Shown: piece after piece, positions 1 to 64,000 of the stretch
How positions within the stretch are numbered: position 1 is the first letter of the stretch
How the letters are laid out: each line of letters opens with the position of its first letter
Assembly (NCBI GenBank): GCA_964531475.1
Contig: CAZHCS010000001.1
Coordinates: 112,739 to 176,738, forward strand
Direction: 5' to 3'
DNA length: 64,000 nucleotides
Origin: an uncultured Candidatus Saccharibacteria bacterium
GTDB lineage: Bacteria > Patescibacteriota > Minisyncoccia > Phycocordibacterales > CSBR16-119
Position numbers and translations under genes: made by a program
Notes under the pieces: generated by a model
What the model was told of the DNA's origin: nothing
What the model saw: the letters and a program-made list of their open reading frames with translations, nothing else
Databases searched by the model: none

Positions 1-519
1 GCGGTTCGGCAATCTTCTAAAGGCTGGATCATCCAAGTGTTTTGGCAAATATTTCCAGTTCAATTCGCTTCCGTGCCAACCGTTCGACCCGATGACGCGC
101 AGGTTAATGTTGTCGCGACCGACCAGATCGATGGAGGTATTTGCAGCAGTATTGTCGCTCCGTGTCAGCATCAGGTCTACAAGATAATCGACGGTAACGA
201 TGTCGCCTGCCCGCAACAACGGACGCATGTCTCCGGGAAATACTGTTGGGTCAGTGTCGACGTCGTTCGGGGAACGAATTTCGATGCGCTTTTTCATATC
301 GAGTTGCCGGTTAAGCACTCGTGCCAGAACTTCATGGGCAATGAAAATCTTCGGAACAGAAGCCGGATACATGAAATGATCCATATTCCAGCCGAAAATT
401 CGATTGTCGAAGTCGTTCAAGTCTGCAACGGCAAAACTGACTTCATAATTGCCAAGGGTGGGGCCGAAGAGATCTTTGATGTCCTGATTTCGTTTCTCGT
501 CTAGTTGTAGGGGTGCCAT
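1..519 (-). CDS. Serine beta-lactamase / DD-peptidase-like hydrolase (3' end beyond window)
   Basis: Minus-strand ORF with ATG at 517-519 and no stop before the window edge. Translation MAPLQLDEK... contains SVPK (SxxK) and, about 66 aa later, SDN, which is the class A beta-lactamase/PBP spacing. Not in the ORF track because it runs off the edge. Confidence 0.5.
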   Translation of the reverse strand, partial: MAPLQLDEKRNQDIKDLFGPTLGNYEVSFAVADLNDFDNRIFGWNMDHFMYPASVPKIFIAHEVLARVLNRQLDMKKRIEIRSPNDVDTDPTVFPGDMRPLLRAGDIVTVDYLVDLMLTRSDNTAANTSIDLVGRDNINLRVIGSNGWHGSELNWKYLPKHLDDPAFRRLPNR

Positions 520-619
520 GGTGCTCTTTTTTTGCCTACACTACCATGATAAATCGTGACTGTACAGCTCTATTTACAATACAAAAATTTTGTGATAAAT
601 TCTCAAAAAACCGCACAAG

Positions 620-1171
620 ATGTACTCTGAAAGTAACTACAGAACAGTAAAAGCAGCTGCGTACGATGCCCTTAAGGCCGTCCTTGAAAAAGATGCGGAG
701 CTCAAAACTCTGGTACACACGTACGCTGACAACAACGTCAGAGAGGGTGCGAGCGAGGTACCGCTTATCGAACTGGCATTCTTGTGGGACAAGGAAACCG
801 GCTGGCAACCAGGCTCAAAAGGATGCTTCCGCTTCCATCTCGTGCTCAACATCGATGCATACAATGCCGGCGATCCAAGTCACACCCTAAAGCTCATCGT
901 TTCGCATGTCCCCATGACGGACAATGGCTATGACTGGGATGCCGATGAAGTACATACTCACCCTGCCGATCCGGCTACGCATCGCGCCCACGACTGCAAC
1001 CAGTTTATTGCATTCATGTGTCAGCTCACCGAGCGAGGGACTCTGCGGCGGCACCTCACACAAGTGATCGAGTCTCGCGGCACGTACAAGCCCTTGTTCA
1101 TCGAAAACCTTGAAAAGAGGTCGCATGCACGCAAACAGAGACTGCTGCGGAAGCAGGAAGTCTCAAGATGA
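620..1171 (+). CDS. Hypothetical protein
   Basis: 183-aa ORF after an AT-rich spacer, with a TGn-extended -10 (tgtGATAAAT) upstream and a strong terminator downstream. No recognisable motif. Confidence 0.5.
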   Translation: MYSESNYRTVKAAAYDALKAVLEKDAELKTLVHTYADNNVREGASEVPLIELAFLWDKETGWQPGSKGCFRFHLVLNIDAYNAGDPSHTLKLIVSHVPMTDNGYDWDADEVHTHPADPATHRAHDCNQFIAFMCQLTERGTLRRHLTQVIESRGTYKPLFIENLEKRSHARKQRLLRKQEVSR

Positions 1172-1180
1172 CGCAACGAG

Positions 1181-1210
1181 AAAACCCCGGTCATGCCGGG
1201 GTTTCTTCTT
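1181..1210. terminator. Bidirectional rho-independent terminator
   Basis: ccccggtcatgccgggg hairpin flanked by an A-run and a T-run. It lies between the convergent 620..1171 and prfA genes. Confidence 0.6.
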
Positions 1211-2201
1211 ATTCGTCGTCTTCGGTTGTCTCGGAGATATCCCCTTTTTCCATCCTCTCGCCCACAGTCGCGAGAATATCCTCGATCTGGCCATTCAAAA
1301 CCAGCGGGATATTGCTCCAAGATTCTTTGATCCGGTGATCGGTGATTCTGTCCTGCGGGAAGTTATACGTGCGGATTTTTTCTGAGCGGTCACCCGAGCC
1401 TATTTGACTAGCGCGGTCGGCGGAATATTTCCGTGCCTCTTCTTCGTCTTGTCGCTGCTGAAGCCTGGACTTTAGGAGCGCGAGCGCGCGTTCACGGTTG
1501 GCAAGCTGGCTGCGCTCGACCGTCGAACGGACGTCGATTCCGGTCGGTTTGTGGATGACGCGAACAGCCGACTCTACTTTGTTGACGTTTTGTCCGCCGG
1601 CACCGCCTGCACGGGACGTCTCGAATTCAAGATCGCTATCAGGAATAACAATGGTTGTCTTTTTAAAAATTGGCAGAATGGCGACCGATGCTGTCGATGT
1701 ATGAATCCTGCCCTGCTTTTCTGTCGCCGGGACGCGCTGTACACGATGAACACCTGTTTCGAAGCGCAGATGTTTGTAAATATCTTTGCCGTGGAATTCA
1801 AACGATGCTTCTTTGTATCCACCCAAATCGTTTTGCGATTCGTAGTCTTTTTTCCAAGAGAAACCCTGTTTTTCAGCATAACGCTGATACATTTCGGCAA
1901 GCTGTCTGGCGAAAAGGGCGGCCTCGTCCCCGCCGGCGCCGGCCCGGACTTCGAGCATTATTTCGTTCGGAAATTTTTCTTCTTCACGTTCGGCCTTGAG
2001 TATTTTTTCTGCCTGCTCTTCAATAGCGTTCCGTTCATTTGCAATACGAGCAAGCTCTTCTTCCGCCAACTCTTTCATGTCCGGCGACATTTCTAGCATT
2101 TCGCGAGCTTCTTTTTCCGCAGCCGAAAGAGCGTCGAGCTGACTGCCGAGGTACGCCGTCTTGTGGTTTGCTTTTATGTCTTCGATAGTGAACTTCAACA
2201 T
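1209..2201 (-). CDS. prfA: Peptide chain release factor 1
   Basis: GGQ motif ([11 protein letters not shown]) and the PAT tripeptide (RF1-type, not SPF). Length 330 aa. TAGAAT -10 lies 6 nt upstream of the ATG. Confidence 0.9.
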
Positions 2202-2246
2202 ATGTATATTCTAGCAAAGTCCCTACTACGCTAAAGCTTCGCAGGG

Positions 2247-2272
2247 TACAAAAAAACGCCAATAAGGCGTCT
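2247..2272 (-). terminator. rpmE terminator
   Basis: acgcc-aataa-ggcgt hairpin followed on the minus strand by T7. Confidence 0.5.
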
Positions 2273-2284
2273 TTACGTGAGTCG

Positions 2285-2539
2285 TTATTTTTTCTTCGTC
2301 GCGGCAGCGCGCTTCTTGAACTTGTCGACGCGACCGGCAGTGTCGAGGACAGTTTCCTTGCCCGTGTAGAATGGGTGCGAAGCAGAGGAAATTTCAACCT
2401 TGTAGAGGTCGTATTCCTTGCCATTAAATTTACCCTTTTCCGATGTCTTGATGACTGAACCAATCAAAAACTGGGCGCCATTGGAGACGTCTTCAAAGAT
2501 GACAGGGCGGAAATTTTCCGGATGGATGTCTGTTTTCAT
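2285..2539 (-). CDS. rpmE: 50S ribosomal protein L31
   Basis: 84 aa, MKTDIHPE... with a C-terminal basic tail, typical of L31. Confidence 0.85.
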
Positions 2540-2576
2540 GGGTAGAATACTAACACAGGGTTTTAACTAAAACAAG

Positions 2577-2646
2577 CCCCCACACCTACTTTTTGACGGG
2601 CAACGCCCGGGCGCCTCAGGCGCGATCAAAAAGTAGGTGTGAGGGC
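2577..2646. other. Long inverted repeat / putative three-way-junction structured element
   Basis: A 20-bp near-perfect stem (cccCcacacctactttttga / tcaaaaagtaggtgtgaggg) encloses two short GC hairpins (cgggcaacgcccg; gcgcctcaggcgc). On the minus strand it is followed by a T-rich tract. Confidence 0.4.
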
Positions 2647-2675
2647 AGGCCCTTTTCATTCTAGTTTTTCATATA

Positions 2676-2704
2676 TTGACACAATTAAAAAATAATATTA
2701 ATAT
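2676..2704 (+). promoter_or_regulatory. Sigma-70-type promoter (TTGACA-17-TAATAT)
   Basis: Perfect -35 with a 17-nt spacer and a TAATAT -10. It drives the small ORF at 2723. Confidence 0.5.
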
Positions 2705-2722
2705 GACGAGAAATCCAGAACA

Positions 2723-2893
2723 ATGAATAAGCCATTTTTCATTCTTGCTGTTCCACGAACCAAAAGCAGTGGTTCGAAAAGAAAAGCTGCCAAGAAAAGG
2801 GCTCCCAAAAAACCAAAGAGTGAGAAAAATGGGCGTGCAGGAGGATCTATGGAAGACCCCGAGGAACGTGACATTTTTGGCAATCTAGCGTGA
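2723..2893 (+). CDS. Small, highly basic 56-aa protein (or ncRNA)
   Basis: ATG..TGA translating MNKPFFILAVPRTKSSGSKRKAAKKRAPKKPKSEKNGRAGGSMEDPEERDIFGNLA. It has a consensus promoter upstream and a perfect hairpin terminator downstream. It falls below the ORF-track size cutoff. Coding status is unproven. Confidence 0.35.
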   Translation: MNKPFFILAVPRTKSSGSKRKAAKKRAPKKPKSEKNGRAGGSMEDPEERDIFGNLA

Positions 2894-2902
2894 TTACCGA
2901 GG

Positions 2903-2937
2903 AGGCCCACGTCATGACGTGGGCCTTTCGATTTTCA
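2903..2937 (+). terminator. Rho-independent terminator
   Basis: aggcccacgtcatgacgtgggcct perfect palindrome followed by ttcgattttc. Confidence 0.55.
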
Positions 2938-2972
2938 CTACTTTGTACATAGGTCTTGCCTATGCGCTATTT

Positions 2973-4373
2973 TTAATCATTGTCCGCCTTTTCCAAAATG
3001 TCGATATTGGCCTGGATGACTTTTACGTGCTCCATGACAGCATTGCCGTAGAAAACATTTTTAACTGCTGGATCAGTACATGACCTACCCGAGTAATAAC
3101 GGCACGCAGCATTCCATTCTGCCGTATAGGTCTTGGCACTGGCGCCCAGGTCTTTCACATAGAGCGCGGTCGCCATGATAGCGTGTGCCGGATTCCACGG
3201 ATCAGGTACGCTTACCCCGACAGCAGCGCCAATTCGTGACTGCAGACCCATCCATGTAGACGGGATAAATTGCGATGGACCCATAGCGCCGCCATAGCCT
3301 ACAGCAAATGGGCACGAGACACGTGTGACAAGCGGGTCGCGGCCAAGCTGTTTCAATAGTGTCTGAAGTACAGGCAGGTCTCGAGTTGGGTGTATACCAT
3401 TACTGTACACGGTGCCGCTGTTTATATTTTTTGTTTTTCCAGTCTCAAGATCAGTGATAGTACATGTACCAACATTGGAACCCAAGTTGGTTTCTTGCTT
3501 CAAGATAGCCAATATATACGCAGGACGTACTCCGGTGGCGTTGCCGGCTGCCTTGGCGAATTCATAAGCCTCGCCAAACGGAATAGGGCCAGCGTCACGG
3601 AAACGGAATAGTTCGGCGCGAATTTTGGCGGCTTGGGCCTGACGATCTTTTACGATCTGTGCGTACTCGGCTTCTTTGTTTTTGGAAATAGAGAGAAGAG
3701 TTTTCTGTTCTTTCTCGTTGGCTTCAATCTGACTCTTTTGCTGTTCGATTTCTTTCTTGGCGTCAATCTCTTCGTCCTGTTTGACCTCGAGCTCTTTTTT
3801 GACACCCTCTGTGCGTTCTTTGGTCCCGCGAATATCTTGGACCGAATCATGAACGGATTTTTTCACCGACGCGAATGTGTCGACGTCGGCATAGAATTCC
3901 GAAATTGTAGACGACGACAAAAGAGCGTGCGCAAACGTCACCTTGTCGAGCTCGTTAGTCTTTCTGATGAGCTGCTCGAGAGACTCTTTACCCTTTTCGA
4001 TGTCTTTATTAAGAGCGCTTATTGTCTGCTCTTTTGTTTTGATATCTTTGCCAAGCTTTTTAATGGTTATATCCTGCTGATTGATCTTTTTCTTGGCGGC
4101 ATCAATGCGGCTCTGCAAAACGCCAATGTCGCGCTGAATGCTGGCCGATTGGCCTTTTTGGTTGTTGAGTTTCGCCTGTTCGGCCGCTATTTCCGCCTCG
4201 CACTGCTTCAAAATCTGCTCGAGTTCGGCGTCAGATTTACCGGCGATATTTCCATCGCAGGCCGCATCAACCGGACGCGCCAAAAAGAAAACTGATAAAG
4301 ACAAAAGCACCACTCCCGCAAGAATGATGCTTTTGTTAACGCTACCTGTTTGTATCTTGGAAAGAAAATTCAT
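2973..4373 (-). CDS. Secreted coiled-coil protein with C-terminal lytic transglycosylase (SLT-like) domain
   Basis: N-terminal signal/TM segment and about 250 aa of K/E/Q-rich coiled coil. The C-terminus has ...QETNLGS... and GAMGPSQFIPSTW...DPWNPAHAIMATALYV, resembling the SLT E-S / G-x-M-Q / Y-L motifs. Confidence 0.6.
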   Translation of the reverse strand: MNFLSKIQTGSVNKSIILAGVVLLSLSVFFLARPVDAACDGNIAGKSDAELEQILKQCEAEIAAEQAKLNNQKGQSASIQRDIGVLQSRIDAAKKKINQQDITIKKLGKDIKTKEQTISALNKDIEKGKESLEQLIRKTNELDKVTFAHALLSSSTISEFYADVDTFASVKKSVHDSVQDIRGTKERTEGVKKELEVKQDEEIDAKKEIEQQKSQIEANEKEQKTLLSISKNKEAEYAQIVKDRQAQAAKIRAELFRFRDAGPIPFGEAYEFAKAAGNATGVRPAYILAILKQETNLGSNVGTCTITDLETGKTKNINSGTVYSNGIHPTRDLPVLQTLLKQLGRDPLVTRVSCPFAVGYGGAMGPSQFIPSTWMGLQSRIGAAVGVSVPDPWNPAHAIMATALYVKDLGASAKTYTAEWNAACRYYSGRSCTDPAVKNVFYGNAVMEHVKVIQANIDILEKADND

Positions 4374-4413
4374 GTTGTGAATTCTCTCGCCGGAAATGTA
4401 CAGAATGCGAGAG

Positions 4414-5052
4414 TTACTCCGCCGGAGCGGCTTCTTCGTCTTTTTTGCCCTTGGCTTCGACTTCGATCGAAGACAAATCGATTGGAGCCGATTCGATAGG
4501 CTCGTCTTTGGCGACAGTCATCGACGCAACGACGGTTTCTGCATCGTCGACAAGAGTGACGCCAGCCGGCAACACGACGTCCTTGAGCGTAATAACGCTA
4601 TCCATGCTTGCGAGCGCAGACAAGTCGACAGAAATACCGTGTGGCACATTTTTCGGCAAAGCCGAAACCTTGACCTCGTGAAGCGACTTGACGAGGACGC
4701 CACCACCCTTGGCGGCAGCCGATTCTCCGACGAATTCGAGCGGAACATCGACTTCGATCTCTTTGGTCATGTCGACGGCCAAAAAGTCGATATGGATCGG
4801 TTCATTAGTAACCGGATCATGCTGGATATCGTGGACAAGCGCGTCAAACGATCCAGATGGTGTTTCGAGCGTAAGAGTATTTGTCTCACCAACCTCTTTG
4901 AAAATCTTGGTAAAGTCTATCTTTTTAACGACGATAGGGGTCGTTTCTCGCTTAAATCCGTAAAAGACCGCCGGGACCTGGCCGGAGTTCCGTAGGTCAG
5001 CGTTCTTGGAAGCAGGATTGCGGACGTCTGCATGTAACGTTGTCATAGGCAA
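4414..5052 (-). CDS. rplY: 50S ribosomal protein L25 / general stress protein Ctc
   Basis: L25/Ctc-like sequence with an acidic C-terminal extension. The true start may be the second Met (MTTLHADV). TATAAT -10 lies 8 nt upstream of the ATG. Confidence 0.8.
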   Translation of the reverse strand: MPMTTLHADVRNPASKNADLRNSGQVPAVFYGFKRETTPIVVKKIDFTKIFKEVGETNTLTLETPSGSFDALVHDIQHDPVTNEPIHIDFLAVDMTKEIEVDVPLEFVGESAAAKGGGVLVKSLHEVKVSALPKNVPHGISVDLSALASMDSVITLKDVVLPAGVTLVDDAETVVASMTVAKDEPIESAPIDLSSIEVEAKGKKDEEAAPAE

Positions 5053-5200
5053 GCATTATAAAAGAGATACCGCCAAAACGCAAGCAGATAGTAAGAGCAA
5101 ACTGGAGCTCATCGCCGCCTCGGCCCTATAGAGTTTTTTCTGTTCTTCGTCTCTCATAAAAATAGAGACGTGGGACGAGGACCAATATTACGCCAGAGGT

Positions 5201-6898
5201 TTATTTATCTAGGCGGATAAACTCGTGCGATTCTTCTAATGCGAGCCCTACCTTTTTCTTTGGATTCCAAATGACATTTGGATCCATAATCTCTTTCATT
5301 TCCCGGAAAATTCCGACCATGACTTCGCCGAACATAAGTGCAAGGTATGGCGTACGAATAAGACCGTCATTGTGCTCGGCCGTCATAGAGCCGCCGCAAG
5401 TTTTGACCAATGCGAATACTTCTTTGGAAACTCGTTTAATAATATCCAGGGTTTTCGGATCTCGGAAATCCATAAGTGGAATGACATGCAAATTACCGTT
5501 TCCCAAATGCCCAGCAATCGTGTAGAGCATCTTTTCTCTGTCCAATATTTCAGTTAGTTTCGGCAGGTATTCCGGCAAACGCGCAACTGGCACAATGACG
5601 TCGTCAATAAACGGTGCCGTGCGGAGATTTTTGGAATGATCGGACAAAAGTTTGAATGAGTCACGGCGAATGTGGAAATATTTGTCGCGCTCTTCGGCGG
5701 TTTTGGTGATACGCGTTTTGACCCGAAAGCCCTTGATACGACTTTCGGCAACACGCACTTCCGAAATAAGTCCCTCTTCACTGTTTGAGACAAATTCGGC
5801 CAAAACGATGAGTTTTGGGATACCGCCTGTGAGCATCATGAAAAGTTCTGGCAGGAATTTGAAACCGTATGCAATGGTGCCGAAAAAACCTTTGTTTCGA
5901 ACGAAACTGCGAAAGAATTTCAATGCAAATGTGAGCGTATGGTCGTCGTAAACCTCTAAAGTCTCTACGTCATTTTTCATAAGCTCGGCGGTCAGCGCTG
6001 GTATTTCTTGCAAATTTTTTACGAAAACTACAAGCAACTTTGATCGCGTCTCTACTTCGACCAGTCGGTAAGTGATTTCAGTAATAATACCGGTGGTACC
6101 CTGCGCGCCGACAAAAAGCTTGGTCGGATCAAATGTTTCGGTCGACTGATTCCAAACATCCCAGATGAGATACCCCGAAGAATTCTTGTTAACGTTTGGC
6201 TTTGCTGCCGCAATCTCTGACATGTTGCGCTTGCACAGATTCCAAATTTTGCGATAGATTTCGGCCAGACGATTGTCTTCTAAAATTTTTGCTTCAAGTT
6301 CAGTCCGGCTAAGCGGCGCAACTTCATATTCATTGCCATCATCTAAAACAACTTTTAAGCGCTCGACAAAATCTTTATTCTGTCCGTATTTCAAAGTTTT
6401 TTCCCCTGCCCCATTGTTTGCAACCATGCCGCCAACTGTCGCAAGTTCGCGCGAGGCCGGATAGCACGGCATGATAAGACCCTGCTTGAGGGTTTCTTTC
6501 TCAAAATCTCGATAAAATGTGCCCGGACGAACAACCGCCTTTCCTGCAATATTGAAATCGTGACCAGTCGGAGATTTTTGGGTGCCAAATTTGCCCCGCT
6601 CTACACTAACTACGCCAGTCATATAACGAGTCATATCAAGAACCACGCTCATAGTAAGAGGTCCGCCCGTCATGTCGGTCCCAGCCCCACGAGCTGTAAA
6701 TGTTACATGGTAGTAACCCTCTGCGTTGATCTTATGAGCAAAACGCACAAGAGCGCCAATATCTGCGACATGTTTTGGATAAACTACCAACTCGGGTCGG
6801 ATAGAAAAAATACTGTAGTCGCGGCTATATTTTTCCAAAACTGATGGCGAATCATCAATGTCACCTTCTATAATCTTGGCGATTTCCTGTTTTAACAT
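5201..6898 (-). CDS. FAD-linked oxidase (GlcD / FAD-binding PCMH family)
   Basis: Preferred start is MLKQEIAK (ATG at 6898); the track's longer N-terminus runs into a terminator hairpin. The PCMH FAD-binding region ...HVTFTARGAGTDMTGGPL... is present. TATAAT sits 6 nt upstream of the ATG, so the mRNA is likely leaderless. Confidence 0.8.
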   Translation of the reverse strand: MLKQEIAKIIEGDIDDSPSVLEKYSRDYSIFSIRPELVVYPKHVADIGALVRFAHKINAEGYYHVTFTARGAGTDMTGGPLTMSVVLDMTRYMTGVVSVERGKFGTQKSPTGHDFNIAGKAVVRPGTFYRDFEKETLKQGLIMPCYPASRELATVGGMVANNGAGEKTLKYGQNKDFVERLKVVLDDGNEYEVAPLSRTELEAKILEDNRLAEIYRKIWNLCKRNMSEIAAAKPNVNKNSSGYLIWDVWNQSTETFDPTKLFVGAQGTTGIITEITYRLVEVETRSKLLVVFVKNLQEIPALTAELMKNDVETLEVYDDHTLTFALKFFRSFVRNKGFFGTIAYGFKFLPELFMMLTGGIPKLIVLAEFVSNSEEGLISEVRVAESRIKGFRVKTRITKTAEERDKYFHIRRDSFKLLSDHSKNLRTAPFIDDVIVPVARLPEYLPKLTEILDREKMLYTIAGHLGNGNLHVIPLMDFRDPKTLDIIKRVSKEVFALVKTCGGSMTAEHNDGLIRTPYLALMFGEVMVGIFREMKEIMDPNVIWNPKKKVGLALEESHEFIRLDK

Positions 6899-6914
6899 GT
6901 AAGTATTATACCAA

Positions 6915-6946
6915 ATGGAAAAGCCGGGCCCTGCGGGCCCGGCTTT
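6915..6946 (-). terminator. Terminator of the dksA-like gene
   Basis: gccgggccc-tgc-gggcccggc hairpin followed on the minus strand by ttttcc. Confidence 0.6.
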
Positions 6947-6960
6947 CAATCCATCGAACA

Positions 6961-7650
6961 TCACGCTGCGATCGCATCCAACCTGACGCGCACTAGTACT
7001 CCCGTAACTGCCCCCTTTTGACCAGGCTGATGAGCCTTGACCTCGACACACGTGGTCGCGACGAGGGTCGCCCTGAGGCGCTCTTTACTGATGAGCTTCG
7101 TGGTAACACTGCAGATGCCATAGGTCTTGTTACGAATGCGGAGCAGGGCGTTCTCCAAGTTCTTGATGAACTTCTCTTGCCGCCCGGCAAGCCGTGACGT
7201 CTCTTCGCGGCTCAGCGTCTCGCTGCCATCCTCGATGAGCTTCAAGCTGGCAGAATCGGTATTCTCCGTGCCGTTGCTGTCGGTATTGGCAAGTGTCCGC
7301 TTCAAGATCTCGTAGTCATTGCGAGCATCGTCCAACTTCTTTTCGATGAGTAGCTTGAATTCTTCCAGCTCCGGATCACTGTAACGTTTGCGATTACCGG
7401 GCTCGAGTGTGGACTTTCCTCCCGGGACGACATTAGGCATCTCCTTTCTGCGCATCGGCGGTCCAGCAACCCTAACGAGCGACGGTTCCGCCTGCGGAGG
7501 ATTGTCCAGCTCGGTTGGTTTTTTCTTGCGCGTTCTCGTGGTTTTGGCCACCGGCTCCTTCGTTGCTTTGACCGCACTCTTGCGAGCCGGTTTAGCCACT
7601 TTCGCGACCTTCCCGGACTCAGCCTTCTTTAGGCTCTGTTTTTTACCCAT
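6961..7650 (-). CDS. DksA/TraR-family protein with lysine/alanine-rich H1-like N-terminal tail
   Basis: The C-terminus (...NKTYGICSVTTKLISKERLRATLVATTCVEVK) resembles a DksA coiled-coil plus a 2-Cys degenerate zinc finger. The first ~90 aa are K/A/P-rich. Start taken at MGKKQSL (7650). Confidence 0.6.
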   Translation of the reverse strand: MGKKQSLKKAESGKVAKVAKPARKSAVKATKEPVAKTTRTRKKKPTELDNPPQAEPSLVRVAGPPMRRKEMPNVVPGGKSTLEPGNRKRYSDPELEEFKLLIEKKLDDARNDYEILKRTLANTDSNGTENTDSASLKLIEDGSETLSREETSRLAGRQEKFIKNLENALLRIRNKTYGICSVTTKLISKERLRATLVATTCVEVKAHQPGQKGAVTGVLVRVRLDAIAA

Positions 7651-7702
7651 GGGGTGGTTTTTGGTTTTGTTCGACGTTTTTTGTTGGAAAGAACAGAGTA
7701 CT

Positions 7703-7731
7703 ACTATACAACTACGGGCATAATACGTCAA
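7703..7731 (-). promoter_or_regulatory. Promoter TTGACG-17-TATAGT
   Basis: The minus strand reads ttgacg tattatgcccgtagttg tatagt, upstream of the dksA-like gene. Confidence 0.4.
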
Positions 7732-7779
7732 CTTTAAATTCCCCATTTCTTTAACGGGCGACCTGGTATACTTGAAAAC

Positions 7780-8781
7780 ATGAAATCATTAGATTTTTTG
7801 GCTGTAGGCGACATGGCTGTCGATGCGTTCATCGAGCTCGAGGACGCTCGCGTTACGTGCGATATAAATGACAGCAATTGCACAATATCGATGAAGTTTG
7901 CCGATAAAATTCCCTACAAAGACGTAACTGTCGTACACGCCGTGGGCAATAGTCCAAATGCAGCGGTTTCGGCTGCGCGACTCGGTCTCGGGTCAGGGCT
8001 TGTCACTCATGCTGGTAGCGACGAAACGGGCCGAGAGTGCCTTGCATCTCTTGCGCAAAATGGTGTAGACACGACATTTGTAACACAAGAGTCTGGTCTA
8101 AAGACCAACTACCACTACGTTCTCTCTTACGATGCTGATAGAACTATTCTGATAAAGCATCAACCATTTACTTATGACTTCCCTACCGAAACCAAAAACC
8201 TTGCCGCGCCGCGGTTCATGTATCTGTCATCGATTGGAGATAACACGCTCGCTTATCACGAACAAATTGCCGATTATCTAGAAGCAAATCCAGACATAAA
8301 ACTAGCCTTTCAGCCGGGCACTTTTCAGATGAGGCTTGGTCACGAAAAGCTTGCGCGACTCTACAAACGCACCGAACTTTTCTTCTGCAACAAAGAAGAG
8401 TCGCAAAGAATACTTGGTACCAACGAAAGCGACATAAAGGTCTTGCTTAAAAATATGAGTGACATCGGACCGGCGACCGTCTTTATTACCGACGGTCCGC
8501 GCGGCGCGTATGCATACGACGGTGAGCATTTTTACATGGTACCTATTTATCCCGACCCGAAGCCGCCGGTTGAGCGTACTGGCGCGGGCGATGCTTTTGC
8601 TTCTACTGTCACTGCGGCGATAGCTCTTGGTAAATCACTTCCAGAAGCGCTCCTATGGGGTCCGGTTAATTCGATGAACGTAGTGCAATATATCGGTGCG
8701 CAAAAAGGATTACTTACGCGTGAGCAGCTAGAAGAACTTTTGGCCAAGGCACCAGAAGATTATAAGGTTAAAGAAATATAA
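7780..8781 (+). CDS. PfkB-family carbohydrate/nucleoside kinase
   Basis: The ribokinase-family signature TGAGDAF is near the C-terminus. Length 333 aa. Confidence 0.8.
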   Translation: MKSLDFLAVGDMAVDAFIELEDARVTCDINDSNCTISMKFADKIPYKDVTVVHAVGNSPNAAVSAARLGLGSGLVTHAGSDETGRECLASLAQNGVDTTFVTQESGLKTNYHYVLSYDADRTILIKHQPFTYDFPTETKNLAAPRFMYLSSIGDNTLAYHEQIADYLEANPDIKLAFQPGTFQMRLGHEKLARLYKRTELFFCNKEESQRILGTNESDIKVLLKNMSDIGPATVFITDGPRGAYAYDGEHFYMVPIYPDPKPPVERTGAGDAFASTVTAAIALGKSLPEALLWGPVNSMNVVQYIGAQKGLLTREQLEELLAKAPEDYKVKEI

Positions 8782-8782
8782 A

Positions 8783-9319
8783 ATGGATTTTTTTAATAAG
8801 CTAAATAGAGAATTTAAACTCGCTAAACCTGCAAGCGAAAGAGTCGAGACGGACCCCACAATCAAAAAAGAGCCGTCTCTCGAAGATTTTACTGATTTAT
8901 TGAATAAAGAGGCTGAAAATCGTCCCGAATTCGGTCAAAATGAAATCGAACAGGATATCGAGCGTCTTGAGCTTCGCTATCGTGAATTGTCCACCAAGCC
9001 CGAAATCGTCTCGTATATCGAAAAGATGGGTCAATACATACAGGCCCAAGAAGCGATCCAGGACCTCACAAAACGATTAGAACAAGCAGTCTCGGACACG
9101 GATAGTACAATAACGATTGATCAGATCAGAAAAAACGAAGGACGGAAACAAGTCTTTGAACAAGGCATGGTTTCAATCGAGCGCGAACTAGCTAAGATGG
9201 AAGATTCATTCTCTGATCTTTCTAAAGACTTGGCCGAAATGAAGGCTCTTGAAGAAAAAATTTCCCACCTACAACAAAAACTTGATGCATTCTACAATCA
9301 GCCTCAAGATCAGAACTAA
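8783..9319 (+). CDS. Hypothetical coiled-coil protein
   Basis: 178 aa, E/K/Q-rich. Its start lies 2 nt after the upstream stop, suggesting coupling. No motif recognised. Confidence 0.55.
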   Translation: MDFFNKLNREFKLAKPASERVETDPTIKKEPSLEDFTDLLNKEAENRPEFGQNEIEQDIERLELRYRELSTKPEIVSYIEKMGQYIQAQEAIQDLTKRLEQAVSDTDSTITIDQIRKNEGRKQVFEQGMVSIERELAKMEDSFSDLSKDLAEMKALEEKISHLQQKLDAFYNQPQDQN

Positions 9320-9357
9320 ATCCCTACAAGCTAAAAGCTAGTCACTAAAAACTCGTC

Positions 9358-10344
9358 TTAGCGCCTCTTCAAAACTTTTTTAACGGCGAGCTTGATATGG
9401 CTAACGTCCATACCATAGTGAGCAATGAGTTCATCCATCGTGCCTGATTGGCCGAATTGATCATGAACTCCGATAAATTCTTGGAAACAAGGCTTCGTCT
9501 GCGCCAACGCTTCGGCAACAGCGCTACCCATACCGCCAGCGATTTGATGCTCCTCTACCGTAACCACACGGCCTATTTTGCTGACGTAGTCTATCATGGC
9601 CATATCGAGTGGTTTTATGGTAGCAAGATGTATAACGACGGTCTGTATTCCCTCTTCAGAAAGCTCTTTAGCCGCCACAAGTGCGTTGTGTGTCAGTGCG
9701 CCGGTTGAAATGATAGCGACTTTCGGATCAGCTGATTTCCAGAATATCTGTGATTTGCCGATTTCAAAAGATGTGTCTTTGGTTGTGATAACTGGTGTTT
9801 TTTCGCGACCAAGGCGGATGTATACCGGGCCTTCGGACTGTGCGGCCCAAAGAGTCGCTTTCCTGGCTTCTTCGGCATCGCAAGGATTGATAACAGTCAT
9901 TCGCGGCAACATGCGCATGAGACCAATATCTTCAAGCGCTTGATGCGTCGCACCGTCAGGGCCGACCGAGACCCCGGCGTGACAGCCGGCAATTTTTACC
10001 GGGACGTTGTTTATACAGATCGTGGTACGGATCTGTTCATTGTTCCTGCCAGGAGAAAACGAAGCGTATGACATGATGAATGGAATCTTGCCGTAGTTCG
10101 CCATGCCCGATGCCACAGCCGCCAAATTCTGCTCGGCCACGCCCATCTCGACGTAGCGCTTTGGGAATTTTTCCTTGAACCAATGCGCGCGCGTAGACTC
10201 AGCGAGGTCCGCGCACACGGCAATGACTCGCTCATCTTTCTCGCCCGCTTCTACCAATCCATGCCCAAAACCGTCCCTGGTCGGAACTTTCTCGACGCCT
10301 GGAGAGAACAGCTTGTCGTTTAGTTTTGAATTGGCGTTGAGCAT
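9358..10344 (-). CDS. Transketolase, C-terminal (pyrimidine-binding) subunit
   Basis: Split transketolase C-half, with ...EQNLAAVASGMA...PFIMSYASF... and the C-terminal TK_C region. Confidence 0.85.
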   Translation of the reverse strand: MLNANSKLNDKLFSPGVEKVPTRDGFGHGLVEAGEKDERVIAVCADLAESTRAHWFKEKFPKRYVEMGVAEQNLAAVASGMANYGKIPFIMSYASFSPGRNNEQIRTTICINNVPVKIAGCHAGVSVGPDGATHQALEDIGLMRMLPRMTVINPCDAEEARKATLWAAQSEGPVYIRLGREKTPVITTKDTSFEIGKSQIFWKSADPKVAIISTGALTHNALVAAKELSEEGIQTVVIHLATIKPLDMAMIDYVSKIGRVVTVEEHQIAGGMGSAVAEALAQTKPCFQEFIGVHDQFGQSGTMDELIAHYGMDVSHIKLAVKKVLKRR

Positions 10345-10345
10345 A

Positions 10346-10639
10346 TTATTTTAGGTTAAACAAAACTATCAACACAACTGCAATTGCAATTAAAAGCAGC
10401 GTGCCACTTCGCCTCTTTAGGAATTTAGACAGGTATCCTTGCTCTTCGAGACTTTTGGAACCAAACATAAAGAAAACTATTCCAAACACTGGCCCCCAAA
10501 TTAACAGAACAATGGCGGCATCAGATTTTGGAAATGCAGATTGACCCATCATCCAAAGGATCAAAAGCCTAAGACTATTTAGAAGCAGTAAAACCCCAAT
10601 CGTTATTATAAAATAGTTTGTAAGGTTTCCTTTTTTCAT
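10346..10639 (-). CDS. Small membrane protein (2-3 TM)
   Basis: 97-aa hydrophobic ORF wedged between the two transketolase halves, with 1-3 nt gaps on each side. Confidence 0.5.
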   Translation of the reverse strand: MKKGNLTNYFIITIGVLLLLNSLRLLILWMMGQSAFPKSDAAIVLLIWGPVFGIVFFMFGSKSLEEQGYLSKFLKRRSGTLLLIAIAVVLIVLFNLK

Positions 10640-10642
10640 AAT

Positions 10643-11506
10643 TTATTCACTATGACCTCCTTCTATTTTACCTTTCATCGTCCGTAATTCCTTCAACCAC
10701 TTTTGCTCTTGTTCCTTGTTCGGCGGGGTGCCGTGCCATTTGTAGTCGTACTCGATTTCGCTGATGCCTTTGCCGGCAATAGTGCGCGCAATGATGACTG
10801 TCGGCTTCTCGACGATCGCTTTCGCCTGTTCTACCGCGTCGACAATCGCTTCCATATTGTGGCCATCGATCTCGAGCACATGCCAGCCAAATGCACGCCA
10901 TTTATCTGCAAGTGGCTCGAGCGGCATGATGTCTTCGGTCATACCGTTGATCTGTATATTGTTGCGGTCGATCACGGCAGTCAGGTTCGAGAGCTTGTTC
11001 GCGCCGGCGAACATTGCCGCTTCCCAACTATTCCCAGCATCGAGCTCGCCGTCAGACAGGAAGCAATACGTGCGGAATTTTTTGCCGTCCATACGCGCAG
11101 CAAGTGCGTATCCGGCGGCTTGCGAAAGGCCAGAACCGAGTGGGCCAGAAGTAGACTCAAGTCCCGGCAATTTCTCGCGTTCCGGATGCCCCTGGAGCCG
11201 TGAGCAGAACTTACGCAGCGTAGAGAGCTCCTTGAGCGGGAAATACCCGGCATGAGCCATTGTGGCGTATCTGACAGGCACGATATGGCCGTTTGAGAGA
11301 AAGAGCCTGTCACGCTCGTCCCAATCTGGCCGCTTCGGATCGTGCTTCAAGATATGGAAATAAAACGCTGTGAAAATATCCGCCATATCGAGCGGCCCGG
11401 CCGTATGTCCCGAACCGGCGTCTTCGAGCATATCGATAATGCTTTGGCGAATGTCATTCGCCTGTAGCTCGAGCATTTTCTCTTTTCCGGGGTTTAGATT
11501 AGGCAT
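10643..11506 (-). CDS. Transketolase, N-terminal (TPP-binding) subunit
   Basis: ...GSGHTAGPLDMADI...SDGELDAGNSWEA..., the TPP-binding N-half. Confidence 0.85.
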   Translation of the reverse strand: MPNLNPGKEKMLELQANDIRQSIIDMLEDAGSGHTAGPLDMADIFTAFYFHILKHDPKRPDWDERDRLFLSNGHIVPVRYATMAHAGYFPLKELSTLRKFCSRLQGHPEREKLPGLESTSGPLGSGLSQAAGYALAARMDGKKFRTYCFLSDGELDAGNSWEAAMFAGANKLSNLTAVIDRNNIQINGMTEDIMPLEPLADKWRAFGWHVLEIDGHNMEAIVDAVEQAKAIVEKPTVIIARTIAGKGISEIEYDYKWHGTPPNKEQEQKWLKELRTMKGKIEGGHSE

Positions 11507-12176
11507 TTGAAACTCGTTTAAAATCTTCTATTGCAATCTCGGGAGCGTTCGCGCCGAATATCCCTGAGCCGGAGACGAGACGATTCGCGCCGGCGAGGGC
11601 GAGTTCACGCGCGGTTTCAAGGTTTACTCCGCCATCAATAGAAATTATAGCACCTGGCTTTATTTCGCGGACATGACGAACCTGATCAAGTACACGCGGA
11701 TCGAATGGTTGACCCTGGTAGCCGATATTTTCTATACCCATAAGCTGCACAAACGCAGCTTTGCGGATTATTTCACGCCAATTTTCGAGATTATCCGTCG
11801 TTAGAAACGCAATCCCCCACTCAGCGCCAATCTTTTCAATCTCATTTTCAAAAACTTCCCTATCTTCAATCGAATTGGCATGTATTATGAGCCGTGACGC
11901 GCCAAGCTTTACGAATTTTCGTAAGTCCGCTTCTGGTCCGCGTACCATCAGATCAAATTCGTATTTTACTTTGTCGCTAAATGGCAAACGAATCTCGCCG
12001 TCGATTAATTCTTTGACACTCTGTTGATCCTTCGGGAAAAACGGCCACGATTTCGCCTCGACGAATTGCCCGTCCATTAGGTCGAGCTGCACCCACTCGA
12101 CGTGCAAAGCGACCTTCTCGGTATGTTCGCCGATATCGTGAAAGCTTTTCGGCATGATAGCCGGGATAATTTGCAT
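11499..12176 (-). CDS. rpe: Ribulose-phosphate 3-epimerase
   Basis: MQIIPAIMP...DLMDGQFV...SIDGGVN, which is Rpe-like. TAGAAT sits 6 nt upstream of the ATG. Confidence 0.85.
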   Translation of the reverse strand: MQIIPAIMPKSFHDIGEHTEKVALHVEWVQLDLMDGQFVEAKSWPFFPKDQQSVKELIDGEIRLPFSDKVKYEFDLMVRGPEADLRKFVKLGASRLIIHANSIEDREVFENEIEKIGAEWGIAFLTTDNLENWREIIRKAAFVQLMGIENIGYQGQPFDPRVLDQVRHVREIKPGAIISIDGGVNLETARELALAGANRLVSGSGIFGANAPEIAIEDFKRVSNA

Positions 12177-12227
12177 ACTTCTATTCTATCATTTTCTATC
12201 CACTAGAAGCTAACCACTAGCCACTCA

Positions 12228-13220
12228 TTAAAATCCTTGATCCGCGCGACATTCTTCTTGGAGTCTTTTGGTGAAAACATTTTGCGCTTCTTCGAAATTA
12301 TCAGGATTGCCGTCCCAGGCAATGAGTGCGTCGTTTTGTAGTGCGCGTGAGTATGAAAAAGCTATCTGCCACGGCAATGGTTCGAGTTTTGCCATTTCTC
12401 GCAGGTTGTCTGTCGCCTCTTTCGGACTTTGTCCACCCGATAGGAAAACCACGCCAGCTGTTTGCCTAGGCACTATCGCCTTTAAGACATCTGTCGTGTG
12501 CTTTGCAACCGTTGGCGCGTCAGCTCTCGACTCGTTCTGTGAACCAGAAATAACCATACTTGTTTTCAATATGAGCCCTTCGAGAGAAACGAAATACTTC
12601 GGTAGTTCTTCGAACAAAATAGTAAGCACGCGATGCGTTACCTCGCGAGATTTCTCGATAGAGTGCGGTCCATCGAGTAGAACTTCTGGCTCAACTATCG
12701 GGACAATGGATTCATCCTGACAAGCCTTGGCATAACGCGCGAGAATCTTGGCATTTTCACGAATACATTCGTCAGTCGGAGTCGTAGCAGAGATTTTGAA
12801 CGCCGCACGCCATTTAGCAAACGAAGCGCCCATAGCGCGATACTCGGCAAGTCTGCCCGGCAAACCGTTTAGACCCTGGGTAATAGTTTCCTCTGGAGAG
12901 CCTGGCATAGGGACCAAGCCTTCGTCGACTTTGATCCCGATAAGCACGCCGTGCTGCTCCATGTATTTTGTAAACGGTACTCCGTCAGATGTTGATTGCC
13001 TTAGAGTTTCGTCATAAAGAATAATGCCGGTGACGTAGTCTTCGAGATGAGGAGTAGTAATGAGAAGTTCTCGCCAAAGCCTACGCATGCCTTCGGTTTC
13101 GGGAATGCCAAGCGCGTTGAAACGTTTGTTACATGTCGCATTGCTTTCGTCCGCAGCCAAAATACCTTTTTTGGGCTCGACAAGTCTATTAGCGATAGTG
13201 TGAAGCTTTTGGATATCCAT
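12228..13220 (-). CDS. fba: Fructose-bisphosphate aldolase, class I
   Basis: Eukaryote-type class I FBA signature ...GILAADES... and a Schiff-base lysine region. Confidence 0.85.
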   Translation of the reverse strand: MDIQKLHTIANRLVEPKKGILAADESNATCNKRFNALGIPETEGMRRLWRELLITTPHLEDYVTGIILYDETLRQSTSDGVPFTKYMEQHGVLIGIKVDEGLVPMPGSPEETITQGLNGLPGRLAEYRAMGASFAKWRAAFKISATTPTDECIRENAKILARYAKACQDESIVPIVEPEVLLDGPHSIEKSREVTHRVLTILFEELPKYFVSLEGLILKTSMVISGSQNESRADAPTVAKHTTDVLKAIVPRQTAGVVFLSGGQSPKEATDNLREMAKLEPLPWQIAFSYSRALQNDALIAWDGNPDNFEEAQNVFTKRLQEECRADQGF

Positions 13221-13228
13221 GAGGGTAA

Positions 13229-13256
13229 GTTTATAGTTTTTAGGTTATAGTTTATA
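13229..13256. repeat. TTATAGTTTTTAG-type spacer motif, copy A
   Basis: tttatagtttttaggttatagtttatag lies in the fba-rpiB spacer and is part of a 17-bp stem inverted repeat (aggttatagtttatagt / actataaactataacct). Confidence 0.5.
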
Positions 13257-13297
13257 GTAAAAAATCTATGCACTATAAACTATAACCTATGCACTCG

Positions 13298-13741
13298 CTA
13301 ATTATCTAATTTCATTATCCTCCTATTGTGTCGTTCATCTCCGGAAAATTTTGTGGAAAGAAATAGATCAACGGCGGCTTTCGCTTCTTGTTCTGAAATA
13401 AATCGTGCACCGAGCGAGAGAATATTCGCATCATTGTGCTCGCGTGCGAGCTTGATGATTTCTTCTGGTCCGCCGTAGTAGACCGCAGCACGAACACCGA
13501 AAAGCCTGTTAGCCTCTACGGCTTCACCCGTTCCAGTTCCACCGATAACAATACCGAAGGCGTTGGAATCAGTTTCTGCCACCCCTTCGGCAACAAGCGC
13601 GACGAAGTCTGGATAATCGTCTGTCGGATCAAAATGCTCCGGACCCTTGTCCACGACCTCGTGTCCCATAAGCCCAAGATGGCTCACGAGCACTTTCTTC
13701 ATTTCAAAACCGGCGTGATCGCTTGCGATGTAGATTTTCAT
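13298..13741 (-). CDS. rpiB: Ribose-5-phosphate isomerase B
   Basis: MKIYIASDHAGFEMK... RpiB/LacAB family, 147 aa. Confidence 0.85.
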   Translation of the reverse strand: MKIYIASDHAGFEMKKVLVSHLGLMGHEVVDKGPEHFDPTDDYPDFVALVAEGVAETDSNAFGIVIGGTGTGEAVEANRLFGVRAAVYYGGPEEIIKLAREHNDANILSLGARFISEQEAKAAVDLFLSTKFSGDERHNRRIMKLDN

Positions 13742-13745
13742 GTTT

Positions 13746-13773
13746 AGTTTATAGTTTTTAGCTTATAGTGTAT
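13746..13773. repeat. TTATAGTTTTTAG-type spacer motif, copy B
   Basis: tttatagtttttagcttatagtgtatag lies in the rpiB / 4-helix-bundle spacer. Confidence 0.5.
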
Positions 13774-13779
13774 AGAGTA

Positions 13780-14136
13780 TTATTTCAGTTTCTGTCTCAT
13801 TGAGTTTAACATTTTCATTACTTCTGCCAATAGCTTCTCTGCAATTGAAGTATCAATGTTTTTACCGAATGGAAGATTTCTCAGCAAAATTAGTTGAGTC
13901 TCTAGTTCTGCACTTGACCCGTAGGCTATTGTAATAAAATTACAAAAATCCTTTCTTGTCCCTCGTTTACTACCTTCAGCAATATTGGACGGAATTGAAA
14001 CTGCGCATCTGTTCATCTGGGAAGAGAGTCCGAATTTCTCTGATTGTGGTAGCTGAGACGTGATCTCGTATACCTTAATTGCCAACTCCATACTCTTCTG
14101 CCAAACGACCAGGTCTTTGTTGGAATCCAAGCCCAT
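13780..14136 (-). CDS. Four-helix-bundle protein (PF05635-like; rRNA-IVS protein / Avd-like family)
   Basis: ...VWQKSMELAIKVYEIT...NRCAVSIPSNIAEGSKRGTRKDFCNFITIAYGSSAELETQLILL..., the hallmark pattern of this family. Length 118 aa. Confidence 0.7.
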   Translation of the reverse strand: MGLDSNKDLVVWQKSMELAIKVYEITSQLPQSEKFGLSSQMNRCAVSIPSNIAEGSKRGTRKDFCNFITIAYGSSAELETQLILLRNLPFGKNIDTSIAEKLLAEVMKMLNSMRQKLK

Positions 14137-14140
14137 ATTC

Positions 14141-14168
14141 GTCGTCTATAAACTATGCACTAAAAACT
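14141..14168. repeat. TTATAGTTTTTAG-type spacer motif, copy C (inverted)
   Basis: The reverse complement reads gcttatagtttttagtgcatagtttatag, in the 4-helix-bundle / gap spacer. Confidence 0.5.
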
Positions 14169-15201
14169 ATAAGCTCGTCGCTGTCTTCAGTACGTGCTGA
14201 AGCAGCGTCGCCGTATACCCCATCTCGTTGTCGTACCAAGCCATAACTTTGACCAGGTTGCCGCCAACGACGCGCGTCATCTCTAGGTCGACAATGCTCG
14301 GGATCGTCACGCCGATAATGTCTGAGGAAACGATCGGCTCGTCAGTTGCAGTCAGAAGTCCTACCCAACGCGGATCTTTCGAAGCGGTAACGAGAATCTT
14401 GTTAACCTCTTCAACCGTCGTTGGTCTCTTGGAAATGAACGTCACGTCGACAAGCGAGCCGACTGGCACCGGCACGCGAATGGAAATGCCGTCGAAAAGT
14501 CCGGTTAGCGCAGGGAAAGCTTTGGTCACCGCTATCGCCGCGCCCGTAGAACTTGGGACAATATTTTCCGCCGCAGCCCTGCCCTCTCGCAAATCTTTTT
14601 TAGACGGTCCATCAACGAGCGCCTGCGACGCCGTGTATCCGTGAACGGTGGAGAGGATTGCCTTTTCAATACCGAGAGATTCGTGCAAAACGCCAATAAG
14701 TGGCGACGCGGCATTCGTCGTGCATGAAGCATTGGACGTAATATCACATGTGCCGAATTTGTCTTCGTTAACGCCAAGAAGAATCGTTTCGCCAGGTACT
14801 GTTCCGTCAGAGTCTTTCGCTGGCGCGGAAATGACAACCTTCTTCGCACCCTGGTCGAGATGGAATTTGGCCTTCTCAAACGAAGTAAAAAGTCCCGTTG
14901 ATTCTACGACAACGTCGATATTTAAATCTTTCCATGGAAGTCCTGCGGGGTCTTTGGAAGAAACAAATTTCGTCTCGAGCTTTTTAGCACCATCAGAAAC
15001 GACAAGGTTACCGGAACTAAAATCCACAGAAAAAGGCGCACGACCATACACTGTGTCGTATTTGAGGAGATACGCGAGACTTTCTATAGTGCCAAGGTCG
15101 TTCACAGCCACGACTTCTATATCGTCGCGCTCCCAGGCCATCTTATAAAAAGCTCGCCCAATGCGACCAAAACCGTTTATGGCAACACGTACTTTTTGCA
15201 T
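14167..15201 (-). CDS. gap: Glyceraldehyde-3-phosphate dehydrogenase
   Basis: NGFGRIGR Rossmann motif and the SCTTNA active-site signature. Confidence 0.9.
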   Translation of the reverse strand: MQKVRVAINGFGRIGRAFYKMAWERDDIEVVAVNDLGTIESLAYLLKYDTVYGRAPFSVDFSSGNLVVSDGAKKLETKFVSSKDPAGLPWKDLNIDVVVESTGLFTSFEKAKFHLDQGAKKVVISAPAKDSDGTVPGETILLGVNEDKFGTCDITSNASCTTNAASPLIGVLHESLGIEKAILSTVHGYTASQALVDGPSKKDLREGRAAAENIVPSSTGAAIAVTKAFPALTGLFDGISIRVPVPVGSLVDVTFISKRPTTVEEVNKILVTASKDPRWVGLLTATDEPIVSSDIIGVTIPSIVDLEMTRVVGGNLVKVMAWYDNEMGYTATLLQHVLKTATSL

Positions 15202-15260
15202 GAAGATATTTTATCACCACATACTGAAAATACCTCAACAAGTATTTGTCTTATCCACAA

Positions 15261-15285
15261 CTGGTCGAGGTCGGACCTCGACCAG
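15261..15285. repeat. REP palindrome, family 1 (inverted copy)
   Basis: CTGGTCGAGGTCgGACCTCGACCAG, a 25-bp palindrome 18 nt upstream of the RAYT start. Confidence 0.7.
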
Positions 15286-15302
15286 TTTGTTAAAATTAAT
15301 CT

Positions 15303-15920
15303 ATGACTCGAAAAGATTCCTTTACGACCGGTTATCATTATCACGTTTATAATCGTGGTGTCGATAAAAGAAACATTTTCAAAAGCAAATCTGATTATGC
15401 TCGATTTTTAGACATACTCGAGCGTTTCAATAGTTCCCTAGCTGCAAATAATACGTCACGTGATTCAGTTCGCAAGAGAAAAGAAGACCTATCGTTAGTC
15501 AAAATTCACGCACATTGCTTAATGCCGAATCATTACCATCTTATTTTGGAGCAGCTTGTAGACAATGGGATTTCAAAATTTCTTCAAAAAGTAATGACGG
15601 GCTATACGATGTATTTCAATTTGAAACACGAACGATCAGGCGTTTTATTCCAAGGCAAGACAAAATCAAAACTTATACTAGAGGACGACTATCTCCGTTG
15701 GCTTAAGCAGTACATTGCACTCAATCCACTCGATCTCCATACACCAAATTGGAAAGAAAATGGAATTCAAGATCATAAAAGTGCAATCAATTTTTTGAAA
15801 GATTACGCTTATAGAAGCGAATACGATTATAACGATTGCGACCTTAACGGCTTTATTAAAGAATTACAAGAAGACAACTGGTCGAGGTCCGACCTCGACC
15901 AGGTGCGCGTTGAGAAATAA
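15303..15920 (+). CDS. IS200-like Y1 transposase (REP-associated tyrosine transposase, RAYT-like)
   Basis: HUH motif CLMPNHYHLILE and the catalytic-Tyr helix KQYIALNPLDL. The 3' end of the ORF runs through a REP copy. Confidence 0.8.
   Translation: MTRKDSFTTGYHYHVYNRGVDKRNIFKSKSDYARFLDILERFNSSLAANNTSRDSVRKRKEDLSLVKIHAHCLMPNHYHLILEQLVDNGISKFLQKVMTGYTMYFNLKHERSGVLFQGKTKSKLILEDDYLRWLKQYIALNPLDLHTPNWKENGIQDHKSAINFLKDYAYRSEYDYNDCDLNGFIKELQEDNWSRSDLDQVRVEK
15878..15902. repeat. REP palindrome, family 1
   Basis: CTGGTCGAGGTCcGACCTCGACCAG inside the last codons of the RAYT gene (WSRSDLDQV). Confidence 0.7.
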
Positions 15921-15980
15921 ATTGGTGGAAAAGCAAAGCGCCCCGTCGAAACAGGGCGCCAAGATGCTATTAGCTCATGC

Positions 15981-16463
15981 CTACGGCAGGTAGTACTTGA
16001 GATCCGAGTACCCGCCATCACTATCAGGATTAGCTTCCCACCCGAAGTCTTTCACCAGATGGTCTCTGAGCAGCTGTGCCATGGCAGCAAGTGCCTTTTT
16101 CCATTCAGGGTATTTCGTTTCAGAGTCCCTGAAGTCCACATAGTGAACACCGTCGGTGATACCGAGGATGCAATGATAGCGCTCTCCCTCATTGGGATAC
16201 AGGTTGATTCTCAACCCGATCAGATCTACGTCTTTGTTAATATCGAAAACGTACCTGGTCAATATTGTCATTCCAGGATATTCGTCACTAAGTCTTGCCC
16301 CCTTGGCATTGTTTGAATGACCATCAAGATCAAGAATTGCCTCTGGGGGCAAGACCTCTAGCCTGACACCCTTGTTCTCTGAGTTATGAACGTCCCACCG
16401 CTGAAAAGCGTCTGCCAACTCCTCAACGAGAACTCGAGCGATCTTATACTGGAGCATGTCCAT
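15981..16463 (-). CDS. Hypothetical protein
   Basis: 160-aa ORF adjacent to the RAYT unit. No motif recognised. Confidence 0.45.
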   Translation of the reverse strand: MDMLQYKIARVLVEELADAFQRWDVHNSENKGVRLEVLPPEAILDLDGHSNNAKGARLSDEYPGMTILTRYVFDINKDVDLIGLRINLYPNEGERYHCILGITDGVHYVDFRDSETKYPEWKKALAAMAQLLRDHLVKDFGWEANPDSDGGYSDLKYYLP

Positions 16464-16537
16464 TTTGCAATTGTGTTGTGCCCTTTTCAGGAGCTGGTTT
16501 GTACTTTTTGTGTCGGTAATTTTATAGCATTTTATTA

Positions 16538-17962
16538 CTATTTTGTCAATATTTCCTGGAGTATCTTCAAGGCAAGCTGCGGATTGGCGCTTCCCTTAGA
16601 CTCACGCATAAACTGCCCGACGAGGAATTGGATGGATTTTTCGTTACCGGATTTGTAGTCTAGGGCGACTTTCGGATTGGCGACGATGATGGCTTCGGCG
16701 GTGGCCTTGAGTTTACCTTCGTCGAATTCTTGAATGAGGCCGTGCTCTTTGGCGAAAGTCTCTGGATCGATATCAGCTTTTACGATTTCCGCGATAAGGT
16801 CTTTGGCTCCACGAGAGCTTAGTTTATTGTCGCCGAGCATCTGCATGATTTTCGCAAAGCTTTCTGGTTTCGGGAATTTAAAATCTGCGCCAGCAATCTT
16901 TCGAAGACCATTTAAATCAGACAAAATATAGTTCACTGCTGGTCGAGGTCCGACCTCGACCAGGATTGCTTCGAGAAATTGGATTAATTCAAAATCTGAA
17001 ACGAGAATCTCAACATCCTCATCTTTAATGCCAAGCGCCTTCAGCCTCTCACGCTTCGCAGACGGAAGTTCTGGCAATTCCGCTCGCATCTTTTCAAGAT
17101 CAAACATCTCATGCAAGTACATCTTCGGAATATCTGGTTCCGGGAAGTAACGATAGTCGTGAGAATCTTCTTTCTTCCTTTGTGAAAATGTCGATTGTTT
17201 GTTTTCGTCCCATCCGCGCGTTTCTTGGATAATCTCGCTTCCCTTGCCAGCTTCAAGAAGCGCAATGTGGCGCTTGATCTCGTACTCGGCCGCTTTTTCG
17301 ACAGCTTTGAAAGAGTTTATGTTTTTGACTTCGACTTTTGTGCCAAATTTGTCCGTATCAGAAACAGACAAGTTCAGCTCTACACGCATTTCACCCTTTT
17401 CCATGTTCGCATCAGACACACCGAGGGTTCGGAGAAGTAATTGGAGTTCGCGTCCGAAGTCACCCGCTTCTTTGGCGCTATGAATTACTGGTTCGGTAAC
17501 GAGTTCCATGAGTGGCACACCAGCGCGATTGTAGTCGATGAGCGAAAAGCCCGCCCCGACCGAAGCGTCGGGGTCGCCATCCCTGTGTTTGTTGTTCGCG
17601 GTATCTTCTTCGAGATGCACGCGCGTTACAGCGACACCATTGAGTTTTCCACCAGAAACGATCGGATATTTGTATTGAGAAATTTGGTAGCCTTTCGGGA
17701 TATCCGGATAGAAATAGTTCTTGCGGTCAAATTCGGTGAAGTTCGCGATGTTGGCACCGAGCGCGAGGCCGACTTTGACCACGCTCTCGACGGCTTTCAT
17801 ATTCGGCACAGGCAAAGTTCCTGGATGCGCCATACATACGGGACAAACATTGACGTTTGGCTTTTCCTCGTCGGGATTATTCCGGCACGCGCAAAACATC
17901 TTGGTAGTTGTTTTCAACTCCGCGTGAATTTCTAACCCAATTGTGACTTTGTAATCTTTCAT
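16538..17962 (-). CDS. gatB: Asp-tRNA(Asn)/Glu-tRNA(Gln) amidotransferase subunit B
   Basis: MKDYKVTIGLEIHAEL... GatB N-terminus and a C-terminal GatB/YqeY domain. It contains an in-frame REP copy at 16939-16963. Confidence 0.9.
   Translation of the reverse strand: MKDYKVTIGLEIHAELKTTTKMFCACRNNPDEEKPNVNVCPVCMAHPGTLPVPNMKAVESVVKVGLALGANIANFTEFDRKNYFYPDIPKGYQISQYKYPIVSGGKLNGVAVTRVHLEEDTANNKHRDGDPDASVGAGFSLIDYNRAGVPLMELVTEPVIHSAKEAGDFGRELQLLLRTLGVSDANMEKGEMRVELNLSVSDTDKFGTKVEVKNINSFKAVEKAAEYEIKRHIALLEAGKGSEIIQETRGWDENKQSTFSQRKKEDSHDYRYFPEPDIPKMYLHEMFDLEKMRAELPELPSAKRERLKALGIKDEDVEILVSDFELIQFLEAILVEVGPRPAVNYILSDLNGLRKIAGADFKFPKPESFAKIMQMLGDNKLSSRGAKDLIAEIVKADIDPETFAKEHGLIQEFDEGKLKATAEAIIVANPKVALDYKSGNEKSIQFLVGQFMRESKGSANPQLALKILQEILTK
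16939..16963. repeat. REP palindrome, family 1, embedded in-frame in gatB
   Basis: An identical 25-mer encoding LVEVGPRPA within the GatB linker region. Confidence 0.7.
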
Positions 17963-18039
17963 AGGCGTGCTTGTCCGTCCGTAGCTTTAGCGAAGGAGGA
18001 AATCTCGAGGCCGATGGTAACCTTGTACTTCGGATTCAT
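17959..18039 (-). other. 26-codon fossil copy of the gatB 5' end (uORF overlapping the gatB start)
   Basis: ATG at 18039. It translates MNPKYKVTIGLEISSFAKATDGQARL, versus the GatB N-terminus MKDYKVTIGLEIHAELKTT. Its TGA overlaps the gatB ATG (ATGA). Differences are mostly synonymous with higher-GC codons. Confidence 0.4.
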
Positions 18040-18127
18040 AAAGGGCATTTTAGCAGAAATTTACATTTTTCTTAAGTGTTTGACAAACAACTTAGACTAA
18101 AGTATTTTTATCTACAAACAGGACGTC

Positions 18128-18319
18128 ATGAAAATCTTCCGATATCGCCCAGCTAACAATGAAGAACGGGAACAGCATTTCCGGTTCGCCATGATTTGCA
18201 TCTTTGCCGTGGTCGGCTTTCTCATGGCAATAGTATTGCTGTCCCCTAACACAAGTCCTTTCGAGAAATTCCGAAAACACAATGACAAAGAGTTAGTCCC
18301 GCAAACCCAGCGGGACTAA
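18128..18319 (+). CDS. Small hypothetical membrane protein (63 aa)
   Basis: AGGA lies 4 nt upstream of the ATG, and there is one hydrophobic segment. The ORF is convergent with obg and abuts it. Coding status is uncertain. Confidence 0.3.
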   Translation: MKIFRYRPANNEEREQHFRFAMICIFAVVGFLMAIVLLSPNTSPFEKFRKHNDKELVPQTQRD

Positions 18320-18320
18320 T

Positions 18321-19319
18321 TTATTGCCTCAAAATCTTCACTAACTCATCCCCCACTTTCTTCACCGACTCATCATCAAACGCCGACATCGTTAAAACTT
18401 CCTTACCGAGCTTTTCAAATTCCTTTTTCATTTTCTTGATCGTATCAGCATCCGCAACATCTGTTTTCGTGAGAATGATTATTTCTGGCTTGGCCGCGAG
18501 CTCTTCATCATAATTTTCCAGTTCCTGGCGAATATTTTTATACGTCTGCATCATGCCAGAGGTTCCGAGGTCGTCCGAGGAGCTGAGATTTTCAAAAGAC
18601 ACGAGATGCGCGATCATTTTGGTGCGCTTGATGTGCTTGAGGAACTTGAGACCGAGCCCCTTGCCTTCGGACGCGCCTTCGATGATGCCCGGGATGTCGG
18701 CAATGACGAATTCTTGGAGAACGCCCAAATGCGGATCAAGCGTCGTGAAGGCGTAGCTCCCGATTTTCGACTTGGAATTCGTGACGGCGTTGATGAGCGT
18801 ACTCTTGCCCGCATTCGGATAGCCGACGAGCCCGAGGTCGGCAAACAAGCGGAGTTCGATATGAAAATGCCCAGCCTCGCCCGGCTTGCCGGGAGTCGAC
18901 TCGTACGGAGTCGTGTTAGTCGACGATTTGAAATGTTCGTTCCCGAGACCGCCCTTGCCGCCCTTGAGCACAAGGATCTTCTGTCCGGCTTCAGTGAGCT
19001 CGTATTCTTTTCCTGTCTCGTTCTGGGTGACGACGGACCCAACCGGAAGCTTGATGAACAGGTCTTTGCCCTGCGCGCCGGCCATCTTTTTCTTGAAGCC
19101 CGCTTCGCCGTTCTCGGCCAAGAATTTCGTATCGTGGGTGTAGCTCGCGAGGAGTCCCGAATCTTTGACGCCTTCGATATAGACATCGCCGCCGTTCCCG
19201 CCATCGCCGCCGGCAGGCCCGCCGCGGTCTTCGAATTTGTCCTGGCGCCAGCGAACAACCCCGTCTCCGCCGGAGCCTGCACGCGCGTAGATTGTCAGTT
19301 CATCGATGAATGCCCTAAT
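18321..19319 (-). CDS. obg: GTPase Obg
   Basis: Obg-fold N-terminus (FIDELTIYARAGSGGDG..GGDGGNGG) plus a G-domain (GYPNAGKST, DIPG). The in-frame region upstream of the first ATG has no ATG/GTG/TTG. The start is proposed as ATT or ATA overlapping the upstream stop (TAATT). Confidence 0.75.
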   Translation of the reverse strand: MRAFIDELTIYARAGSGGDGVVRWRQDKFEDRGGPAGGDGGNGGDVYIEGVKDSGLLASYTHDTKFLAENGEAGFKKKMAGAQGKDLFIKLPVGSVVTQNETGKEYELTEAGQKILVLKGGKGGLGNEHFKSSTNTTPYESTPGKPGEAGHFHIELRLFADLGLVGYPNAGKSTLINAVTNSKSKIGSYAFTTLDPHLGVLQEFVIADIPGIIEGASEGKGLGLKFLKHIKRTKMIAHLVSFENLSSSDDLGTSGMMQTYKNIRQELENYDEELAAKPEIIILTKTDVADADTIKKMKKEFEKLGKEVLTMSAFDDESVKKVGDELVKILRQ

Positions 19320-19867
19320 TATGCTGCGTCATTATAGGTAGAATTAAAATCTTCTTTGCTCGGCAGTCTTTCCGTTGGCCAATATTCATTCACTCGGCCA
19401 AGTTTCATTCTTGCAAGCTCCTCAGCTGAGGGCGATTTTATATACTCATATTTAAATAAATCTTTATAATCAGCCATCTTTGGTAAATAGCTGAACATAA
19501 GCATCAAAGGCTCCTCTCTTGGTATTTCACGTCTGTCAGTTATATCCGAATCTATAAGTCTGACTGCGCGGTCACCAAATTTATCTCTGATTTGCAATTG
19601 ATATGCTTTAGGGAGCTTGGAAACTCTTCCATCAAACCAGTTATTGAATTTTGCCTCCAACTCCTTGGCCTTTTCTATGTTTTCTAATGAAAAACCAAGT
19701 TCTTCATCCATGACAACGTATTTTCTTATCTCATCAGCTATATCAAGATATGCTTTTTGAAGCTCAAAATCCGGAACGTCTTCCATGAAGTTATAGTTGC
19801 CTGGCTCCCAAGAATCCACGTGCATGGGCTTTCCTGTATCTCTTTTTTCCATCATTCCTTCAAACAT
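19319..19867 (-). CDS. Hypothetical protein
   Basis: 182-aa ORF immediately upstream of obg, in the same operon context. Confidence 0.5.
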   Translation of the reverse strand: MFEGMMEKRDTGKPMHVDSWEPGNYNFMEDVPDFELQKAYLDIADEIRKYVVMDEELGFSLENIEKAKELEAKFNNWFDGRVSKLPKAYQLQIRDKFGDRAVRLIDSDITDRREIPREEPLMLMFSYLPKMADYKDLFKYEYIKSPSAEELARMKLGRVNEYWPTERLPSKEDFNSTYNDAA

Positions 19868-19876
19868 AACCTATTT

Positions 19877-20800
19877 CTAGCTGTTTAATGCCTTTTGCGC
19901 AAGGGCGAGTGCGCCATCCTTGGATTTGGCGACGCAATAGAACCGGCCATCGTGCGCAAAATATGCATCAGCGACTCCGGAAGCTTTTTGGAAATCCGCT
20001 TCTCGAAGACCCGCCCACTCGGCCGGGAACGGCTTACGGGACTCGAACGTATCAGCAGCTTTCCTGACCGTCTCGATCTTCCATCCGTCGCCTTTGGATT
20101 TCGGATAAACGAAATATAGCGGTTCAGCATGATCCACCAAGACGCGATTCACATCCTGGCGCGAATAGGGTTTGCCGAGGATAATGAGACGCTTGTCTTG
20201 CGCGTTCTGATATTCGGCATAAATATCGCGTTCGGCTTCGACCGACGCTTTGGCATGGACGATCTCACGCGCGATGACGGATTTCGCCCAAGCAACCGCC
20301 GCATTGAACTGCGCGAACTCGCGGCTCTCGTCCTCGTTCCAAGCGAGGTTAAACGCGCCGATGATCCCCGATGCCGAATAAGGAAAGACGCGTTCGATGA
20401 CTTGCTTCGAGATATCCTGTCCGTTGTCGACGGCGTCAAGAGATTGAAAGATTTTCTTGTCGAGGACTTCGGCGATAACAGCATCGCCACCGCACAATTC
20501 CGGGCCGTATGCTTTCCAGACAAGTCCGCAAGCCGCATACATAATACCGTTCTCGCGCATACCAGCACGGCCTTTTTGATGATGGTCGAATCGGCCGCGT
20601 GCCGGGTCGTAAACCCCGCCAACATCGAACACGAAGTCCGCACGCTCTATAGTCTCTTGATCGCGCGTGCGGACTATTTCGTACCGCTCGCCTTTTGCAT
20701 CGAAATGCATTTCTAAGATCGCGCAAGCGAACACATCGTCGGCATGAAAGCCTGAGTCGTGGGTGACAAGAATTTTCTTTTTTGCCAGGAAGCTAAACAT
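19877..20800 (-). CDS. MYG1/UPF0160-family metal-dependent hydrolase
   Basis: The N-terminal THDSGFHADDVFA motif is characteristic of the MYG1 family. Confidence 0.7.
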   Translation of the reverse strand: MFSFLAKKKILVTHDSGFHADDVFACAILEMHFDAKGERYEIVRTRDQETIERADFVFDVGGVYDPARGRFDHHQKGRAGMRENGIMYAACGLVWKAYGPELCGGDAVIAEVLDKKIFQSLDAVDNGQDISKQVIERVFPYSASGIIGAFNLAWNEDESREFAQFNAAVAWAKSVIAREIVHAKASVEAERDIYAEYQNAQDKRLIILGKPYSRQDVNRVLVDHAEPLYFVYPKSKGDGWKIETVRKAADTFESRKPFPAEWAGLREADFQKASGVADAYFAHDGRFYCVAKSKDGALALAQKALNS

Positions 20801-21147
20801 TAGTCTTCTTTGTTCTTGCCGAACATGCTGCCGATCCAGTTGAACACCGACACAACAAGAGAGCCGAAAAGCGCCGCGGTGAATGTATCAACGTCCATAC
20901 CCGGCACGATTCCCGAGACGAACCAGAAGAAGAGCGCGTTCAAAACAACAAGGAAGATACCGAGAGTAATGATGGTAATAGGTAGTGTCAGGATGCGGAT
21001 GATTGGCTTGACGATGAACTGAACGACAGTGAGAAGCGCGCCGGCGATAACAATCGTTAACCAGCCATCAGTGTGGACACCGGCAACGAGATAATCGGCC
21101 AAGAAGACCGCGACCGAAAGTAATATGAGTCGTATGAGTAATTTCAT
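20800..21147 (-). CDS. DUF360/holin-4-like small membrane protein
   Basis: 115 aa with 3-4 TM segments. Its start codon lies directly against the inverted-repeat element at 21148. Confidence 0.55.
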   Translation of the reverse strand: MKLLIRLILLSVAVFLADYLVAGVHTDGWLTIVIAGALLTVVQFIVKPIIRILTLPITIITLGIFLVVLNALFFWFVSGIVPGMDVDTFTAALFGSLVVSVFNWIGSMFGKNKED

Positions 21148-21256
21148 CCCGTTAGAAGCAGGTCGCGGTCTTTCCGCTCCATGCTTGGTTATTATTTTTA
21201 ATCATAAACATAATTTTAGCATAGTTTAAAGATTCGTGACCGCGGCTTCTAACGGG
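21148..21256. repeat. CCCGTTAG-TIR palindromic element, copy 1
   Basis: Arms cccgttagaagcaggtcgcggtc / gaccgcggcttctaacggg with an AT-rich core. Flanks are TTCAT on the left and ATTCATG on the right. Confidence 0.65.
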
Positions 21257-21271
21257 ATTCATGTCAATAAT

Positions 21272-21727
21272 CTATGCGAATAATTGATCGACTGCGTTCT
21301 TGACGTCAGCGCCGTCAGCCTTGCCCTTCAAGTCTTTCATAAGCGCACCGACGAGCATTCCCTTTTTCGAAGCGTCGGTGATGCCAAGCTCGGCTTTCTT
21401 CGCTTCGGCGAGTTTCTGTACTTCTTCAAACGGCATCATTTCCGGCAAGAATTCCGTGAGAATGACGAGTTCTTTCTCTTCTGATTCTGCAAGCTCAGGC
21501 CGGCCGCCGTCGATGAACTGCTTGATCGATTCTTTGCGCTGCTTTGAAAGACGCGTGATGACTGCCAGCGCTTCCTCGTCAGTAAGCATATCCTGGGGCG
21601 TACGCTTCGTCGCGACGAGCTCGTTCGTGAACGCCGTCGAGATGCCGCGCATGACCAGAACCCGGCTTTCGTCCTTGGCTTTCATAGCCGCCATAATTCC
21701 CCCTTTGATTTGTTCGTGAAGTGTCAT
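21272..21727 (-). CDS. yqeY: GatB/YqeY-domain protein
   Basis: 151 aa with the typical YqeY pattern. Confidence 0.8.
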   Translation of the reverse strand: MTLHEQIKGGIMAAMKAKDESRVLVMRGISTAFTNELVATKRTPQDMLTDEEALAVITRLSKQRKESIKQFIDGGRPELAESEEKELVILTEFLPEMMPFEEVQKLAEAKKAELGITDASKKGMLVGALMKDLKGKADGADVKNAVDQLFA

Positions 21728-21770
21728 GATGTTATTTTAGCAATATTCATAGTAAATTAAAAACGATCAC

Positions 21771-23615
21771 TTATTTACGGTAACGGAATATAAATTTCTT
21801 ATCAAAATCCCTAAAAACCTTTTTTGATCCGCCACATGTTTCTACATCGAGGAATCTCTTACCATCTATACACCTTGAATAATAAATTACTTCATAGGGA
21901 TGAACACTAATTGGCTCCATTGCAACCAAAACATTATCTGGTCCATCGTAGTTAATTGCCAAATACGGTCCCATTTCAGCTGGACACATTTCAAGACCTA
22001 ATTCTTTGCAGCTCTCAATAAATTTATCAAAATAAAGATCTTCTTTAATCCCTAATTCTTCAGGAGTGAACCCTACAAGATTATATGTTTCTCTATTTTG
22101 ACTGAATTCTGTTCTGTTTAACGCTACCCTGAATGTATTTACATTATTGTGAATACCTCTTTCTTTTAATTTATATTCGGCTTCCCCAGAGTTTCTAATT
22201 TCTAGATTCGTTTCGAAATCCAATAAGAAGATATTGTCTTTTGGAAATCGCTTATACATGTGCTCAATACGAGGATGGTCTTTGATTTTTTTGAAAATGT
22301 CAAAATTCCAGTCTCCAATATAGACCTTCGTATTCTCCTTTATCTCGTCAAGATTATGAGCAATTTGATCTTCTGTACAACCAAAGACGGTCGGTGCGTC
22401 TTCTTCTGGATTTCTTTTACTCAGTAACTCAGAAACTCTCGGATCCTTGTGGTATCCAAATCCCTCAATCGGTGAGTTTAGTTCGTATATAAAGATTAGG
22501 TCTTCTTTTGAAAAAACCTCTCCCTTTTCTTGTTTCTCACAAAGAAGGGTTAGGTATTGCATATCAGCTGATTTCTTTTGATAAACATCAGCCTCACTAC
22601 CGAATTCAGAAAGTTTGTTACTAAGAATCTCTTGCATGGATGATTCAACAGCTTGATTAGGGAGGACGCCCCTTACTTCGGCAATTTTATCTTTTCCTTG
22701 CATACGAATAGCAAGACGAGGCTGTGTTGGTTCACCATTTGAATCATAACTATAGTACACATAGAAATCTCCAGTTTCTATTTGCTGTTTTGCGGTTGAT
22801 TGTCCCGCCGTACACCAGCCTGTTCCTTTACCTTCAAGTGAGGTAAAAAGTTTTTCAGCTTCTCCGTCTTTGCCTTGTTCGTATTTTATCCATTCACCAC
22901 GAAGTTCTTCTTTGTTCTCCATTTGAGCGGCAAGAGACTCTTGGGTCAACTCGGCATACAAATCTGGAAACTTTTTAGAAAAAGCATCTTGTATTTCGGG
23001 TTCTTTGAGATTCTTATTATCAGCTTTTACTTTTTCGTAAATATCAGCTATCTGCGCTAGTGGTTCGCGATAAATATCTGGAAATGGCGCAACAGTAGTT
23101 TTGGTACGCTTTTTATATTCACCACGTTCTTTGTCGAACTGTGAAAGTTTGGTTATATTTTTCCAGACATAATATTTAAACCATGCGGGATAGACAGCAT
23201 CATCCGACGTCAAATAGTCCATCCAAGCGTCGAGAGAAGCTTTCTGGTCTTGAATAGCTACTTCTTTCATTTGATTGCGAGTTTCTTCTGGAATTACTTC
23301 AACAGCCTGCCCTCGCTCTCGAGCAATTTTTTGTTGGAGTTCAAAATAGCTTTCGGGGAAATTTTCTTCTTTTATAATCAAAGAGTCGTATATCTTTGAT
23401 CGGAAAAGTTCTAGATTTCTTTTTCTAGTTTCTTGGTCTTCATTAAGAAATATATTTTCTAGACGTTCGGCGTAAGCTTCAATGCGATTGGAAGGGTCAT
23501 TTGGAATACTTTCACCGGATTCTTTTTCTTTTCTAGAAACAGCCCTTTTAACTTCTGGAGAAGTCTGAAGTTCTGGATTTTTCATATGTAGCGGATGTTT
23601 TTCCATACCCAGCAT
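21771..23615 (-). CDS. Large hypothetical protein (614 aa) in a low-GC segment
   Basis: The ORF is clearly AT-richer than its neighbours. No motif recognised. A leaderless-type -10 (TAAAAT) lies 7 nt upstream. Confidence 0.55.
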   Translation of the reverse strand: MLGMEKHPLHMKNPELQTSPEVKRAVSRKEKESGESIPNDPSNRIEAYAERLENIFLNEDQETRKRNLELFRSKIYDSLIIKEENFPESYFELQQKIARERGQAVEVIPEETRNQMKEVAIQDQKASLDAWMDYLTSDDAVYPAWFKYYVWKNITKLSQFDKERGEYKKRTKTTVAPFPDIYREPLAQIADIYEKVKADNKNLKEPEIQDAFSKKFPDLYAELTQESLAAQMENKEELRGEWIKYEQGKDGEAEKLFTSLEGKGTGWCTAGQSTAKQQIETGDFYVYYSYDSNGEPTQPRLAIRMQGKDKIAEVRGVLPNQAVESSMQEILSNKLSEFGSEADVYQKKSADMQYLTLLCEKQEKGEVFSKEDLIFIYELNSPIEGFGYHKDPRVSELLSKRNPEEDAPTVFGCTEDQIAHNLDEIKENTKVYIGDWNFDIFKKIKDHPRIEHMYKRFPKDNIFLLDFETNLEIRNSGEAEYKLKERGIHNNVNTFRVALNRTEFSQNRETYNLVGFTPEELGIKEDLYFDKFIESCKELGLEMCPAEMGPYLAINYDGPDNVLVAMEPISVHPYEVIYYSRCIDGKRFLDVETCGGSKKVFRDFDKKFIFRYRK

Positions 23616-23641
23616 TTTACCTTATCTGTTATAATTTCGAA

Positions 23642-24364
23642 ATGACCTCAAAACAACTCTTATTTCTCGACACCGAAACAACCGGGAACCTCCCAGAAGA
23701 TCGCTTGTGCCAGCTCTGTTACAAACTTGATAACACAATCGTCTCCGAGCTCTACAAGCCGCCGGTCCCTATCACCATCGAATCCATGGCCGTACATCAC
23801 ATCACGGAAAAAATGGTCGCGGATAGGCCGGCATTCAAGGCAAGTCCCGAATGGAAAGCGCTCGAGGGAATGTTCGCAAAAGACGACACTGTGCTCATCG
23901 CCCACAATGCGAAATTCGACGTCGCCATGCTCGAGAAAGAAGGCCTCATGCCGAAGCGCATCATCGACACGTACCGAGTGGCGCGGCATCTTGATCCTGA
24001 AGGCAAGATCTCCTCGTATCGTTTGCAATATTTGCGCTATCTCCTCGGGATCGAGATCGAAGCGACGGCGCACGATGCCAAGGGCGACGTGCTCGTGCTC
24101 GAACAGCTTTTTGAACGATTGATCAAAAAGATCATGGAGACCGAAAATATTTCGCGCGATACAGCCATCGACCAAATGGTAGATATCTCTTCAAAGCCGT
24201 GCTTGTTCAAATTCTTCACCTTCGGCAAATACAAGAACTCAAGTGTTGAAGAAGTGGCCCAAAAAGACGCCGCATATCTGCGCTGGTTGCTCGAACAAAA
24301 GAAGCAAAATCCCGAAGAAGAGGAAGATTGGATCTATACTCTTGAACAAGCGTTAAAGATGTAG
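23642..24364 (+). CDS. DnaQ-like 3'-5' exonuclease (DEDDh)
   Basis: Exo I FLDTETTG, Exo II AHNAKFD and Exo III HDAKGD motifs. TATAAT lies 7 nt upstream of the ATG. Confidence 0.8.
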   Translation: MTSKQLLFLDTETTGNLPEDRLCQLCYKLDNTIVSELYKPPVPITIESMAVHHITEKMVADRPAFKASPEWKALEGMFAKDDTVLIAHNAKFDVAMLEKEGLMPKRIIDTYRVARHLDPEGKISSYRLQYLRYLLGIEIEATAHDAKGDVLVLEQLFERLIKKIMETENISRDTAIDQMVDISSKPCLFKFFTFGKYKNSSVEEVAQKDAAYLRWLLEQKKQNPEEEEDWIYTLEQALKM

Positions 24365-24370
24365 TATAGT

Positions 24371-24574
24371 GTGGCAAAACAATGCCGCATGAGACTATTC
24401 GTACTCACGTTCTTGTTCATGGCGTTCGTGCTTCGCGACTGGCTAATAGAGCCTGCTGCATGGTGGCAACTCTTTGCCGGAGCCTACGTTGCTTTTGTGG
24501 TGGCGCTTATCGTCTGGATACTCGATGGTGTCTACCACGCCAGACGTGACCCCAAAAGCAAATACGCTACCTGA
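24371..24574 (+). CDS. Small membrane protein
   Basis: Two hydrophobic helices, followed by a strong terminator. The start may be the internal ATG at 24389. Confidence 0.45.
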   Translation: MAKQCRMRLFVLTFLFMAFVLRDWLIEPAAWWQLFAGAYVAFVVALIVWILDGVYHARRDPKSKYAT

Positions 24575-24578
24575 CCTT

Positions 24579-24606
24579 TAGGCCCCCGAAATGGGGGCCT
24601 TTGGTA
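24579..24606 (+). terminator. Rho-independent terminator
   Basis: aggcccccgaaatgggggcct hairpin followed by ttggt. Confidence 0.6.
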
Positions 24607-24629
24607 TGTGCTAAAATATTGTCATGAAT

Positions 24630-24745
24630 CCCGTTAGAGATGTTTCGGTTTAGTATTTAATGGGAATCATGATTTTTTATGGTCGTTAATCACTTAGAAA
24701 AAAATAGCCTAGGTACGCAAACCAAAGTTTGCTATCTCTAACGGG
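24630..24745. repeat. CCCGTTAG-TIR palindromic element, copy 2 (degenerate)
   Basis: 12-bp arms cccgttagagat / atctctaacggg. The right end abuts the rmuC ATG. Confidence 0.5.
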
Positions 24746-25774
24746 ATGAACGCAATCATCTACGGCATCATCGGTCTCGTTGTCGGACTTATTCTCGTCC
24801 GGCTTTTCCAGTCGCGTAAAAAGTCTGACGACGGCGCGCCGCTTTTCAAAATGCTTGCCGACGAGATGAAAGACCTGCGCCGCACAATGGACGAAAAACT
24901 CCACCAGTCCAACGAATCTATCCGCTACCAGTCGAGCGAATCACAGCGCCTCATCAAAGAGATCACGCGCGAAATAACCGAAGTCAAAGAGACGGGCCGA
25001 CAAGTCATGGGCTTCACCGACCAACTCCAGCAGCTTCAGAATATGCTAAAGAATCCAAAAAGCCGCGGCGTACTCGGCGAGTATTACCTCGAGACACTTT
25101 TAAAAAATACGCTACCGCCTGGCTCGTACCAGATGCAGTATCCTTTTCAAAATGGCGAGATCGTCGACGCGGCAGTCTTTGTCAAAGACAAAATTATTCC
25201 CGTTGATTCAAAATTCTCTCTCGAAAATTATAATCGTATTACCGATGCTGCTGATCCGTCGGAGCGCGATCGCTTGGAAAAACTATTCTTGAACGATTTG
25301 AAAAATCGCATAGTCGAAACAGCCAAATACATCCGTCCGGAACTAAATACGATGGATTTCGCGTTCATGTTCATTCCCCACGAAGCGATTTATTATGATT
25401 TGCTCGTAAACAAGATCGGCGCGATCGGCGAAGATACTGAAAACCTCATCCAACGCGCAGCATCCAAGTACCGAGTCATCATCGTCTCACCGACCAGCTT
25501 CCTCGCGTACCTGCAGACTGTGCTCCAGGGACTCAAAGCTTTGCAGATCGAAGAATCCGCCAAAGAAATCCAGAAGCGTGTCGGCGAGCTAGGCAAGCAT
25601 TTGAAGTCTTACGAGGACTACCACAACAAACTCGGTCGCAATCTTTCGACAGTCGTGAACCAGTACGAACTTTCTGGCAAAGAACTCAAGAAGATCGACA
25701 AAGACGTCTATCGCATCTCTGGCGAAACTGTCGGCTTGGAGCCGCTCGAAATCGAAAAGCCTCGCGAAGACTAG
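24746..25774 (+). CDS. rmuC: DNA recombination protein RmuC
   Basis: N-terminal TM segment and coiled coil, plus the RmuC core (...DFAFMFIPHEAIY...). Confidence 0.8.
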   Translation: MNAIIYGIIGLVVGLILVRLFQSRKKSDDGAPLFKMLADEMKDLRRTMDEKLHQSNESIRYQSSESQRLIKEITREITEVKETGRQVMGFTDQLQQLQNMLKNPKSRGVLGEYYLETLLKNTLPPGSYQMQYPFQNGEIVDAAVFVKDKIIPVDSKFSLENYNRITDAADPSERDRLEKLFLNDLKNRIVETAKYIRPELNTMDFAFMFIPHEAIYYDLLVNKIGAIGEDTENLIQRAASKYRVIIVSPTSFLAYLQTVLQGLKALQIEESAKEIQKRVGELGKHLKSYEDYHNKLGRNLSTVVNQYELSGKELKKIDKDVYRISGETVGLEPLEIEKPRED

Positions 25775-25799
25775 CTGGTCGAGGTCCGACCTCGACCAG
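25775..25799. repeat. REP palindrome, family 1
   Basis: An identical 25-mer starting directly after the rmuC stop codon. Confidence 0.7.
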
Positions 25800-25887
25800 T
25801 GTGAACCGTTGACAAGGCCTATTTTTCAGCGTATACATGGGTTAGACCCACCTGCACAAAAACCTGACAACTAAAAATCCGACTGGC

Positions 25888-26703
25888 ATGAAGAAGCTCT
25901 TGCTTTTCGTTTTTGGCGCCGCGTTCATCTTGTGTGAATCGTGCACCCGCCATCATCACGTCGTTATGGCTTACGACCTGGACGATACCGTCAAAACATT
26001 GATCACTCCTGGAATGGTATCGTTCGAGGTCAATCGTCCCTGGTCGCATCAGCGTACCTGGGGCCTCATGGAGACCCGCGACGACAGCTTGCTCGGCATG
26101 GGCTATGTAACCCAAGTCAAACGAGGCAAGATTAATTCCATTTACCGGATTGGTAACATGGACACCACTTTCGCTATGCCGAATACGCACTTCTCGATGC
26201 AGGATAGCATTTTGCGGAACGGCAAGAATAAGAAGCTGGAAGTCATCAGGGTAGAACCGGAGCCATGCTTGTGCGAACCCGGTATGGGTATCTCGTTTGG
26301 AGGCGACTCAGTGACGCGCAACTTCGTACCGCCGCAGAAGAAAGTAGTCGAGATCCCGGTCGAAGCACTGCTTGATACGACGGAAGCCGGGCTTCCCGTT
26401 ATTCTCGCGGCACACATCGACACGGTCGATACACCCCTTCCGAACGGAGAGTACAGCTACCGCGTAGCTGTCAGGTACTCCGACAAGACGTCGTGTGATG
26501 TGTTCCGGCTCATCCGAAGCGAATGGCGAAAAGACGTTTTACAAACGATCTATATGCCGTCCGCAGAGCACCGAGAATACTTCCGCCAAGCCTTCGCTGC
26601 AGACAGTACCGACAAGCGAGTCGTGGGATTGGTAGTCATGAAGGACTACGTAGAGCCAAAAGGCGTCAAGAAACAGCCTCACGACAGACGTGATCGCTGG
26701 TGA
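25888..26703 (+). CDS. Secreted hypothetical protein
   Basis: Signal peptide (MKKLLLFVFGAAFILC). A TTGACA-17-TATACA promoter lies upstream. Confidence 0.55.
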   Translation: MKKLLLFVFGAAFILCESCTRHHHVVMAYDLDDTVKTLITPGMVSFEVNRPWSHQRTWGLMETRDDSLLGMGYVTQVKRGKINSIYRIGNMDTTFAMPNTHFSMQDSILRNGKNKKLEVIRVEPEPCLCEPGMGISFGGDSVTRNFVPPQKKVVEIPVEALLDTTEAGLPVILAAHIDTVDTPLPNGEYSYRVAVRYSDKTSCDVFRLIRSEWRKDVLQTIYMPSAEHREYFRQAFAADSTDKRVVGLVVMKDYVEPKGVKKQPHDRRDRW

Positions 26704-26704
26704 C

Positions 26705-26745
26705 GAAAAAGGGCGGGCCGTACGGCCCGCCCTTTCCCCTTTTCA
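26705..26745. terminator. Bidirectional terminator
   Basis: gggcgggccg-tac-ggcccgccc hairpin with an A-run and a T-run. Confidence 0.65.
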
Positions 26746-26758
26746 TTTCAATAATAAT

Positions 26759-27322
26759 TTATCGAACGATCTCGGTGACATCGATCATATACCACTCTTT
26801 CCAGACACCATCAGAAGTATCACGCATGCGCACGACGACATTCTCGCTTTCTTGCAAGACTACGAATTCCCTTTTTGTATCAGGACCTTCACACACGGCA
26901 TATGCGAAAGGTATGCCTGCCTCGGTTGCTGTATCGATGAAATCAACTTCGCGGCATGTGCCAGGATGAACGCCGAGCTTGTATGGCCGGCCAAATGAGA
27001 TAGCGTTGCCATTTCGAGTAAAGTCAGCGAATTCCATCTTGAGCCACGTTTGGTCCGTACCCGCGACTTCTGGACTTTCTGTATCAAAAACCCAGCGCAC
27101 GCCAGAGAATTCATATTCGTAATCCCCCGCCACAACCGGCTGCACAGCAGTAAGCGCAGTATCAGTCTCGGCTTGCGTGTCAGCTGGAGTATCTTCGGCG
27201 CGATCCTTCGGTCCGATGAAGACGATAAGTAACACAACAACAAGAACAGCAGCCCCGACCACCTTAGTTATAAGTCCTCCCACCTTCTGCTCTCCGTTAT
27301 TTTTTTCTGCCATAGTAACCAA
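26759..27322 (-). CDS. Membrane-anchored hypothetical protein
   Basis: N-terminal TM segment with an acidic low-complexity linker. Confidence 0.5.
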   Translation of the reverse strand: MVTMAEKNNGEQKVGGLITKVVGAAVLVVVLLIVFIGPKDRAEDTPADTQAETDTALTAVQPVVAGDYEYEFSGVRWVFDTESPEVAGTDQTWLKMEFADFTRNGNAISFGRPYKLGVHPGTCREVDFIDTATEAGIPFAYAVCEGPDTKREFVVLQESENVVVRMRDTSDGVWKEWYMIDVTEIVR

Positions 27323-27410
27323 AGTTTAGCATTTCCACTTTCTAGAGTAAAAGCCTTGATTTCGAGCAATATTTTATGTATTCTGTCTGGGTCTTTTCGC
27401 AAGAAAATAC

Positions 27411-27485
27411 GGCCCTATCGTCTAACGGTTAGGACGTGGCCTTCTCAAGGCTAAAATCGGGGTTCGATTCCCCGTAGGGTCACCA
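27411..27485 (+). tRNA. tRNA-Glu (anticodon CTC), CCA encoded
   Basis: The manual cloverleaf has a 7-bp acceptor stem, D-arm, anticodon loop ttCTCaa, a TTCGATT T-loop and a 3' ACCA. Confidence 0.8.
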
Positions 27486-27550
27486 CTTCGTGCTAGCACG
27501 AGAAGCGTACAAATAGCCTAATTTGAATATAATCTGTTTGATATTTATTT

Positions 27551-29044
27551 ATGAACTTTATAAACCTATTATCAATACTAGAATCAAAAAATAATTTATC
27601 GGATGATTTATTTAATAAGTACTTAGAATACCTAAACGTCAATCTTGAAGATAACGAAACAGGAGATCTATTAAAATTGACAGAAAGGTTATTTGGAGAA
27701 TATCAAAGTTCAGATATCTTTGATGGGTACTATATTGGATACAAAATACCGCAGATATCAAAAGAGTTTGATTTACTAAGAATCACAAAAAATTCGGTTA
27801 TTAATATTGAATTAAAATCTGGTGCGAGTGAAGAAAGTGTAAAAAAACAGTTAATACAAAATAAATATTATCTTGATTCTCTGAGGAAAGAGAAAATTTA
27901 TAATATTACATATAAATCAAACGAAGATAAGCTTTATATTCTTGATAGGAAGAAAGAGTTATGTGAGTTAGAAGTAAAAGACTTACTAGAAATTTTATTG
28001 ATGGATCCTCCCATAAAAGAGGATTTGGATTCATTATTTGATCCGTCTGAATTTCTTGTATCACCTTTCAATAATACCGATAAGTTTATAAAGGATGAGT
28101 ATTTTTTGACAGACCATCAAATAAAAATTAAGAAGTCTATAATAGAGACAATCGCGAAAAATGAGTTTAGCTCTTACGCTATCTCTGGTAAAGCAGGTAC
28201 AGGAAAAACTTTACTCGTGTATGACATAGCGAAGGAAGTGATGTCTATTGCGAATAAAGTGCTAATCGTTCATTGTGGAAAATTAAATAACGGACATATT
28301 AAGTTACGGGATGAGCATAACTTCGATTTAATTCCGATAAGTGCTTTTACAGAGCAAAGAGTTAAAATGAACTACAGTTTAATTATCTTTGATGAAGCCC
28401 AAAGAATTCGTTCGAGACAATTGACTGTAATTTTAAATAATAAAGGAAAATTTAATTACTTATTTAGTTACGATAAAACCCAAACACTAAGTCTTAGAGA
28501 TGGTAAGCATGGTCTTAAAACTGCCGCTGAATTATATGAGGGAATAAAAAACCATTTTGAATTATCTGAAAATATAAGAACGAATAAAGAAATTGCCTCT
28601 TTCATCAAAAGATTTGTTGACAAAAGTGACAACGTATCCCGAAGAGAATATAAAAATATTACAATACAATACTTTCAGCACATAAATAATGTCACTAGTT
28701 ACGTAAGAAATCTTGAAGATAATGGATGGGTTTATGTAAGTTATACTCCCCAAATGTTCGGGAGTCCGATATATGAAAAATACAATACAATTTCTAAATC
28801 ATTACAAAATGCTCATGATGTTATAGGACAAGAGTTTGATGACGTTGTTGTGATTGTTGGAGAAAAATTTCTGTATAAAGAAACGGGCGAATTAACTCAT
28901 CAGATAAACGGCCCATATATGCCACACAAAATGCTCTTTCAAGCCATGACTAGGGTGAGAAAAAAACTTAAAATAATTATAGTCAATAATCCTGAAATTT
29001 TAGAAAGATGTATAGAGATATTAAGTCCACCTAAAAAAGCATAG
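27551..29044 (+). CDS. PD-(D/E)xK-like nuclease + SF1/DUF2075-like P-loop NTPase (defense-island candidate)
   Basis: Walker A ISGKAGTGKT, Walker B IIFDEAQRI and a motif-VI-like QAMTRVRKKLKII. The N-terminal domain has D..(12)..ELK. The region is very AT-rich (roughly 30% GC by eye) and sits directly 3' of tRNA-Glu. Confidence 0.65.
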   Translation: MNFINLLSILESKNNLSDDLFNKYLEYLNVNLEDNETGDLLKLTERLFGEYQSSDIFDGYYIGYKIPQISKEFDLLRITKNSVINIELKSGASEESVKKQLIQNKYYLDSLRKEKIYNITYKSNEDKLYILDRKKELCELEVKDLLEILLMDPPIKEDLDSLFDPSEFLVSPFNNTDKFIKDEYFLTDHQIKIKKSIIETIAKNEFSSYAISGKAGTGKTLLVYDIAKEVMSIANKVLIVHCGKLNNGHIKLRDEHNFDLIPISAFTEQRVKMNYSLIIFDEAQRIRSRQLTVILNNKGKFNYLFSYDKTQTLSLRDGKHGLKTAAELYEGIKNHFELSENIRTNKEIASFIKRFVDKSDNVSRREYKNITIQYFQHINNVTSYVRNLEDNGWVYVSYTPQMFGSPIYEKYNTISKSLQNAHDVIGQEFDDVVVIVGEKFLYKETGELTHQINGPYMPHKMLFQAMTRVRKKLKIIIVNNPEILERCIEILSPPKKA

Positions 29045-29176
29045 GAAATATTACCGCTACAATGTGTCACTTTTCACCTATGTACGAGAAGGGCCATTGG
29101 GTCATAGTAAAAGTATTAGAAATAACGTTACATGGTAAGGAACCATTTGGTTCTATCTGCTGAGCACTCACAGATA

Positions 29177-29275
29177 CTTGAAAACAAAAACTGCTTTTTG
29201 TTTTCAAGAGATTGTGACGACCGGAGCGATATTTTTGTTTTGCGAAGCAAAGGCAAAAATCGCGAGGTGGGGTCG
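29177..29275. other. Array of three consecutive hairpins at the island boundary
   Basis: cttgaaaacaaaaa-ctg-ctttttgttttcaag; gcgatatttttg..caaaaatcgc; cgcga-ggtgggg-tcgcg. Confidence 0.35.
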
Positions 29276-29475
29276 CGAGAAAATTCTGTTAGGAATTTTA
29301 CTTGTGACCACACAACTTGACTTACTATAGATTATATAGTATTATTTCATTAAATTTCTTTCAAAAGTTACTTGCTTTGCCATAGCCAAAAGAGGCTTTA
29401 TTTAGGCCTTTCCTGGCTATGGCAAATGACGCCTACGCTCCCACCTCGGATTAGAGGTAACAAAAACACAAAACA

Positions 29476-30147
29476 ATGGCTTACAAAAAAGTCGTTGAGG
29501 CGTTGGGTGAATACCCTGCGTCTGTTCTCGAGCTACTCAAGAAGTGGCTCGAATGGTTCGGGCATTTCAAACCCCTCCTCGACCGTTTCCACCAGCTTCG
29601 CAAGGAGGATCTGATGGGACTGATTCACGGGACGCACGAAATCGTGCGAGTAAGGGAAGACGAACCGATCGTAGTCTTCCGTGGGATCTCTGCACGGGTT
29701 GATCTGGATGCAAAACCCACCTGGCCAGAAGATTTCGGCATCCCCGAGCACTTCGGCTTCGGAAATGTGGATGTCCAGAAGAGGTCTCCGAACGATCTCT
29801 ATGTCAACGGAAAGAAGGTCATTCTGTATCAGTCTCCCAAGCAGACGGATGGTGGAGATCCAATTTGGGGATGGGAGGTGCTCAATGAACTTCCTAAGAG
29901 GGTTGTGTTGAACGCCACACTACACAACTTCTTGCAGAAGAACGAGGACTTCATTCCTGAAGACTGGGGCGCTGATGCTGATGGTAAGGTCATCTACATC
30001 TACTTCCTGGGAACTAAGTTCTTCCGAAGGGATGCGGAAGACCAGCGGGTCTTCTTGTATAAGAGGGCTGGCAAGTGGCACTACAGCCGTGGCACGCTAA
30101 GTCGGCAATGGGGGGCTAACGTCTACCTCGCTCGTTTGGAAGACTAG
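29476..30147 (+). CDS. Hypothetical protein
   Basis: 223-aa ORF at normal GC, preceded by a 12-bp-stem hairpin (tttgccatagcc...ggctatggcaaa). Confidence 0.5.
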   Translation: MAYKKVVEALGEYPASVLELLKKWLEWFGHFKPLLDRFHQLRKEDLMGLIHGTHEIVRVREDEPIVVFRGISARVDLDAKPTWPEDFGIPEHFGFGNVDVQKRSPNDLYVNGKKVILYQSPKQTDGGDPIWGWEVLNELPKRVVLNATLHNFLQKNEDFIPEDWGADADGKVIYIYFLGTKFFRRDAEDQRVFLYKRAGKWHYSRGTLSRQWGANVYLARLED

Positions 30148-30170
30148 CAAGTAACCAACACCGCAACACA

Positions 30171-30210
30171 CAGGCGCTTCCTTCGGGAGGCGCCTGTTCT
30201 GCTTTATTTT
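30171..30210 (+). terminator. Rho-independent terminator
   Basis: caggcgcttcc-ttcg-ggaggcgcctg followed by ttctgctttatttt. Confidence 0.65.
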
Positions 30211-30262
30211 GAATAAACTAGACCCAAGCTCTGAAAATCAGCTATACTTGTTTTTATAAAAT

Positions 30263-30625
30263 ATGAAAACATCAATCACAAAACAATTTCGCTTCGAGGC
30301 TGCGCATTCTCTGCCAAATCACGATGGCAAATGCCGTAACTTGCACGGGCATTCGTACCTACTAGAAGTAACCATTTCTGGTGACATAGTAAGCGATGGC
30401 CCAAAGACCGGCATGATTATGGATTTTTCTGATCTCACGAAAATCGTGGACGAAGAAATTATCAACCAGTGGGATCACCAGTTTTTAAACGATATACTCC
30501 CCTTCACTACGAGCGCAGAACACTTGGCACAAGAATGCTTCCGCCGGCTTCAAAATCGCAAATTAAATATTGAACGTATCAGACTTTGGGAGACTTCGAA
30601 GTGTTACGTAGAGGTGGAAAAGTAA
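30263..30625 (+). CDS. queD: 6-carboxytetrahydropterin synthase / PTPS family
   Basis: CxxxHGH motif (CRNLHGHSY), 120 aa. Confidence 0.8.
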   Translation: MKTSITKQFRFEAAHSLPNHDGKCRNLHGHSYLLEVTISGDIVSDGPKTGMIMDFSDLTKIVDEEIINQWDHQFLNDILPFTTSAEHLAQECFRRLQNRKLNIERIRLWETSKCYVEVEK

Positions 30626-30706
30626 CCTCTAATCTAGCCAAACACCAATTTCCGTGCTATGATAACGGCTCGTTAAATTTATATTTACCAATAATAGTAA
30701 CGCCCT

Positions 30707-31336
30707 ATGATTGATGAACGACTTCAAATCGTCGACGAATTGACCGGAGAACCGACCGGCGAGCATTTGTCGCGCAAAGAGACTCTCGAAAACAAACGCT
30801 GGTGCCGCACGACAAATATCTTCGTCTTGAACTCCAAAGGAGAGATCTTGTGCCACCAGCGCTCGCTCAACAAAGAGCGCTTTCCTGGCGCCTGGTCGAC
30901 CCATTTCGGCGGCCACGTGACCGAGGGCGAATCTTTCAAGATTAGTGCCCTCAAAGAGCTAGCCGAAGAAGTTGGCATTTCCGTCAACGCGTTTCAACTC
31001 ATCCCATGGCGCACGAGCAAAAAATCCGTCAGCCGCATCTGGGTCCGCGACTTTATCACCGTCTATGACGGCCCTATAGAAAATTTGAAAATTCAGAAGT
31101 CCGAGATCGAAAAGGTGCAGTGGTTCAATGCTGAAGACATCATGGCCGAACTCGATGCCGAAAGCGACGACGCTAACGAATGGCTCGCCGGCACACACGA
31201 TTTTTACGCCGACTACCAGTGCATGCGCGCGGTCTTGACTGCAACCATCGATGCGGGCATTTTCGGCGGAGATTTCATCCCGCTAAAGACTTGGCACCCA
31301 CTCGCAAACGCCTCGAAATCTCTCGCTCCGCAATAA
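30707..31336 (+). CDS. NUDIX hydrolase
   Basis: Nudix box GGHVTEGESFKISALKELAEEVGI. Confidence 0.8.
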   Translation: MIDERLQIVDELTGEPTGEHLSRKETLENKRWCRTTNIFVLNSKGEILCHQRSLNKERFPGAWSTHFGGHVTEGESFKISALKELAEEVGISVNAFQLIPWRTSKKSVSRIWVRDFITVYDGPIENLKIQKSEIEKVQWFNAEDIMAELDAESDDANEWLAGTHDFYADYQCMRAVLTATIDAGIFGGDFIPLKTWHPLANASKSLAPQ

Positions 31337-31349
31337 AAATCATTCGGAA

Positions 31350-31380
31350 ACAAAAATCCCCGTTCGGGGATTTTTGTTTT
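31350..31380. terminator. Bidirectional terminator
   Basis: aaaaatcccc-gttc-ggggattttt. Confidence 0.65.
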
Positions 31381-32129
31381 TAGAGCCTCTTCAAAACTAA
31401 GCACATAAAAAGTGGTATTTCTTTGCGGGCCTTGTCTTCGGCTTTGGCCATGGGACCCTTTTCACTTTTTCGGTGCGAAATCCATTCTTCTATTTTCGTG
31501 ATAGCGAAGCCTTCTTTCAAAAAGGATTTCGAGTACACCTGGAGCGGTCGATGGTACGACAGTGTGTATTCTCCCGAACCCGCGCCAGGCGCCATGTCTA
31601 TTTTCGTTTCCATTTCGCTCATATATGCGTCGATACGGCGATACTGGGCCTTGGCTTCCCTATCTGTTTCCCACGACGAATGTTTCGGCATACGGAACGT
31701 AGGATGGTTGAGTACAATCACAACTCGTCCGTCTTTTTTCAAAAGACGGCTCATATTTTTTACAACCGCGCCCAAGTCTTTCATGTTTTGGAGCGCGAGA
31801 ACAATAATTATGACGTCAAACTTTTCTCCTTGGAGAATTTTCTGGTCTTCAGCATTGCCAGCCAAAAATTTCGCATTCGCAATATTTTTCTTGGCGATTT
31901 CTATCAACTCTTTGCCCAAGTCGACTCCTACAACATGCTTGGAAATTTTAGAAAATTCCGTAACGAAAAATCCCTGGCCGCAGCCGATTTCGAGGAGCGA
32001 TTCGTCAGGCTTCAAATCGACAACTCGTACAATATTTGGCAACACTACTTGCGCATGATACGTATTATCTCCATCAAGATGCTTGTCGTACCAATCAGCA
32101 ACCTTGCCCCAGGAAGTGTCTTTTTTCAT
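31380..32129 (-). CDS. Class I SAM-dependent methyltransferase
   Basis: Motif I LLEIGCGQGFF. Confidence 0.75.
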   Translation of the reverse strand: MKKDTSWGKVADWYDKHLDGDNTYHAQVVLPNIVRVVDLKPDESLLEIGCGQGFFVTEFSKISKHVVGVDLGKELIEIAKKNIANAKFLAGNAEDQKILQGEKFDVIIIVLALQNMKDLGAVVKNMSRLLKKDGRVVIVLNHPTFRMPKHSSWETDREAKAQYRRIDAYMSEMETKIDMAPGAGSGEYTLSYHRPLQVYSKSFLKEGFAITKIEEWISHRKSEKGPMAKAEDKARKEIPLFMCLVLKRL

Positions 32130-33137
32130 CTAGAATACTTTCTGCTCCTTTGGAAACGGCGGATAGATATCAGGATCGATGGTGCGAGCAAAGCATGTAC
32201 GGCCGGCATCGTGGTCCCAAGAATCACCACCGATTCCCGGATACGGACGAGCCGAAATCGCCGCATCTTCAGAAAAGCCGTCAAACATTGGACGTACGCC
32301 GCCGTATTCCTGCCAGCCTTGTGGCATCACTGCAGAAAAATTGGCGCAAAGTTCAAACGTCATATTTTCTGTTTTTTTGTACTCATAAGTATTTCCCTTT
32401 TCAAACTCTGGATCAACTGGAATCATAAAGCCTGAAAGCGGGTTGGAAAGATCTTCGAGCTTTTCCGGTAAAACTTCTTTTTGTTGCCAGTAGTTAATAA
32501 CTTGCCACTGGATGGATTGCAAGTCCTGCGTGCGGCGTTCGTCGAGACGCCATGCGCGCTGTTCGGCAGGTGTGCCGATGACCGAGAAACTCCAAACTAT
32601 AAGTAGTACTACGAGAGCGGCAAATATCGACGGGCTCCAGGTGTGAATATTGAACGGGCCCCACTTCTTCTGTCCTCGCAACTCCATGACGTAATAAAAC
32701 CCAACTTTGGCCGCGACGATAAGGGTTATACCGACCTTCAAAAGAAAACGAGTTGTAACTTCACCGGCTACGAAATATTTGACCAATGTCACCAAGTCCA
32801 CAATAGCAACCGCGGCCGCCAAAAACATAATTAGATAAAGCATCCATTTGCGGATGACGTCGTCGATGCGGCCCAAACTTCCGCGTGCAGCCTTGCGCCA
32901 GAAATGCGAAATAATGAGGTATGCCGGCAGCATGATGATAAGCGTTGCCATGGCCGAACGTGCGGCGTCAAAATTGTACGTGTTGTAGCCGTAATAGTAG
33001 ACGGCGTTCAGGGCGTCTGGGAATTTGTGGTTGAGTGTCTGAAAGACAAGATTGAGAAACGACGTTACGGTCGCAATAAGCGTCACCAGAACGCCGAGCG
33101 AGAGGAAAAAGAATTTTGGTGAAAGTTTGTTGTCCAT
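32130..33137 (-). CDS. Polytopic membrane protein with C-terminal extracytoplasmic domain
   Basis: 5-6 TM segments. Its stop abuts the methyltransferase start. Confidence 0.55.
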   Translation of the reverse strand: MDNKLSPKFFFLSLGVLVTLIATVTSFLNLVFQTLNHKFPDALNAVYYYGYNTYNFDAARSAMATLIIMLPAYLIISHFWRKAARGSLGRIDDVIRKWMLYLIMFLAAAVAIVDLVTLVKYFVAGEVTTRFLLKVGITLIVAAKVGFYYVMELRGQKKWGPFNIHTWSPSIFAALVVLLIVWSFSVIGTPAEQRAWRLDERRTQDLQSIQWQVINYWQQKEVLPEKLEDLSNPLSGFMIPVDPEFEKGNTYEYKKTENMTFELCANFSAVMPQGWQEYGGVRPMFDGFSEDAAISARPYPGIGGDSWDHDAGRTCFARTIDPDIYPPFPKEQKVF

Positions 33138-33180
33138 AGGAAATAATGAATTGTAATAAAGCCATTATACCACGAAAAAC

Positions 33181-34902
33181 CTACCTATCCGGCGGGATTT
33201 GGTAGTACGACAAGAGGAATTCGGCCAGATTAAAGAACGGTTCTGAGAGTGTTTCGGCGGCGTAGCGGACACCCTGCGGCGAACTGATGGATAGAAAGAC
33301 TAGGAATTTTGGATCATAAGACGGAAAATAACCAACAAAGGTGTGGAGGTTGCGGTCTTCGTAATAGCCGCCCTTTGGATTTGGTATCTGTGCTGTACCG
33401 GTTTTGGCAGCGACACTGTATCTATCCATTTTATATTTTCCGTCACCATAGACATTGTCGACACTGTACGTCAGCATCTTTGAAATAGCGCGACTTGTTT
33501 CTTCTTTCAAGACTTTTGGTTCGTCTTCTTTCGGATAATCAAAAGATTTAGTACCGCCAACATCGTCATAATCTATTTCTTTTACAACATGCGGACGGAC
33601 CAAATAACCGCCATTACCAAGAGCCGACCACGCACGCACGAGCGCCATCGGCGAAAACGAAATACCCTGTCCGAAAGAAATGTTGGCGTATTCGAGCTCA
33701 CGCGGTTCGTCCAGGTTAGATACCAAACCCTTGGCCTCGTTCGGCAAATCGACGTTAGTCTTTTCGCCGAGACGGAAATCCAGCATGTATTCTTTGAACT
33801 TTGGCCGGCCGATTTTTTGCATGGCATAGACCATTCCAGTGTTTAAAGACTCTGACAAAACAGTTTGCATTGTCGTCTGGCCGCGCCCTCTTTTGTCGAA
33901 GTTCTGGATTAGCTTGTCCTCTACCTGGACCGAGCCCTTGTCATAAAACGGCGTAGATTCGGAAATTACTCCAAGGTCTATACCAGCGGCGATGACGAGT
34001 GGCTTTACCACCGAACCGAATTCATAGCTATTTTCGACGAGCGGATTGGAGAATATAGAAACGTCTTCGACTTCTTTGAAATTGTTTACGTCAAATGTCG
34101 GCACGTGTGCGAGCGCGTATAACTCTCCGGTTTGCGGACTCATTATGATTCCGCTAGCAGATTCTGGGCTATAGCGTTCCATAACAGCCTGTAATTCTTT
34201 TTCGAGCACACTCTCGACCGTCGGCTCGATGGTTGTTACGATATCGCCCGAACGCTCTTCGCCTTCGAAAACGACTTTTTTGACACCAGAAAAAATCTCG
34301 GCAAAAACGTTCACGTATAAATCTTCTGGTTCTTTTGCCAGTGTTTCGTTGTAATATTTTTCTAGTCCGTATTGGCCTGACAAAGTATCCCCTGCTCCAA
34401 AACCGACGAAACCAATAGTTTGCGCGGCCATGCTTGTGCCTGGATAAAAACGCCAGCGATGCTTGTAAAGAGAGACTCCCGGTAGTCGAAGTGCTTCGAT
34501 AGCATCTGCCTCCTCGCGAGATATCTCGTCGGCAATTTCTTCATAAGGATCATCTTTTTTGTCGGCGGCCTCGAAAAAGGCTTCGCGATCAATAGAAACA
34601 ACATCGGAAAGAGCGTCGTAGGTCGCCGTACGATCCTTTACGAGAGTTGGGTTTATCGTCAGCATATAACCCGTTTTAACTGTGGCTGCCGAAATGCGAC
34701 TACCATCACGTTTGGTAAAGAAAATAGAACCGCGGTCAAATGTGTCAGATGAGCGCTGATACGAACGGTCAGCCATGTCTTCGTAGGCTTCATTTTTTAC
34801 TACTTGTACCGAAAAAAGTTTGATTACAAAAAATATTCCAACAAGAGTCATGCAAAGAACCAGGACCCGAATACGTGAGAGAAATGTACGACTGCCGTCC
34901 AT
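33181..34902 (-). CDS. ftsI: Penicillin-binding protein (FtsI-type transpeptidase)
   Basis: SxxK (SVVKP), SxN (SESLN) and KTG (KTGTA) motifs. The gene is in an mraZ-rsmH-ftsL context. Confidence 0.85.
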   Translation of the reverse strand: MDGSRTFLSRIRVLVLCMTLVGIFFVIKLFSVQVVKNEAYEDMADRSYQRSSDTFDRGSIFFTKRDGSRISAATVKTGYMLTINPTLVKDRTATYDALSDVVSIDREAFFEAADKKDDPYEEIADEISREEADAIEALRLPGVSLYKHRWRFYPGTSMAAQTIGFVGFGAGDTLSGQYGLEKYYNETLAKEPEDLYVNVFAEIFSGVKKVVFEGEERSGDIVTTIEPTVESVLEKELQAVMERYSPESASGIIMSPQTGELYALAHVPTFDVNNFKEVEDVSIFSNPLVENSYEFGSVVKPLVIAAGIDLGVISESTPFYDKGSVQVEDKLIQNFDKRGRGQTTMQTVLSESLNTGMVYAMQKIGRPKFKEYMLDFRLGEKTNVDLPNEAKGLVSNLDEPRELEYANISFGQGISFSPMALVRAWSALGNGGYLVRPHVVKEIDYDDVGGTKSFDYPKEDEPKVLKEETSRAISKMLTYSVDNVYGDGKYKMDRYSVAAKTGTAQIPNPKGGYYEDRNLHTFVGYFPSYDPKFLVFLSISSPQGVRYAAETLSEPFFNLAEFLLSYYQIPPDR

Positions 34903-34904
34903 GA

Positions 34905-35219
34905 TTAGCGAGGTGTTGCAAGAGATACCATTGTCGTAAAGCGTGTGTCAGGCGCATCGACAAAACCGAGCGCGTAAGCCTTTTCGATTGTCAGTGTATC
35001 GTTCATGGCAAGTGTAGAAAGCTCGAGTTCGCTTATTTCAGCTGCAATAGCGCGCTGCTCGGCTTCAATATTTTTAGTATTCACTAGCAAGAATACTGTA
35101 TTGCCGATAAAGAAAATGTAAGCAAAAAATGACAACGCCGCAAGAAGCGCCAAAACATATAGCGCCTTCATATCGCTCGCGTTCTTTAAAATATTTATTC
35201 GTACGTTTGCGTTGTTCAT
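34905..35219 (-). CDS. ftsL: FtsL-like small bitopic division protein
   Basis: 104 aa with a single TM segment, positioned between rsmH and ftsI. Confidence 0.5.
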   Translation of the reverse strand: MNNANVRINILKNASDMKALYVLALLAALSFFAYIFFIGNTVFLLVNTKNIEAEQRAIAAEISELELSTLAMNDTLTIEKAYALGFVDAPDTRFTTMVSLATPR

Positions 35220-36097
35220 AATTTTTCAATGATTCGTAATTGTGCACTGCGCGCTCGCGGATTTTCGCGCAACTCTTCTGTACTTGGCGTGATCGGCTTT
35301 TTGGTGATAAGCGTTCCCTCTTCAGCCTTGGCCCAATCTCTAAACGTATGCTTGACTATGCGGTCTTCGAGACTATGGAAAGTGATGACGGCAAACCTTC
35401 CTCCCGGCTTCAAAATATCCCATCCGGCGACTAGTGCTGCGCGCAGACTTTCAAGCTCGTCATTTACAGCTATTCGCAGAGCCTGAAATGTTTTGGTCGC
35501 CGGATGAATCCTGCCGCGCTTGTAAAACGAAGGGACAGCGTGCTCAACAACTTCGACTAAACGAGCTGTTGTGTCTATGGGCGCGTGCTCTCTCGCTTCG
35601 ACAATTTCTCGGGCGATTCGACGAGCGAAACGTTCTTCGCCGTAACCATAAATGATGTTTGCGATATCTTCTTCGTCCCAGCGATTGACTATGTCGGCCG
35701 CATCAAACTCTGCTTCGGAAATCTCTTTCTTGAGAGTCATCCGAAGAGGCTCATCGCGCAAGAAACTAAGTCCCCTACCAGATGATTCGAGTTGATCGGA
35801 ACTGTAACCGAGGTCAAGCGCTATGCCATCCACTTTTTCACCCGCGAGCTCTTTCGCCATGTCGCGAAAATTCGCCAAGTGATAAGTGATTGCGGGCGAA
35901 AGCGGCGCCAAGCGCGCTTTCGCCCGCTCTATAGCGTCGGCATCTAGATCGAAAGCGTGGATGGCAACACGCTGTCCGAACCGGCGAACAATTTCTTCGC
36001 TATGACCGCCAGCACCGAGCGTGCCGTCAATCGCGACCTCGCCCGGCTGCAAGTCGAGCGCGTCGATCGTCTCTTGTAAAAGGACTGTTCGGTGCAT
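35216..36097 (-). CDS. rsmH: 16S rRNA (cytosine1402-N4)-methyltransferase
   Basis: MHRTVLLQETIDAL...GTLGAGGHSEEI is RsmH/MraW. The ATG lies 1 nt after the mraZ stop. Confidence 0.85.
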   Translation of the reverse strand: MHRTVLLQETIDALDLQPGEVAIDGTLGAGGHSEEIVRRFGQRVAIHAFDLDADAIERAKARLAPLSPAITYHLANFRDMAKELAGEKVDGIALDLGYSSDQLESSGRGLSFLRDEPLRMTLKKEISEAEFDAADIVNRWDEEDIANIIYGYGEERFARRIAREIVEAREHAPIDTTARLVEVVEHAVPSFYKRGRIHPATKTFQALRIAVNDELESLRAALVAGWDILKPGGRFAVITFHSLEDRIVKHTFRDWAKAEEGTLITKKPITPSTEELRENPRARSAQLRIIEKL

Positions 36098-36098
36098 G

Positions 36099-36551
36099 CT
36101 AGATGACACCCGCGCCGCCGAGCTTTTCGGCCAACGCATCTGCCTGTTTCTCTACCTTCTCCTTGTAAGCAGCCCACGACTTTTCGTTCCAGATCTCTAA
36201 CCGGTTCTGGACGCCGACAAGAGCTGCTTTGGCCCGCAGGCCCGCACGCTCTTTGAGGAAATCCGGCAAGAGCACGCGCCCAATCGCATCGACCGAAACC
36301 TCTGTCGCTCCGCCGAACATAAATCGGTTGAACGAACGGTTATCCGCGGCGAGCATCGAGAAGCCGGAGAGTTTTTCCGAAATCTTTTTCCATTCGCTCT
36401 TTGTAAATACAAAGAGACACTGGTCGAGACCGGGCGTAATCACGAGATCCTTGCCCATCTCCTTTCGGAATTTCGCCGGAAGTGAGATGCGGTTCTTTTC
36501 ATCGATTGTGTGTATGAATTCACCGATGAGCATAAAAATATTACTTACCAC
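36099..36551 (-). CDS. mraZ: Transcriptional regulator MraZ
   Basis: Duplicated MraZ motifs (DEKNRISLP / DAIGRVLLP). The start may be MLIGEF, 6 codons in. Confidence 0.85.
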   Translation of the reverse strand: MVSNIFMLIGEFIHTIDEKNRISLPAKFRKEMGKDLVITPGLDQCLFVFTKSEWKKISEKLSGFSMLAADNRSFNRFMFGGATEVSVDAIGRVLLPDFLKERAGLRAKAALVGVQNRLEIWNEKSWAAYKEKVEKQADALAEKLGGAGVI

Positions 36552-36615
36552 TTCATCCCACTTGAGTTAAATTATACACCACTTTGTCCCACTTGAAAAA
36601 ACTATTTCCCACTCG
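36547..36615 (-). promoter_or_regulatory. mraZ promoter with AGTGGG direct repeats (putative MraZ operator)
   Basis: The minus strand reads gAGTGGGaaat..caAGTGGGacaaAGTGGtgTATAATttaactcaAGTGGGatgaAGTGGtaag, i.e. AGTGG(G) repeats flanking a TATAAT -10. Confidence 0.45.
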
Positions 36616-36685
36616 GTTTGGGGATAACTTCAACGCTCACCAGGCCAGGTCAGAATCCGACAGTATCGTTCGGGTTAGAAAGCGA

Positions 36686-36714
36686 TTGACAGCTAAAAAA
36701 TATGGTTGTACTAT
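36686..36714 (+). promoter_or_regulatory. Promoter TTGACA-17-TACTAT
   Basis: It drives the small ORF at 36732. Confidence 0.45.
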
Positions 36715-36731
36715 AGAGCAAAACCTACCCC

Positions 36732-36929
36732 ATGCGCATGGAATACACGGTTGTTGACCCTAGAACGGGGCATGCTACTGTTCATTACTTCGACAATGCA
36801 CAAGGCCCCAGTCTTGTGCTGGATCAAAAAGCGAGTGAGAACCTAACTAGCTTCACTAGTAGGCTCGCACAAGCAAAAGCAGCATCGGAGCAACAGCTCC
36901 GAAAAGCTAGCCAGGCCAACGCCTCATGA
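36732..36929 (+). CDS. Small hypothetical protein (65 aa)
   Basis: Consensus-like promoter upstream and a very strong terminator downstream. No motif recognised. Confidence 0.4.
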   Translation: MRMEYTVVDPRTGHATVHYFDNAQGPSLVLDQKASENLTSFTSRLAQAKAASEQQLRKASQANAS

Positions 36930-36957
36930 AAAGGCCCCCGCATCGCGGGGGCCTTTT
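36929..36957. terminator. Bidirectional terminator
   Basis: aaaggcccccg-catc-gcgggggccttttt. Confidence 0.7.
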
Positions 36958-36965
36958 TGTTTCTC

Positions 36966-38426
36966 TTAATTGTCCGTTTTTGGCTTCATCAACGGAAACA
37001 ACTGCGTCTCACGTATAGGCTTGTCGACAAGGAATGCAAACAATCGCTCACCGAAGCCAAACCCGCACGTCGGAGGCATCCCGTGCTCAAGCATTTCGAC
37101 AAATTCCCATTCAGGCATCATTGCTTCATCGTCTCCACGAGCAATCAATTTCTCCTGAAGTTCAAATCGCTCTCGTTGATCAATCGGATCATTGAGCTCT
37201 GAGAAACCATTGCCGAGCTCGGAGCCAGCCAATATAACCTGGAAGCGTTCAGTTAGTTCAGGGTTAGCGGGAAGAGACTTTGAAAGTGGTGAGACAAGCT
37301 TTGGATGATTGATTAGGAACGCTGGTCCACCAATCTTCTTTCTGCAGTATTTCCAAAGCGTATCCATTAGACGTTCTCTGTTGTCACCTTCGAATACGAC
37401 TCCGAGCTCTTCGAGCTTTGCCTTCATGTCTTTTTCTGTAGCCTCAAGAACATTCACGCCCGTGACTTCTTCAATCTTTGAAACATAATCTATAGTTTCC
37501 CACTCTTCGGCCAAATCAAATGAGTGGCCGCGCGTAGAGAACTTTGTTGTACCGAACGTTTCCATGGCGATATAACGATACAAATCCTGTACAAGCTTCA
37601 TACCTTCGCGATAATCGGCGTATGACCAATAGAATTCCATGTTGGTGAATTCCTGTAAATGCTCGGGACTGCTGCCCTCGTTTCTATATACCCTTCCTAT
37701 TTCGAAAGTCTTGGGAAAACCAGCCGCCATCAAACGCTTCTGCCACAACTCACCAACCGAAATACGCATGAATACATCGATATCAAAATCGTTATGATGC
37801 GTCTTGAACGGACGTGCCTCTGCGCCGCCAGTCGTGACTTCGAGCGTCGGGGTTTCTACTTCCAAAAATCCTTCGCGCTTTAAAAAGTTTCGCGTGGCTT
37901 CCCAAAATTTAGCCTTTTTATAGAAAATCTCTCGAGCTTCGTTATCGAGCAACAAATCAAGATAACGCTTGCGAAGACGTGTTTCGTCGTCCTGAATACC
38001 AGCCCATTTTTCCGGCATTGGCAAAAGAGTTTTTGTGAGCATTTTCCAGTCTTTGACGAGCAAACTTTCTTCACCTTTTTGCGTCACAAAAAGCGTGCCC
38101 GAAACTTGCACAAAATCACCGACGTCAACGGCGTCAGTAAATAGCTTGAATACGTCGGCCGCGAGCTCGTCCTTTTTCATGACAGCCTGAAAAGTACCTG
38201 TGCCGTCATTTAGGACCACGAAAAGTATCGCGCCTTGGCCACGAATAGCCATAATGCGCCCAACAAGCGAGAGAGTTCTTTCTTCGCCTGAAAGCGCCGC
38301 AAAACCATGCTTGGCTTCAGCCAAAGACATGTCGCGTTTTGTCGCAGCAGGATATGGATCCATGCCTGCGTCCTTTAAGAGCGCGAGCTTCTTTAAACGC
38401 ACGGATTGTATCTCTTCCAAAGACAT
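36966..38426 (-). CDS. lysS: Lysine--tRNA ligase (class II)
   Basis: 486 aa with class II motifs (FEIGRVYRNEG; GGPAFL...GFGFGERL). Confidence 0.9.
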   Translation of the reverse strand: MSLEEIQSVRLKKLALLKDAGMDPYPAATKRDMSLAEAKHGFAALSGEERTLSLVGRIMAIRGQGAILFVVLNDGTGTFQAVMKKDELAADVFKLFTDAVDVGDFVQVSGTLFVTQKGEESLLVKDWKMLTKTLLPMPEKWAGIQDDETRLRKRYLDLLLDNEAREIFYKKAKFWEATRNFLKREGFLEVETPTLEVTTGGAEARPFKTHHNDFDIDVFMRISVGELWQKRLMAAGFPKTFEIGRVYRNEGSSPEHLQEFTNMEFYWSYADYREGMKLVQDLYRYIAMETFGTTKFSTRGHSFDLAEEWETIDYVSKIEEVTGVNVLEATEKDMKAKLEELGVVFEGDNRERLMDTLWKYCRKKIGGPAFLINHPKLVSPLSKSLPANPELTERFQVILAGSELGNGFSELNDPIDQRERFELQEKLIARGDDEAMMPEWEFVEMLEHGMPPTCGFGFGERLFAFLVDKPIRETQLFPLMKPKTDN

Positions 38427-38430
38427 ATGT

Positions 38431-38895
38431 TTATTCTACGTCCAAAATCGAATATTCGACAACGCCTGCAGGGCCTTCGAATAGAGCCTTTTCGCCTTTC
38501 TTCTTGCCGAACAATGCCGAACCAAGCGGCGACTGATACGAAATCTTACCCGCGGCCATGTCAGCCTCGCCTTCACCAACAATGATGAATTCTTTTTTAG
38601 TCTTCTCGCCTTTTTTCTGGACGACGACGTTTGACCCGACTTCGATGCGATCGCCTTTTCGGTGCGAAACAACTTCGGCGGTTTTCAATATACGTTTGAT
38701 ATCAGATACTCTGTCTTCGAGTTTGCCCTGAGCTTCGCGAGCCTGGTGATATTCGGCATTTTCAGAAAGGTCGCCAAGGGATTTGGCGAACTCTAGTGCT
38801 TCAATTATTTCTTTGCGCTCGATCGATTCCAACCGGTGGAGCTCGGCCTCGAGCTCGGCCTTGCGCTCTTTGGTTATCAGTTCTTTGTTGATCAT
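38431..38895 (-). CDS. greA: Transcription elongation factor GreA
   Basis: Start at MINKELITKERKAELEAEL (the track's longer N-terminus overlaps a hairpin). It has a coiled-coil plus an FKBP-like C-terminal domain. Confidence 0.8.
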   Translation of the reverse strand: MINKELITKERKAELEAELHRLESIERKEIIEALEFAKSLGDLSENAEYHQAREAQGKLEDRVSDIKRILKTAEVVSHRKGDRIEVGSNVVVQKKGEKTKKEFIIVGEGEADMAAGKISYQSPLGSALFGKKKGEKALFEGPAGVVEYSILDVE

Positions 38896-38986
38896 GATGA
38901 GCCTAATTCTACCTTTTTTTGTCTTTGAGTCAACCGAAAGGCCCGCCAAGTGGCGGGCCTTTGGAATGAGCAGAGGAACGAGCGGC

Positions 38987-40009
38987 TTATGAGGGCAATA
39001 ATTCTTGCCACCACGGAGCCACGGTGCGAAACGGCTGGACAAACCAACGCAGCGGCTTTATGCCCTGGGTCGTCAGGTTGAAGTGTGCGACCGCGCGAGC
39101 GACCAAGAGTCGCACAGGTATCGTAAAGATTCCAGCAACTAATGCGTTCACGCATGCGGCCATGACGGTCTGCGGCTTGCTCGCAGCATCGGTGGGCCAA
39201 AGCCACGCCGACAGGAAGACAACAGTGGTCGCAACTAGAGCAGGTAAACCGTATCCTCGCGAAGTAGCGGCGAGTAGCGAGAGCTTGTACGCCATCGTCA
39301 AGACGAAATATATCGTCCCCCAGACGACAGATACAACACCCGCAAGAGTGTAGATAACACCTCTAAAGATCGCCCAAACAATCACGATTCCGAACAGTAA
39401 GGCAACAACAAGAGGTCCCCATATCACTGCAGAAAAGACCAGGCCGAACCTTGTGAGCCAGTCATAAAGTTCAGACTTCCAAAAATCATCCATGGATCTG
39501 AGGGCGAACGCGATGCAGAGGTGAACGGACGCCGCGATGACGGTAAGCCCCACTATATCGCGCTCGCTAACGGAAACAAGTTTCTGGAATTCTTGAAAGC
39601 CCCCTATCCAGTATTCGACAATACCGACATACAGAGCGGTCCACGCAAGTCCGAAGCCAAGAATGACTGCAGAATTAACCAGGAGCTCTTGTCGCGTCTT
39701 TTTACTCAAGGTAAAAATCTCCTGCAAGCGGACATATGCTGGGTTTTTACTCCAGCTGTCCGAGACCGCTCGCAGCTGCAACCGTATGTACTGAAGTACT
39801 GAAACGTTTTCACGCTTCGCTTCAGATGCCGTTTTTCGGACACCTGAAATGATCGAAGGGGCGTGGTAGCCCACGAAAGCTCCGATAAATGTCCCGAGGA
39901 TCGAATAGATCCAAGAAATGTCTCCGAGCGCGCTGTAAAGCGTGAACGTCCCGACGAATGCGCCGAGTGCTGCGGCCCGTATTGAGGGCCACGTTTCTTT
40001 TGTTCCCAT
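38987..40009 (-). CDS. Polytopic membrane protein
   Basis: 340 aa, about 8 TM segments. No SEDS (RodA/FtsW) motifs recognised. Confidence 0.5.
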   Translation of the reverse strand: MGTKETWPSIRAAALGAFVGTFTLYSALGDISWIYSILGTFIGAFVGYHAPSIISGVRKTASEAKRENVSVLQYIRLQLRAVSDSWSKNPAYVRLQEIFTLSKKTRQELLVNSAVILGFGLAWTALYVGIVEYWIGGFQEFQKLVSVSERDIVGLTVIAASVHLCIAFALRSMDDFWKSELYDWLTRFGLVFSAVIWGPLVVALLFGIVIVWAIFRGVIYTLAGVVSVVWGTIYFVLTMAYKLSLLAATSRGYGLPALVATTVVFLSAWLWPTDAASKPQTVMAACVNALVAGIFTIPVRLLVARAVAHFNLTTQGIKPLRWFVQPFRTVAPWWQELLPS

Positions 40010-40060
40010 GGAAAAGATCGTTTTGGTTTGGCTACAAAATACTCTTTATGTATGATTTTG

Positions 40061-41833
40061 TCAAGAACTTGCTTCGATATTCTCCTCTACCTTAATTGGT
40101 ATTACCGCCTCTGATTCAACAGGCACGATGGGCTCCCCACCAAAGTATTCCGGAGCACTCTGATTTATGGCATCAAAAAATCCTCGGGCCGCGAACGAGG
40201 CGCTTCTGGTCGCCTCCGACGGGCCTCGTTCCATAAGCACAACGAACGCATATTTCGGCTCCTCGTACGGGAAGAATCCAACCACCCATGAGTTGATGTA
40301 TTGATTGTCACGCCCCGTCTGCGCGGAACCTGTCTTGGCGGCGATATCTATATAACCGACATTCAAGACTTGTCCTGTACCACTGGTCACGACTTCCCGC
40401 ATGCCTTCGCGAACAAGCTCGTAGTCTGACAAGTCAAAATGCTCGGCGACAGTAGCGGCTGATGGCGAAATATCAATTGCGACATGCGGAACCAAAAGCG
40501 TACCACCGTTACCTATCGCTGCAATACCACGCAGCATTTCAATTGGTGTCGCCTGAAAACCGTACTGACCGATGGACGTGTTGTAGGTGTCACCCAAACG
40601 CCAAACCCCGTCTTCAAAAGTTTTCTTTTTCCAATCAGGGCCAGGAACAACACCTCGTGTCTCGCTCAAAATATCAACACCGGTTGGTTGATCGATGGCG
40701 AACAATTTTACGTATTTCTCGATGCGCGAAATACCTAGACCCTCCTGATCCTCATACCCGCCTCCGATGGCATAAAAAAATGTATTTACAGATTCGGCAA
40801 TAGCCTTTGTGACGTCAGCATAGCCGTGGCCACCCTCTTTCCAATCACGAAAAACAGTAAACAGCTCTTTGTTATAAGGATTAGGGACACGAATCTCACC
40901 AGAACTGTAAATATGCGTCGTCGCGTTTATGAGTCCCTCGTGCAGAGCTCCAAGCGCAACAAAAGGCTTTATAGTCGAACCAGGAGAATACAATCCCCCA
41001 ACAAGACGATTCAAAAATGGCTTTTTAGGATCGCTAATAAAACCGTTGATGAGCTCTCGGTTGTCACCTTCGGACAACACTTTAGAGTCGTATTCTGGAT
41101 AACTAGTCGCAACAATAAGCTCGCCCGTTTTTATATCCATCATTGCCCCAGCTCCACCAACATATCCTATCTCTTCGGCAAGCGTCTTTATGGACGTGAA
41201 CATGCTAGTTTGCAAACGCGAATCAATCGACAGCTTTAGATTGGCTCCATGATCAGGTTCATTGACAATATTTTGCGAAATAATTTCGCCCATTACGTTT
41301 TCTTCGACAAGTTTCGAACCATTGATACCGTTTAATGTATCATCATAACGCTTTTCGATACCGTCGAGTCCTTCGAAATAAGTCTTCCAATAAAAACCTT
41401 TTTTATCTTTTTGCGGATAAGCGATATAACCGAGCAACAAACTATGTCCCGGCGAAGTAATATATGTTCTATGCGAGAAATCAAATTCGGCCATATCCTC
41501 TGTGCGCTCATTCCAGGCAAGCTCGACACCATTTCTATCAAAAATAACTCCACGATCAGCAAAAATAATCTCTCCGTCGAGACTGTTACGCTCTGACAAA
41601 TCAAAATATGTCTCGCCCTCTTTTAGTTGCAAAGCGTGCAGCCTAACAGCAAACACCACAAGAGCAAGTACGAAAAAAGAGGCCAGGGTCACAAGCGCGC
41701 TTTTCCTAATAGGATGTTCAATACGACCCTCGAACTGCTGTGTATCAAAGGCTTGGATATTTTTCGAGTCCATCAAGATCTCGTCAAAATCTATTCCCGT
41801 ATTGTGTAAATTTCGGCGGCGTTTCCAGAACAT
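40061..41833 (-). CDS. mrdA: Penicillin-binding protein 2-type transpeptidase
   Basis: N-terminal TM segment, and SxxK (STIKP), SxN (SVN) and KTG (KTGSAQ) motifs. Confidence 0.85.
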   Translation of the reverse strand: MFWKRRRNLHNTGIDFDEILMDSKNIQAFDTQQFEGRIEHPIRKSALVTLASFFVLALVVFAVRLHALQLKEGETYFDLSERNSLDGEIIFADRGVIFDRNGVELAWNERTEDMAEFDFSHRTYITSPGHSLLLGYIAYPQKDKKGFYWKTYFEGLDGIEKRYDDTLNGINGSKLVEENVMGEIISQNIVNEPDHGANLKLSIDSRLQTSMFTSIKTLAEEIGYVGGAGAMMDIKTGELIVATSYPEYDSKVLSEGDNRELINGFISDPKKPFLNRLVGGLYSPGSTIKPFVALGALHEGLINATTHIYSSGEIRVPNPYNKELFTVFRDWKEGGHGYADVTKAIAESVNTFFYAIGGGYEDQEGLGISRIEKYVKLFAIDQPTGVDILSETRGVVPGPDWKKKTFEDGVWRLGDTYNTSIGQYGFQATPIEMLRGIAAIGNGGTLLVPHVAIDISPSAATVAEHFDLSDYELVREGMREVVTSGTGQVLNVGYIDIAAKTGSAQTGRDNQYINSWVVGFFPYEEPKYAFVVLMERGPSEATRSASFAARGFFDAINQSAPEYFGGEPIVPVESEAVIPIKVEENIEASS

Positions 41834-41836
41834 ATT

Positions 41837-42118
41837 TTATTTACCGAAATGAAAAAGTCTTTCCCGCAAAAAACGTGCTGCAAAAAACACAGCGATTGCT
41901 CCCACAGAAATAACTCCAGAAAATGGCATAAGATCGACGCCTTCTAGAGCATACAATGCGTCCATAAATATCATAATTATGAGCCCGGCCGTAAAACGAC
42001 GAAAAAAGAAGCATCCCGCTACGAAGATAACGCAAGAAACTAGAAACGGCCACCACAACGCCGAAACGGCGAGTAGTATCGTGTAGAGCCAAAAATATGT
42101 CCGACTAGTTTGCTCCAT
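41837..42118 (-). CDS. Small membrane protein (MreD-like position)
   Basis: About 93 aa from MEQTSRTYF, with 3 TM segments, directly upstream of mrdA. Confidence 0.4.
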   Translation of the reverse strand: MEQTSRTYFWLYTILLAVSALWWPFLVSCVIFVAGCFFFRRFTAGLIIMIFMDALYALEGVDLMPFSGVISVGAIAVFFAARFLRERLFHFGK

Positions 42119-42156
42119 AACGCCATTATAACGGCCAGAGCAAAACAATCAACGCC

Positions 42157-42597
42157 TTAATCTGGATGCCTTCCAAAGAGAGAAAAAAGCTTGCCAAGAA
42201 CGCGCCTTACTATTGACAGCGCCACTATTACAATGACTGCGTAAAAAACCGTCTTTACCGAGAAGAAAAATATAAGGACCGACAGGAGAACCAGGTGCAA
42301 GAACGACATTATCTTGGTTGCAGGCTTGCTATCATCTTTTGATTCGATGCGTTCATTTGCAACCTTATCGATCGTCGCGGAATATTTTTCGGCACGATCA
42401 CCACGCCAATCTTCAATAGAAGCGGCAAACGAAACAACCGAGGCATCTATTTTGCCGACAAATGTCGACTCTTCGAACGAAAGTCGAGTGAAAAAATTAC
42501 CGGAAGTCTTTTCATTCTTTTCATTTTCTTGCGCCAGGGCAACCGATCCAGGAGTCAACGCAAACACTATTAGTAGGCACAGTAACTTGAGCTTCAT
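42157..42597 (-). CDS. Hypothetical secreted/membrane protein
   Basis: Signal peptide and a C-terminal TM segment. Confidence 0.45.
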   Translation of the reverse strand: MKLKLLCLLIVFALTPGSVALAQENEKNEKTSGNFFTRLSFEESTFVGKIDASVVSFAASIEDWRGDRAEKYSATIDKVANERIESKDDSKPATKIMSFLHLVLLSVLIFFFSVKTVFYAVIVIVALSIVRRVLGKLFSLFGRHPD

Positions 42598-42600
42598 AGA

Positions 42601-43065
42601 CTATTTTATAGGATCGTTTTCGCTGATGAAGTTGTCGATATCAAGAGTAAATGTGCCGATGATACCATTGACGTCGACCGTGTAAGTACCCTTTGGCAAA
42701 CCAACAACGCCGGAAAGGCGGATTGTCTTTTCAAACGGAACCAATGCCTGCGTGCAGTTTTCGGCATCAAGCGGTCGCTTGGACTTAACAGTTACCATAA
42801 ATGTCTTTTCGGCATAATTCTGCGTGATATCACCGACAAGCGTACAGCCATCAGGAGTATAGCCTCGGGCCCTCACGCTAACCTCTACAGGAAACGATTC
42901 GAGCATCATAATATCGATATCTTCGACAACTGCTTCCCCAATAACAACATTTTCATCCGACAAGTCTTTGTCTTTGGCACGAGTTATCAACACGATTCCG
43001 ATTACCACCACCGCTATCGCGAACAGAACCCACATTAGCGTCTTGAATGTATTATTAGTTTCCAT
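42601..43065 (-). CDS. Membrane-anchored hypothetical protein
   Basis: Start taken at METNNTFKTLMWVLF, a TM segment. Confidence 0.45.
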   Translation of the reverse strand: METNNTFKTLMWVLFAIAVVVIGIVLITRAKDKDLSDENVVIGEAVVEDIDIMMLESFPVEVSVRARGYTPDGCTLVGDITQNYAEKTFMVTVKSKRPLDAENCTQALVPFEKTIRLSGVVGLPKGTYTVDVNGIIGTFTLDIDNFISENDPIK

Positions 43066-43150
43066 GGTTTTTTTCTTTAATGGTAATACAAATAGTATAT
43101 CACAATTCACGATGCGTATTATTTGTTCCTTGGTATAATATATTTCATCA

Positions 43151-43834
43151 ATGCCTGAGACGGATATCATCGCAAATTCGTTGGGAGGCCTCTCGTACGG
43201 AGGCATGTTTATACTCGCGTTCCTGTCAAACATGTTTATCCCAGTTCCTGAAGAAATAATCTTGCTAGTCATTGGTTATCTGACTGGCATCGGCGCTTTC
43301 ATGTACCCCATCATAATGGCCATCTTCATATTGGGAATGCTGCTATCGGACTACATGGTCTACTCACTTGCCTTTCATGGCAGCAAGCTAGTCAAAAGTC
43401 TCCAAGCCAAGATGGAAAAGCGCGGTCTCTTGAAGAGCAAAACATACGTCAAAAGGCACATGAAGAAAATAATTTTCTTCTCTCGATTCCTCGTATATCT
43501 ACGATTTATTGGACCAGTCGTAGCCGGGTCAAACCGTGTCCCACGAAAACTTTTCCTCACTTACGATTTTCTCGCGCTCGTAATCTACGTCAATATATTT
43601 CTTGGACTTGGAAACTATTTCCACAAACAGATTCAGGGTATCTCTGAAGGTGTGGCGCAATTTTCGCACTATTTCATAACTATAGTTATCGTCATAGCAA
43701 CAATCGTAGTGTTGCGATTCATTCAAAAGAATTTTATCAAGTGGATGCGCATGATTGGCGATTACATGCCAACTATCATCCCAGGCCTCGAAATGAAAGA
43801 ACCTGAAGAACCGACAAAGAAAAAGAGGAACTAG
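43151..43834 (+). CDS. DedA/VTT-family membrane protein
   Basis: DedA-like pattern ...IPVPEEIILLVIGYL... Confidence 0.7.
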   Translation: MPETDIIANSLGGLSYGGMFILAFLSNMFIPVPEEIILLVIGYLTGIGAFMYPIIMAIFILGMLLSDYMVYSLAFHGSKLVKSLQAKMEKRGLLKSKTYVKRHMKKIIFFSRFLVYLRFIGPVVAGSNRVPRKLFLTYDFLALVIYVNIFLGLGNYFHKQIQGISEGVAQFSHYFITIVIVIATIVVLRFIQKNFIKWMRMIGDYMPTIIPGLEMKEPEEPTKKKRN

Positions 43835-44532
43835 AGGCTCTTCTCTATACCCGCATAATTCAAAAATCCAAAAAGCTCGTACGCCCATGTGGTGATACGG
43901 CTAAAGTCGTCGACGAGAAGCAAGACGCCGATGAAGATGAGTATAAGTCCGGCGATTATAGAAAAGATTTTTGATGAGCCGAGACGCACGCGCTTTCCCT
44001 TTTTCATAAAATACGCAATGAGAAGAAACGGCAAGATAAACCCGAGTGCGAAAAATAAAAACAAGTAGAGTGCTTTCGCAACGCTCGTTGCAAATGCTGC
44101 ATAGAAAAATATCCCTGCCAGAATAGGCCCGACACACGGACTCCAACCGAGCGCGATCGAGACGCCGAAGATAAATGCAGAAAACCTCCCCCTAAATATT
44201 TCACGGAGATCCGCTCCAAACAATTGCCCGCGAAAGAATGGTAGATGAAAAACCCCGAGCATCGAAACCCCAAGCACGATGACAAATATCGCACCGATGG
44301 TCTGCAAGACCTGTTTCGCCGGTGCGAGAACATGACCGAGTAGTCCGGCCAATATTCCAAAGATAAGAAATGTCGCCAGGAACCCCGCGCAGAACAAAAG
44401 CGCACTCTTCATCATTCGTTCGCGTTCGCCATGAGACAAATATGCCACAAACCCCGGCACAAGCGGCAAAGTACACGGCGCCAAAAACATGACGATTCCG
44501 GCAATGAAGGCGGTGAGAATATTAATATCCAT
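43831..44532 (-). CDS. ccdA: Cytochrome c-type biogenesis / thiol-disulfide transporter CcdA (DsbD family)
   Basis: 6 TM segments and conserved Cys motifs (LAPCTLPLVPG; WSPCVGPIL). Confidence 0.75.
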   Translation of the reverse strand: MDINILTAFIAGIVMFLAPCTLPLVPGFVAYLSHGERERMMKSALLFCAGFLATFLIFGILAGLLGHVLAPAKQVLQTIGAIFVIVLGVSMLGVFHLPFFRGQLFGADLREIFRGRFSAFIFGVSIALGWSPCVGPILAGIFFYAAFATSVAKALYLFLFFALGFILPFLLIAYFMKKGKRVRLGSSKIFSIIAGLILIFIGVLLLVDDFSRITTWAYELFGFLNYAGIEKSL

Positions 44533-44635
44533 ATAAAAAGTATAGCAAAAAATCCCTTTCTCTTCTGGCGAACTGATTTAGCCGCGCAGCCCCTCTTCCC
44601 TCGCCACCTTCCCACCCTCTAGACAAAAGATCCTC

Positions 44636-44664
44636 CAATATTCAAGGTCGAACCTTGAATATTG
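44636..44664. repeat. REP palindrome, family 2
   Basis: CAATATTCAAGGTCGAACCTTGAATATTG, abutting the RAYT-2 stop codon. Confidence 0.65.
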
Positions 44665-44665
44665 A

Positions 44666-45280
44666 CTAATCTTCATCATCAAGCAACCCAAGCCTTTCAG
44701 CACCACTTAAGTACTTTATATATGGATCATAGTTATCACAGCTTGACCATTGAAAAGTCTTCAGGAATTTCTTCGTCTTTTCAAGCGAAATCACCCTTCC
44801 CCTTTCTCGCCAACCCTTTTCATACAGGTCTACCGGATTGAGAAGAAGGTATGTTTTCACCTGCTTATAATGCAGATCCGATGTTATAAATTTTGATTTA
44901 GTCTTACCTTGAAACAAGACACCGCTCCGTTGATGCCTCTTATTGAAATACATGGTATAGCTCGTCATCACGCGCTGCAAGAATTTTGAAATACCGCCAT
45001 CAACCTTTTGCTCAAGGATGAGATGGTAATGATTAGGCATGAGGCAATAGTCCAATATATCAACTAGCTGCTCGGCCTCCTTGCGCGGACCACGAGACTT
45101 TCCAGAAAGTCGTATGTCGAGATTCTTTTTCACGTTTCCCCGGATTCCTCTATTCAAATATTCGAGAATGAACAAGAACCTTTCGTAGTCATGTTTGTCC
45201 AGAAATGTTTTTCTCTTATCGGTCCCGCGATTATAAACGTGATATCTTTCACCAGTTATAAATGGTTCTCGAAATCCCAT
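44666..45280 (-). CDS. IS200-like Y1 transposase (RAYT-like), second paralog
   Basis: HUH motif CLMPNHYHLILEQ and the Tyr helix KTYLLLNPVDL. It is about 50% identical to the 15303 copy. Confidence 0.8.
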   Translation of the reverse strand: MGFREPFITGERYHVYNRGTDKRKTFLDKHDYERFLFILEYLNRGIRGNVKKNLDIRLSGKSRGPRKEAEQLVDILDYCLMPNHYHLILEQKVDGGISKFLQRVMTSYTMYFNKRHQRSGVLFQGKTKSKFITSDLHYKQVKTYLLLNPVDLYEKGWRERGRVISLEKTKKFLKTFQWSSCDNYDPYIKYLSGAERLGLLDDED

Positions 45281-45292
45281 CCGACCATTATA

Positions 45293-45327
45293 CCCCAGTA
45301 TCCAAGGTTCGACCTTGAATACTGGGG
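45293..45327. repeat. REP palindrome, family 2 (variant)
   Basis: CCCCAGTATCCAAGGTTCGACCTTGAATACTGGGG, 13 nt upstream of the RAYT-2 start. Confidence 0.65.
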
Positions 45328-45463
45328 ACTACGTGTTTGAAACGAAAAAGGCGCCCCGTGTGGAGCGCCTTCCCTTCGTTATTGAACGTATCACTTGAAC
45401 GAAGCAAGTATCTGCTTGATGCGATTACCCTCGCCATCATCGGGTACCAGTTCGATCAGTTGA

Positions 45464-45919
45464 TCAATGACTTGCATCCCAGGCCAGGCCCAGCACAGCA
45501 CTTAATTGATCCTGGATCTGCAAAAGACCTTTCTTTCCCAAACCCTTGAAATCACCTGTGCGGTAGTAGTGATGCATCGGTTTTGCAACCAGTTCGCCTA
45601 CCGTAAGATCCGGCTTCATTGTCAGAACTTTTCTGATACGAGGATCCAGATCGAGGTTGAGATCAGAAATCTTCTTCAAGAAGACGTCTTCTCCTTCACT
45701 GAACAACTTGACATCCGTGCACTTTCCATCCTTTTTCTCATCAAGGAATGGCCTAAGGTCTCGATCGATGTCGACGTAGTCCATGTCGAACATGACATCT
45801 ATACTAGCGCCTGACGACGTATAGCTTTTCGTCTCGCCACCTCGTATCAGTGTTGCAAAAAGCTTTTGAATCACCTGTTTATGAGAATAGGTGATCCTTA
45901 TGGTGAGCTTGTGTGCCAT
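45464..45919 (-). CDS. Hypothetical protein with RpoA-CTD-like helix-hairpin-helix C-terminus
   Basis: The C-terminus GELVAKPMHHYYRTGDFKGLGKKGLLQIQDQL resembles the RNAP alpha CTD. Start taken at MAHKLTI. Confidence 0.4.
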   Translation of the reverse strand: MAHKLTIRITYSHKQVIQKLFATLIRGGETKSYTSSGASIDVMFDMDYVDIDRDLRPFLDEKKDGKCTDVKLFSEGEDVFLKKISDLNLDLDPRIRKVLTMKPDLTVGELVAKPMHHYYRTGDFKGLGKKGLLQIQDQLSAVLGLAWDASH

Positions 45920-45980
45920 TTGTGTGGGTTCTGTTTGTTTAGAATAGATAGTAGCACATAATATATATAAAGTCAATACC

Positions 45981-46006
45981 AAAAAGCCCTTGAATAAAGG
46001 GCTTTT
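45981..46006. terminator. Bidirectional terminator
   Basis: aaaaagccctt-gaataa-agggcttttt. Confidence 0.6.
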
Positions 46007-46105
46007 TGCCGCTAAGCGAAGCTATAACATATTTTTTCCGAATCCCGAGGACTTAGTGCGAAGACACACTCCCGCAGGGTGAGGAAAAATATGTTTTGCG
46101 GAGCG

Positions 46106-46783
46106 CTACTTTAGTTTCTCTTCCCTCGTTACCCTCCCATCCTCTAGATAGACGATCCTATCGCAAAAGAGTGTATATTCCCTTTCGTGGGTGACCATGA
46201 CGATGGTCTGACCGCGCTTGTTGATATCGCGCATGACTTCGATAATGTGATTGCCCGATGCGGAATCTAGGTTCGCCGTCGGCTCGTCGGCAAACAGAAT
46301 CTTTGGTTCTAGTGCAAGTGCGCGAGCGATCGATACGCGCTGCTGCTCCCCGCCAGAGAGCTGGTTTGGGCGATTCTGCAGACGATGACCGAGCCCCACT
46401 TCTTCGAGGGATTTAATAGCCTTTGCGCGACACACTGAGTCGGAATAGCCGCGCATCATGAGCGGCACCATAACATTTTCGAGCGCATTGAGTTCCGGCA
46501 CGAGCGCGTAGTCCTGGAAAACGTAACCAAGCTGGTCGAGGCGAAACTTTGTCTTTTCCTTGTTCGAAAGCGCGCGGACGTCGATACCGTCTATGGTAAT
46601 CTCTCCGCCTGTCGGCTCGTCGAGCAGACTCATTTGATACATGAGAGTCGACTTGCCGGCGCCGGATTTGCCCATGATCGCCACAAACTCACCTGATTTG
46701 ACGGTGAGGTCGATGCCCTTCAAGACATGCGTCTCGACTTTTCCGTTTGCGAATATTTTGGTTATGTTTTTGACTTCGATCAT
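46106..46783 (-). CDS. ABC transporter ATP-binding protein (MacB/LolD-like)
   Basis: Walker [10 protein letters not shown] and the signature LSGGEQQR. Start at MIEVKNITK. Confidence 0.85.
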
Positions 46784-46787
46784 AAAT

Positions 46788-48035
46788 TTATCTACCCAAA
46801 ATTGAATCGAGCGTATTTTTCCTGATAATAAGTGATGCTGGGATATAGCCGGCAATGAGCGTGACGATGAGTAGAAGCACGAACTTCATCATTGTCGACT
46901 CGATAGGCGCGACCAAGATGCCGTCCGAGAATGGGAAATCGATCGGGTGTTTGTTAAACCCTGGCACCATGACGCCATAGACGACAAGAAGCCCAAGGAG
47001 CGCACCCGAAACGGCGTAAAAAATAGACTGGAAGATATAAGCAAGCTTGATAGCCCGAGCTTCGATACCAATAGCCTTCAAAATGCCGATATATTTTCGG
47101 CGCGTCACGGCATTGATGAAGATGATGATGAAAATAGTGATCGAGGCGACGATAATACCGACCGACCCGATAATGTTCCCAAGGAGAGCAAAGGCAAGCT
47201 TGATATCGACCAAGAATTGCGGTATGGCTTCTGCGGATGTCTGGACTTTAGCATGAGTACCAAGACCACTCTTTACGATTATGTCTTTGAGTCGCTCTTC
47301 GGAAACACCAGCGCTTGCAACAACCGAAACTTCGTTGATATTAAGACTGTCTCGTCCGAAGAATCGGATAAATTCGCTGTCAGTCATAAAAATACGAAAC
47401 GAGGTCTGGTCAACTTTGCTGTCGATAATTCCTTTGACAGTGTACTCTTTGACCTTGCCGTTGGCGGATAGGCGTACGCGTGTGCCTGGAAAAATATCGT
47501 CGAGAGTATCGAAACCTTCGCCAAATTCAGACGTATAGCGCTGAATCATATTCTTGCCCATCAATATATACTGATCGTCGCCTGGCTCTAGATATTCGCC
47601 TTCTTTTACATACTCGGCAAGATTCACCACGTCATTTTCACGACCGACATCGATTCCCGCGACCTGAGCGCCTACCGAATCGCGAAGAGCTGTCGGGTCG
47701 CGGCGGTCACGGTAGTTGGCTTCGACATTTGCCGAGTCCAAAAAACGTGCCGAAAAATTTTTAACTTCCGAAATAGTTCCGAGCGTCGCCAATATATCTT
47801 GGCTTCCTTCGATATAGTTTTCGCCTTTTGGCGTAGACAATAAAACATTGCCTGTATACTGTTCTCGGTTTGCTTTGACCGAACCTTCGATAAGTCCGAC
47901 CAAAATACCCGAGACGCCGACCAGATTCAAAAAGGTCAGCATCATGATAAAGATGATAAGCGCCGTAGTCCATACATTGGCGCGCTTTATCTGGCGAAGC
48001 CCAAGAAGAAAAGCTACACGCAATACTGATCCCAT
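46788..48035 (-). CDS. ABC transporter permease (FtsX/MacB-type)
   Basis: 415 aa with an N-terminal TM segment, a large periplasmic loop and 3 C-terminal TM segments. Confidence 0.8.
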   Translation of the reverse strand: MGSVLRVAFLLGLRQIKRANVWTTALIIFIMMLTFLNLVGVSGILVGLIEGSVKANREQYTGNVLLSTPKGENYIEGSQDILATLGTISEVKNFSARFLDSANVEANYRDRRDPTALRDSVGAQVAGIDVGRENDVVNLAEYVKEGEYLEPGDDQYILMGKNMIQRYTSEFGEGFDTLDDIFPGTRVRLSANGKVKEYTVKGIIDSKVDQTSFRIFMTDSEFIRFFGRDSLNINEVSVVASAGVSEERLKDIIVKSGLGTHAKVQTSAEAIPQFLVDIKLAFALLGNIIGSVGIIVASITIFIIIFINAVTRRKYIGILKAIGIEARAIKLAYIFQSIFYAVSGALLGLLVVYGVMVPGFNKHPIDFPFSDGILVAPIESTMMKFVLLLIVTLIAGYIPASLIIRKNTLDSILGR

Positions 48036-48037
48036 AA

Positions 48038-49411
48038 TTATTCGACGAAGCGCCCGACGAGCGTGTCACCTTCGGAGACACCCGTTACTACCTCGACCAT
48101 ACCATCCGAACCCTTGAGACCGACAACAACCGGGACATTTGTTTCTTCGTCGTCACGCAAAATAGTAACAGACGAACCAGAGTCATCTGTTGTGATAAAG
48201 CGCTGTGGCACGCGAAGAGTATTAATCACTTTTGATTTTTCTATAGAAACAGCGGCCGTCATGCCAGAACGAATACGTTCGTCTTCTTGCGAGAATAATA
48301 CTTTGGCACGATACATAGATACACCATCGACTTCTGTCTCTCCAGGATCGATAGAAGCAAGAGTGCCCGGGAAAATGGTTTCGCCATATGCGTCTAGAGT
48401 TATTGACGCAGGAAGACCAGGGATCAAGTTCACAATATCAGACTCCGGAACCTCTACAGAAACCTCGTATCCGCCAGAGGCTATGACGCCAGTGACAACT
48501 GTGCCTATTTCTGCCTGTTCACCGATTTTAATGTCGAGCCTAGAAACCGTACCAGCAAAAGGCGCTCTTATCGTGCGTTCGTTGAGTCGCGCCATTATGC
48601 GAGCAACGCCGGCCTCTGCTTGTTTTATTCGAGCCATGGATATTTCACGAGAGATATTGCCCTGGTCCGCGGCATCACGACTAGCAAGAGCCTTTTCGTA
48701 TGCGTTTAAGTTTTCGACGTAGAATTCTGATTCGACATTAGGTATATCTATCAACCAAACATCCGTGAGCGAAGTGTCTTCTTTGGTAAAAGACAGATAG
48801 AGCCCTTTGGTTCCAAGAGCTATCGGCTTATAAAAATTTATCTCGGCGAAACCAGTTTCAAGACCGGTGTATCTTATCTTTAGACGTGAAGCGCCACCGG
48901 AAGACTCTATTTCTATGCGGTATTGACCCTCGTCTGCACCGCGATAACTACCTGAAACAGTAGGAGGCTCATTGTCGTTGTCTGTGTCGCGCGAATAGGC
49001 TTCCAATCCTTCAGAGAGAAGTTTGGCACGGGCACTTGCAACATCTGTATCGGTTTCTGCATCAGAAACTTTCGCCTCGGCGCGAGCAAGGTCAAGTGTC
49101 GCCTGTGCATCCTGTAGCTCGGCATACAATGTTGCATTGTCGAGTTCGACGATTTTTCCCCCAGCAACAACTGTGTCGCCGGCTTTCTTGTAGATGCGAG
49201 CCACAGTGCCAGATTCGGAAAATGCCATATCAGCGCCTTGCACCGGCTGCGCTTCGCCGTTTAGTACCAACATGTCTACGACATCGCCGCGCTCGACAGT
49301 AAACGTCGAAGTCTGGTCGTCTTTCTTGCCACCGGCAATGAGAAGAATAAGAATAAGCGCGACTGCGCCAATGATCAATTTCTTTTTGTGTTTGGTCCAA
49401 AATGCTTTCAT
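48038..49411 (-). CDS. HlyD/MacA-family periplasmic adaptor
   Basis: TM segment, coiled coil, then lipoyl and beta-barrel pattern. The ATG at 49411 is preferred over the track's start, which lies inside the IR element. Confidence 0.8.
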   Translation of the reverse strand: MKAFWTKHKKKLIIGAVALILILLIAGGKKDDQTSTFTVERGDVVDMLVLNGEAQPVQGADMAFSESGTVARIYKKAGDTVVAGGKIVELDNATLYAELQDAQATLDLARAEAKVSDAETDTDVASARAKLLSEGLEAYSRDTDNDNEPPTVSGSYRGADEGQYRIEIESSGGASRLKIRYTGLETGFAEINFYKPIALGTKGLYLSFTKEDTSLTDVWLIDIPNVESEFYVENLNAYEKALASRDAADQGNISREISMARIKQAEAGVARIMARLNERTIRAPFAGTVSRLDIKIGEQAEIGTVVTGVIASGGYEVSVEVPESDIVNLIPGLPASITLDAYGETIFPGTLASIDPGETEVDGVSMYRAKVLFSQEDERIRSGMTAAVSIEKSKVINTLRVPQRFITTDDSGSSVTILRDDEETNVPVVVGLKGSDGMVEVVTGVSEGDTLVGRFVE

Positions 49412-49491
49412 CCCGTTAGTGACAGGTCGCGCTCTCACGTGCCTGATAATTTAGATTTGTAATATCCCGAGCGACCACGGTCACTAACGGG
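49412..49491. repeat. CCCGTTAG-TIR palindromic element, copy 3
   Basis: Arms cccgttagtgacaggtcgcgc / gcgaccacggtcactaacggg. The left end abuts the HlyD-like gene ATG. Confidence 0.65.
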
Positions 49492-49557
49492 ATTCATGGC
49501 AACATAATAACATGAAAACGTCCGATTTAGAAGACTGTTTTTTCAATTAAAACAAGA

Positions 49558-49582
49558 ACGCCGCCCCTCGTGGGACGGCGTT
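49558..49582 (-). terminator. Terminator
   Basis: The hairpin acgccgcccc..gggacggcgt is followed on the minus strand by ttcttgttttaatt. Confidence 0.5.
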
Positions 49583-49600
49583 TCTCCTTGCATCATCTTG

Positions 49601-50008
49601 TTAACGAACACCCATAACTACGGGCATCCATTTCCATCTTTCCAGCACCTTCACTGCCTGGCGCCAGCTCGAAAGCACTTGCCTCATCCCCGGACCGTCA
49701 TGCTCGGTTTCGACATATACGCAGTCCTCTTCCCTTACCTCGAGCGTGACTGTTGCCCAGCGCTCATCATTTCTGTCGGGAAAATGAGCGGTGAGACGAA
49801 ACTTGATCATAGTCATGTTATCCAAGGTGTCCATGGAATTCAGTAGGAACTTGCCACCGACGTCCACACAAGGGTCTGCAAGAGTCTGTATCTTGCCCCT
49901 TAGCTCATGACCAGAACCTTCTACTGCTTGACCGGTAACCTTCGTCAGCAGGCCCGTGAGGAATGACACAGCCTTTTCATATTCGAGATCCTGCTTCATG
50001 CTTTTCAT
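49601..50008 (-). CDS. Hypothetical protein
   Basis: 135 aa, terminator-supported. Confidence 0.5.
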   Translation of the reverse strand: MKSMKQDLEYEKAVSFLTGLLTKVTGQAVEGSGHELRGKIQTLADPCVDVGGKFLLNSMDTLDNMTMIKFRLTAHFPDRNDERWATVTLEVREEDCVYVETEHDGPGMRQVLSSWRQAVKVLERWKWMPVVMGVR

Positions 50009-50060
50009 GTAAGTTGCTTTTTCGGAAAGATAACATATTTATTATTAGTTGTCAATATAC

Positions 50061-50088
50061 AAAACCCCTTTGATTTCAAAGGGGTTTT
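50061..50088. terminator. Bidirectional terminator
   Basis: aaaacccctttga-tttc-aaaggggtttt. Confidence 0.65.
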
Positions 50089-50112
50089 GTGGCTTTTTCT
50101 CCTATTAACTGC

Positions 50113-50658
50113 CTAAATTTTAATCTCCGTAAACGTCACCGCGCTCGGCAACGTAAACTTCGACGCATCGGCAGTCCACGGATCGCAGTCGTACGAAAGC
50201 TTCATGTTCGCATCGAACATCTGCTGGCTCGTAGGGGTCGTACCGTCAGCAGTCGTATTTTGGACCACTGCCATTTTGAATCCTGTCGGCATCATCGATG
50301 ACCATGTGTACATGAATTCCCCGTCAGATACCATGTGACTTTCGACAGACATGTTCGTACCACTAGCAGAAACGTCGGACTTGAAATCGCCACGCATCTT
50401 GCCATTTGAGATATAGACTGTGCCGGTTGAGCGGCTGTTTTCGACCGTTTGATCAAACGTACAAACATGGTCGCCGCCGCGAGCAATAAGTTCGGCCGTC
50501 GAGCCTTCAAATTTTTTATTTTCAGCAGGCGCCGGAGTTTCAGCTTCGGTTGTCTGCGTATCTTCGACAACAACTTCGTCTTTCGGTTCACCTTTGATTA
50601 TGAGCACAGCGCCGGTCACCAAGATAAGTCCGAGAAGTACTTTTCCAAATAATGTCAT
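50113..50658 (-). CDS. Membrane-anchored secreted hypothetical protein
   Basis: N-terminal TM segment with a T/S-rich extracytoplasmic domain. Confidence 0.5.
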   Translation of the reverse strand: MTLFGKVLLGLILVTGAVLIIKGEPKDEVVVEDTQTTEAETPAPAENKKFEGSTAELIARGGDHVCTFDQTVENSRSTGTVYISNGKMRGDFKSDVSASGTNMSVESHMVSDGEFMYTWSSMMPTGFKMAVVQNTTADGTTPTSQQMFDANMKLSYDCDPWTADASKFTLPSAVTFTEIKI

Positions 50659-50705
50659 ACAAAATATGTAACTCTGGTAATACGGGTATTATACGATGAC
50701 CTGCC

Positions 50706-51194
50706 CTATTTGAACATAATAGTCATTTCTGCCGCATCATCGAACTGGGATTCGCCGGATGGATTGTCCTTCTGAAAGATAAGCGTACCGCGTTCGCCAT
50801 AGGCCGGTTTTACAAATGTAAGAGTCCCCGAGAACGGCACGTAATCTGTCGTCATCCATTCGCCCTCTGCCATCACATATCCTTCGGCAATAATGAGACC
50901 GTCCCAGTCGGTCAGCGTAACCGGCGCAGAAGCTTCGAAGAACCAATTACCCGGCGCGCGTCCGCGAATAACGAGCGGATTTTCGATACTGTCGCCATCT
51001 TTCAAGTTTTCGACATATATCTTGATCCCGCGAATACTCGTTAGCTCGGTTTCAACTGGAGCCGCAGGAACGGTTGGCGACGGATCCAAGACGACTGGTG
51101 TTTCGGTAGGATGATTTATCTTATTCAACACAACAACAACCAAGATCGCTCCGACTATTACGATAAGTATATTTTTCATAAGATTCCACTGCAT
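50706..51194 (-). CDS. Secreted hypothetical protein
   Basis: The ATG at 51194 lies directly against IR element copy 4. An alternative start is MKNILIV at 51179. It has a TM segment/signal and a beta-rich domain. Confidence 0.5.
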   Translation of the reverse strand: MQWNLMKNILIVIVGAILVVVVLNKINHPTETPVVLDPSPTVPAAPVETELTSIRGIKIYVENLKDGDSIENPLVIRGRAPGNWFFEASAPVTLTDWDGLIIAEGYVMAEGEWMTTDYVPFSGTLTFVKPAYGERGTLIFQKDNPSGESQFDDAAEMTIMFK

Positions 51195-51308
51195 CCCGTT
51201 AGAGACAGGTCGCGGTGATCCCGCGATATGCCTTGATAATGTTTATAATTTTTATATTATTAATCATTGCAGATTTTCCAGAATTTAGCGACCGCGGTCT
51301 CTAACGGG
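51195..51308. repeat. CCCGTTAG-TIR palindromic element, copy 4
   Basis: Arms cccgttagagacaggtcgcggtg / agcgaccgcggtctctaacggg with an AT-rich core. Flanks are TGCAT on the left and ATGCAT on the right. Confidence 0.65.
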
Positions 51309-51317
51309 ATGCATAGA

Positions 51318-52058
51318 TTAGCGAATAACGAACGTCGCGCGGACAGTGACTGATACTTCTTTGTCGACAGTCGATGTGTCATAGCTGCCGTAATCAGAAA
51401 CATCTATAGAATTCGGAGGCAAAACCTGGACGACACCAGACGTTGCGGTCTTTAGTTTACCGACACGTCCGCCTGATGCATTGGCTATCTCTTTAGCGCG
51501 AGCTTTGGCATCTTTGACTGCATCACCCAAAAGCGCCACGCGCGCTTCGGCAAGTCCCGAATAGAAGTACTGCGCGCCGTAAGTCTGAAAGAGAACACCC
51601 GACGCTGCCAGCCCGTCAATGTCGTTCCCTATCTTTGTCACCTTTGCAACATCTTTAGAGTCGATGCTAACTGTCGCGCGGAGCTCATAACGCTTTGGAG
51701 CCGATTCGTTATTGTTGTAGTTGTATTGCTCGTTAAGAATGACTGGAGAAATGGTTATTTCTTCTTCGGCAACACCTGCTTTTACAAGGAATTCTTTGAC
51801 ACGTGCCGTGTCGCGATCGATCTTCGCGTAGCCGCTCGCCAGATCAAATTCGCTCGCATATGCAAGCACTGAACCGGAGAGTTTGGCCGAGTCCGAGACG
51901 ACGCTCATTTTGGCCGAGCCAGTAGAGGTGAGAGTGTTTCCCGCACCGCGAACACTTCCGACGATAATACCTCCTATTACGGCGACAACAATAAGTGCTG
52001 CACCGAGCACGGCCGCCGCTGTCGCATTTTGCTTTTCGAAAATTTGTTTGATTTGCAT
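51318..52058 (-). CDS. SIMPL-domain (DUF541) periplasmic protein
   Basis: Signal/TM segment followed by the SIMPL-like pattern. Confidence 0.65.
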   Translation of the reverse strand: MQIKQIFEKQNATAAAVLGAALIVVAVIGGIIVGSVRGAGNTLTSTGSAKMSVVSDSAKLSGSVLAYASEFDLASGYAKIDRDTARVKEFLVKAGVAEEEITISPVILNEQYNYNNNESAPKRYELRATVSIDSKDVAKVTKIGNDIDGLAASGVLFQTYGAQYFYSGLAEARVALLGDAVKDAKARAKEIANASGGRVGKLKTATSGVVQVLPPNSIDVSDYGSYDTSTVDKEVSVTVRATFVIR

Positions 52059-52072
52059 ATTTATTTTAATTA

Positions 52073-52564
52073 CTAGTAATTAATCTCTAAATTTCGTGGA
52101 TCAGTCGCGTCTTTGTCGATTTTAAAAACAGCAAACATATCTTCCCCATTCCAACGCACGATCTTGTCCTGCTTTGGATCGAATATCCCGTCACCACTAT
52201 CGTGATAAGGCTCGGCATAATATCTCATACCGTCTAAAAGATTTTCAGTAGTACCGACATCAATTTTCGAATGCGCACCAGCTACAAGAAATTCTGAAAC
52301 TCCGATGATTGCGCCATGTTTTCCAGCATCATCACGCCTAACGATTACAAATCCAGCCCTGGAAAGATTTACAGCACCAAGAACTACGACGTCACCCGGG
52401 AGCTGATCTTGCACTACTAAGGCATCAGGTGCCAATCTGGCAAACTGACCAGAAGCGCCGCCGTCATTGACCGCTGGCCCATTAGCGGTTTTGTCAGTTT
52501 TTACAATCATCCAGACCACAAGAGCGACGAGAATGATGAGAATAGTTGAGATGAATTTTTTCAT
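52073..52564 (-). CDS. Secreted hypothetical protein
   Basis: Start at MKKFISTILIIL, a signal/TM segment. Confidence 0.5.
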   Translation of the reverse strand: MKKFISTILIILVALVVWMIVKTDKTANGPAVNDGGASGQFARLAPDALVVQDQLPGDVVVLGAVNLSRAGFVIVRRDDAGKHGAIIGVSEFLVAGAHSKIDVGTTENLLDGMRYYAEPYHDSGDGIFDPKQDKIVRWNGEDMFAVFKIDKDATDPRNLEINY

Positions 52565-52613
52565 ATTTCGAGACGAGTACATCATGGCACCCGTATATGT
52601 ATTGTAGCACATG

Positions 52614-52641
52614 AAAAAGCCCCGCGTGAGCGGGGCTTTTT
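52614..52641. terminator. Bidirectional terminator
   Basis: aaaaagccccgc-gtga-gcggggcttttt. Confidence 0.7.
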
Positions 52642-52651
52642 CATTTTGTAT

Positions 52652-54430
52652 TTATCGCTTCGCTCGGACGCGGTCGTTTTCGGTAAGATGCTGCTTCCGC
52701 AGGCGTACCGATTTTGGCGTGATTTCCAGATATTCGTCATCACTCATGATCTCGAGTCCGCGTTCGATCGAAAGCTCAAGAGGTGGGATGAGCGTGATCG
52801 CTTCGTCATTGCCTGATGAACGTACGTTCGTAAGGTTCTTGCCCTTCGTTGGATTGACGACCATCTCCTCGCCTTTTGAAGTATTACCAAGCACCATACC
52901 TTCGTAAACTTCCGTCGCGGGGCCAATATAGAGAACACCGCGATCCTGCAAATTCCAGAGCGAATAGCCGAGCGCTTTGCCAGTTGCCATAGAAACCATC
53001 GAACCGACTTGGCGTTTTTCTATTTCGCCGGCATAAGGCTTGAAACCAATAACACGCGAAGCAAAGATACCCTCGCCTTTTGTATCAACAACGAATTGGC
53101 CACGGTACCCGAGAAGTCCGCGCGTCGGACCTTCGAGAAGGAGTCGCACGCGATCGCCTTCAGGTTTGATATTTGTAATATGCACCGCGCGTCGTGAGAG
53201 CTTGTCGATAACAGCGCCTTGTGCATCGGCCGGGATTTCGATTGTGACCTCTTCGTACGGTTCAAACTTTTGACCATTTTCTTCACGAATAATTACTTGA
53301 GGCTGACTCACCTGCATTTCATAGCCTTCACGGCGCATATTCTCAAGAAGGATCGCAATGTGAAGCTCACCACGGCCAAATACTTTCATGGTATCGCCTT
53401 CGAAGTCTACGCGTAGACCGACGTTCACCTCGAGCTCTTTGAGAAGCCGTTCGCGGATCTGACGTGATGTAACAAACTTGCCTTCCCTGCCGCCAAACGG
53501 AGAATTGTTAACGAGAAAATTGAGCGCGATAGTAGGCTCATCGACTTTGATAGTTGGAAGCGCGGGTGTTTCTTTTGAATCGCAAATAGTGTCACCGATA
53601 TAGATATCTGGAAGACCGGCCATCATGAAAATATCTCCGGCTTCTACGGATTCGGTGTCCTTTCTATTTGTTCCTTCGAAAATAAAAAGCTTGGTGATAC
53701 GACCTGACGCATCGGACCCGTCATGCTTTTTAACTATTACTGTCTGGTTGGTACGAATTGTGCCTTCGTAGATACGACCGACTGCCATACGGCCAAAGAA
53801 ATTGTCGTATGCGAGATTAAACGGCTGAGCGACAAGTGGTGCATTTGCGTCTCGGTTTGCTACTGGAACTTTCTCGAGTATGACGTCAAGCAAAGGCGTA
53901 ATGTCTTTCTGTTCATCTGCAAGCTCGCGCATGGCAACCCCCTGCTTGCCGATTGCGTAAACAGTCGTAAAGTTTAACTGCTCTTCTGTTGCGCCTAGCT
54001 CAAAGAAAAGCTCAAACACTTCGTCGTGAGCACGCTTCGGGTCAGCGGCAGGTTTATCTATTTTGTTGATGATCACAATAGGCTTGTGTCCGATCTCGAG
54101 AGATTTTTTGAGAACGAAACGCGTCTGCGGCATCGGACCTTCGTGGGCATCGACAACGAGCAAAACGCAATCGATCGAACGCAAAACACGTTCTACTTCG
54201 GAACCGAAGTCGGCGTGTCCTGGTGTGTCAACGATGTTTATCTTTGTACCCTTGTACTCGACACTAGCATTCTTTGCATAAATAGTAATGCCACGTTCTT
54301 TTTCAAGAGCGTTCGAGTCCATAGACGAGCCCTCGTCTTTGACGGCCCCAGCCTGGCGCATTATAGCGTCAGTCAAGGTAGTTTTACCGTGGTCGACGTG
54401 GGCAATGATGGCGATGTTGCGGATTTGCAT
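52652..54430 (-). CDS. typA: Translational GTPase TypA/BipA
   Basis: Start at [19 protein letters not shown], then [13 protein letters not shown], and EF-G-like domains. Confidence 0.9.
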
Positions 54431-54544
54431 AAGGCCAACACTATATCCTATTTTCACAGGTTTGTGAAGTCCGGGCTTTGACTCGCAGATTATTCGGGTG
54501 AATAAAAGATGCCTGCACTGTACCTTCACCAAAAACAAAACGTC

Positions 54545-54985
54545 ATGGCATTTGAGATAACCCCGTTCGAGCTAACGCTCAGTGAACCATGGAGGCGCAA
54601 ACACATAAACAGAGGTTGGATAGGAGCCGGGCCTTGGATCGCTGGCTTCTTGGCATTCATAACCGTCTTTCTTGTAGTTGTAAGCCGAGATGGTACCGTC
54701 TTGACGGCCGTCACCCTGGCGCTTCTCTTTGCAACGATTTTCTGGGTACTTCTATCGGCGCTTCGAAGAGAATCTCTGTACCGACGTCGCGGACACTATG
54801 CCTTTATCCATCGCAAGCTCGCATCGATCGTAGACGGTCAAAAGGTATACGACCCAGAGACGATGCCTCCGCTCGAAGAGATCGTTGATCGCCGAAAACG
54901 CTACTATCAGTATCTCAACTGGACCGGGCAGACAACAGGCCCGCTCGAAGAAGCGGATCCTGTCGGGAGTCTGGAGAATGCGTGA
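54545..54985 (+). CDS. Hypothetical 2-TM membrane protein
   Basis: Start taken at MAFEITPFEL. A bidirectional terminator lies downstream. Confidence 0.45.
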   Translation: MAFEITPFELTLSEPWRRKHINRGWIGAGPWIAGFLAFITVFLVVVSRDGTVLTAVTLALLFATIFWVLLSALRRESLYRRRGHYAFIHRKLASIVDGQKVYDPETMPPLEEIVDRRKRYYQYLNWTGQTTGPLEEADPVGSLENA

Positions 54986-55000
54986 ATATGACGAAACGAA

Positions 55001-55027
55001 ATGGGCCGGCGCTGAGCGCCGGCCCAT
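55001..55027. terminator. Bidirectional terminator
   Basis: atgggccggcgc-tgag-gcgccggcccat. Confidence 0.65.
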
Positions 55028-55032
55028 CTTCT

Positions 55033-55506
55033 TTATATATCATCAAACCCTCCGACAACACCGCCGATATCGCGCGAGCGCCGCATGGCGTCACGAATCT
55101 CGTCAGTCGTCGGCGAGCGGTCTTCGCGTTCGCATAAAAGTTCGAGTTCACACATTGGACATCCGCAATCTTCGTCGGGCTTTATCGGTTCGGCCAAGTC
55201 ACGTTCAACTCTAACCGGTAGGTCGTGAATGAAACGAAGAAGCTCTATCGATAATTCGCTTTCGCTCTTGCCTGGACCAAACTTCGGAATCTCGGCATAA
55301 GCAAAAATCTCTCGCTTCATGTTTTCGTACAACTCTTGATCACGCGGCAGACAAATGTCTACAACATCGCCAGAGGCTAAATCGAGAAACCACACGGAAG
55401 CCGCGTCACCATCGGACATGGCTTCATAGATGCCGAATTCGTCTATATCGCGATCATTCGGCAGAAAATATCCGTATTCTTCTTGATGGGCAGACTGTTT
55501 CTTCAT
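55033..55506 (-). CDS. Hypothetical acidic protein with CGCPMC...C motif
   Basis: 157 aa, terminator-supported. It has a small Cys cluster. Confidence 0.5.
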   Translation of the reverse strand: MKKQSAHQEEYGYFLPNDRDIDEFGIYEAMSDGDAASVWFLDLASGDVVDICLPRDQELYENMKREIFAYAEIPKFGPGKSESELSIELLRFIHDLPVRVERDLAEPIKPDEDCGCPMCELELLCEREDRSPTTDEIRDAMRRSRDIGGVVGGFDDI

Positions 55507-55593
55507 GGGGTCATTCTAGCACTTCCAAGAACAAAAAGAACGGGTGCGAATTTCTTGATTTTAAGACGGACTTGAGGCACTATAGATGGACAG

Positions 55594-55664
55594 TGCCGGG
55601 TCGTCTAATGGTAGGACATCAGGTTTTGGTCCTGAGTATCGGGGTTCGAGTCCCTGCCCGGCAA
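55594..55664 (+). tRNA. tRNA-Gln (anticodon TTG), no encoded CCA
   Basis: The manual cloverleaf has a tgccggg/cccggca acceptor stem, a tcagg/cctga anticodon stem with loop ttTTGgt, and a TTCGAGT T-loop. Confidence 0.75.
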
Positions 55665-55737
55665 CAAACAAAATTTCCTACGACGGTAATCGAGAGTCCA
55701 TGCCTAATAAAAGGCAAATTTTTGCTATACTAGGTTT

Positions 55738-56133
55738 ATGTCACTTTTTGAATCAATATTCAACGGCGGACACGACAACAAACGTGAAGAATCCCGTTCT
55801 GAATCTAGCCACGAAATGATGCGGTTGCCTCTTGCTGATTCGATACATGCGGATTTACGCAATATAGAAAAAGGTATTTTATACAACGACACCTACGTGC
55901 GCGAACGCAGAGACGACACGCTTCCCGGACTTTCTGTTTCCTTTAACGCTGACGAGGATACGCTCGTTGCACTCCTCGACAATGACCTGCCCTACCCACT
56001 AGAAGTCCGAACTGAAAAAGACCGCACGTTAACTGGTACTGTCTGGATCGACGAATCTCACATTAGCAACGCAGTTGAATTCCTGCGGCTGCACAACGTT
56101 GATATCACCGAAGATCCTCGCCAAGCAGCTTAG
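55738..56133 (+). CDS. Hypothetical protein
   Basis: 131-aa ORF downstream of tRNA-Gln. No motif recognised. Confidence 0.4.
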   Translation: MSLFESIFNGGHDNKREESRSESSHEMMRLPLADSIHADLRNIEKGILYNDTYVRERRDDTLPGLSVSFNADEDTLVALLDNDLPYPLEVRTEKDRTLTGTVWIDESHISNAVEFLRLHNVDITEDPRQAA

Positions 56134-56202
56134 ATAACTTTTCCACTCATAATATTGACACATGTCTCTACGCATGTTAATGTTGCAAAAAACGACATTG
56201 AC

Positions 56203-57087
56203 ATGACACGACGAATGAGGCAGTTAAAGATTGCGAAGCAGGTCACGAACCGCGACACACCGTCGCTCGACAAGTACCTGACGGAGATAGGCAAGGTGAA
56301 GTTGATCACGGCTGCCGAGGAAGTGGAATTGGCGCAACGCATCAAACGCGGTGATCACACCGCCTTGGAAGCGCTCACGAAAGCCAACCTCCGTTTCGTG
56401 GTATCGGTAGCCAAGCAGTACCAAGGCCATGGCCTTACATTGCCCGACCTCATCAGCGAAGGCAACCTCGGCCTCATCAAAGCAGCCACCCGCTTCGACG
56501 AGACGCGCGGCTTCAAGTTCATCAGCTATGCCGTGTGGTGGATCCGCCAGCAGATCCTGCAGAGCCTGGCCGAACAAGCCCGCTTCGTACGCTTGCCACT
56601 CAATAGAATCGGATCCATTAACCGAATCGGCAAGGCCATCGCTAAGCTCGAGCAGGAGAATGAACGAACACCGAACGAATTAGAGCTGGCCGAGGTACTC
56701 GATATGACTGTCGACGACGTACGACTCCTACTCTTGGATGCCAGACGTCACGTCAGTATGGATGCACCGTTACCGGGTTCATATTCCGAGAGCAGCATGC
56801 ATGAGGTATACAAAGACCCTGCTGCCGTAAGCGCCGAGGAAATTCTCATTGACGAAGACCGAAAGAGTACTATCATAAGCGTTTTGGATACCTTGCCCGA
56901 ACGTGAAGCTGATGTGCTTATTCGCTTTTATGGACTCAAGGGTAAGCATCCAGAAACATATGAAGAGATCGGTCGAAAGCTCGGACTCACCAGGAGACAC
57001 GTAAGCCTGATCAGACAGCGAGCCTGTAGTCGGCTCAGAAAGTCGGGAAAACGCAACAAGGTACTGAGACATACGTCAAGTAACTAG
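56203..57087 (+). CDS. RNA polymerase sigma-70 family factor (RpoD-like, lacks region 1.1)
   Basis: Region 2 (DLISEGNLGLIKAATRFD...YAVWWIRQ), region 3 and region 4 HTH. The first ATG is at 56203. A TTGACA-17-TAATGT promoter lies upstream. Confidence 0.85.
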   Translation: MTRRMRQLKIAKQVTNRDTPSLDKYLTEIGKVKLITAAEEVELAQRIKRGDHTALEALTKANLRFVVSVAKQYQGHGLTLPDLISEGNLGLIKAATRFDETRGFKFISYAVWWIRQQILQSLAEQARFVRLPLNRIGSINRIGKAIAKLEQENERTPNELELAEVLDMTVDDVRLLLLDARRHVSMDAPLPGSYSESSMHEVYKDPAAVSAEEILIDEDRKSTIISVLDTLPEREADVLIRFYGLKGKHPETYEEIGRKLGLTRRHVSLIRQRACSRLRKSGKRNKVLRHTSSN

Positions 57088-57099
57088 CACTTTACGAGG

Positions 57100-57128
57100 A
57101 AGCCCCGCGCTACGGCGCGGGGCTTTTT
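57100..57128. terminator. Bidirectional terminator
   Basis: aagccccgcgc-tac-ggcgcggggcttttt. Confidence 0.7.
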
Positions 57129-58163
57129 CTATTTATCATCTTCTACGAGATTCATGACAGCAATCTCAAGCGGTAGTGCCTTAACCGATGCGTACTTCAT
57201 CCGCTCCCCCGCCTCGATAAGAGCAATGAGAGATTTTGAATTCAAATGTTTTGATGACGCCCCCGAAAGTTCAGTAATAAATGAGCGTTCGTCATCGGAA
57301 ACATGAGCAAGTAGCGTGTCTTGGTCCCCGCCATAACGAATCAAGAGTGCGAGACGAGCTTTCTCAAGAATAAGTTTTAGAAAAAGCTCCATATCTACGT
57401 TGTCACGGGCGGCCGCGGCGATGGCGGCAAGAGCCGCGGCCGCATCACGCGTGCCGATGCCAGAGAGAGCGGCATTGACCAGTTCGCCCTTGGGCGCACC
57501 GGTCACAAGCTCGACATCTTCGCGCGAAATCTTTTTACCAGAAGACGACGCTATTACTTTTTGTAAAATACCGTGAGTGTCGCGGAAAGATCCGTCGCCA
57601 ACAAGTGCAATGAGTTCCGCCCCAGCCGCATCTATGGAAAAACCCTCTTGTTTCCCGACCGACATAACCAATTCAGCCAAAAGACGCACGTTCGGTTTTT
57701 TGAAAGTAAAAACTTGGCAACGGGAAATGATAGTTTCCGGAACTTTCTCAAGTTCGGTCGTAGCCAAGATAAAAATAACGTGCGCCGGCGGCTCTTCAAG
57801 GGTTTTTAAAAGTGCGTTCCAAGCTTCCTTGGTAAGCATGTGAACTTCGTCGATAATATAAACTTTGTATCGCGAACGAAAAGGCAAAGTAGAAACACCG
57901 TCACGCAAAGCACGGATATCATCGATACCTCTGTTCGAGGCAGCATCTATTTCGTATATATCTTCGGGCGCCGTCTCTAGTTCTTTGGCAATAATACGCG
58001 CAACGGTAGTCTTTCCGGTACCGCGTGAACCGTGTAGCAAATAACTATGCGCTACGGTGCCCTGCTTGATAGATTGAGCAATGACCGAAACTATATGATC
58101 TTGACCGACGACTTCGCCCCAAACAGTTGGGCGGTATTTTCTATATAACGCTTCTTTTGACAT
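57129..58163 (-). CDS. dnaX: DNA polymerase III subunit gamma/tau (short form)
   Basis: KYRPTVWGEVVGQ...GSRGTGKTT... clamp-loader AAA+ with only domains I-III (344 aa). Confidence 0.85.
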   Translation of the reverse strand: MSKEALYRKYRPTVWGEVVGQDHIVSVIAQSIKQGTVAHSYLLHGSRGTGKTTVARIIAKELETAPEDIYEIDAASNRGIDDIRALRDGVSTLPFRSRYKVYIIDEVHMLTKEAWNALLKTLEEPPAHVIFILATTELEKVPETIISRCQVFTFKKPNVRLLAELVMSVGKQEGFSIDAAGAELIALVGDGSFRDTHGILQKVIASSSGKKISREDVELVTGAPKGELVNAALSGIGTRDAAAALAAIAAAARDNVDMELFLKLILEKARLALLIRYGGDQDTLLAHVSDDERSFITELSGASSKHLNSKSLIALIEAGERMKYASVKALPLEIAVMNLVEDDK

Positions 58164-58175
58164 GAAGGTATTGTA

Positions 58176-59210
58176 TCACACCGTGAATTCGGACTCGGAA
58201 GGATTAAAATTTGCCAAAAATTCCCTTGTTAATCTCTCGATAGTTTCATAATCACTAGCTTCCATGAGTTCGATGCGCAATTCTTTTGCACCATGAAAAC
58301 CGTTCACATAGGCTTTGTAATGCTTTTTCATGAGAGCAAAATTTTTCTTCTCGCCAATAAGCTCAATAAAAAGTTTCGTGTGTTTAAGCATGGTTTCAAG
58401 ACGCTCTACCATACCGACCTCCCCCTTGGATTCATCAAAAAGCCAAGGTCTTCCGAAAATAGCCCGTCCAAGCATGACACCATCGCAACCACTTACCTGC
58501 GCCTTGTCTCTGGCATCAGAGATATCTCTTGCGTCACCGTTACCAATTACTAGTGTTTCCGGAGATATTTGGTCACGAAGTCGCAAGATTTCTGGCATAA
58601 GTTCCCAGTGGGCCGGAACTAACGACATTTCTTTTCTGGTGCGCAAATGAAAAGTTACTGCAGGCAATTTCCATGACAAAACTTCTTTGACCCAATTCCA
58701 TTCAAGCGAGTTATACCCGATGCGAGTTTTTATAGTAACTGGGATTTCTCGACCGGCAGACTCGACGCCTCGACGAGCTGCTTCAAGAATGCTTTTTGCG
58801 AGCTCTGGATCGCGCATCGAATACGCGCCGGATTTGGACTTTTCTATAGAACGATCCGGGCATCCCATATTTATATCGATGCCGTCAAAACCAAGTTCGG
58901 CACACAACCGCGCCGCAAATTCCATGTTCGCTGGATTACCGCCAAATAGCTGCGCAATAATAGGTCGTTCAGCTTCGGTATACAAAAGATCTATAGACAA
59001 AGCTTCGCGCCCTTTGTCGGATGCGAGCCCGTCAGCCGAAACAAACTCTGTCCATGTTGCATCGGGAGCCTGGTGGTCAGCTATGAGCTTACGAAATGCA
59101 CGGTCGGTTACGTCAGCCATAGGGGCCAAGACGAAAAACGGACGCCGGTCCTTTAGATTTTTCCAGAAGCCGAAATTAATTTCTTGCATAAGTTTAGTGA
59201 TAAGTATCAA
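58176..59210 (-). CDS. dus: tRNA-dihydrouridine synthase
   Basis: TIM-barrel Dus pattern (FVLAPMADVTD...). Confidence 0.85.
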   Translation of the reverse strand: MILITKLMQEINFGFWKNLKDRRPFFVLAPMADVTDRAFRKLIADHQAPDATWTEFVSADGLASDKGREALSIDLLYTEAERPIIAQLFGGNPANMEFAARLCAELGFDGIDINMGCPDRSIEKSKSGAYSMRDPELAKSILEAARRGVESAGREIPVTIKTRIGYNSLEWNWVKEVLSWKLPAVTFHLRTRKEMSLVPAHWELMPEILRLRDQISPETLVIGNGDARDISDARDKAQVSGCDGVMLGRAIFGRPWLFDESKGEVGMVERLETMLKHTKLFIELIGEKKNFALMKKHYKAYVNGFHGAKELRIELMEASDYETIERLTREFLANFNPSESEFTV

Positions 59211-59254
59211 GTAGTAGGTATCAAAGAATAGAGCCCAAACTTGATACTTTATAC

Positions 59255-60136
59255 TTACTGCTTAATACTTGTTTCTTCGAACCTGTACAATACCCTGCCC
59301 TGGAATCGCGTGTCAATGTATTCCAAGTACAGAGGGCGTTCAGCAAACACAGCTTTGAAATCTGCCTCGCCAACAGCGGCTTCTACCTTGCGTAGCGTCG
59401 AAATCAAAGACTCGTCTTCGTTGAACAAAAGAGTTGCGAATTTGCCTGTCAAAGAAGGATGGTCAAGAAGAAGCGTATGTTGTCCATCAAGCCCGATAAC
59501 TACAGAGTGTGCTGGTAGCCCTATGTCCGCTAAGCCTTCAACAAAATCAGAAAACTGCGCCATACTGCTCGTAGTAGCCAGAGTTGTTCCAATAGGCTGT
59601 GTCGGATCTGAAATACCGCCATAAAACACAAGATAAACTCCATCGGTAAAAAAAGGAGCCCTATCGAAAATAAAACCTCCATGATCTATAAAGTAACAAG
59701 GGTTTGATTTAAATCTTTCTTCATAGAGAGGCGCGTCAGAGCCGCACCAAGCATAGGCTGCGGTACGCTCTTTTATTTCTATGATTAGACTAGAGCCGTT
59801 ACGCTCGATAGACGTGACAGATTCTATTCTAGGAAAAAGTTCGGAGACTTTAGAAGATATTCGTTCTTTGGAAAACAAAAATATATTACCGCGCGCGTAA
59901 ACGAGCGCCTGATTACCATTCAAATATTCACGAATACGAGCAGAAACTTCTTCCGGAGAAACAATGCGCGTGCCTTCTACCAAAACATCGGTGATCAAAA
60001 GTTTTGGCAAATGCGACAACGCGCCCAGTCCAAAAAAAAGTGCGGCAAGCAAAAAAATACCGAGAGTGAATCTACCTAACGCCCTGCGGCGCACTTCTAC
60101 CTTGACTGCTGACGGACTAGGAGCGACATGCCTCAT
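59255..60136 (-). CDS. FtsQ/DivIB-like division protein (POTRA domain)
   Basis: N-terminal TM segment followed by a POTRA-like region (ITDVLVEGTRIVSPEEV). Confidence 0.5.
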   Translation of the reverse strand: MRHVAPSPSAVKVEVRRRALGRFTLGIFLLAALFFGLGALSHLPKLLITDVLVEGTRIVSPEEVSARIREYLNGNQALVYARGNIFLFSKERISSKVSELFPRIESVTSIERNGSSLIIEIKERTAAYAWCGSDAPLYEERFKSNPCYFIDHGGFIFDRAPFFTDGVYLVFYGGISDPTQPIGTTLATTSSMAQFSDFVEGLADIGLPAHSVVIGLDGQHTLLLDHPSLTGKFATLLFNEDESLISTLRKVEAAVGEADFKAVFAERPLYLEYIDTRFQGRVLYRFEETSIKQ

Positions 60137-60139
60137 AGG

Positions 60140-61420
60140 CTAAGCGCCGATTATCTCTTTTGGAAAATATTTCCGAAGAGCGGCCGGGACTCGGACGGAG
60201 CCATCGGCCTGCTGGAAGTTTTCGATAAGCGAAACAAGGATGCGCGGCGTCGGGATTGCTGTACAGTTTAGCGAGTGTGCAAATCGCAACTTGCCTTCGG
60301 CGTCCTTGTAGCGAATATTAAAGCGGCGTGTTTGAAAGTCGTGGAAATACGACGCAGATGAAATCTCTCGATACTTCTCTTCGCCCGGAACCCAAAGCTC
60401 GATGTCGTATTTCTTGACCTGACCAAGCCCCAAGTCGCCGCCGCAATTCATGACAGTGTGATACGGTATCCCAAGCGACTCGATGAATTCTTCGGTATTC
60501 CTGTTAAGCCATTCATGGAATTTTACCGAATCTTCATGCGAAGCTTCGCACAACATAACCTGTTCGACTTTGTAAAATTCGTGCACGCGGATCAATCCCT
60601 TTACGTCCTTTCCATGACTTCCCGCCTCGCGACGGTAGCATGGCGAAAATCCAAGAAACTTGATCGGCAGTTCTGCTGCAGAAAGCACTTCATTCGAATA
60701 GTAGCCCATTATTGGAACTTCGGCGGTACCAGAAAGATAATCGTTATCCTGGGTCTCGAACAAATCTTCGGCATCGTTAGGCAAATGCCCGGTACCATAA
60801 AAATGTTCTTTACGAACTATTGCTGGTGCGAGTACTGGAGTAAAGCCTTTTGCCCCAAAGAAATCCATCGCATATTGCCAAATAGCCATGGACAAGAGCG
60901 CGCCGTCATTTTTGAGGAAATAACCACGAAAGCCGTGAACCTTTGCCCCGCGCTCAAAATCAGCCATGTCGAGGGCCTTCATGATCTCGATATGATCTTT
61001 GGGTACAAAATCAAACTTTGTTTTTTCGCCCCAAACTTTTACTTCTTTGTTTTCTGCATCAGAATCACCTTCTGGTACTGACATATCAGGAACGTTCGGG
61101 ACACGTAACATAAAATCACGCCATACCTCCATGACGGTCTTGAGCTTCTCTTCTTTTAGTCTTAGCTCTTCTTTTACGAGCTGCATGTTGCGGATAAGCT
61201 CGGCTTTGGCGGCCTGATCAGTTATCTGTGGTATACGGTCGGAGACGGCGTTCTGCTCTGCGCGCATTGACTCTACTTCGCCAAGAATAATGAGGCGCTC
61301 GTCGTCGACCTTTAAAAGCTCCTTAAGGTCTATTTTGACGCGCTTTTTCTTGGCGGCCATTTCGACAATATCGAAGTTTTCCCGAATGAATTTGATATCT
61401 AGCATGAGGGCATTATACAA
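60140..61420 (-). CDS. serS: Serine--tRNA ligase
   Basis: N-terminal coiled-coil arm and a class II core, 426 aa. Confidence 0.9.
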   Translation of the reverse strand: MYNALMLDIKFIRENFDIVEMAAKKKRVKIDLKELLKVDDERLIILGEVESMRAEQNAVSDRIPQITDQAAKAELIRNMQLVKEELRLKEEKLKTVMEVWRDFMLRVPNVPDMSVPEGDSDAENKEVKVWGEKTKFDFVPKDHIEIMKALDMADFERGAKVHGFRGYFLKNDGALLSMAIWQYAMDFFGAKGFTPVLAPAIVRKEHFYGTGHLPNDAEDLFETQDNDYLSGTAEVPIMGYYSNEVLSAAELPIKFLGFSPCYRREAGSHGKDVKGLIRVHEFYKVEQVMLCEASHEDSVKFHEWLNRNTEEFIESLGIPYHTVMNCGGDLGLGQVKKYDIELWVPGEEKYREISSASYFHDFQTRRFNIRYKDAEGKLRFAHSLNCTAIPTPRILVSLIENFQQADGSVRVPAALRKYFPKEIIGA

Positions 61421-61439
61421 AAATGTTATGATTTAGGGA

Positions 61440-62294
61440 ATGCCACAGATCATCAAAATAATTTCGAACATTCCCGAGAAACTAAAGGAAATAAACGATC
61501 CCCCGAAAAAGCTATATATTGAAGGGGAGCTTCCCAAGGATACCAATCTAAAATATCTTGCCGTTGTTGGATCTCGCAATTTTACGACATATGGAAAACT
61601 CGCTTGTGAGCGGATAATTGATGGCCTAGCCGGATACCCCATCGTCATTGTTTCGGGGCTCGCACTTGGGATAGATGCTATCGCTCATGAATCAGCACTA
61701 AGAAATAAATTGATAACGATAGCCATGCCGGGCTCGGGCATAGCGGAAAAAGTCATCTCACCGCGCACAAACTATCTCCTTTCGCGCGAAATACTAAAAA
61801 GAGGCGGGTGCATAATTTCAGAGCTAGAGCCCGAGATGTCCGGAGCAAATTGGACATTTCCTCGTCGTAATCGTCTAATGGCCGGACTTTGTGACGCAGT
61901 ACTTCTGATTGAAGCGAAAGAAAAATCTGGAACACTCATCACAGCCAGACTCGCAATGGAATATAATCGTGATGTTCTCGTAGTACCGGGGGAAATTTTT
62001 TCTGAAACGTCAAAAGGTACGAACAAGCTCTTGAAAGATGGCGCCCATCCGTGTCTTGGGGCCAAAGAAGTTTTGGAAATGCTTGGTTTCAAAGAACAAG
62101 AAAAAATTGAAAAGACGTATGATGATTGCACAGACATTGAAAAGAAACTACTCGATCTTCTATACGAACCAGCACCAAAAGAATCACTCTTACTCCGCTA
62201 CGACGGCTCGGCAACGGACTTCAATATGGCGCTTTCTTTGCTTGAATTGAAAGGACACATCAAAGAAACGATGGGAGAAATAAGGAAGGTTTAA
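61440..62294 (+). CDS. dprA: DNA-processing protein DprA (Smf)
   Basis: Rossmann-like DprA core (LAVVGSRNFTTYGK..GLALGIDAIAHESAL). Confidence 0.85.
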   Translation: MPQIIKIISNIPEKLKEINDPPKKLYIEGELPKDTNLKYLAVVGSRNFTTYGKLACERIIDGLAGYPIVIVSGLALGIDAIAHESALRNKLITIAMPGSGIAEKVISPRTNYLLSREILKRGGCIISELEPEMSGANWTFPRRNRLMAGLCDAVLLIEAKEKSGTLITARLAMEYNRDVLVVPGEIFSETSKGTNKLLKDGAHPCLGAKEVLEMLGFKEQEKIEKTYDDCTDIEKKLLDLLYEPAPKESLLLRYDGSATDFNMALSLLELKGHIKETMGEIRKV

Positions 62295-62460
62295 AGATCA
62301 AAATATTCCTTCAACTTTTCACTTCCACCAACTTTTTCATATTGGTAACAATAAATAATAAAACTATAGATTAACTACCTACTGATCATCACCAGATTTT
62401 CTAAACATCAACTGATTATCAACTCAAAAGTTGCAGAAAAACTTTTTTTATAGTTTACTG

Positions 62461-64000
62461 ATGGGCATGACGAAACTCCTTATCGTCGAATCACCCGCAA
62501 AAGCCAAAACAATCGAGAAATATCTCGGCGATGACTACCGCGTCATGGCCTCTGTCGGACACATTCGCGACCTTCCGAAATCAAATAAAAAAGCCGTCGA
62601 TATCGAGGCCGGCTTTGTCCCCCACTACGAAATCTCTCCTGTAAAAAAGAAGGTTGTTTCCGAGCTTAAAGCCGCGGCAAAGAAAGCCGACGAGGTCATT
62701 CTCGCGACCGACCTCGACCGCGAAGGCGAAGCTATTGCATGGCACCTTTCCGAAGCACTCGACCTCAAAAAGCCGAAGCGCATAACCTTTAACGAAATAA
62801 CCAAAGAAACTATCCAAGAAGCCGTAAAGCACCCTCGTCAAATAGATGACAACTTGGTGCAGGCACAAGAGGCGCGCCGTGTTCTCGATCGACTCTTTGG
62901 CTACGATCTCTCCGGCCTGATTTGGAAAAAAGTCCGCTACGGTCTCTCGGCTGGGCGAGTCCAGTCGCCAGCGCTGCGCATCATCATGGAACGCGAACGC
63001 GAAATCCGCGCCTTCAAACCAGAAACATACTATATATTGACTGCGCTTCTCAAAAAGGGCGAGGAGATGCTCTTTACCTGCGACAAAGAGATTTGGGACA
63101 AGACTGAAGCAGAAGATATCCTTAAAAAAGGTAATGCCGGTTCGTGGTCAGTCGTGTCCATAAAAGAAAGCGAACAGCAGCGCCAGGCGCGTCCTCCGTT
63201 TACGACTTCGACACTTCAACAGGTCGCTTCGACTCGACTTGGGTTCGCCCCATCGCGCACCATGGGTGTCGCACAAAAGCTCTACGAAAATGGCTTCATC
63301 ACCTACATGCGTACTGATAGTCAAAATCTTTCCAAGGGCGCCCAGGCCGAAATGCTTTCGTGGGTTCAAAAGAATCTAGGCAAAGAATACGCACAGGCGA
63401 ATGTATACGCTAAAAAATCCAAGAACGCCCAAGAAGCCCACGAGGCCATCCGTCCAACACACCCTTTGGAGCGCTCTATCAACGGCACCGACGACGAGCA
63501 AAAACTATACCGACTCATTTGGGAACGCGCGATCGCGTCTCAAATGGTCCCAGCCAAAGTCTTGAAGACGAAAGTCTCGGCAAATATAAAAGATGAATCA
63601 ATTCCAAATTTCTCGATCAACGGATCACGCGTTCTCTTCCCCGGCTGGCTAGCTGTCGACACCCGAGCTCGTGGCGAAGACACTGAAGTGCCGAAATTAA
63701 ACGAAGGCGATGAGCTCGATCTCACAAAGATGGATTCTGAGGAAAAGCAAACCGAGCCACCGAGCCGCTATACCGAAGCGGGGTTAGTCAAAGAGCTCGA
63801 AAAGCGCGATATCGGTAGACCTTCGACGTATGCTTCAATCATACGCACTATCGAAGAGCGTGGTTATGTGACCAAACAGGGCCGCACTCTTTTCCCGACC
63901 GAAACCGGAGACGTCGTGTCGACATTCATCGAGAATAATTTCGGCGAATATATTTCTGACTCGTTTACAGCTGAAATGGAAGGAAAGCTCGACCAGATTG
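62461..64000 (+). CDS. topA: DNA topoisomerase I (5' part; continues beyond window)
   Basis: TOPRIM (LLIVESPAKAKTIEKYLG, DLDREGEAIAWH) and the active-site Tyr region (TYMRTDS). No stop before the window end, so it is absent from the ORF track. Confidence 0.9.
   Translation, partial: MGMTKLLIVESPAKAKTIEKYLGDDYRVMASVGHIRDLPKSNKKAVDIEAGFVPHYEISPVKKKVVSELKAAAKKADEVILATDLDREGEAIAWHLSEALDLKKPKRITFNEITKETIQEAVKHPRQIDDNLVQAQEARRVLDRLFGYDLSGLIWKKVRYGLSAGRVQSPALRIIMEREREIRAFKPETYYILTALLKKGEEMLFTCDKEIWDKTEAEDILKKGNAGSWSVVSIKESEQQRQARPPFTTSTLQQVASTRLGFAPSRTMGVAQKLYENGFITYMRTDSQNLSKGAQAEMLSWVQKNLGKEYAQANVYAKKSKNAQEAHEAIRPTHPLERSINGTDDEQKLYRLIWERAIASQMVPAKVLKTKVSANIKDESIPNFSINGSRVLFPGWLAVDTRARGEDTEVPKLNEGDELDLTKMDSEEKQTEPPSRYTEAGLVKELEKRDIGRPSTYASIIRTIEERGYVTKQGRTLFPTETGDVVSTFIENNFGEYISDSFTAEMEGKLDQI

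Follow-up and report, generated by a model that had tools for sequence, protein, structure and literature searches.

The repeated motif in the spacers of a gap / four-helix-bundle (4HB) / rpiB / fba gene string is, with a probability of about 0.9, a cis element of an intervening sequence (IVS)-type four-helix-bundle cassette that resides in an mRNA operon. With the same confidence we can give the order of the cassette: an (N4-NAG)x5 array that starts at the upstream stop codon, about 10–15 nt of spacing, a PF05635 open reading frame (ORF), and a (CTN-N4)x5 array that extends to the next start codon. The assignment derives from a survey of PF05635 loci, where AG and CT recur in phase, five is the preferred number of units and the unit sequence is specific to each locus. 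These features are the signature of an IVS-type 4HB cassette and not of a glycolytic operator. In the following, the window denotes the whole stretch of DNA analyzed here (64 kb).

Heptad Arrays in a Sugar-Metabolism Operon

The original prediction described a 28-nt motif with one copy in each of three spacers. All three copies are present, and their number is far above chance. In shuffle-controlled searches of the 64-kb window, TTATAGTTTTTAG with at most two mismatches matched 9 times against 1.8 expected (six of the nine within 13231–14172), and ATAGTKTATAG matched 11 times against 1.1 expected, with 10 of these 11 in the gap-4HB-rpiB-fba segment. The recurrence is therefore real, but the motif is actually an array of five tandem 7-nt units. 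It is periodic, consisting of heptamers of the form NNN[A/T]TAG that on the coding (minus) strand follow the pattern (N4-NAG)x5 or the complement (CTN-N4)x5. There is also a fourth array beyond the three copies, at 13266–13300 on the minus strand; this array makes up the second palindrome arm and had been listed as "CTATGCACT repeats". Counted by in-phase AG or CT, the four arrays contain 5, 5, 5, and 6 units and measure about 35 nt each. They form two sense/antisense pairs, one around the 4HB gene and one as an ORF-less hairpin.

The 5′ (sense) array of the cassette (14146..14180, minus strand; units CGACGAG, CTTATAG, TTTTTAG, TGCATAG, TTTATAG) overlaps the end of gap, the stop codon of which (14167–14169) is the TAG of unit 2. 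The 3′ (antisense) array (13741..13775, minus strand; units CTATACA, CTATAAG, CTAAAAA, CTATAAA, CTAAACA) ends with an A that is also the A of the rpiB start codon. As predicted originally, two of the copies are inverted repeats flanking the 4HB gene: copies B (13746–13776, plus strand) and C (14145–14175, minus strand) constitute a 31-nt inverted repeat around the ORF with 84% complementarity. Both the minimum free energy (MFE) structure and the centroid structure of the cassette transcript contain a predicted arm–arm stem that closes the ORF. According to these folding models, the four-helix-bundle ORF is bounded by inverted repeats able to form a stem.

The second pair lies between rpiB and fba. 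Its sense arm (13266..13300, minus strand; units TAGCGAG, TGCATAG, GTTATAG, TTTATAG, TGCATAG) has the rpiB stop codon as its first TAG. The antisense arm (13223..13257, minus strand; units CTATAAA, CTATAAC, CTAAAAA, CTATAAA, CTTACCC) ends 2 nt 5′ of the fba ATG and shares 93% identity over 30 nt with the 3′ array of the cassette. Copy A had been placed in a palindrome, and we find it in a perfect one of 18 bp (13241–13258 / 13272–13289) with a predicted 19-bp stem (−26 kcal/mol, z = −5.2). An intrinsic terminator can be ruled out, as the hairpin stem is AU-rich rather than GC-rich and is then followed by AAAAACUAUAAAC; a scan for intrinsic terminators detected no terminator-like site at any array. 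In the relative L001, a 67-nt element comprising this hairpin (13232..13298, minus strand) is the sole missing stretch, with 96.3% identity on both sides. No target-site duplication was seen at this indel.

Two further sense arrays consist of other unit variants of the same class. One follows the fba stop codon (12196..12227, minus strand; TGAG, TGGCTAG, TGGTTAG, CTTCTAG, TGGATAG), the other follows the stop codon of tktC, where this gene string ends (9324..9357, minus strand; GACGAG, TTTTTAG, TGACTAG, CTTTTAG, CTTGTAG). The array after fba is identical in L001, and three other relatives (L002, L005, and L093) carry a complete hairpin in this spacer. The pattern YGAG(N4TAG)3 matches exactly four times in 64 kb, against 0.00 expected by chance. 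All four sites are on the minus strand, each immediately 3′ of a stop codon in the sugar-metabolism operon. The rpiB-fba hairpin corresponds to the pair of cassette arms with no ORF between them. After fba and tktC, each array is a sense arm on its own.

Within the 64 kb, the exact unit family is confined to this one operon. A paired ORF-less array with the unit TATCAAG / CTTGATA, located between an FtsQ-like ORF and dus (59200..59285, minus strand), is possibly related; its predicted fold is weak (z = −1.25). At the arrays we found no Rfam-type RNA family, only sub-threshold matches to miRNA-like hairpins, and a promoter scan returned just weak 9-of-12 promoter-like matches caused by TATAGT. 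Models of the PADLOC defense-system collection gave no match.

The Four-Helix-Bundle Protein

Profile matches confirmed the genes of the segment as gap, PF05635, rpiB, and class-I fba. The 4HB gene (13780..14136, minus strand) encodes a protein of 118 residues that scores 129.4 bits against PF05635 (cutoff 33.8) and 121.7 against TIGR02436 (cutoff 24); PF05635 and bAvd-like families are its only family matches. The Avd protein of diversity-generating retroelements (DGRs) is distantly homologous and shares the four-helix-bundle fold; the DGR literature describes it as a pentamer. The protein in the window is not a DGR Avd: it scores below the cutoffs of the Avd models (25.9 vs 80 for NF033474, 28.8 vs 40 for PF22296), its neighbors are gap and rpiB, and no reverse transcriptase or template/variable repeats adjoin it. 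Two relatives with PDB entries, 2gsc and 2rld, each contain five chains per entry, and the PF05635/S23p family has been reported to form a homopentameric toroid (PMC4990558). With a dN/dS of 0.04–0.09, the ORF is under strong purifying selection. Proteins of PF05635 / TIGR02436 are among the commonest small proteins without assigned function in Bacteroidota, Patescibacteria, cyanobacteria, and other groups, and some genomes encode dozens of copies. To our knowledge, no role has been assigned to these S23p proteins in the roughly 30 years since their discovery in rRNA intervening sequences.

Occurrence of the Cassette across Phyla

The generality of this architecture was established on the 80 best matches to a Patescibacteria-type query alignment, a set that spans many phyla but does not sample the family at random; neighboring genes and the starts of ORFs were called mechanically. 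AG recurs in phase with a period of 7–8 upstream of the gene at 61 of the 80 loci (2.5% in controls), and CT does so downstream at 55 of 80 (2% in controls). A triplet that recurs at least three times in phase was found at period 7 in 108 of 160 flanks, at period 8 in 32, and at other periods in 5–16. Arrays occupy 105/126 spacers adjacent to a 4HB gene as opposed to 27/98 other spacers of the same loci (p = 2e-17). At 69 of 82 loci (the 80 plus orthologues), the best flank-to-flank inverted repeat reached at least the 95th percentile of mismatched-pair controls. The number of units ranges from 3 to 10 and peaks at five, with 27 of 53 period-7 upstream arrays having exactly this number. The unit sequence is locus-specific and differs even between two paralogues within one locus. 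Viral contigs show the same array pattern.

The contact of the arrays with neighboring reading frames also recurs. The upstream stop codon is TAG at 38/74 loci (31/164 in the background), and the first in-phase unit starts at a median of 7 nt before the end of this codon. Since the starts cluster at −7 and −14, unit 1 or unit 2 often supplies its TAG as the upstream stop. At the other side, the 3′ array ends at a median of 7 nt before the next possible start codon. Co-directional neighbors on both sides are missing at 18 of the 80 loci, and even there the flanking ORFs are long. In the window, in L020, and in L045, solo hairpins without an ORF have the same unit as the local 4HB cassette; in L056 and L035, some have units unlike those of the local 4HB arrays. 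The 35-nt loop of an ORF-less hairpin in L087 gave no significant alignment as a remnant of a 4HB ORF (score 11–12, shuffle maximum 15.5).

Conservation among Relatives

The cassette at the gap-rpiB site is kept in relatives down to 70% nucleotide identity; it is old and has been inherited vertically there. Among lineages with saturated synonymous sites (pS 0.64–0.91) only 0–2 of 28 nt in the arrays have changed, which makes the arrays at least 10-fold better conserved than synonymous sites. The units also changed in concert. In the window, ATAG/CTAT occurs in all of the roughly 17 units that make up the cassette arms and the hairpin close by; in relatives, GTAG/CTAC takes its place. This difference rests on essentially one evolutionary event and could be due to gene conversion, the arrays being separated by less than 1 kb. 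The relatives' GTAG core is reminiscent of the GTAG head of REP elements.

Known Systems with Similar Features

The closest counterparts are the IVSs in 23S rRNA of Coxiella burnetii, Leptospira, and other bacteria, in which a PF05635 ORF is likewise enclosed by inverted repeats at the termini, which fold into a stem of about 28 bp. In Coxiella, three to four heptameric repeats (GACAGAT, also of the form NAG-N4) precede the S23p ATG within the stem that is cut by RNase III, and their copy number differs between strains (PMC4990558). In contrast to these IVSs, which sit in helix 25 or 45, the cassette in the window lies between protein-coding genes of an mRNA operon. Rfam models identified no rRNA in the 64-kb window, and none of the 80 survey loci appeared to be inside an rRNA gene. 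The arms in the window are less perfectly complementary than those of rRNA IVSs. Furthermore, the ORF in the window is intact and under purifying selection, whereas the S23p ORF of Coxiella is seemingly untranslated and decaying while the IVS persists (PMC4990558), which means that the arms can matter without the protein. RNase III cleavage is known for the IVS and putative here.

A second precedent is provided by the sites Gmet_I1–I3 of Geobacter metallireducens. These are pairs of sites on opposite strands, each with three to five tandem repeats of 7–9 nt, for example five copies of MTYCTGA, in spacers that separate neighboring genes of an operon, proB-proA and moaA-mosC for example (Aklujkar et al. 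2009, PMC2700814). Their anatomy is that of the window hairpin at 13223–13300. They were described from one genome, were attributed to binding of an IHF/HU-type "global regulator", and were never linked to PF05635 genes (PMC2700814). Our literature search, of incomplete coverage, found no paper that ties PF05635 genes in general to flanking heptad arrays; an earlier description is possible.

Recognition of periodic NAG triplets is known from other ring-shaped proteins. HutP reads XAG triplets separated by 4-nt spacers (that is, with a period of 7), recognizing A and G, and in HutP and TRAP one repeat is bound per protomer of the ring oligomer in competition with an RNA stem (PMC2425495). The arrays share with these sites the NAG at fixed spacing (61/80 loci) and a count peak of five that matches a pentamer (five chains in the PDB entries). 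HutP and TRAP are unrelated to the 4HB protein in fold and family. Unlike their sites, the arrays come with a complementary second array, and binding is putative here.

Pairing, Recognition, and Alternative Explanations

The simplest function for the arms would be to pair. RNase III would cut the stem, or the stem would serve as an insulator, the cassette would be a harmless passenger, and the periodicity a by-product of slippage. The experimentally demonstrated excision of PF05635-bearing IVSs by RNase III via a 28-bp terminal stem (PMC4990558) speaks for this explanation, as do the complementarity of the arms (about 84% over a median of 28 nt), the closing stem predicted by both folding methods, and G-C to A-U double changes at unit position 4, where 80% of cells pair as compared to 18–49% in slid registers. 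We nevertheless consider pairing as the sole function unlikely. Mismatches between the arms are not enriched in wobble pairs (54 G.U vs 61 A.C), and mirrored unit order is no better than permuted order (5.50 vs 5.46 identities per unit), so register-level mirror symmetry is lacking. A stem also leaves the universal period of 7–8 nt, the conserved AG, and the peak at five units unexplained. A natural hybrid from three separate samples (L002, L003, and L004) combines ATAG 5′ units with CTAC 3′ units and bears an A.C mismatch in every unit. Finally, single unpaired arms occur, and strong purifying selection on the ORF is not expected for a passenger. The lack of G.U enrichment and of a mirror signal, together with conserved and concertedly changing units and solo hairpins that share the cassette unit, would favor recognition over mere pairing.

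Recognition could also occur on DNA. In this case the arrays would bound a small cassette that is mobile or recombines, the hairpins would be MITE-like, and a recombinase or the 4HB protein itself would bind the DNA. Transposon ends typically carry multicopy subterminal repeats in inverted orientation. Like REP/RAYT elements, MITEs, and Rickettsia-type palindromes, the window hairpin is a short intergenic palindromic element between co-directional genes, and it is polymorphic in presence, as the comparison with L001 shows. Other spacers also contain pairs without an ORF, and in L035 two of these are near-identical and share a conserved loop; the gap-rpiB spacers of relatives harbor different inserts, and in G. 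metallireducens IS elements lie at a fixed distance from the paired sites (PMC2700814). On the other hand, the arrays are tandem heptads rather than a single palindrome, they are low in copy number, the hairpin indel has no visible target-site duplication, and the cassette has not left its site even where divergence has reached saturation. Units differ from locus to locus, so identical copies do not form a family. There is no associated transposase; the adjacent RAYT-like gene, which L001 lacks, is tied to a different, 25-nt palindrome. This explanation seems to us somewhat less probable again than pairing alone. A shared operator for a glycolytic regulator, as suggested in the original prediction, or for a pentose-phosphate one, is largely refuted and in our view very improbable. 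In its favor, six arrays fall in spacers of one sugar-metabolism gene string, with only one other candidate in 64 kb. Against it, PF05635 genes of many phyla are flanked in this way whatever the function of the operon. Moreover, despite retained gene order the arrays are absent from the rpiB-fba spacer in L001, L087, and L089 and from the gap-rpiB spacer in L086, L088, and L089, and they lie between cistrons rather than at a promoter. The units in the window are AT-rich and the spacers short, as would be expected from low-complexity sequence arising by chance or from neutral insertion scars. We can dismiss this explanation practically altogether: shuffle controls predict 0–2 matches, other loci have GC-rich versions (e.g., CGGGACC and GTGACGA), and the arrays are conserved far beyond synonymous sites. 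The related suggestion that the motif copies are footprints of 4HB gene insertion was correct insofar as the arrays belong to the 4HB cassette. Since purifying selection acts strongly on the arrays as well as on the ORF, with 0–2 of 28 array nt differing at saturated divergence, the arrays are not passive scars.

Possible Mechanism

For the IVS-type cassette, we tentatively propose, at somewhat less than even odds, that the heptads are protomer-sized recognition units for a pentameric 4HB protein and that binding competes with arm pairing. Each heptad would be contacted by one protomer and would be read on the operon transcript, as HutP and TRAP read NAG repeats. Unbound arms, which are complementary at the unit level, would pair into a stem of 24–31 bp that loops out the 4HB ORF. 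This stem would abut the start codon of rpiB and be a substrate for RNase III, like its counterpart in rRNA intervening sequences. Protein on the sense arm would compete with the stem, so that the cassette may be self-regulating and also control how its neighbors are translated or processed. In this way, an essential operon could tolerate the cassette or even come to need it. Binding of the protein, cleavage by RNase III, and the regulatory outcome are steps that we infer, beyond the architecture, generality, conservation, and predicted pairing documented above. A binder of single-stranded RNA accounts for the sense arm only; the antisense arm requires the added idea of stem competition. An RNA processing site, also raised in the original prediction, is plausible for the arms, because they are predicted to pair across the ORF and RNase III cuts rRNA-borne homologues in such a stem (PMC4990558). 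A search of the 64-kb window, the part of the genome covered here, revealed no ORF with an RNase III signature.

Implications for the PF05635 Family

A far-reaching extension, which we regard as speculative and improbable, is that PF05635 / TIGR02436 constitutes a very large family of pentameric rings, each with its own "heptad code" of five NAG units and cognate inverted arrays that pair over the ORF up to the next start codon. Each cassette would be a self-recognizing selfish module to which the host is addicted at the RNA level, with ORF-less arrays as targets in trans and rRNA IVSs as the special case in 23S rRNA. If this were true, translation or processing of downstream host genes would come to depend on the 4HB protein. 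The five-heptad signature itself, with its invariant AG, inverted, locus-specific, and under selection, is common to operon-borne copies and, judged by the published Coxiella example, rRNA IVSs. It would also account for the unexplained intergenic repeat pairs noted in Geobacter. For annotation, the boundaries of cassettes and their ORF-less derivatives become recognizable, and for a family labeled "function unknown" the signature provides a testable idea of what the protein recognizes.

Heptad Arrays in the gap-to-tktC Segment

Every gene from gap to tktC lies on the minus strand: gap (14167–15201), a 118-aa ORF (13780–14136), rpiB (13298–13741), class-I fba (12228–13220), rpe (11499–12176), and a transketolase split into two genes within 9358–11506. 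The N-terminal gene, tktN (10643–11506), follows rpe, and a 97-aa membrane-like ORF (10346–10639) separates it from the C-terminal gene, tktC (9358–10344). In the related contig L001, rpe and tktN are separated by an additional 136-aa ORF, which is missing from the window. Profile matches (129 and 122 bits) indicate that the 118-aa ORF of the window is a clear PF05635/TIGR02436 four-helix-bundle (4HB) protein. Assignment as a DGR Avd protein was rejected because the scores fall under the Avd model cut-offs. Among solved structures, its nearest relatives are 2gsc and 2rld, both deposited as five chains. The closest homologues carry labels that indicate a Patescibacteria (CPR) genome.

The original prediction described three copies of a motif in the spacers between gap, the 4HB gene, rpiB, and fba. 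These copies are present and strongly non-random, but a recount gives four arrays rather than three. On the coding (minus) strand the motif resolves into tandem 7-nt units ending in TAG. After gap stands a sense array, CGACGAG CTTATAG TTTTTAG TGCATAG TTTATAG, in which the TAG of the second unit is the gap stop codon. The 4HB gene follows, and then an antisense array, CTATACA CTATAAG CTAAAAA CTATAAA CTAAACA, which runs into the rpiB ATG. The rpiB stop codon is the first TAG of another sense array (TAGCGAG TGCATAG GTTATAG TTTATAG TGCATAG). Eight nucleotides further lies a second antisense array (CTATAAA CTATAAC CTAAAAA CTATAAA CTTACCC), whose end is separated from the fba ATG by 2 nt. As proposed originally, the arrays around the 4HB ORF form an inverted repeat (31 nt, 84% complementary). 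The rpiB–fba pair forms an "empty" hairpin with a perfect 18–19-bp stem.

Two sense-only arrays outside the region first described lie directly 3′ of the fba and tktC stop codons (12196–12227 and 9324–9357, minus strand), and both start with YGAG. The pattern YGAG(N4TAG)3 matches exactly four times in 64 kb (expected 0.00), always on the coding strand and at the four post-stop positions of gap, rpiB, fba, and tktC. A weaker ORF-less pair built from a different unit (TATCAAG/CTTGATA) occupies 59200–59285, in the gap separating an FtsQ-like ORF from dus; the hairpin predicted for it lacks significance (z = −1.25).

The window contains four copies of a perfect 25-nt palindrome, CTGGTCGAGGTC[C/G]GACCTCGACCAG (15261–15285, 15878–15902, 16939–16963, and 25775–25799). 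One copy lies just 5′ of a RAYT-like (IS200/Y1-type) ORF (15303–15920, plus strand), which scores slightly below the family cut-offs, and another is inside the 3′ end of this ORF. A third copy, in the gatB reading frame, encodes ..LVEVGPRP.. and is reminiscent of the palindromic elements found in frame in Rickettsia. L001 lacks the block 15217–16553, which contains the RAYT-like ORF and a 160-aa ORF, and has gatB immediately before gap. Identity to L001 is 96% for gap and downstream genes versus about 83% for gatB.

Conservation among Relatives

Seven more contigs carry the 4HB gene between gap and rpiB, with 96% to 70% nucleotide identity to the window and 4HB proteins 99% to 68% identical to ours. 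A dN/dS of 0.04–0.09, with synonymous sites saturated (pS 0.64–0.91), indicates that this ORF is under strong purifying selection. The arrays of GTAG-type lineages differ in only 0–2 of 28 nt. Such constancy despite synonymous saturation shows that the arrays are selected and are not scars, against the earlier suggestion of insertion footprints.

In the window and L001, every unit in the two cassette arms and the hairpin carries ATAG/CTAT; in the GTAG-type relatives, every unit carries GTAG/CTAC. The units have changed in concert, with compensation between the arms, in essentially one evolutionary event. Mismatched arms are tolerated, as three samples yielded a hybrid lineage with ATAG in its 5′ arm and CTAC in its 3′ arm.

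Over the gap-to-rpe stretch, the window and L001 (96.3% identity) have a single indel between them, the 67-nt hairpin. The fba–rpe spacer, which has a sense-only array in the window, contains a complete GTAG-type hairpin in three relatives (L002, L005, L093). One contig without the 4HB gene, L087, has an ORF-less array pair at the same gap–rpiB junction. Three others (L086, L088, L089) have no arrays at this junction but unrelated small ORFs; in L086 and L088, antisense-only arrays immediately precede the gene downstream of rpiB. The gap–rpiB spacer is an insertion hot spot among relatives (L086:2072–2497, L088:2081–2460, L089:2382–2500). Its content varies from relative to relative: the 4HB cassette, an acidic ORF of 141 aa that matches no known family, an 86-aa ORF on the antisense strand, or an ORF for a hydrophobic peptide of ~37 aa, which L088 and L089 share in conserved form.

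Survey of PF05635 Loci

We surveyed 80 loci encoding 4HB relatives, one genome per species, from Patescibacteria, Bacteroidota, Bacillota, Acidobacteriota, Verrucomicrobiota, Planctomycetota, Proteobacteria, and others. These loci are the best matches to one query alignment rather than a random family sample, and ORF starts and neighboring genes were called mechanically. Adding three orthologous contigs and removing one with short flanks gave 82 loci for inverted-repeat analysis; in 69, the flank repeat scored no lower than the 95th percentile for mismatched-pair controls.

Nearly all arms consist of tandem repeats. Triplets recurring at least three times in phase had period 7 in 108 of 160 flanks and period 8 in 32, against 5–16 flanks for each other period. 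In-phase AG occurs upstream in 61/80 loci (control segments, 2.5%) and in-phase CT downstream in 55/80 (2%). Five is the commonest number of in-phase units (27 of 53 period-7 upstream arrays). Unit sequences are specific to the locus (e.g., AGTGGTT, GAGTATT, TTAGAAG, GTGACGA), and differ even between two paralogues 1–2 kb apart.

The 4HB gene is co-directional with its upstream (71/77) and downstream (68/79) neighbors. Array starts coincide with the upstream stop codon or fall within it (median offset −7 nt, clusters at −7 and −14); this stop is TAG in 51% of loci versus 19% in the background. The 3′ array stops a median of 7 nt short of the following start codon. Arrays occupy 105/126 spacers adjacent to 4HB genes versus 27/98 of the remaining spacers in these loci; ORF-less pairs account for many of the 27, and some match the unit of the local cassette (L020, L045). 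On viral contigs, too, arrays flank 4HB genes.

Some arrays extend well past five units: 10 × TCCTAACC at L008:2873–2953, about 10 × CCACTAA downstream in L036, and 8 × AGAATCA at L042:4106–4166. Hence the arrays additionally act as microsatellites prone to slippage. Near-identical ORF-less elements in two consecutive spacers of L035 (3417–3516 and 4181–4280) combine a TAG-type arm, a conserved loop of ~40 nt, and a CTACGTA-type arm; they resemble a small dispersed repeat that arose from this architecture.

Pairing, Recognition, and Known Systems

The closest precedent is the 23S rRNA IVS of Coxiella burnetii, in which RNase III cuts a 28-bp terminal stem whose loop contains a PF05635 ORF (PMC4990558). 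Just 5′ of its ATG are 3–4 tandem heptamers, GACAGAT, in strain-variable number (PMC4990558); this heptamer reads NAG-N4, as in the arrays of the window. Unlike the IVS, the cassette does not lie inside 23S rRNA, the defining feature, and is thus a variant of the IVS kind rather than a member. The same source cites the Xanthomonas homologue as a homopentameric toroid (PMC4990558). The G. metallireducens genome contains 24 + 21 + 8 pairs of opposite-strand sites between consecutive operon genes, each with 3–5 tandem 7–9-nt repeats, which the authors guessed to be IHF/HU sites (PMC2700814). HutP, a ring hexamer, recognizes A and G of XAG triplets with 4-nt spacers and thereby opens a stem; TRAP acts in a similar mode (PMC2425495). 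Our literature search found no paper tying PF05635 genes in general to flanking heptad arrays.

We conclude with high confidence that an IVS-type 4HB cassette resides here within an mRNA operon, together with ORF-less copies of its arms. As to mechanism, we tentatively propose (probability about 0.4) that a pentameric 4HB protein reads the heptads on the transcript, each heptad being a recognition unit of protomer size. Binding would compete with an arm-to-arm stem that would enclose the 4HB ORF, abut the next start codon, and likely be an RNase III substrate.

The original observation stands, and its interpretation is supported in part. A stem serving RNase III alone is an unlikely explanation. 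The two arms would indeed pair: for the window, the closing stem appears in both MFE and centroid structures (fold z-score −2.8). However, their complementarity is at the level of units rather than base pairs. Among 282 mismatches in 62 loci, G·U was not more common than A·C (54 vs 61), and a mirrored order of unit variants fitted no better (5.50 identities per unit) than reversed (5.62) or permuted (5.46) orders. Together with the fixed period, invariant AG, peak at five, conservation, and single unpaired arms, this argues that each unit is probably a recognized element and that pairing alone is insufficient to explain the array design. DNA-level cassette ends or a MITE-like element seem somewhat less likely still. 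A glycolytic operator, suggested by the genes at this locus, is very improbable given arrays beside 4HB genes across the survey, and chance is scarcely credible. The feature is modest locally; its interest lies in the family-wide regularity that it exposes, which is directly testable.

Follow-up and report, generated by a model that had tools for sequence, protein, structure and literature searches.

Two probable REPtron-like units in a Patescibacteria genome, each a RAYT-kind gene with its own hairpin at both ends

The 64-kb stretch of DNA analysed here (the window) probably carries two REPtron-like units, each composed of a Y1 HUH enzyme of the RAYT kind (TnpA_REP) and its own hairpin at both gene ends. 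REP/RAYT systems have been studied mainly in Proteobacteria, and a literature search found no paper characterising such a system in CPR-like lineages, in agreement with the original prediction. The units represent the known REP/RAYT system in a lineage-specific form rather than an element of a new kind. Their working is REPtron-like, while several defining features of canonical REP/RAYT systems failed: there is no GTAG tag, flank orientation is unconserved, copy number is low, and copies lie in frame within genes or abut stop codons.

RAYT-A (positions 15303–15920, plus strand) encodes a 205-aa Y1 HUH enzyme with both motifs that had been predicted for this ORF, the HUH motif NHYHLIL at residues 76–82 and the Tyr motif QYIALNP at residues 136–142. 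Across a 26-sequence family alignment, Y13, H14, N17, R18, G19, the HUH residues H77-Y-H79, Y137, N141 and P142 are invariant, and in an AlphaFold2 model of RAYT-A (pLDDT 82.8) the catalytic candidate Y137 lies on a predicted helix spanning residues 128–140. The expected match to Y1/RAYT models holds for the family, with 26/26 aligned members matching both Pfam PF01797 (Y1_Tnp; best E 9.4e-13) and the NCBIfam RAYT equivalog NF047646 (best E 4.4e-14) at E ≤ 0.01, whereas the window protein alone stays below both cut-offs (22.9 bits against a gathering cut-off of 23, and 30.5 bits against a curated cut-off of 80). The RAYT model is preferred over the IS200 model NF033573, which is matched by only one of the 26 members. 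The family comprises more than 2,100 proteins, with at least 585 loci in Patescibacteria genomes among species representatives. Because the family profile matched 4ER8 only marginally among PDB sequences (E 0.13, ranked under spurious dehydroquinase matches), fold comparison was needed. In a Foldseek search of the RAYT-A model against the PDB, the top 18 matches were all TnpA_REP or IS200/IS605 TnpA (probability 1.00, target-normalised TM-score ≤ 0.67); the best was 4ER8, E. coli TnpA_REP bound to a REP hairpin (E 5.9e-7), with the ISDra2 and IS608 TnpA structures ranked behind it. The catalytic motifs and the modelled fold are those of a Y1 HUH enzyme. Neither RAYT signature of Nunvar 2010 is present: the N-terminal motif reads YHVYNRG, with the conserved Thr replaced, and the sequence following the Tyr (NPLDLH in RAYT-A, NPVDLY in RAYT-B) agrees with NP(L/V)(R/K)xG only in its NP(L/V). 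The last 13 residues of RAYT-A, REP-encoded plus read-through, are predicted to be disordered. A sigma-70 promoter scan of the RAYT-A region gave no useful result on the gene strand.

The hairpin belonging to RAYT-A, REP-A, is a 25-mer, CTGGTCGAGGTC(S)GACCTCGACCAG, present in exactly four copies in the window against an expectation of 0. Exact matches to CTGGTCGAGGTCSGACCTCGACCAG were recovered at all four predicted positions, 15261 (centre G) and 15878, 16939 and 25775 (centre C); allowing up to three mismatches added none within the window, and 100 dinucleotide-preserving shuffles of the window gave 0 matches. As single-stranded DNA, the copies form an 11–13-bp stem with a 3-nt loop (−11.6 to −14.8 kcal/mol, z −5.8 to −8.1). 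Copy 1 (15259–15287; core 25-mer 15261–15285) is a 29-bp palindrome in full, placed as predicted upstream of the ORF in the divergent gap/RAYT intergenic region; its end was measured at 17 nt, not 18 nt, before the RAYT-A ATG. Copy 2 (15878–15902) lies within the RAYT-A 3′ end and is translated as WSRSDLDQ; it had been described as the last codons of the gene, and it is indeed near the gene end, with five further codons (VRVEK) preceding the stop. Copy 3 (16939–16963, centre C on the plus strand) lies in frame within the essential gene gatB (16538–17962, minus strand), a location missed by the original prediction; the gene is full length, and its product can be aligned over its whole extent with solved GatB structures. 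The minus-strand translation of copy 3, LVEVGPRP, falls in the GatB linker preceding the YqeY-like tail domain. Copy 4 (25775–25799) directly follows the TAG stop of an rmuC-like ORF.

Only the last two of these copies lie away from RAYT-A in 64 kb, a density that implies tens of copies, not hundreds. The exact 25-mer had 0 matches among GTDB species representatives, so no representative carries the same REP, and a metagenome scan yielded only four short contigs, equivalent to two distinct sites, in frame in rsmI and in prmC. Three of the four known REP-A sites away from RAYT-A are in frame (gatB, rsmI and prmC), with the fourth abutting the rmuC stop codon; dispersed REP-A copies are mainly intragenic and translated rather than extragenic, and each of gatB, rsmI and prmC keeps an intact reading frame through its copy. 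No GT[AG]G marks the hairpin foot, the flanks of the six known REP-A sites having no tetranucleotide in common. An Rfam scan of the window returned two tRNAs only and no RNA family at any hairpin.

The second unit, predicted as a diverged RAYT with its own REPs near 44.6 kb, is present. RAYT-B (44666–45280, minus strand) encodes a 204-aa paralog of RAYT-A with the same HUH and Tyr motifs (51% identity, E 4e-61). Read on the gene strand, the upstream REP-B copy (45293–45327; CCCCAGTATTCAAGGT-CGA-ACCTTGGATACTGGGG, with one T·G mismatch) ends 12 nt before the RAYT-B start, and the downstream copy (44636–44664; CAATATTCAAGGT-TCG-ACCTTGAATATTG) begins 2 nt past the stop, its TCG loop being the reverse complement of the upstream CGA. 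B-type copies away from RAYT-B are absent from the 64-kb window. All six REP copies in the window, four A-type and two B-type, are singletons, and the inverted doublets (REPINs) that had been raised as a possibility were not found there. The surrounding gene order, FtsX-ABC-RAYT-DsbD, is kept among relatives. The ABC-ATPase 3′ end recurs as a relic copy just past RAYT-B.

The association between gene and hairpin extends across the family. The same lineage-specific hairpin occurs at both gene ends, near −40 and at the RAYT stop codon, in 45 of 80 related Patescibacteria loci versus 0 of 591 control ORFs, and 25 of the 80 loci have a third cognate hairpin within the ORF. Protein lineage and hairpin sequence co-vary, and stem changes between lineages are compensatory. 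The conserved hairpin element is an apical AGG...CCT in place of the foot GT[AG]G: AGG falls within the last five stem bases before the loop in 33 of 44 REP types (~4% expected by chance). Stems are perfectly Watson–Crick on both strands, with almost no G·U-type asymmetry, and only two complementary states of the loop were found. Across the family, the flanks are oriented about randomly (22 direct, 20 inverted, 1 other). The predicted inversion of the flanking palindromes holds in both window units, as it does at the related locus L103; it is not kept in close relatives, the flanks being direct at L005, L008 and L102, and for the A-type it is defined by a single central base. Adjacent REP doublets occur only beside some related genes (e.g., L021, L023, L025, L052 and L078). 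The absence of stop codons in any frame was considered as a selected REP property and rejected: it is true of REP-A, and relatives' REPs have stop triplets (e.g., TAG and TGA in the L012 hairpin). The REP/RAYT architecture originally proposed is supported in its RAYT-kind enzyme, in the cognate palindromes at the gene and in the copies elsewhere; it does not extend to a GT[AG]G tag, a fixed orientation, REPINs in the window or extragenic placement of copies.

Close relatives differ by gains or losses of REP copies. L103, with flanks that are ~98% identical, lacks the rmuC copy, and the site is a net 13 nt longer in the window. In the window, L093 and L099, gatB carries the REP variant of the respective lineage, at one and the same codon position. 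The gatB allele with the REP has 12 nt fewer than the allele without it, which rules out a clean 25-nt insertion in that gene. Neither the gatB nor the rmuC junctions are clean 25-nt insertions, a result that simple Y1 cut-and-paste does not predict. At L100 and L101, which have no RAYT at the syntenic locus, the gatB site is reduced to a 5-bp perfect core; this remnant fits the REPIN decay after RAYT loss reported in the literature. In L102, gatB contains a mosaic tract of about 80 aa that stems from recombination and weakens two independent insertions as the sole cause of the patchy distribution of the gatB REP; homologous recombination, rather than transposition, accounts for part of that pattern.

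By analogy with E. coli TnpA_REP and with IS608 and ISDra2 TnpA, the enzyme would bind the hairpin when it is extruded in single-stranded DNA, for which the replication fork is the most plausible place, and may read the conserved apical AGG(T)-triloop-(A)CCT of the stem. Cleavage next to the hairpin would proceed via Tyr137, with a metal held by His77/His79, and the strands would be rejoined; REP copying or replacement at a low rate would then keep the few copies identical to the master sequence. Orientation would be free because a perfect palindrome gives nearly the same hairpin on both strands. In a genome with almost no intergenic space, the copies that survive would sit at stop codons, or in frame where a protein linker tolerates them. 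We also suggest, more tentatively and with less than even confidence, that the Y1 enzyme overwrites existing REPs in place, by REP-to-REP replacement in either orientation. Such overwriting would account for the gatB REP changing in step with the enzyme-gene flanks, as in the three lineages with their own variant, for loops limited to two complementary states, and for stems that stay perfect across saturated synonymous divergence.

Some of these features would also suit host-functional sites (terminators or attenuators, mRNA stabilisers, protein or gyrase sites) kept by selection rather than copying, the Y1 protein then being a site-specific single-strand DNA nuclease or binder that acts without mobilising the hairpins. 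The very low copy number in 64 kb, the fixed hairpin positions across the family, the third hairpin in the ORF as possible autoregulation, and a consensus scan that scores the hairpin as terminator-like all point in that direction, and Quentin et al. 2018 argue that different roles are possible among TnpA_Y1 subfamilies. We nevertheless consider it unlikely. In gatB, rsmI and prmC, which are unrelated genes, the copies are translated as linkers, and a terminator at such sites would do harm; the rmuC copy is missing from the near-identical relative L103; the gatB copy matches the REP variant of each lineage; and the perfect pairing on both strands points to DNA rather than RNA hairpins.

The RAYT units are chromosomal and vertically inherited at fixed syntenic loci, with a single copy per REP type. 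Relatives with a RAYT 98, 83, 64 and 61% identical retain the gap-RAYT-small ORF-gatB-obg order, dN/dS values of 0.07 and about 0.045 for RAYT-A indicate strong purifying selection, and the flanking 25-mers of the window and L005 are identical despite a pS of 0.71 and diverged neighbouring intergenic DNA; hairpins stay identical across saturated synonymous divergence. Synteny down to 61% protein identity and dN/dS well below 0.1 argue against an autonomous IS200/IS605-type IS with the flanking hairpins as its left and right ends and the solo hairpins as its remnants or miniature derivatives, a reading that draws on the IS200 layout of a Y1 gene between palindromes about 640–700 bp apart, on the perfectly palindromic ends of IS200 and IS1541, and on the ABC-ATPase relic as the possible footprint of an old insertion. 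The window contains no identical or near-identical duplicates of the RAYT genes, its two units being 51% identical, and no tnpB-sized ORF adjoining them; the IS200 model touches a single family member; and the solo copies match the 25-mer exactly, unlike decayed ends. Viral contigs essentially lack the family, and its relatives on plasmids are at most 34% identical; phage and plasmid carriage are both rejected. Compared with the two REPtron-like units favoured here, an insertion sequence is highly improbable. A chance match or an assembly or chimera artefact has a negligible probability, for beyond the general caution due to a metagenome-assembled contig nothing favours it, and it is refuted by independent assemblies of other samples (L005–L010, L102 and L103), in which the 25-mer recurs at identical sites, along with the lack of shuffle matches and the intact host reading frames.

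Non-IS Y1 genes in complete genomes have been reported as enriched in large genomes and absent from the Mollicutes sampled. The distinct RAYT-like clade described here occurs widely in Patescibacteria, often in the form of two paralogs that have separate hairpin families; over long divergence, the gene stays at one chromosomal position and its hairpin does not change. Because copies are so few, each REP is individually traceable, including those translated in essential genes, so that the maintenance or movement of REPs by RAYT can be addressed by comparative genomics and a simple oligonucleotide assay. Since the REPs are symmetric and have no GTAG guide, the predicted recognition mode is unlike the two already dissected in vitro. 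If in-place overwriting is true, sub-megabase genomes would constitute a natural low-copy record of RAYT-driven REP homogenisation.

Among known systems, the E. coli REPtron (group 2/subclass 2.2; 4ER8) has in common with the CPR units a single-copy, housekeeping-like Y1 HUH gene, cognate palindromes on both sides and copies elsewhere. E. coli TnpA_REP is the best fold match and has the HUH and Tyr catalytic residues in common, although the two are only marginally similar in sequence. In E. coli, REPs form imperfect, bulged palindromes that follow a GTAG and number about 600 copies, mostly extragenic and often in BIMEs; those of the CPR lineage are perfect palindromes without GTAG, few and mainly intragenic. 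Group 3/subclass 2.5 RAYTs (Pseudomonas, Stenotrophomonas) resemble the CPR family in their short, perfectly palindromic REPs, in having several diverged RAYT paralogs in one genome, each paired with a separate REP family, and in RAYT-REP co-evolution with compensatory stem changes. Their REPs, however, keep GTAG and reach hundreds to thousands of copies, replicating as inverted doublets (REPINs), whereas those in the window are singletons, and the Nunvar signature motifs are not kept in the CPR family. In classic RAYT cases, REPs occur genome-wide in more than 100 copies, and Nunvar 2010 described the REPs flanking a RAYT as "always" inverted.

Two further classes of Quentin et al. 2018 have single traits in common with the CPR family. 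TnpA_Y1 subclass 2.4 has REPs in frame inside the tnpA_REP gene, as does the CPR family, where the internal REP mostly lies before the HuH motif, at residues 50–65. Subclass 2.6/class 3 has flanking structures without GT[AG]G; those of subclass 2.6 are weak, whereas CPR stems are strong and perfect. CPR terms do not appear in the main text of that study. The IS200/IS605 enzymes (IS200, IS608 and ISDra2 TnpA) have in common the catalytic core, the predicted fold, the hairpin-bordered gene and, probably, single-strand DNA chemistry; their copies are multiple, near-identical and horizontally transferred, often with tnpB, while the CPR unit occurs as a single copy at a syntenic locus and evolves under purifying selection. 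Rickettsia palindromic elements and other intragenic REPs (Di Nocera et al. 2013) likewise lie in frame in housekeeping genes and add loop residues, and the CPR host genes gatB, rsmI, prmC and mnmA can be likened to theirs. Compared with the Rickettsia elements, the CPR repeat is a single 25-nt unit that replaces a linker of similar length, and the same repeat flanks a Y1 gene.

The ORF at 15303–15920 (plus strand, 205 aa; RAYT-A) contains both the HUH motif NHYHLIL and the tyrosine helix QYIALNP, in keeping with the original prediction. RAYT-A scores 22.9 bits against Pfam Y1_Tnp (PF01797; cut-off 23) and 30.5 bits against the NCBIfam RAYT equivalog NF047646 (cut-off 80), so that the anticipated HMM assignment falls below both cut-offs for the single protein but holds for its family, with 26/26 aligned members matching PF01797 (best E 9.4e-13) and NF047646 (best E 4.4e-14), and only one touching the IS200 model. 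A search for the family retrieved 2,135 proteins (E ≤ 0.001), the majority with a precomputed PF01797 match; few are named, under the label 'transposase [Patescibacteria group bacterium]'. Residues invariant in the 26-sequence alignment include Y13, H14, N17, R18 and G19, M74, P75, N76, H77 and H79, and Y137, N141 and P142. An AlphaFold2 model of RAYT-A (pLDDT 82.8) has as its top structural match E. coli TnpA_REP with a bound REP hairpin (4ER8, E 5.9e-7), followed by the TnpA proteins of ISDra2, IS608 and IS200; by sequence alone, similarity to all of these structures, 4ER8 included, is marginal. The signatures of gammaproteobacterial RAYTs (an N-terminal Thr; NP(L/V)(R/K)xG) are not kept in this CPR family. 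The family-wide model matches, the TnpA_REP-like fold and the divergent signatures together identify a Y1 HUH enzyme that is closer to RAYTs than to IS200 transposases but belongs to a separate clade. A second, diverged RAYT had been placed near 44.6 kb, and RAYT-B (44666–45280, minus strand, 204 aa) is indeed 51% identical to RAYT-A (E 4e-61), with hairpins on both sides.

The cognate palindrome of RAYT-A, REP-A (the 25-mer CTGGTCGAGGTCSGACCTCGACCAG), occurs at all four predicted starts (15261, 15878, 16939 and 25775), with no extra copy in the 64-kb window when up to three mismatches were permitted and no match in 100 dinucleotide-preserving shuffles. Its central base is G at 15261 and C at the other three sites. 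Upstream, the palindrome stops 17 nt short of the RAYT-A ATG, and the downstream copy, thought to form the last codons of the gene, does lie inside its 3′ end, encoding WSRSDLDQ, but is followed by five further codons before the stop. REP-B flanks RAYT-B upstream at 45293–45327 (CCCCAGTATTCAAGGT-CGA-ACCTTGGATACTGGGG) and downstream at 44636–44664 (CAATATTCAAGGT-TCG-ACCTTGAATATTG). As single-stranded DNA, both REPs fold into stems of 11–13 bp closed by a triloop (−11.6 to −14.8 kcal/mol), and no shuffled sequence folded as well. Perfect stems of at least 8 bp number 26 in the window versus about 6 in shuffles; those other than REP-A and REP-B look like GC-rich intrinsic terminators, so that the window holds four copies of REP-A and, of REP-B, the two flanking ones alone. 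All copies in the window are single, and the inverted doublets (REPINs) suggested as a check for the 25-mer were not found among them.

The association between gene and hairpin extends across Patescibacteria. A scan of GTDB species representatives returned at least 585 loci encoding relatives, and 80 were kept for analysis, nearly all from candidate groups of this phylum. At 45 of the 80, one hairpin lies ~30–50 nt upstream of the gene and recurs at or beside the stop codon; the identical test on the remaining ORFs of 150 aa or more in those loci gave 0/591. Hairpin sequence is lineage-specific and the basal stem variable, but AGG lies among the five stem bases next to the loop, on its 5′ side, in 33/44 REP types, 15 of which carry AGGT, as do REP-A and REP-B. 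Flanking copies have identical loops in 22 loci and exactly reverse-complementary ones in 20, with a different relation in one; orientation is therefore real but not fixed. The inverted flanks of the original prediction stand for the A-type copies of the window, and also for the related locus L103, but not for the family: both flanks share the same centre in the relatives L008 (98%), L102 (at least 90%) and L005 (83%).

Several further arrangements were observed among these loci. In 25 of the 80 (L011, L013, L015, L020, L047 and 20 others), the RAYT-like ORF itself contains a third cognate hairpin in frame, mostly at residues 50–65 (QGRTL, QGSTL and similar) and sometimes at ~150–160, as exemplified by L011 at 7098–7116; RAYT-A and RAYT-B have no internal hairpin of that kind. 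Beside the RAYT-like gene of L021, L023, L025, L052 and L078, two adjoining inverted hairpins form one longer, REPIN-like palindrome (in L021, ACAAAGGTCGAACCTTTGTACAAAGGTTCGACCTTTGT). The short contig L073 carries tandem RAYT-like genes (1332–2036 and about 2250–2960), each with an internal copy of one hairpin, and six hairpin copies in 4.3 kb.

The order gap–RAYT–small ORF–gatB–obg is retained in relatives whose RAYTs are 98, 83, 64 and 61% identical, as is the FtsX–ABC–RAYT–DsbD neighborhood of RAYT-B. RAYT-A has a dN/dS of 0.07 against L008; against L005, pN is 0.096 and pS, which is saturated, 0.71. Both flanking 25-mers are unchanged between the window and L005, whereas neighboring intergenic DNA has diverged, and compensatory-pair changes distinguish the hairpins of more distant syntenic relatives: CTGGTCGAGGTC-S-GACCTCGACCAG in the window, TGGTCGAGGTT-G-AACCTCGACCA in L091 and TGTTCGAGGTC-C-GACCTCGAACA in L093. 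Among 2.9 million viral contigs the family is all but missing, and its closest matches on plasmids reach 34% identity at most. Such behavior agrees with published accounts of domesticated RAYTs and not with that of insertion sequences.

Beyond the RAYT-A flanks, the copy at 16939 lies inside gatB (16538–17962, minus strand), where it encodes LVEVGPRP within the linker preceding the tail domain, and window GatB can be aligned over its full length with solved GatB structures, with no insertion. The copy at 25775 begins directly after the stop codon of an rmuC-like gene. Further exact matches were found at only two sites on short metagenome contigs, each in two assemblies: one in frame in rsmI (GRGRTSTR, where the loop exceeds that of E. 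coli RsmI by four residues) and one in frame in prmC (LVEVRPRP, immediately ahead of the VLDLCAGSG motif). The palindrome is thus translated in each of its three reading frames. The mnmA gene of L069 likewise holds a relative's REP in frame; earlier work has already described REPs in frame both in unrelated genes and within tnpA_REP.

Comparison of close relatives reveals turnover at these sites. L103, whose GatB is 95% identical, has the REP on either side of its RAYT gene and within gatB, but none at rmuC: within flanks about 98% identical, the window has 38 nt and L103 25 nt around a common TCGAG. In gatB, the REP allele is 12 nt shorter than the REP-less L005 allele. The short REP-type GatB linker (EVEPRV, EVGPRP) occurs in at least three clades of a neighbor-joining tree without bootstrap, interspersed with a long GLxGExxKKAS type that is also found in more distant homologs. 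GatB of the very close relative L102 (6161–7633) is 93–100% identical to that of the window over most of its length, whereas a tract of ~80 residues around the linker is 53–60% identical, resembles the L005 clade and lacks the REP. This essential gene is thus a clear recombination mosaic, with REP-plus and REP-minus gatB alleles exchanged by homologous recombination. In L093 (TGTTCGAGGT...) and L099 (GTATCAAGGT...ACCTCGA, with an A.C mismatch as in the L099 RAYT flanks), the REP at this codon position of gatB is the variant specific to the respective lineage. Independent drift cannot produce this pattern; it requires either concerted REP replacement or repeated re-insertion at one site. Where no RAYT lies between gatB and gap (L100 and L101, at this locus), the gatB site retains just a 5-bp perfect core, which agrees with reports that REPINs decay following RAYT loss.

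Other repeats were also noticed in the window. An 83%-identical direct repeat (44593–44634 and 46118–46159) is separated by 1,525 bp containing a 172-aa ORF, both REP-B copies and RAYT-B, and may mark where an ancient insertion or duplication introduced the RAYT-B unit. Sequence just 3′ of REP-B/RAYT-B is a relic copy of the final ~45 nt of the ORF for the ABC-ATPase, translating as RIFCLEGGKVAREEGLRG* against the true 17-residue end; this relic is not present at the syntenic locus L097. A second family, unrelated to REP-A or REP-B and without an Rfam match (21142–21262, 49406–49497 and 51189–51314; half copy at 24612–24638), consists of inverted arms of ~30 nt (TCATCCCGTTAGAGACAGGTCGCGGTC ... 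GACCGCGGTCTCTAACGGGATTCATG) separated by an AT-rich spacer of roughly 30–60 nt. AT-rich direct and inverted repeats (AGTTTATAGTTTTTAG...; 13228–13257, 13732–13775 and 14146–14175) bracket a 118-aa ORF (13780–14136, minus strand) just upstream of gap.

The catalytic motifs and fold, fixed position, purifying selection and protein–hairpin co-variation are directly supported, as are hairpin maintenance and gain or loss among close relatives. By analogy with E. coli TnpA_REP and with IS608/ISDra2, the enzyme would recognize the extruded single-strand hairpin, probably via the conserved apical AGG(T)-triloop; Tyr137 would cleave beside it, with His77 and His79 holding the metal, and the strands would be rejoined, resulting in low-rate copying or replacement of REPs. 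That a perfect palindrome yields nearly the same hairpin from either strand would account for the free orientation. Simple Y1 transposition does not predict the imprecise junctions in gatB and rmuC.

The proposed REP/RAYT architecture holds in layout, the CPR unit having that of a REPtron (a RAYT with its cognate REPs). Unlike canonical systems, it has no GT[AG]G tag at its hairpins, no conserved flank orientation, a very low copy number as extrapolated from the window, mostly intragenic copies, no doublets in the window, and a protein without the classic RAYT signatures. No single trait is new by itself: flanking structures that lack GTAG are known from subclass 2.6 and class 3, REPs in frame within tnpA_REP from subclass 2.4, and intragenic REPs have likewise been reported. 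In the searchable literature we found no description of a RAYT-like clade that spans the CPR and has its own REP type; the single match there simply applies the KEGG label K07491. Against the enrichment of non-IS Y1 genes in large genomes found by Quentin et al., the abundance of RAYT-like genes in small CPR genomes is mildly unexpected.

Follow-up and report, generated by a model that had tools for sequence, protein, structure and literature searches.

A REP-like palindrome read in frame within gatB of a Paceibacteria subclade

REPs are defined as extragenic, and their persistence has usually been studied between genes. In the stretch of DNA analysed here (the window; 64,000 nucleotides from a Patescibacteria/Paceibacterota host lineage), a 25-bp palindrome is read in frame within gatB, close to a divergent gene of the RAYT type (Table 1). 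The initial annotation had described it as a REP embedded at a place where other GatB proteins have unrelated residues, which implied a recent insertion. The locus thus raises the question of whether the palindrome belongs to the repeat family of the neighbouring RAYT, how it came to occupy these codons and what has kept it palindromic there.

Table 1. Coordinates of the palindrome copies and associated genes in the window.
Feature	Position	Strand	Remarks
REP-1 in gatB	16939..16963	-	codons 334-342 (LVEVGPRPA), helix-turn-helix junction of the GatB helical domain
REP-1 upstream of RAYT-1	15261..15285	.	exact; central base opposite to that of the other three
REP-1 in RAYT-1 C-terminus	15878..15902	.	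exact; overlaps W193-Q200
REP-1 after rmuC	25775..25799	.	exact; starts at the first base past the TAG stop at 25772-25774
gatB (Asp/Glu-tRNA amidotransferase subunit B)	16538..17962	-	474 aa, intact; Pfam GatB_N 1.8e-104, GatB_Yqey 1.1e-29
RAYT-1 (divergent Y1/HUH tyrosine transposase-like)	15303..15920	+	205 aa; convergent with gatB, ~1 kb away
RAYT-2 (paralogue, 49% identical to RAYT-1)	44666..45280	-	own flanking palindromes at 44636-44664 and 45293-45327
rmuC	24746..25774	+	Pfam RmuC 5.8e-54

The repeat family and its RAYT genes

The gatB copy reads CTGGTCGAGGTCCGACCTCGACCAG, that is, CTGGTCGAGGTC-C-GACCTCGACCAG, with perfect 12-bp arms around a single central base. The window contains four exact copies of this 25-mer against an expectation of zero, and 100 dinucleotide-preserving shuffles of the window produced no match to it even with up to three mismatches allowed. 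Classical REPs occur in more than 100 copies per genome. Two of the copies, with opposite central bases, bracket RAYT-1: one precedes the RAYT-like ORF by 17 nt and gap by 59 nt, and the other runs from the third base of codon 192 to codon 200, where it is translated as W-S-R-S-D-L-D-Q. The copies that had been placed at the end of RAYT-1 and directly after the rmuC stop codon are indeed exact. The bracketing layout recurs in L001, L168, L002, L169 and at distant loci, the site upstream of RAYT has an ortholog in L001, L168, L002, L169 and L004, and the overlap between the RAYT C-terminus and a REP is kept in the orthologues (SR[SF][DN]LD).

RAYT-1 matches the relevant profiles weakly though specifically, scoring 22.9 bits for Pfam Y1_Tnp (PF01797; cut-off 23) and 30.5 bits for NCBIfam REP_Tyr_transpos (NF047646; cut-off 80), and a sequence search of the PDB returned nothing meaningful. 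It carries H77-Y-H79, Y137 and N141, of which H77, H79, Y137 and N141 are invariant in 46 homologues. In a Foldseek comparison of its AF2 model (pLDDT 85) with known folds, the best PDB match (E = 3.7e-7, probability 1.00) was 4ER8_A, a complex of the E. coli RAYT with a REP hairpin; next came the IS608 and ISDra2 TnpA proteins. Given the invariant HUH/Tyr residues and the 4ER8 fold match, the 25-mer behaves as the REP of a REPtron, and the tie between palindrome and RAYT-like gene proposed in the initial annotation holds. RAYT-2 scores above the Y1_Tnp cut-off of 23 (28.9 bits) and reaches 34 bits for the NCBIfam model (cut-off 80). RAYT homologues also lie convergent with and downstream of gatB in L009, L083, L088, L022, L013 and L165, whose GatB proteins are 56-71% identical, and each is flanked on both sides by perfect palindromes of its own with the centre GTT-S-AAC; the pairing of RAYT and REP at this locus is therefore old and vertically inherited.

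At 25 nt and capable of forming a stem-loop, the repeat falls within the 20-40 bp expected of REP palindromes, but it is not consistently extragenic, with two of the four copies inside ORFs (gatB and RAYT-1) and one abutting a stop codon. The sequence reads AA|CTGGTCGAGG..., and in all four copies both a GTAG and a CGTC tag are missing next to the stem; relatives show GTAT instead. Stems without either tag stand outside the two described REP super-families (PMC3733652). A scan for GGTCGAGGTCSGACCTCGACC in species-representative genomes, a collection without the source genome, gave zero matches. Judged by its sequence, the 25-mer is a genuine member of the REP family of the adjacent RAYT-1, for which REP binding or cleavage is putative.

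The rmuC copy is absent from L001, and L002 and L003 have terminator-like hairpins there, so this REP occupies the usual position of a 3'-end hairpin. Comparison of the window with L001 at this site found about 12 nt replaced together with diverged flanks and no clean target-site signature. L004 has lost the RAYT gene and retains one REP together with the downstream terminator remnant, which would fit a deletion between the flanking REPs.

The GatB loop in the window and in related genomes

The gatB product is full length, with catalytic GatB_N and GatB_Yqey domains, no frameshift, and a score of 393 bits against T. maritima GatB (3AL0_B). Read in the gatB sense, the repeat is CTG GTC GAG GTC GGA CCT CGA CCA G, encoding L334 V E V G P R P A342, so that position, frame and integrity of the ORF are as first described. 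A chimeric join at the repeat, which the initial annotation had asked to have checked, can be set aside as next to impossible: repeats can mis-join contigs in metagenome assemblies, but here the ORF runs on unbroken, GatB homology is present to either side of the repeat, and the independent assembly L001 (Logan SRR23592395, from another sequencing run; GatB 95% identical) has an identical 33-nt gatB context, which rules such a join out.

In the AlphaFold model of the window GatB, helices 324-337 and 340-360 are separated by a break at G338-P339; residues L334-V337 end the first helix, G338-P339 form the turn, and R340 begins the second helix. The REP-coded P-R-P-A-V-N-Y aligns with P-K-D-L-S-N-W in T. 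maritima GatB (3AL0), P-K-G-I-V-N-W in A. aeolicus GatB (3H0L) and P-Q-A-L-A-N-W in T. thermophilus GatB (3KFU), with S. aureus GatB having D-V-K at the aligned position. The encoded Pro-Arg thus retains the P-[KRQ]-x3-N-[WY] spacing of the three aligned solved structures that have Pro here, and on this alignment the palindrome, read in one of its three possible frames, yields the native motif at its native spacing. The residues are accordingly not unrelated to those of other GatB proteins, as had been suggested; the solved structures share P-[KQ]-x3-N-W, and the nearest orthologues carry a related peptide. Nor does the repeat add net length: the loop has 12-13 residues in this haplotype, fewer than the 16 of the REP-free type that most Paceibacteria have among the GatB matches listed. 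Aligning orthologues, as proposed, to decide between insertion and replacement therefore excluded a gain in length and showed a loop of 12-13 in place of 16 residues. The same loop holds other in-frame inserts in distant Paceibacteria. Those of the form QGISSxxAERGDSL were considered as candidate palindromes and rejected, as a search of them for stems of 8 bp or more with no more than one mismatch found none.

Close relatives were gathered by exact-protein look-ups, and wider GatB searches of genome and metagenome contigs served as outgroup only. The relatives listed by the wider searches are all at most 73% identical, and all have the REP-free 16-residue loop, typically ..DKEKIKTAS-NY in Paceibacteria and without a GC-rich palindrome. 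In the subclade near the window the loop is 12-13 residues long and follows the pattern x-[EK]-V-[EGD]-P-[KR]-x3-N-Y. At the codons of the window REP, orthologues whose GatB is 77-95% identical have the peptide x-[EK]-V-[EG]-P-[RL]. The DNA that encodes it is a related palindrome of like geometry, read in the same frame, with the common core GAGGTY-G-RACCTC; the outer arms differ among genomes, changing on both sides together. Arm pairing is complete in the window and L001 (CTGGTCGAGGTC-G-GACCTCGACCAG; 12/12) and in L169 (CGATTAGAGGTC-G-GACCTCTAATCG; 12/12), and one pair short in L004 (GGAGTAGAGGTC-G-GACCTCGACTCC; 11/12), L172 (TAACACTCAAGGT-CGA-ACCTCGAGTGTTA; 12/13) and L006 (GACTAGAGGT-CGA-ACCTCGAGTC; 9/10). 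L002 and L003 have short cores only, with weak pairing, and no palindrome is found at the gatB site of L170 (KVDPK), L171 (KVESK) or L168, which has the 16-type loop. In L004 and L169 the palindrome stands in another register relative to N-Y, and the tail of the 16-type loop is kept (AKVANY and VKTTNY, respectively).

The initial annotation had named close relatives with the same peptide and no REP-like sequence as evidence against its reading. This holds only in part: the peptides of L170 and L171 are related ones, and their DNA is not palindromic there. Loops of the K-V-D-P-K type occur in L170, L171, P0020, P0028 and P0044, and the palindrome is absent from both for which DNA is available (L170 and L171); from these palindrome-free loops it follows that the P-[KR] loop may be native and the palindrome built later.

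Pairing between the arms was compared with shuffled controls over nine distinct gatB-site sequences. Paired cells made up 73% (63.5% in shuffles), 13 cells had changed on both arms (5.9 ± 1.9 in shuffles), and the covariation score of 0.282 (0.155 shuffled) was reached in none of 500 shuffles, with far lower values in slid-register controls; with only nine related sequences, among which kinship can beat shuffles without any structure, we regard this covariation as supportive and not conclusive. Covariation was also computed for a smaller set of sequences. The amino acids encoded by the left arm vary freely while pairing is retained. The predicted RNA hairpin has an 11-bp stem and a free energy of -20.1 kcal/mol in the window (z = -3.5), and the predictions range down to -4.8 kcal/mol in L170.

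Origin and persistence of the gatB palindrome

The gatB gene itself is a mosaic. Compared with L168, the window gatB DNA is 96-100% identical over codons 135-255 and 396-456, but identity falls to 50-62% at codons 314-366. A divergent block of about 280 nt (approximately 17090-16810; 47-70% identity to L168) has the REP in its middle, and within this block the window and L001 are 97-100% identical. Because the divergent segment extends to both sides of the REP, the REP was rejected as a recombination breakpoint. L168, whose RAYT is 98.5% identical, carries the same REP on either side of the RAYT and lacks the gatB copy; its 16-type loop peptide differs at one of 16 residues from that of P0009, a different lineage. 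In segment trees, the two loop types are interspersed in every part of gatB, and L004 and L169 fall beside 16-type sequences. Taken at the sequence level, gatB carries an old recombinant haplotype of about 280 nt, in which the REP is still 25/25 identical to REP-1. The tree pattern and the register shifts point to recombination and probably to more than one acquisition at the loop; one ancient event with recombination, or repeated events, may each account for them.

The copies have also changed in concert. The two RAYT-flanking sites can be treated as orthologous across genomes because their flanks are conserved. L002 and L169 have the GTATCGAGGTT-S-AACCTCGATAC type at both, and the window, L001 and L168 have CTGGTCGAGGTC-S-GACCTCGACCAG at both, so the two sites have changed alike, with paired changes in the arms. 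In the window and L001 the gatB copy is identical to the RAYT-flanking REPs at 25/25 positions. In L002, the gatB 29-mer TAAGTATCAAGGTCGAACCTCGAACATCG matches the site upstream of gap in the same genome, TAAGTATCGAGGTTGAACCTTGAACATGG, at 25/29 positions, including the 8-nt flank TAAGTATC, versus only 19/29 for the orthologous gatB site of the window (both counted manually). The gatB palindromes of L169 and L004 differ from the REPs at their own RAYT flanks or upstream of gap, so homogenisation within genomes is not universal, and their other register would suit separate acquisitions better than a single ancient one. In quasipalindromes, template switching between the arms homogenises and extends them, in coding DNA as elsewhere (PMC7202029, PMC8604942). 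Such switching, or conversion between dispersed copies, can produce the concerted pattern without selection, and a putative RAYT-mediated renewal of the gatB palindrome is possible.

On balance, we think it probable that the gatB 25-mer is a REP copy tolerated at a permissive loop of GatB, where it has been kept palindromic and been homogenised locally. The variable helix-turn-helix junction of GatB would have been a long-term carrier of REP-like palindromes in this Paceibacteria subclade, always read in the single frame x-E/K-V-G/E-P-R. This frame keeps the native P-[KR]-x3-N-Y spacing found in the window and the other 12-13-residue loops, which is why the protein would tolerate the palindrome. 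The outer arms would drift while their pairing stays, most likely through arm-to-arm template switching and/or copy-to-copy conversion with possible involvement of the RAYT, and in the lineage of the window and L001 the gatB copy and the two RAYT-flanking sites would have been made identical to the cognate REP of RAYT-1. Any effect on gatB is probably neutral or slight, as a translating ribosome could unwind an 11-bp, -20 kcal/mol mRNA hairpin. The sequences themselves show that the repeat belongs to the family, where and in which frame it lies, that palindromes exist at the orthologous sites, that the arms covary and that gatB is a mosaic; the homogenising mechanism and the neutrality are what we infer.

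One alternative is that the gatB palindrome is a selected cis-element, either an mRNA hairpin tuning translation, decay or co-translational folding at a domain junction or a DNA hairpin bound by the RAYT. Compensatory changes on both arms in several lineages, near-perfect hairpins despite differing arms, predicted RNA hairpins of -15 to -20 kcal/mol with z of about -3 in the window, L169 and L004, and the freedom of the left-arm residues to vary while pairing persists would all be expected of such an element. Close relatives in which it is absent or decayed, namely L168, L170, L171, L003 and L002 (-5 to -8 kcal/mol), nonetheless have a normal, intact gatB, most Paceibacteria lack it among the GatB matches listed, and typical RNase III sites need a stem longer than 11 bp. 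Template switching between the arms can also give the same pattern without selection (PMC7202029, PMC8604942). We consider a selected element unlikely. We are similarly doubtful of a broader proposal, that in a streamlined CPR lineage the orthologous REP sites in the gatB loop, in the RAYT C-terminus and upstream of gap have long evolved in concert, with gatB pairing actively maintained by the RAYT or by selection on an mRNA or DNA hairpin.

The remaining alternatives concern origin. REP-1 might have transposed de novo into a gatB without a REP, recently and in the window lineage. This could explain the perfect identity of the gatB copy to the other copies and the state of L168, which has the same RAYT and REPs and no copy in gatB; the lineage-specific rmuC copy indicates that new sites do arise. 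The two gatB alleles differ, however, by the entire divergent haplotype and not by the presence or absence of 25 nt, orthologues in the same haplotype class are already palindromic at the same codons and in the same frame, and the loop is shorter than the REP-free type rather than longer. Recent transposition is thus quite improbable, and the recent insertion implied by the initial annotation gives way to an old recombinant segment. The reverse origin, in which the V-E/D-P-K/R codons of a native gatB loop were mildly palindromic by chance and the REP-1 variant was derived from them or converged on them, draws on the P-[KRQ]-x3-N-[WY] motif of the three aligned GatB structures with Pro, on the palindrome-free K-V-D-P-K loop of L170 and on the distance of only about 1 kb between RAYT and gatB. 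The core RAGGTY-S-RACCTY, however, also flanks RAYT-2, as well as distant RAYT homologues whose gatB is free of REPs, so it predates the gatB copy, and the palindromes of L004 and L169 lie in another register on a 16-type loop backbone. We therefore hold this origin to be very improbable. By its frame the palindrome mimics the native loop motif; this mimicry may explain why GatB tolerates it.

Comparison with known palindromic repeat systems

The gatB case shows a REPtron system in Patescibacteria, in which a REP has persisted, or been renewed, at one set of codons in a housekeeping gene of related genomes, its stem kept by paired changes. It leaves knowledge of GatB function unchanged. It does offer, in compact form, a natural experiment on what keeps palindromes in coding DNA, selection or a mutation bias through template switching or conversion, and active maintenance, if true, would mean that a domesticated transposase system shapes the coding sequence of a translation-fidelity enzyme. 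For annotation it serves as a warning that, where a conserved protein of a reduced genome differs by a short peptide, a repeat can be the source.

The system resembles the REPtrons represented by E. coli TnpA_REP (4ER8) and the Pseudomonas REPINs in its short, GC-rich, repeated palindrome; in the two oppositely oriented copies that flank a single-copy Y1/HUH transposase-like gene; in a lineage-specific palindrome that co-varies with a RAYT vertically inherited at a fixed locus; and in the copy placed right after a stop codon. It differs in the untagged stem, in a RAYT far below the NCBIfam equivalog cut-off, in its streamlined Patescibacteria host, and in having only four copies in 64 kb, of which two overlap coding sequence.

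REPs within genes, among them genes of replication and repair, have been described before in several species. Di Nocera, De Gregorio and Rocco (2013; PMC3733652) reported REPs inside uvrA, dnaE2, recB, tRNA synthetase and truB genes, with two Xanthomonas species having REPs at about the same recB site, discussed intragenic REPs as probably neutral inserts in loops or linkers, and cited the Rickettsia palindromic elements (RPE), which lie in frame inside protein genes. Like those intragenic REPs, the gatB palindrome is a translated REP wholly inside a conserved housekeeping ORF, at a presumably tolerant loop or linker. Unlike them, the gatB site has been followed through about ten genomes with covariation of its arms and a fixed frame, and it mimics the native loop motif while being identical to the RAYT-flanking copies in this lineage. 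Quasipalindrome template switching (PMC7202029; PMC8604942) is similar in that it accounts for changes of several nucleotides that look compensatory and that perfect or lengthen inverted repeats. As a mutational mechanism it is not a family of elements, and its action at gatB would be putative.

RPEs, the classic example of in-frame residence, are, like the gatB repeat, selfish palindromic repeats tolerated in frame in essential genes of a reduced genome. In contrast to the gatB 25-mer, which brings no net insertion, an RPE adds a peptide segment, and no dedicated RAYT is known for it. RPE-1 elements are also much longer than 25 nt. The in-frame occurrence of RPEs in protein genes was reportedly described by Ogata et al. 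in 2000. With intragenic REPs (PMC3733652) and RPEs as precedents, the gatB case belongs to a known kind, though an unusual one; what also sets it apart from the known cases is the host clade, the untagged REP, the very divergent RAYT and the persistence of the palindrome at the same codons across about ten genomes.

In-frame inserts in gatB and in a sugar-kinase gene

The GatB loop that carries the in-frame copy of the 25-nt palindrome REP-1 is an insertion hot spot, and in distant lineages this loop contains the alternative in-frame inserts QGISS(R/S)xxAERGDSL, PARHHEGSGAGGN, and DPEGKSTSYGAGR (loci L025, L028, L088, L090, and L111; GatB homologs P0066, P0086, P0089, P0099, and P0106). No clear stem was identified in the DNA of these five loci when they were examined. 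The gatB gene also contains a second in-frame hairpin, which is a clean insertion that is translated as PDASVGAG, comprises the stem CCCCGAC/GTCGGGG, and occurs only once within the window. Among the close relatives, L168 shares this insertion, and L001, L002, and L003 are without it. The surrounding residues 124-140 have a pLDDT below 50 in the GatB model, and the homologs P0009 and P0030 contain bigger inserts in the same loop. A further in-frame palindromic insert of the clade lies in a conserved sugar-kinase gene of the close relative L169, where the palindrome coincides with a 6-residue insertion (LGVQPPSEDM versus LGTK--ENDI in five orthologs).

Coordinates of the inserts, palindromes, and reading frames described in the text
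Feature	Locus	Position	Strand	Details
ORF adjoining gap	window	13780..14136	minus	118 aa; PF05635, 7.6e-38
ORF in gatB/RAYT-1 slot	window	15981..16463	minus	160 aa; slot ~15960-16537, between gatB stop and RAYT-1 3' REP
Second in-frame gatB hairpin	window	17549-17572		codons 131-138; 24-nt insertion CCCGACGCTTCGGTCGGGGCGGGC
RAYT-2 palindrome	window	44636-44664		CAATATTCAAGGTCGAACCTTGAATATTG
RAYT-2	window	44666..45280	minus	204 aa; 49% identity with RAYT-1
RAYT-2 palindrome	window	45293-45327		CCCCAGTATCCAAGGTTCGACCTTGAATACTGGGG
Palindrome in PfkB-family gene	L169	17422-17442		perfect, CTTGGGGGT-TGG-ACCCCCAAG; in frame in gene 17055..18074 (minus)
Cognate palindrome within RAYT frame	L088	8154-8176		
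Cognate palindrome within RAYT frame	L022	7857-7879		
Cognate palindrome within RAYT frame	L013	8660-8680		
Cognate palindrome within RAYT frame	L144	783-807		

RAYT genes and their palindromes

RAYT-2, a relative of the transposase-like RAYT-1, and its own palindromes (44636-45327) constitute a second REPtron within the same 64 kb. At the RAYT loci L088, L022, L013, and L144 of distant Paceibacteria, the RAYT gene is flanked by two cognate palindromes and has a third one inside its own reading frame. A copy is positioned no more than about 20 nt from the gatB stop in L083, L022, L013, and L165. The close relative L004 has no RAYT gene between gatB and gap (~6190-6300), and this region retains one REP (ATGCGAGGTTGAACCTCGCAC) and a remnant of the RAYT-downstream terminator. 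The absence of RAYT from L004 fits a deletion via recombination between the flanking REPs.

Variable DNA around gatB and gap

The slot that separates the gatB stop from the 3' REP of RAYT-1 has no homology between the window, L001, and L168, and its ORF in the window has no match in Pfam. Small ORFs of differing length also occupy this slot in L002 (106 aa) and L169 (78 aa). Immediately upstream of gatB, the DNA at ~17993-18350 is likewise replaced in the window versus L001 and L168. The ORF that adjoins gap, a counterpart of which has the same position in L004, matches the 23S rRNA-intervening-sequence protein/bAvd-like family of four-helix bundles.
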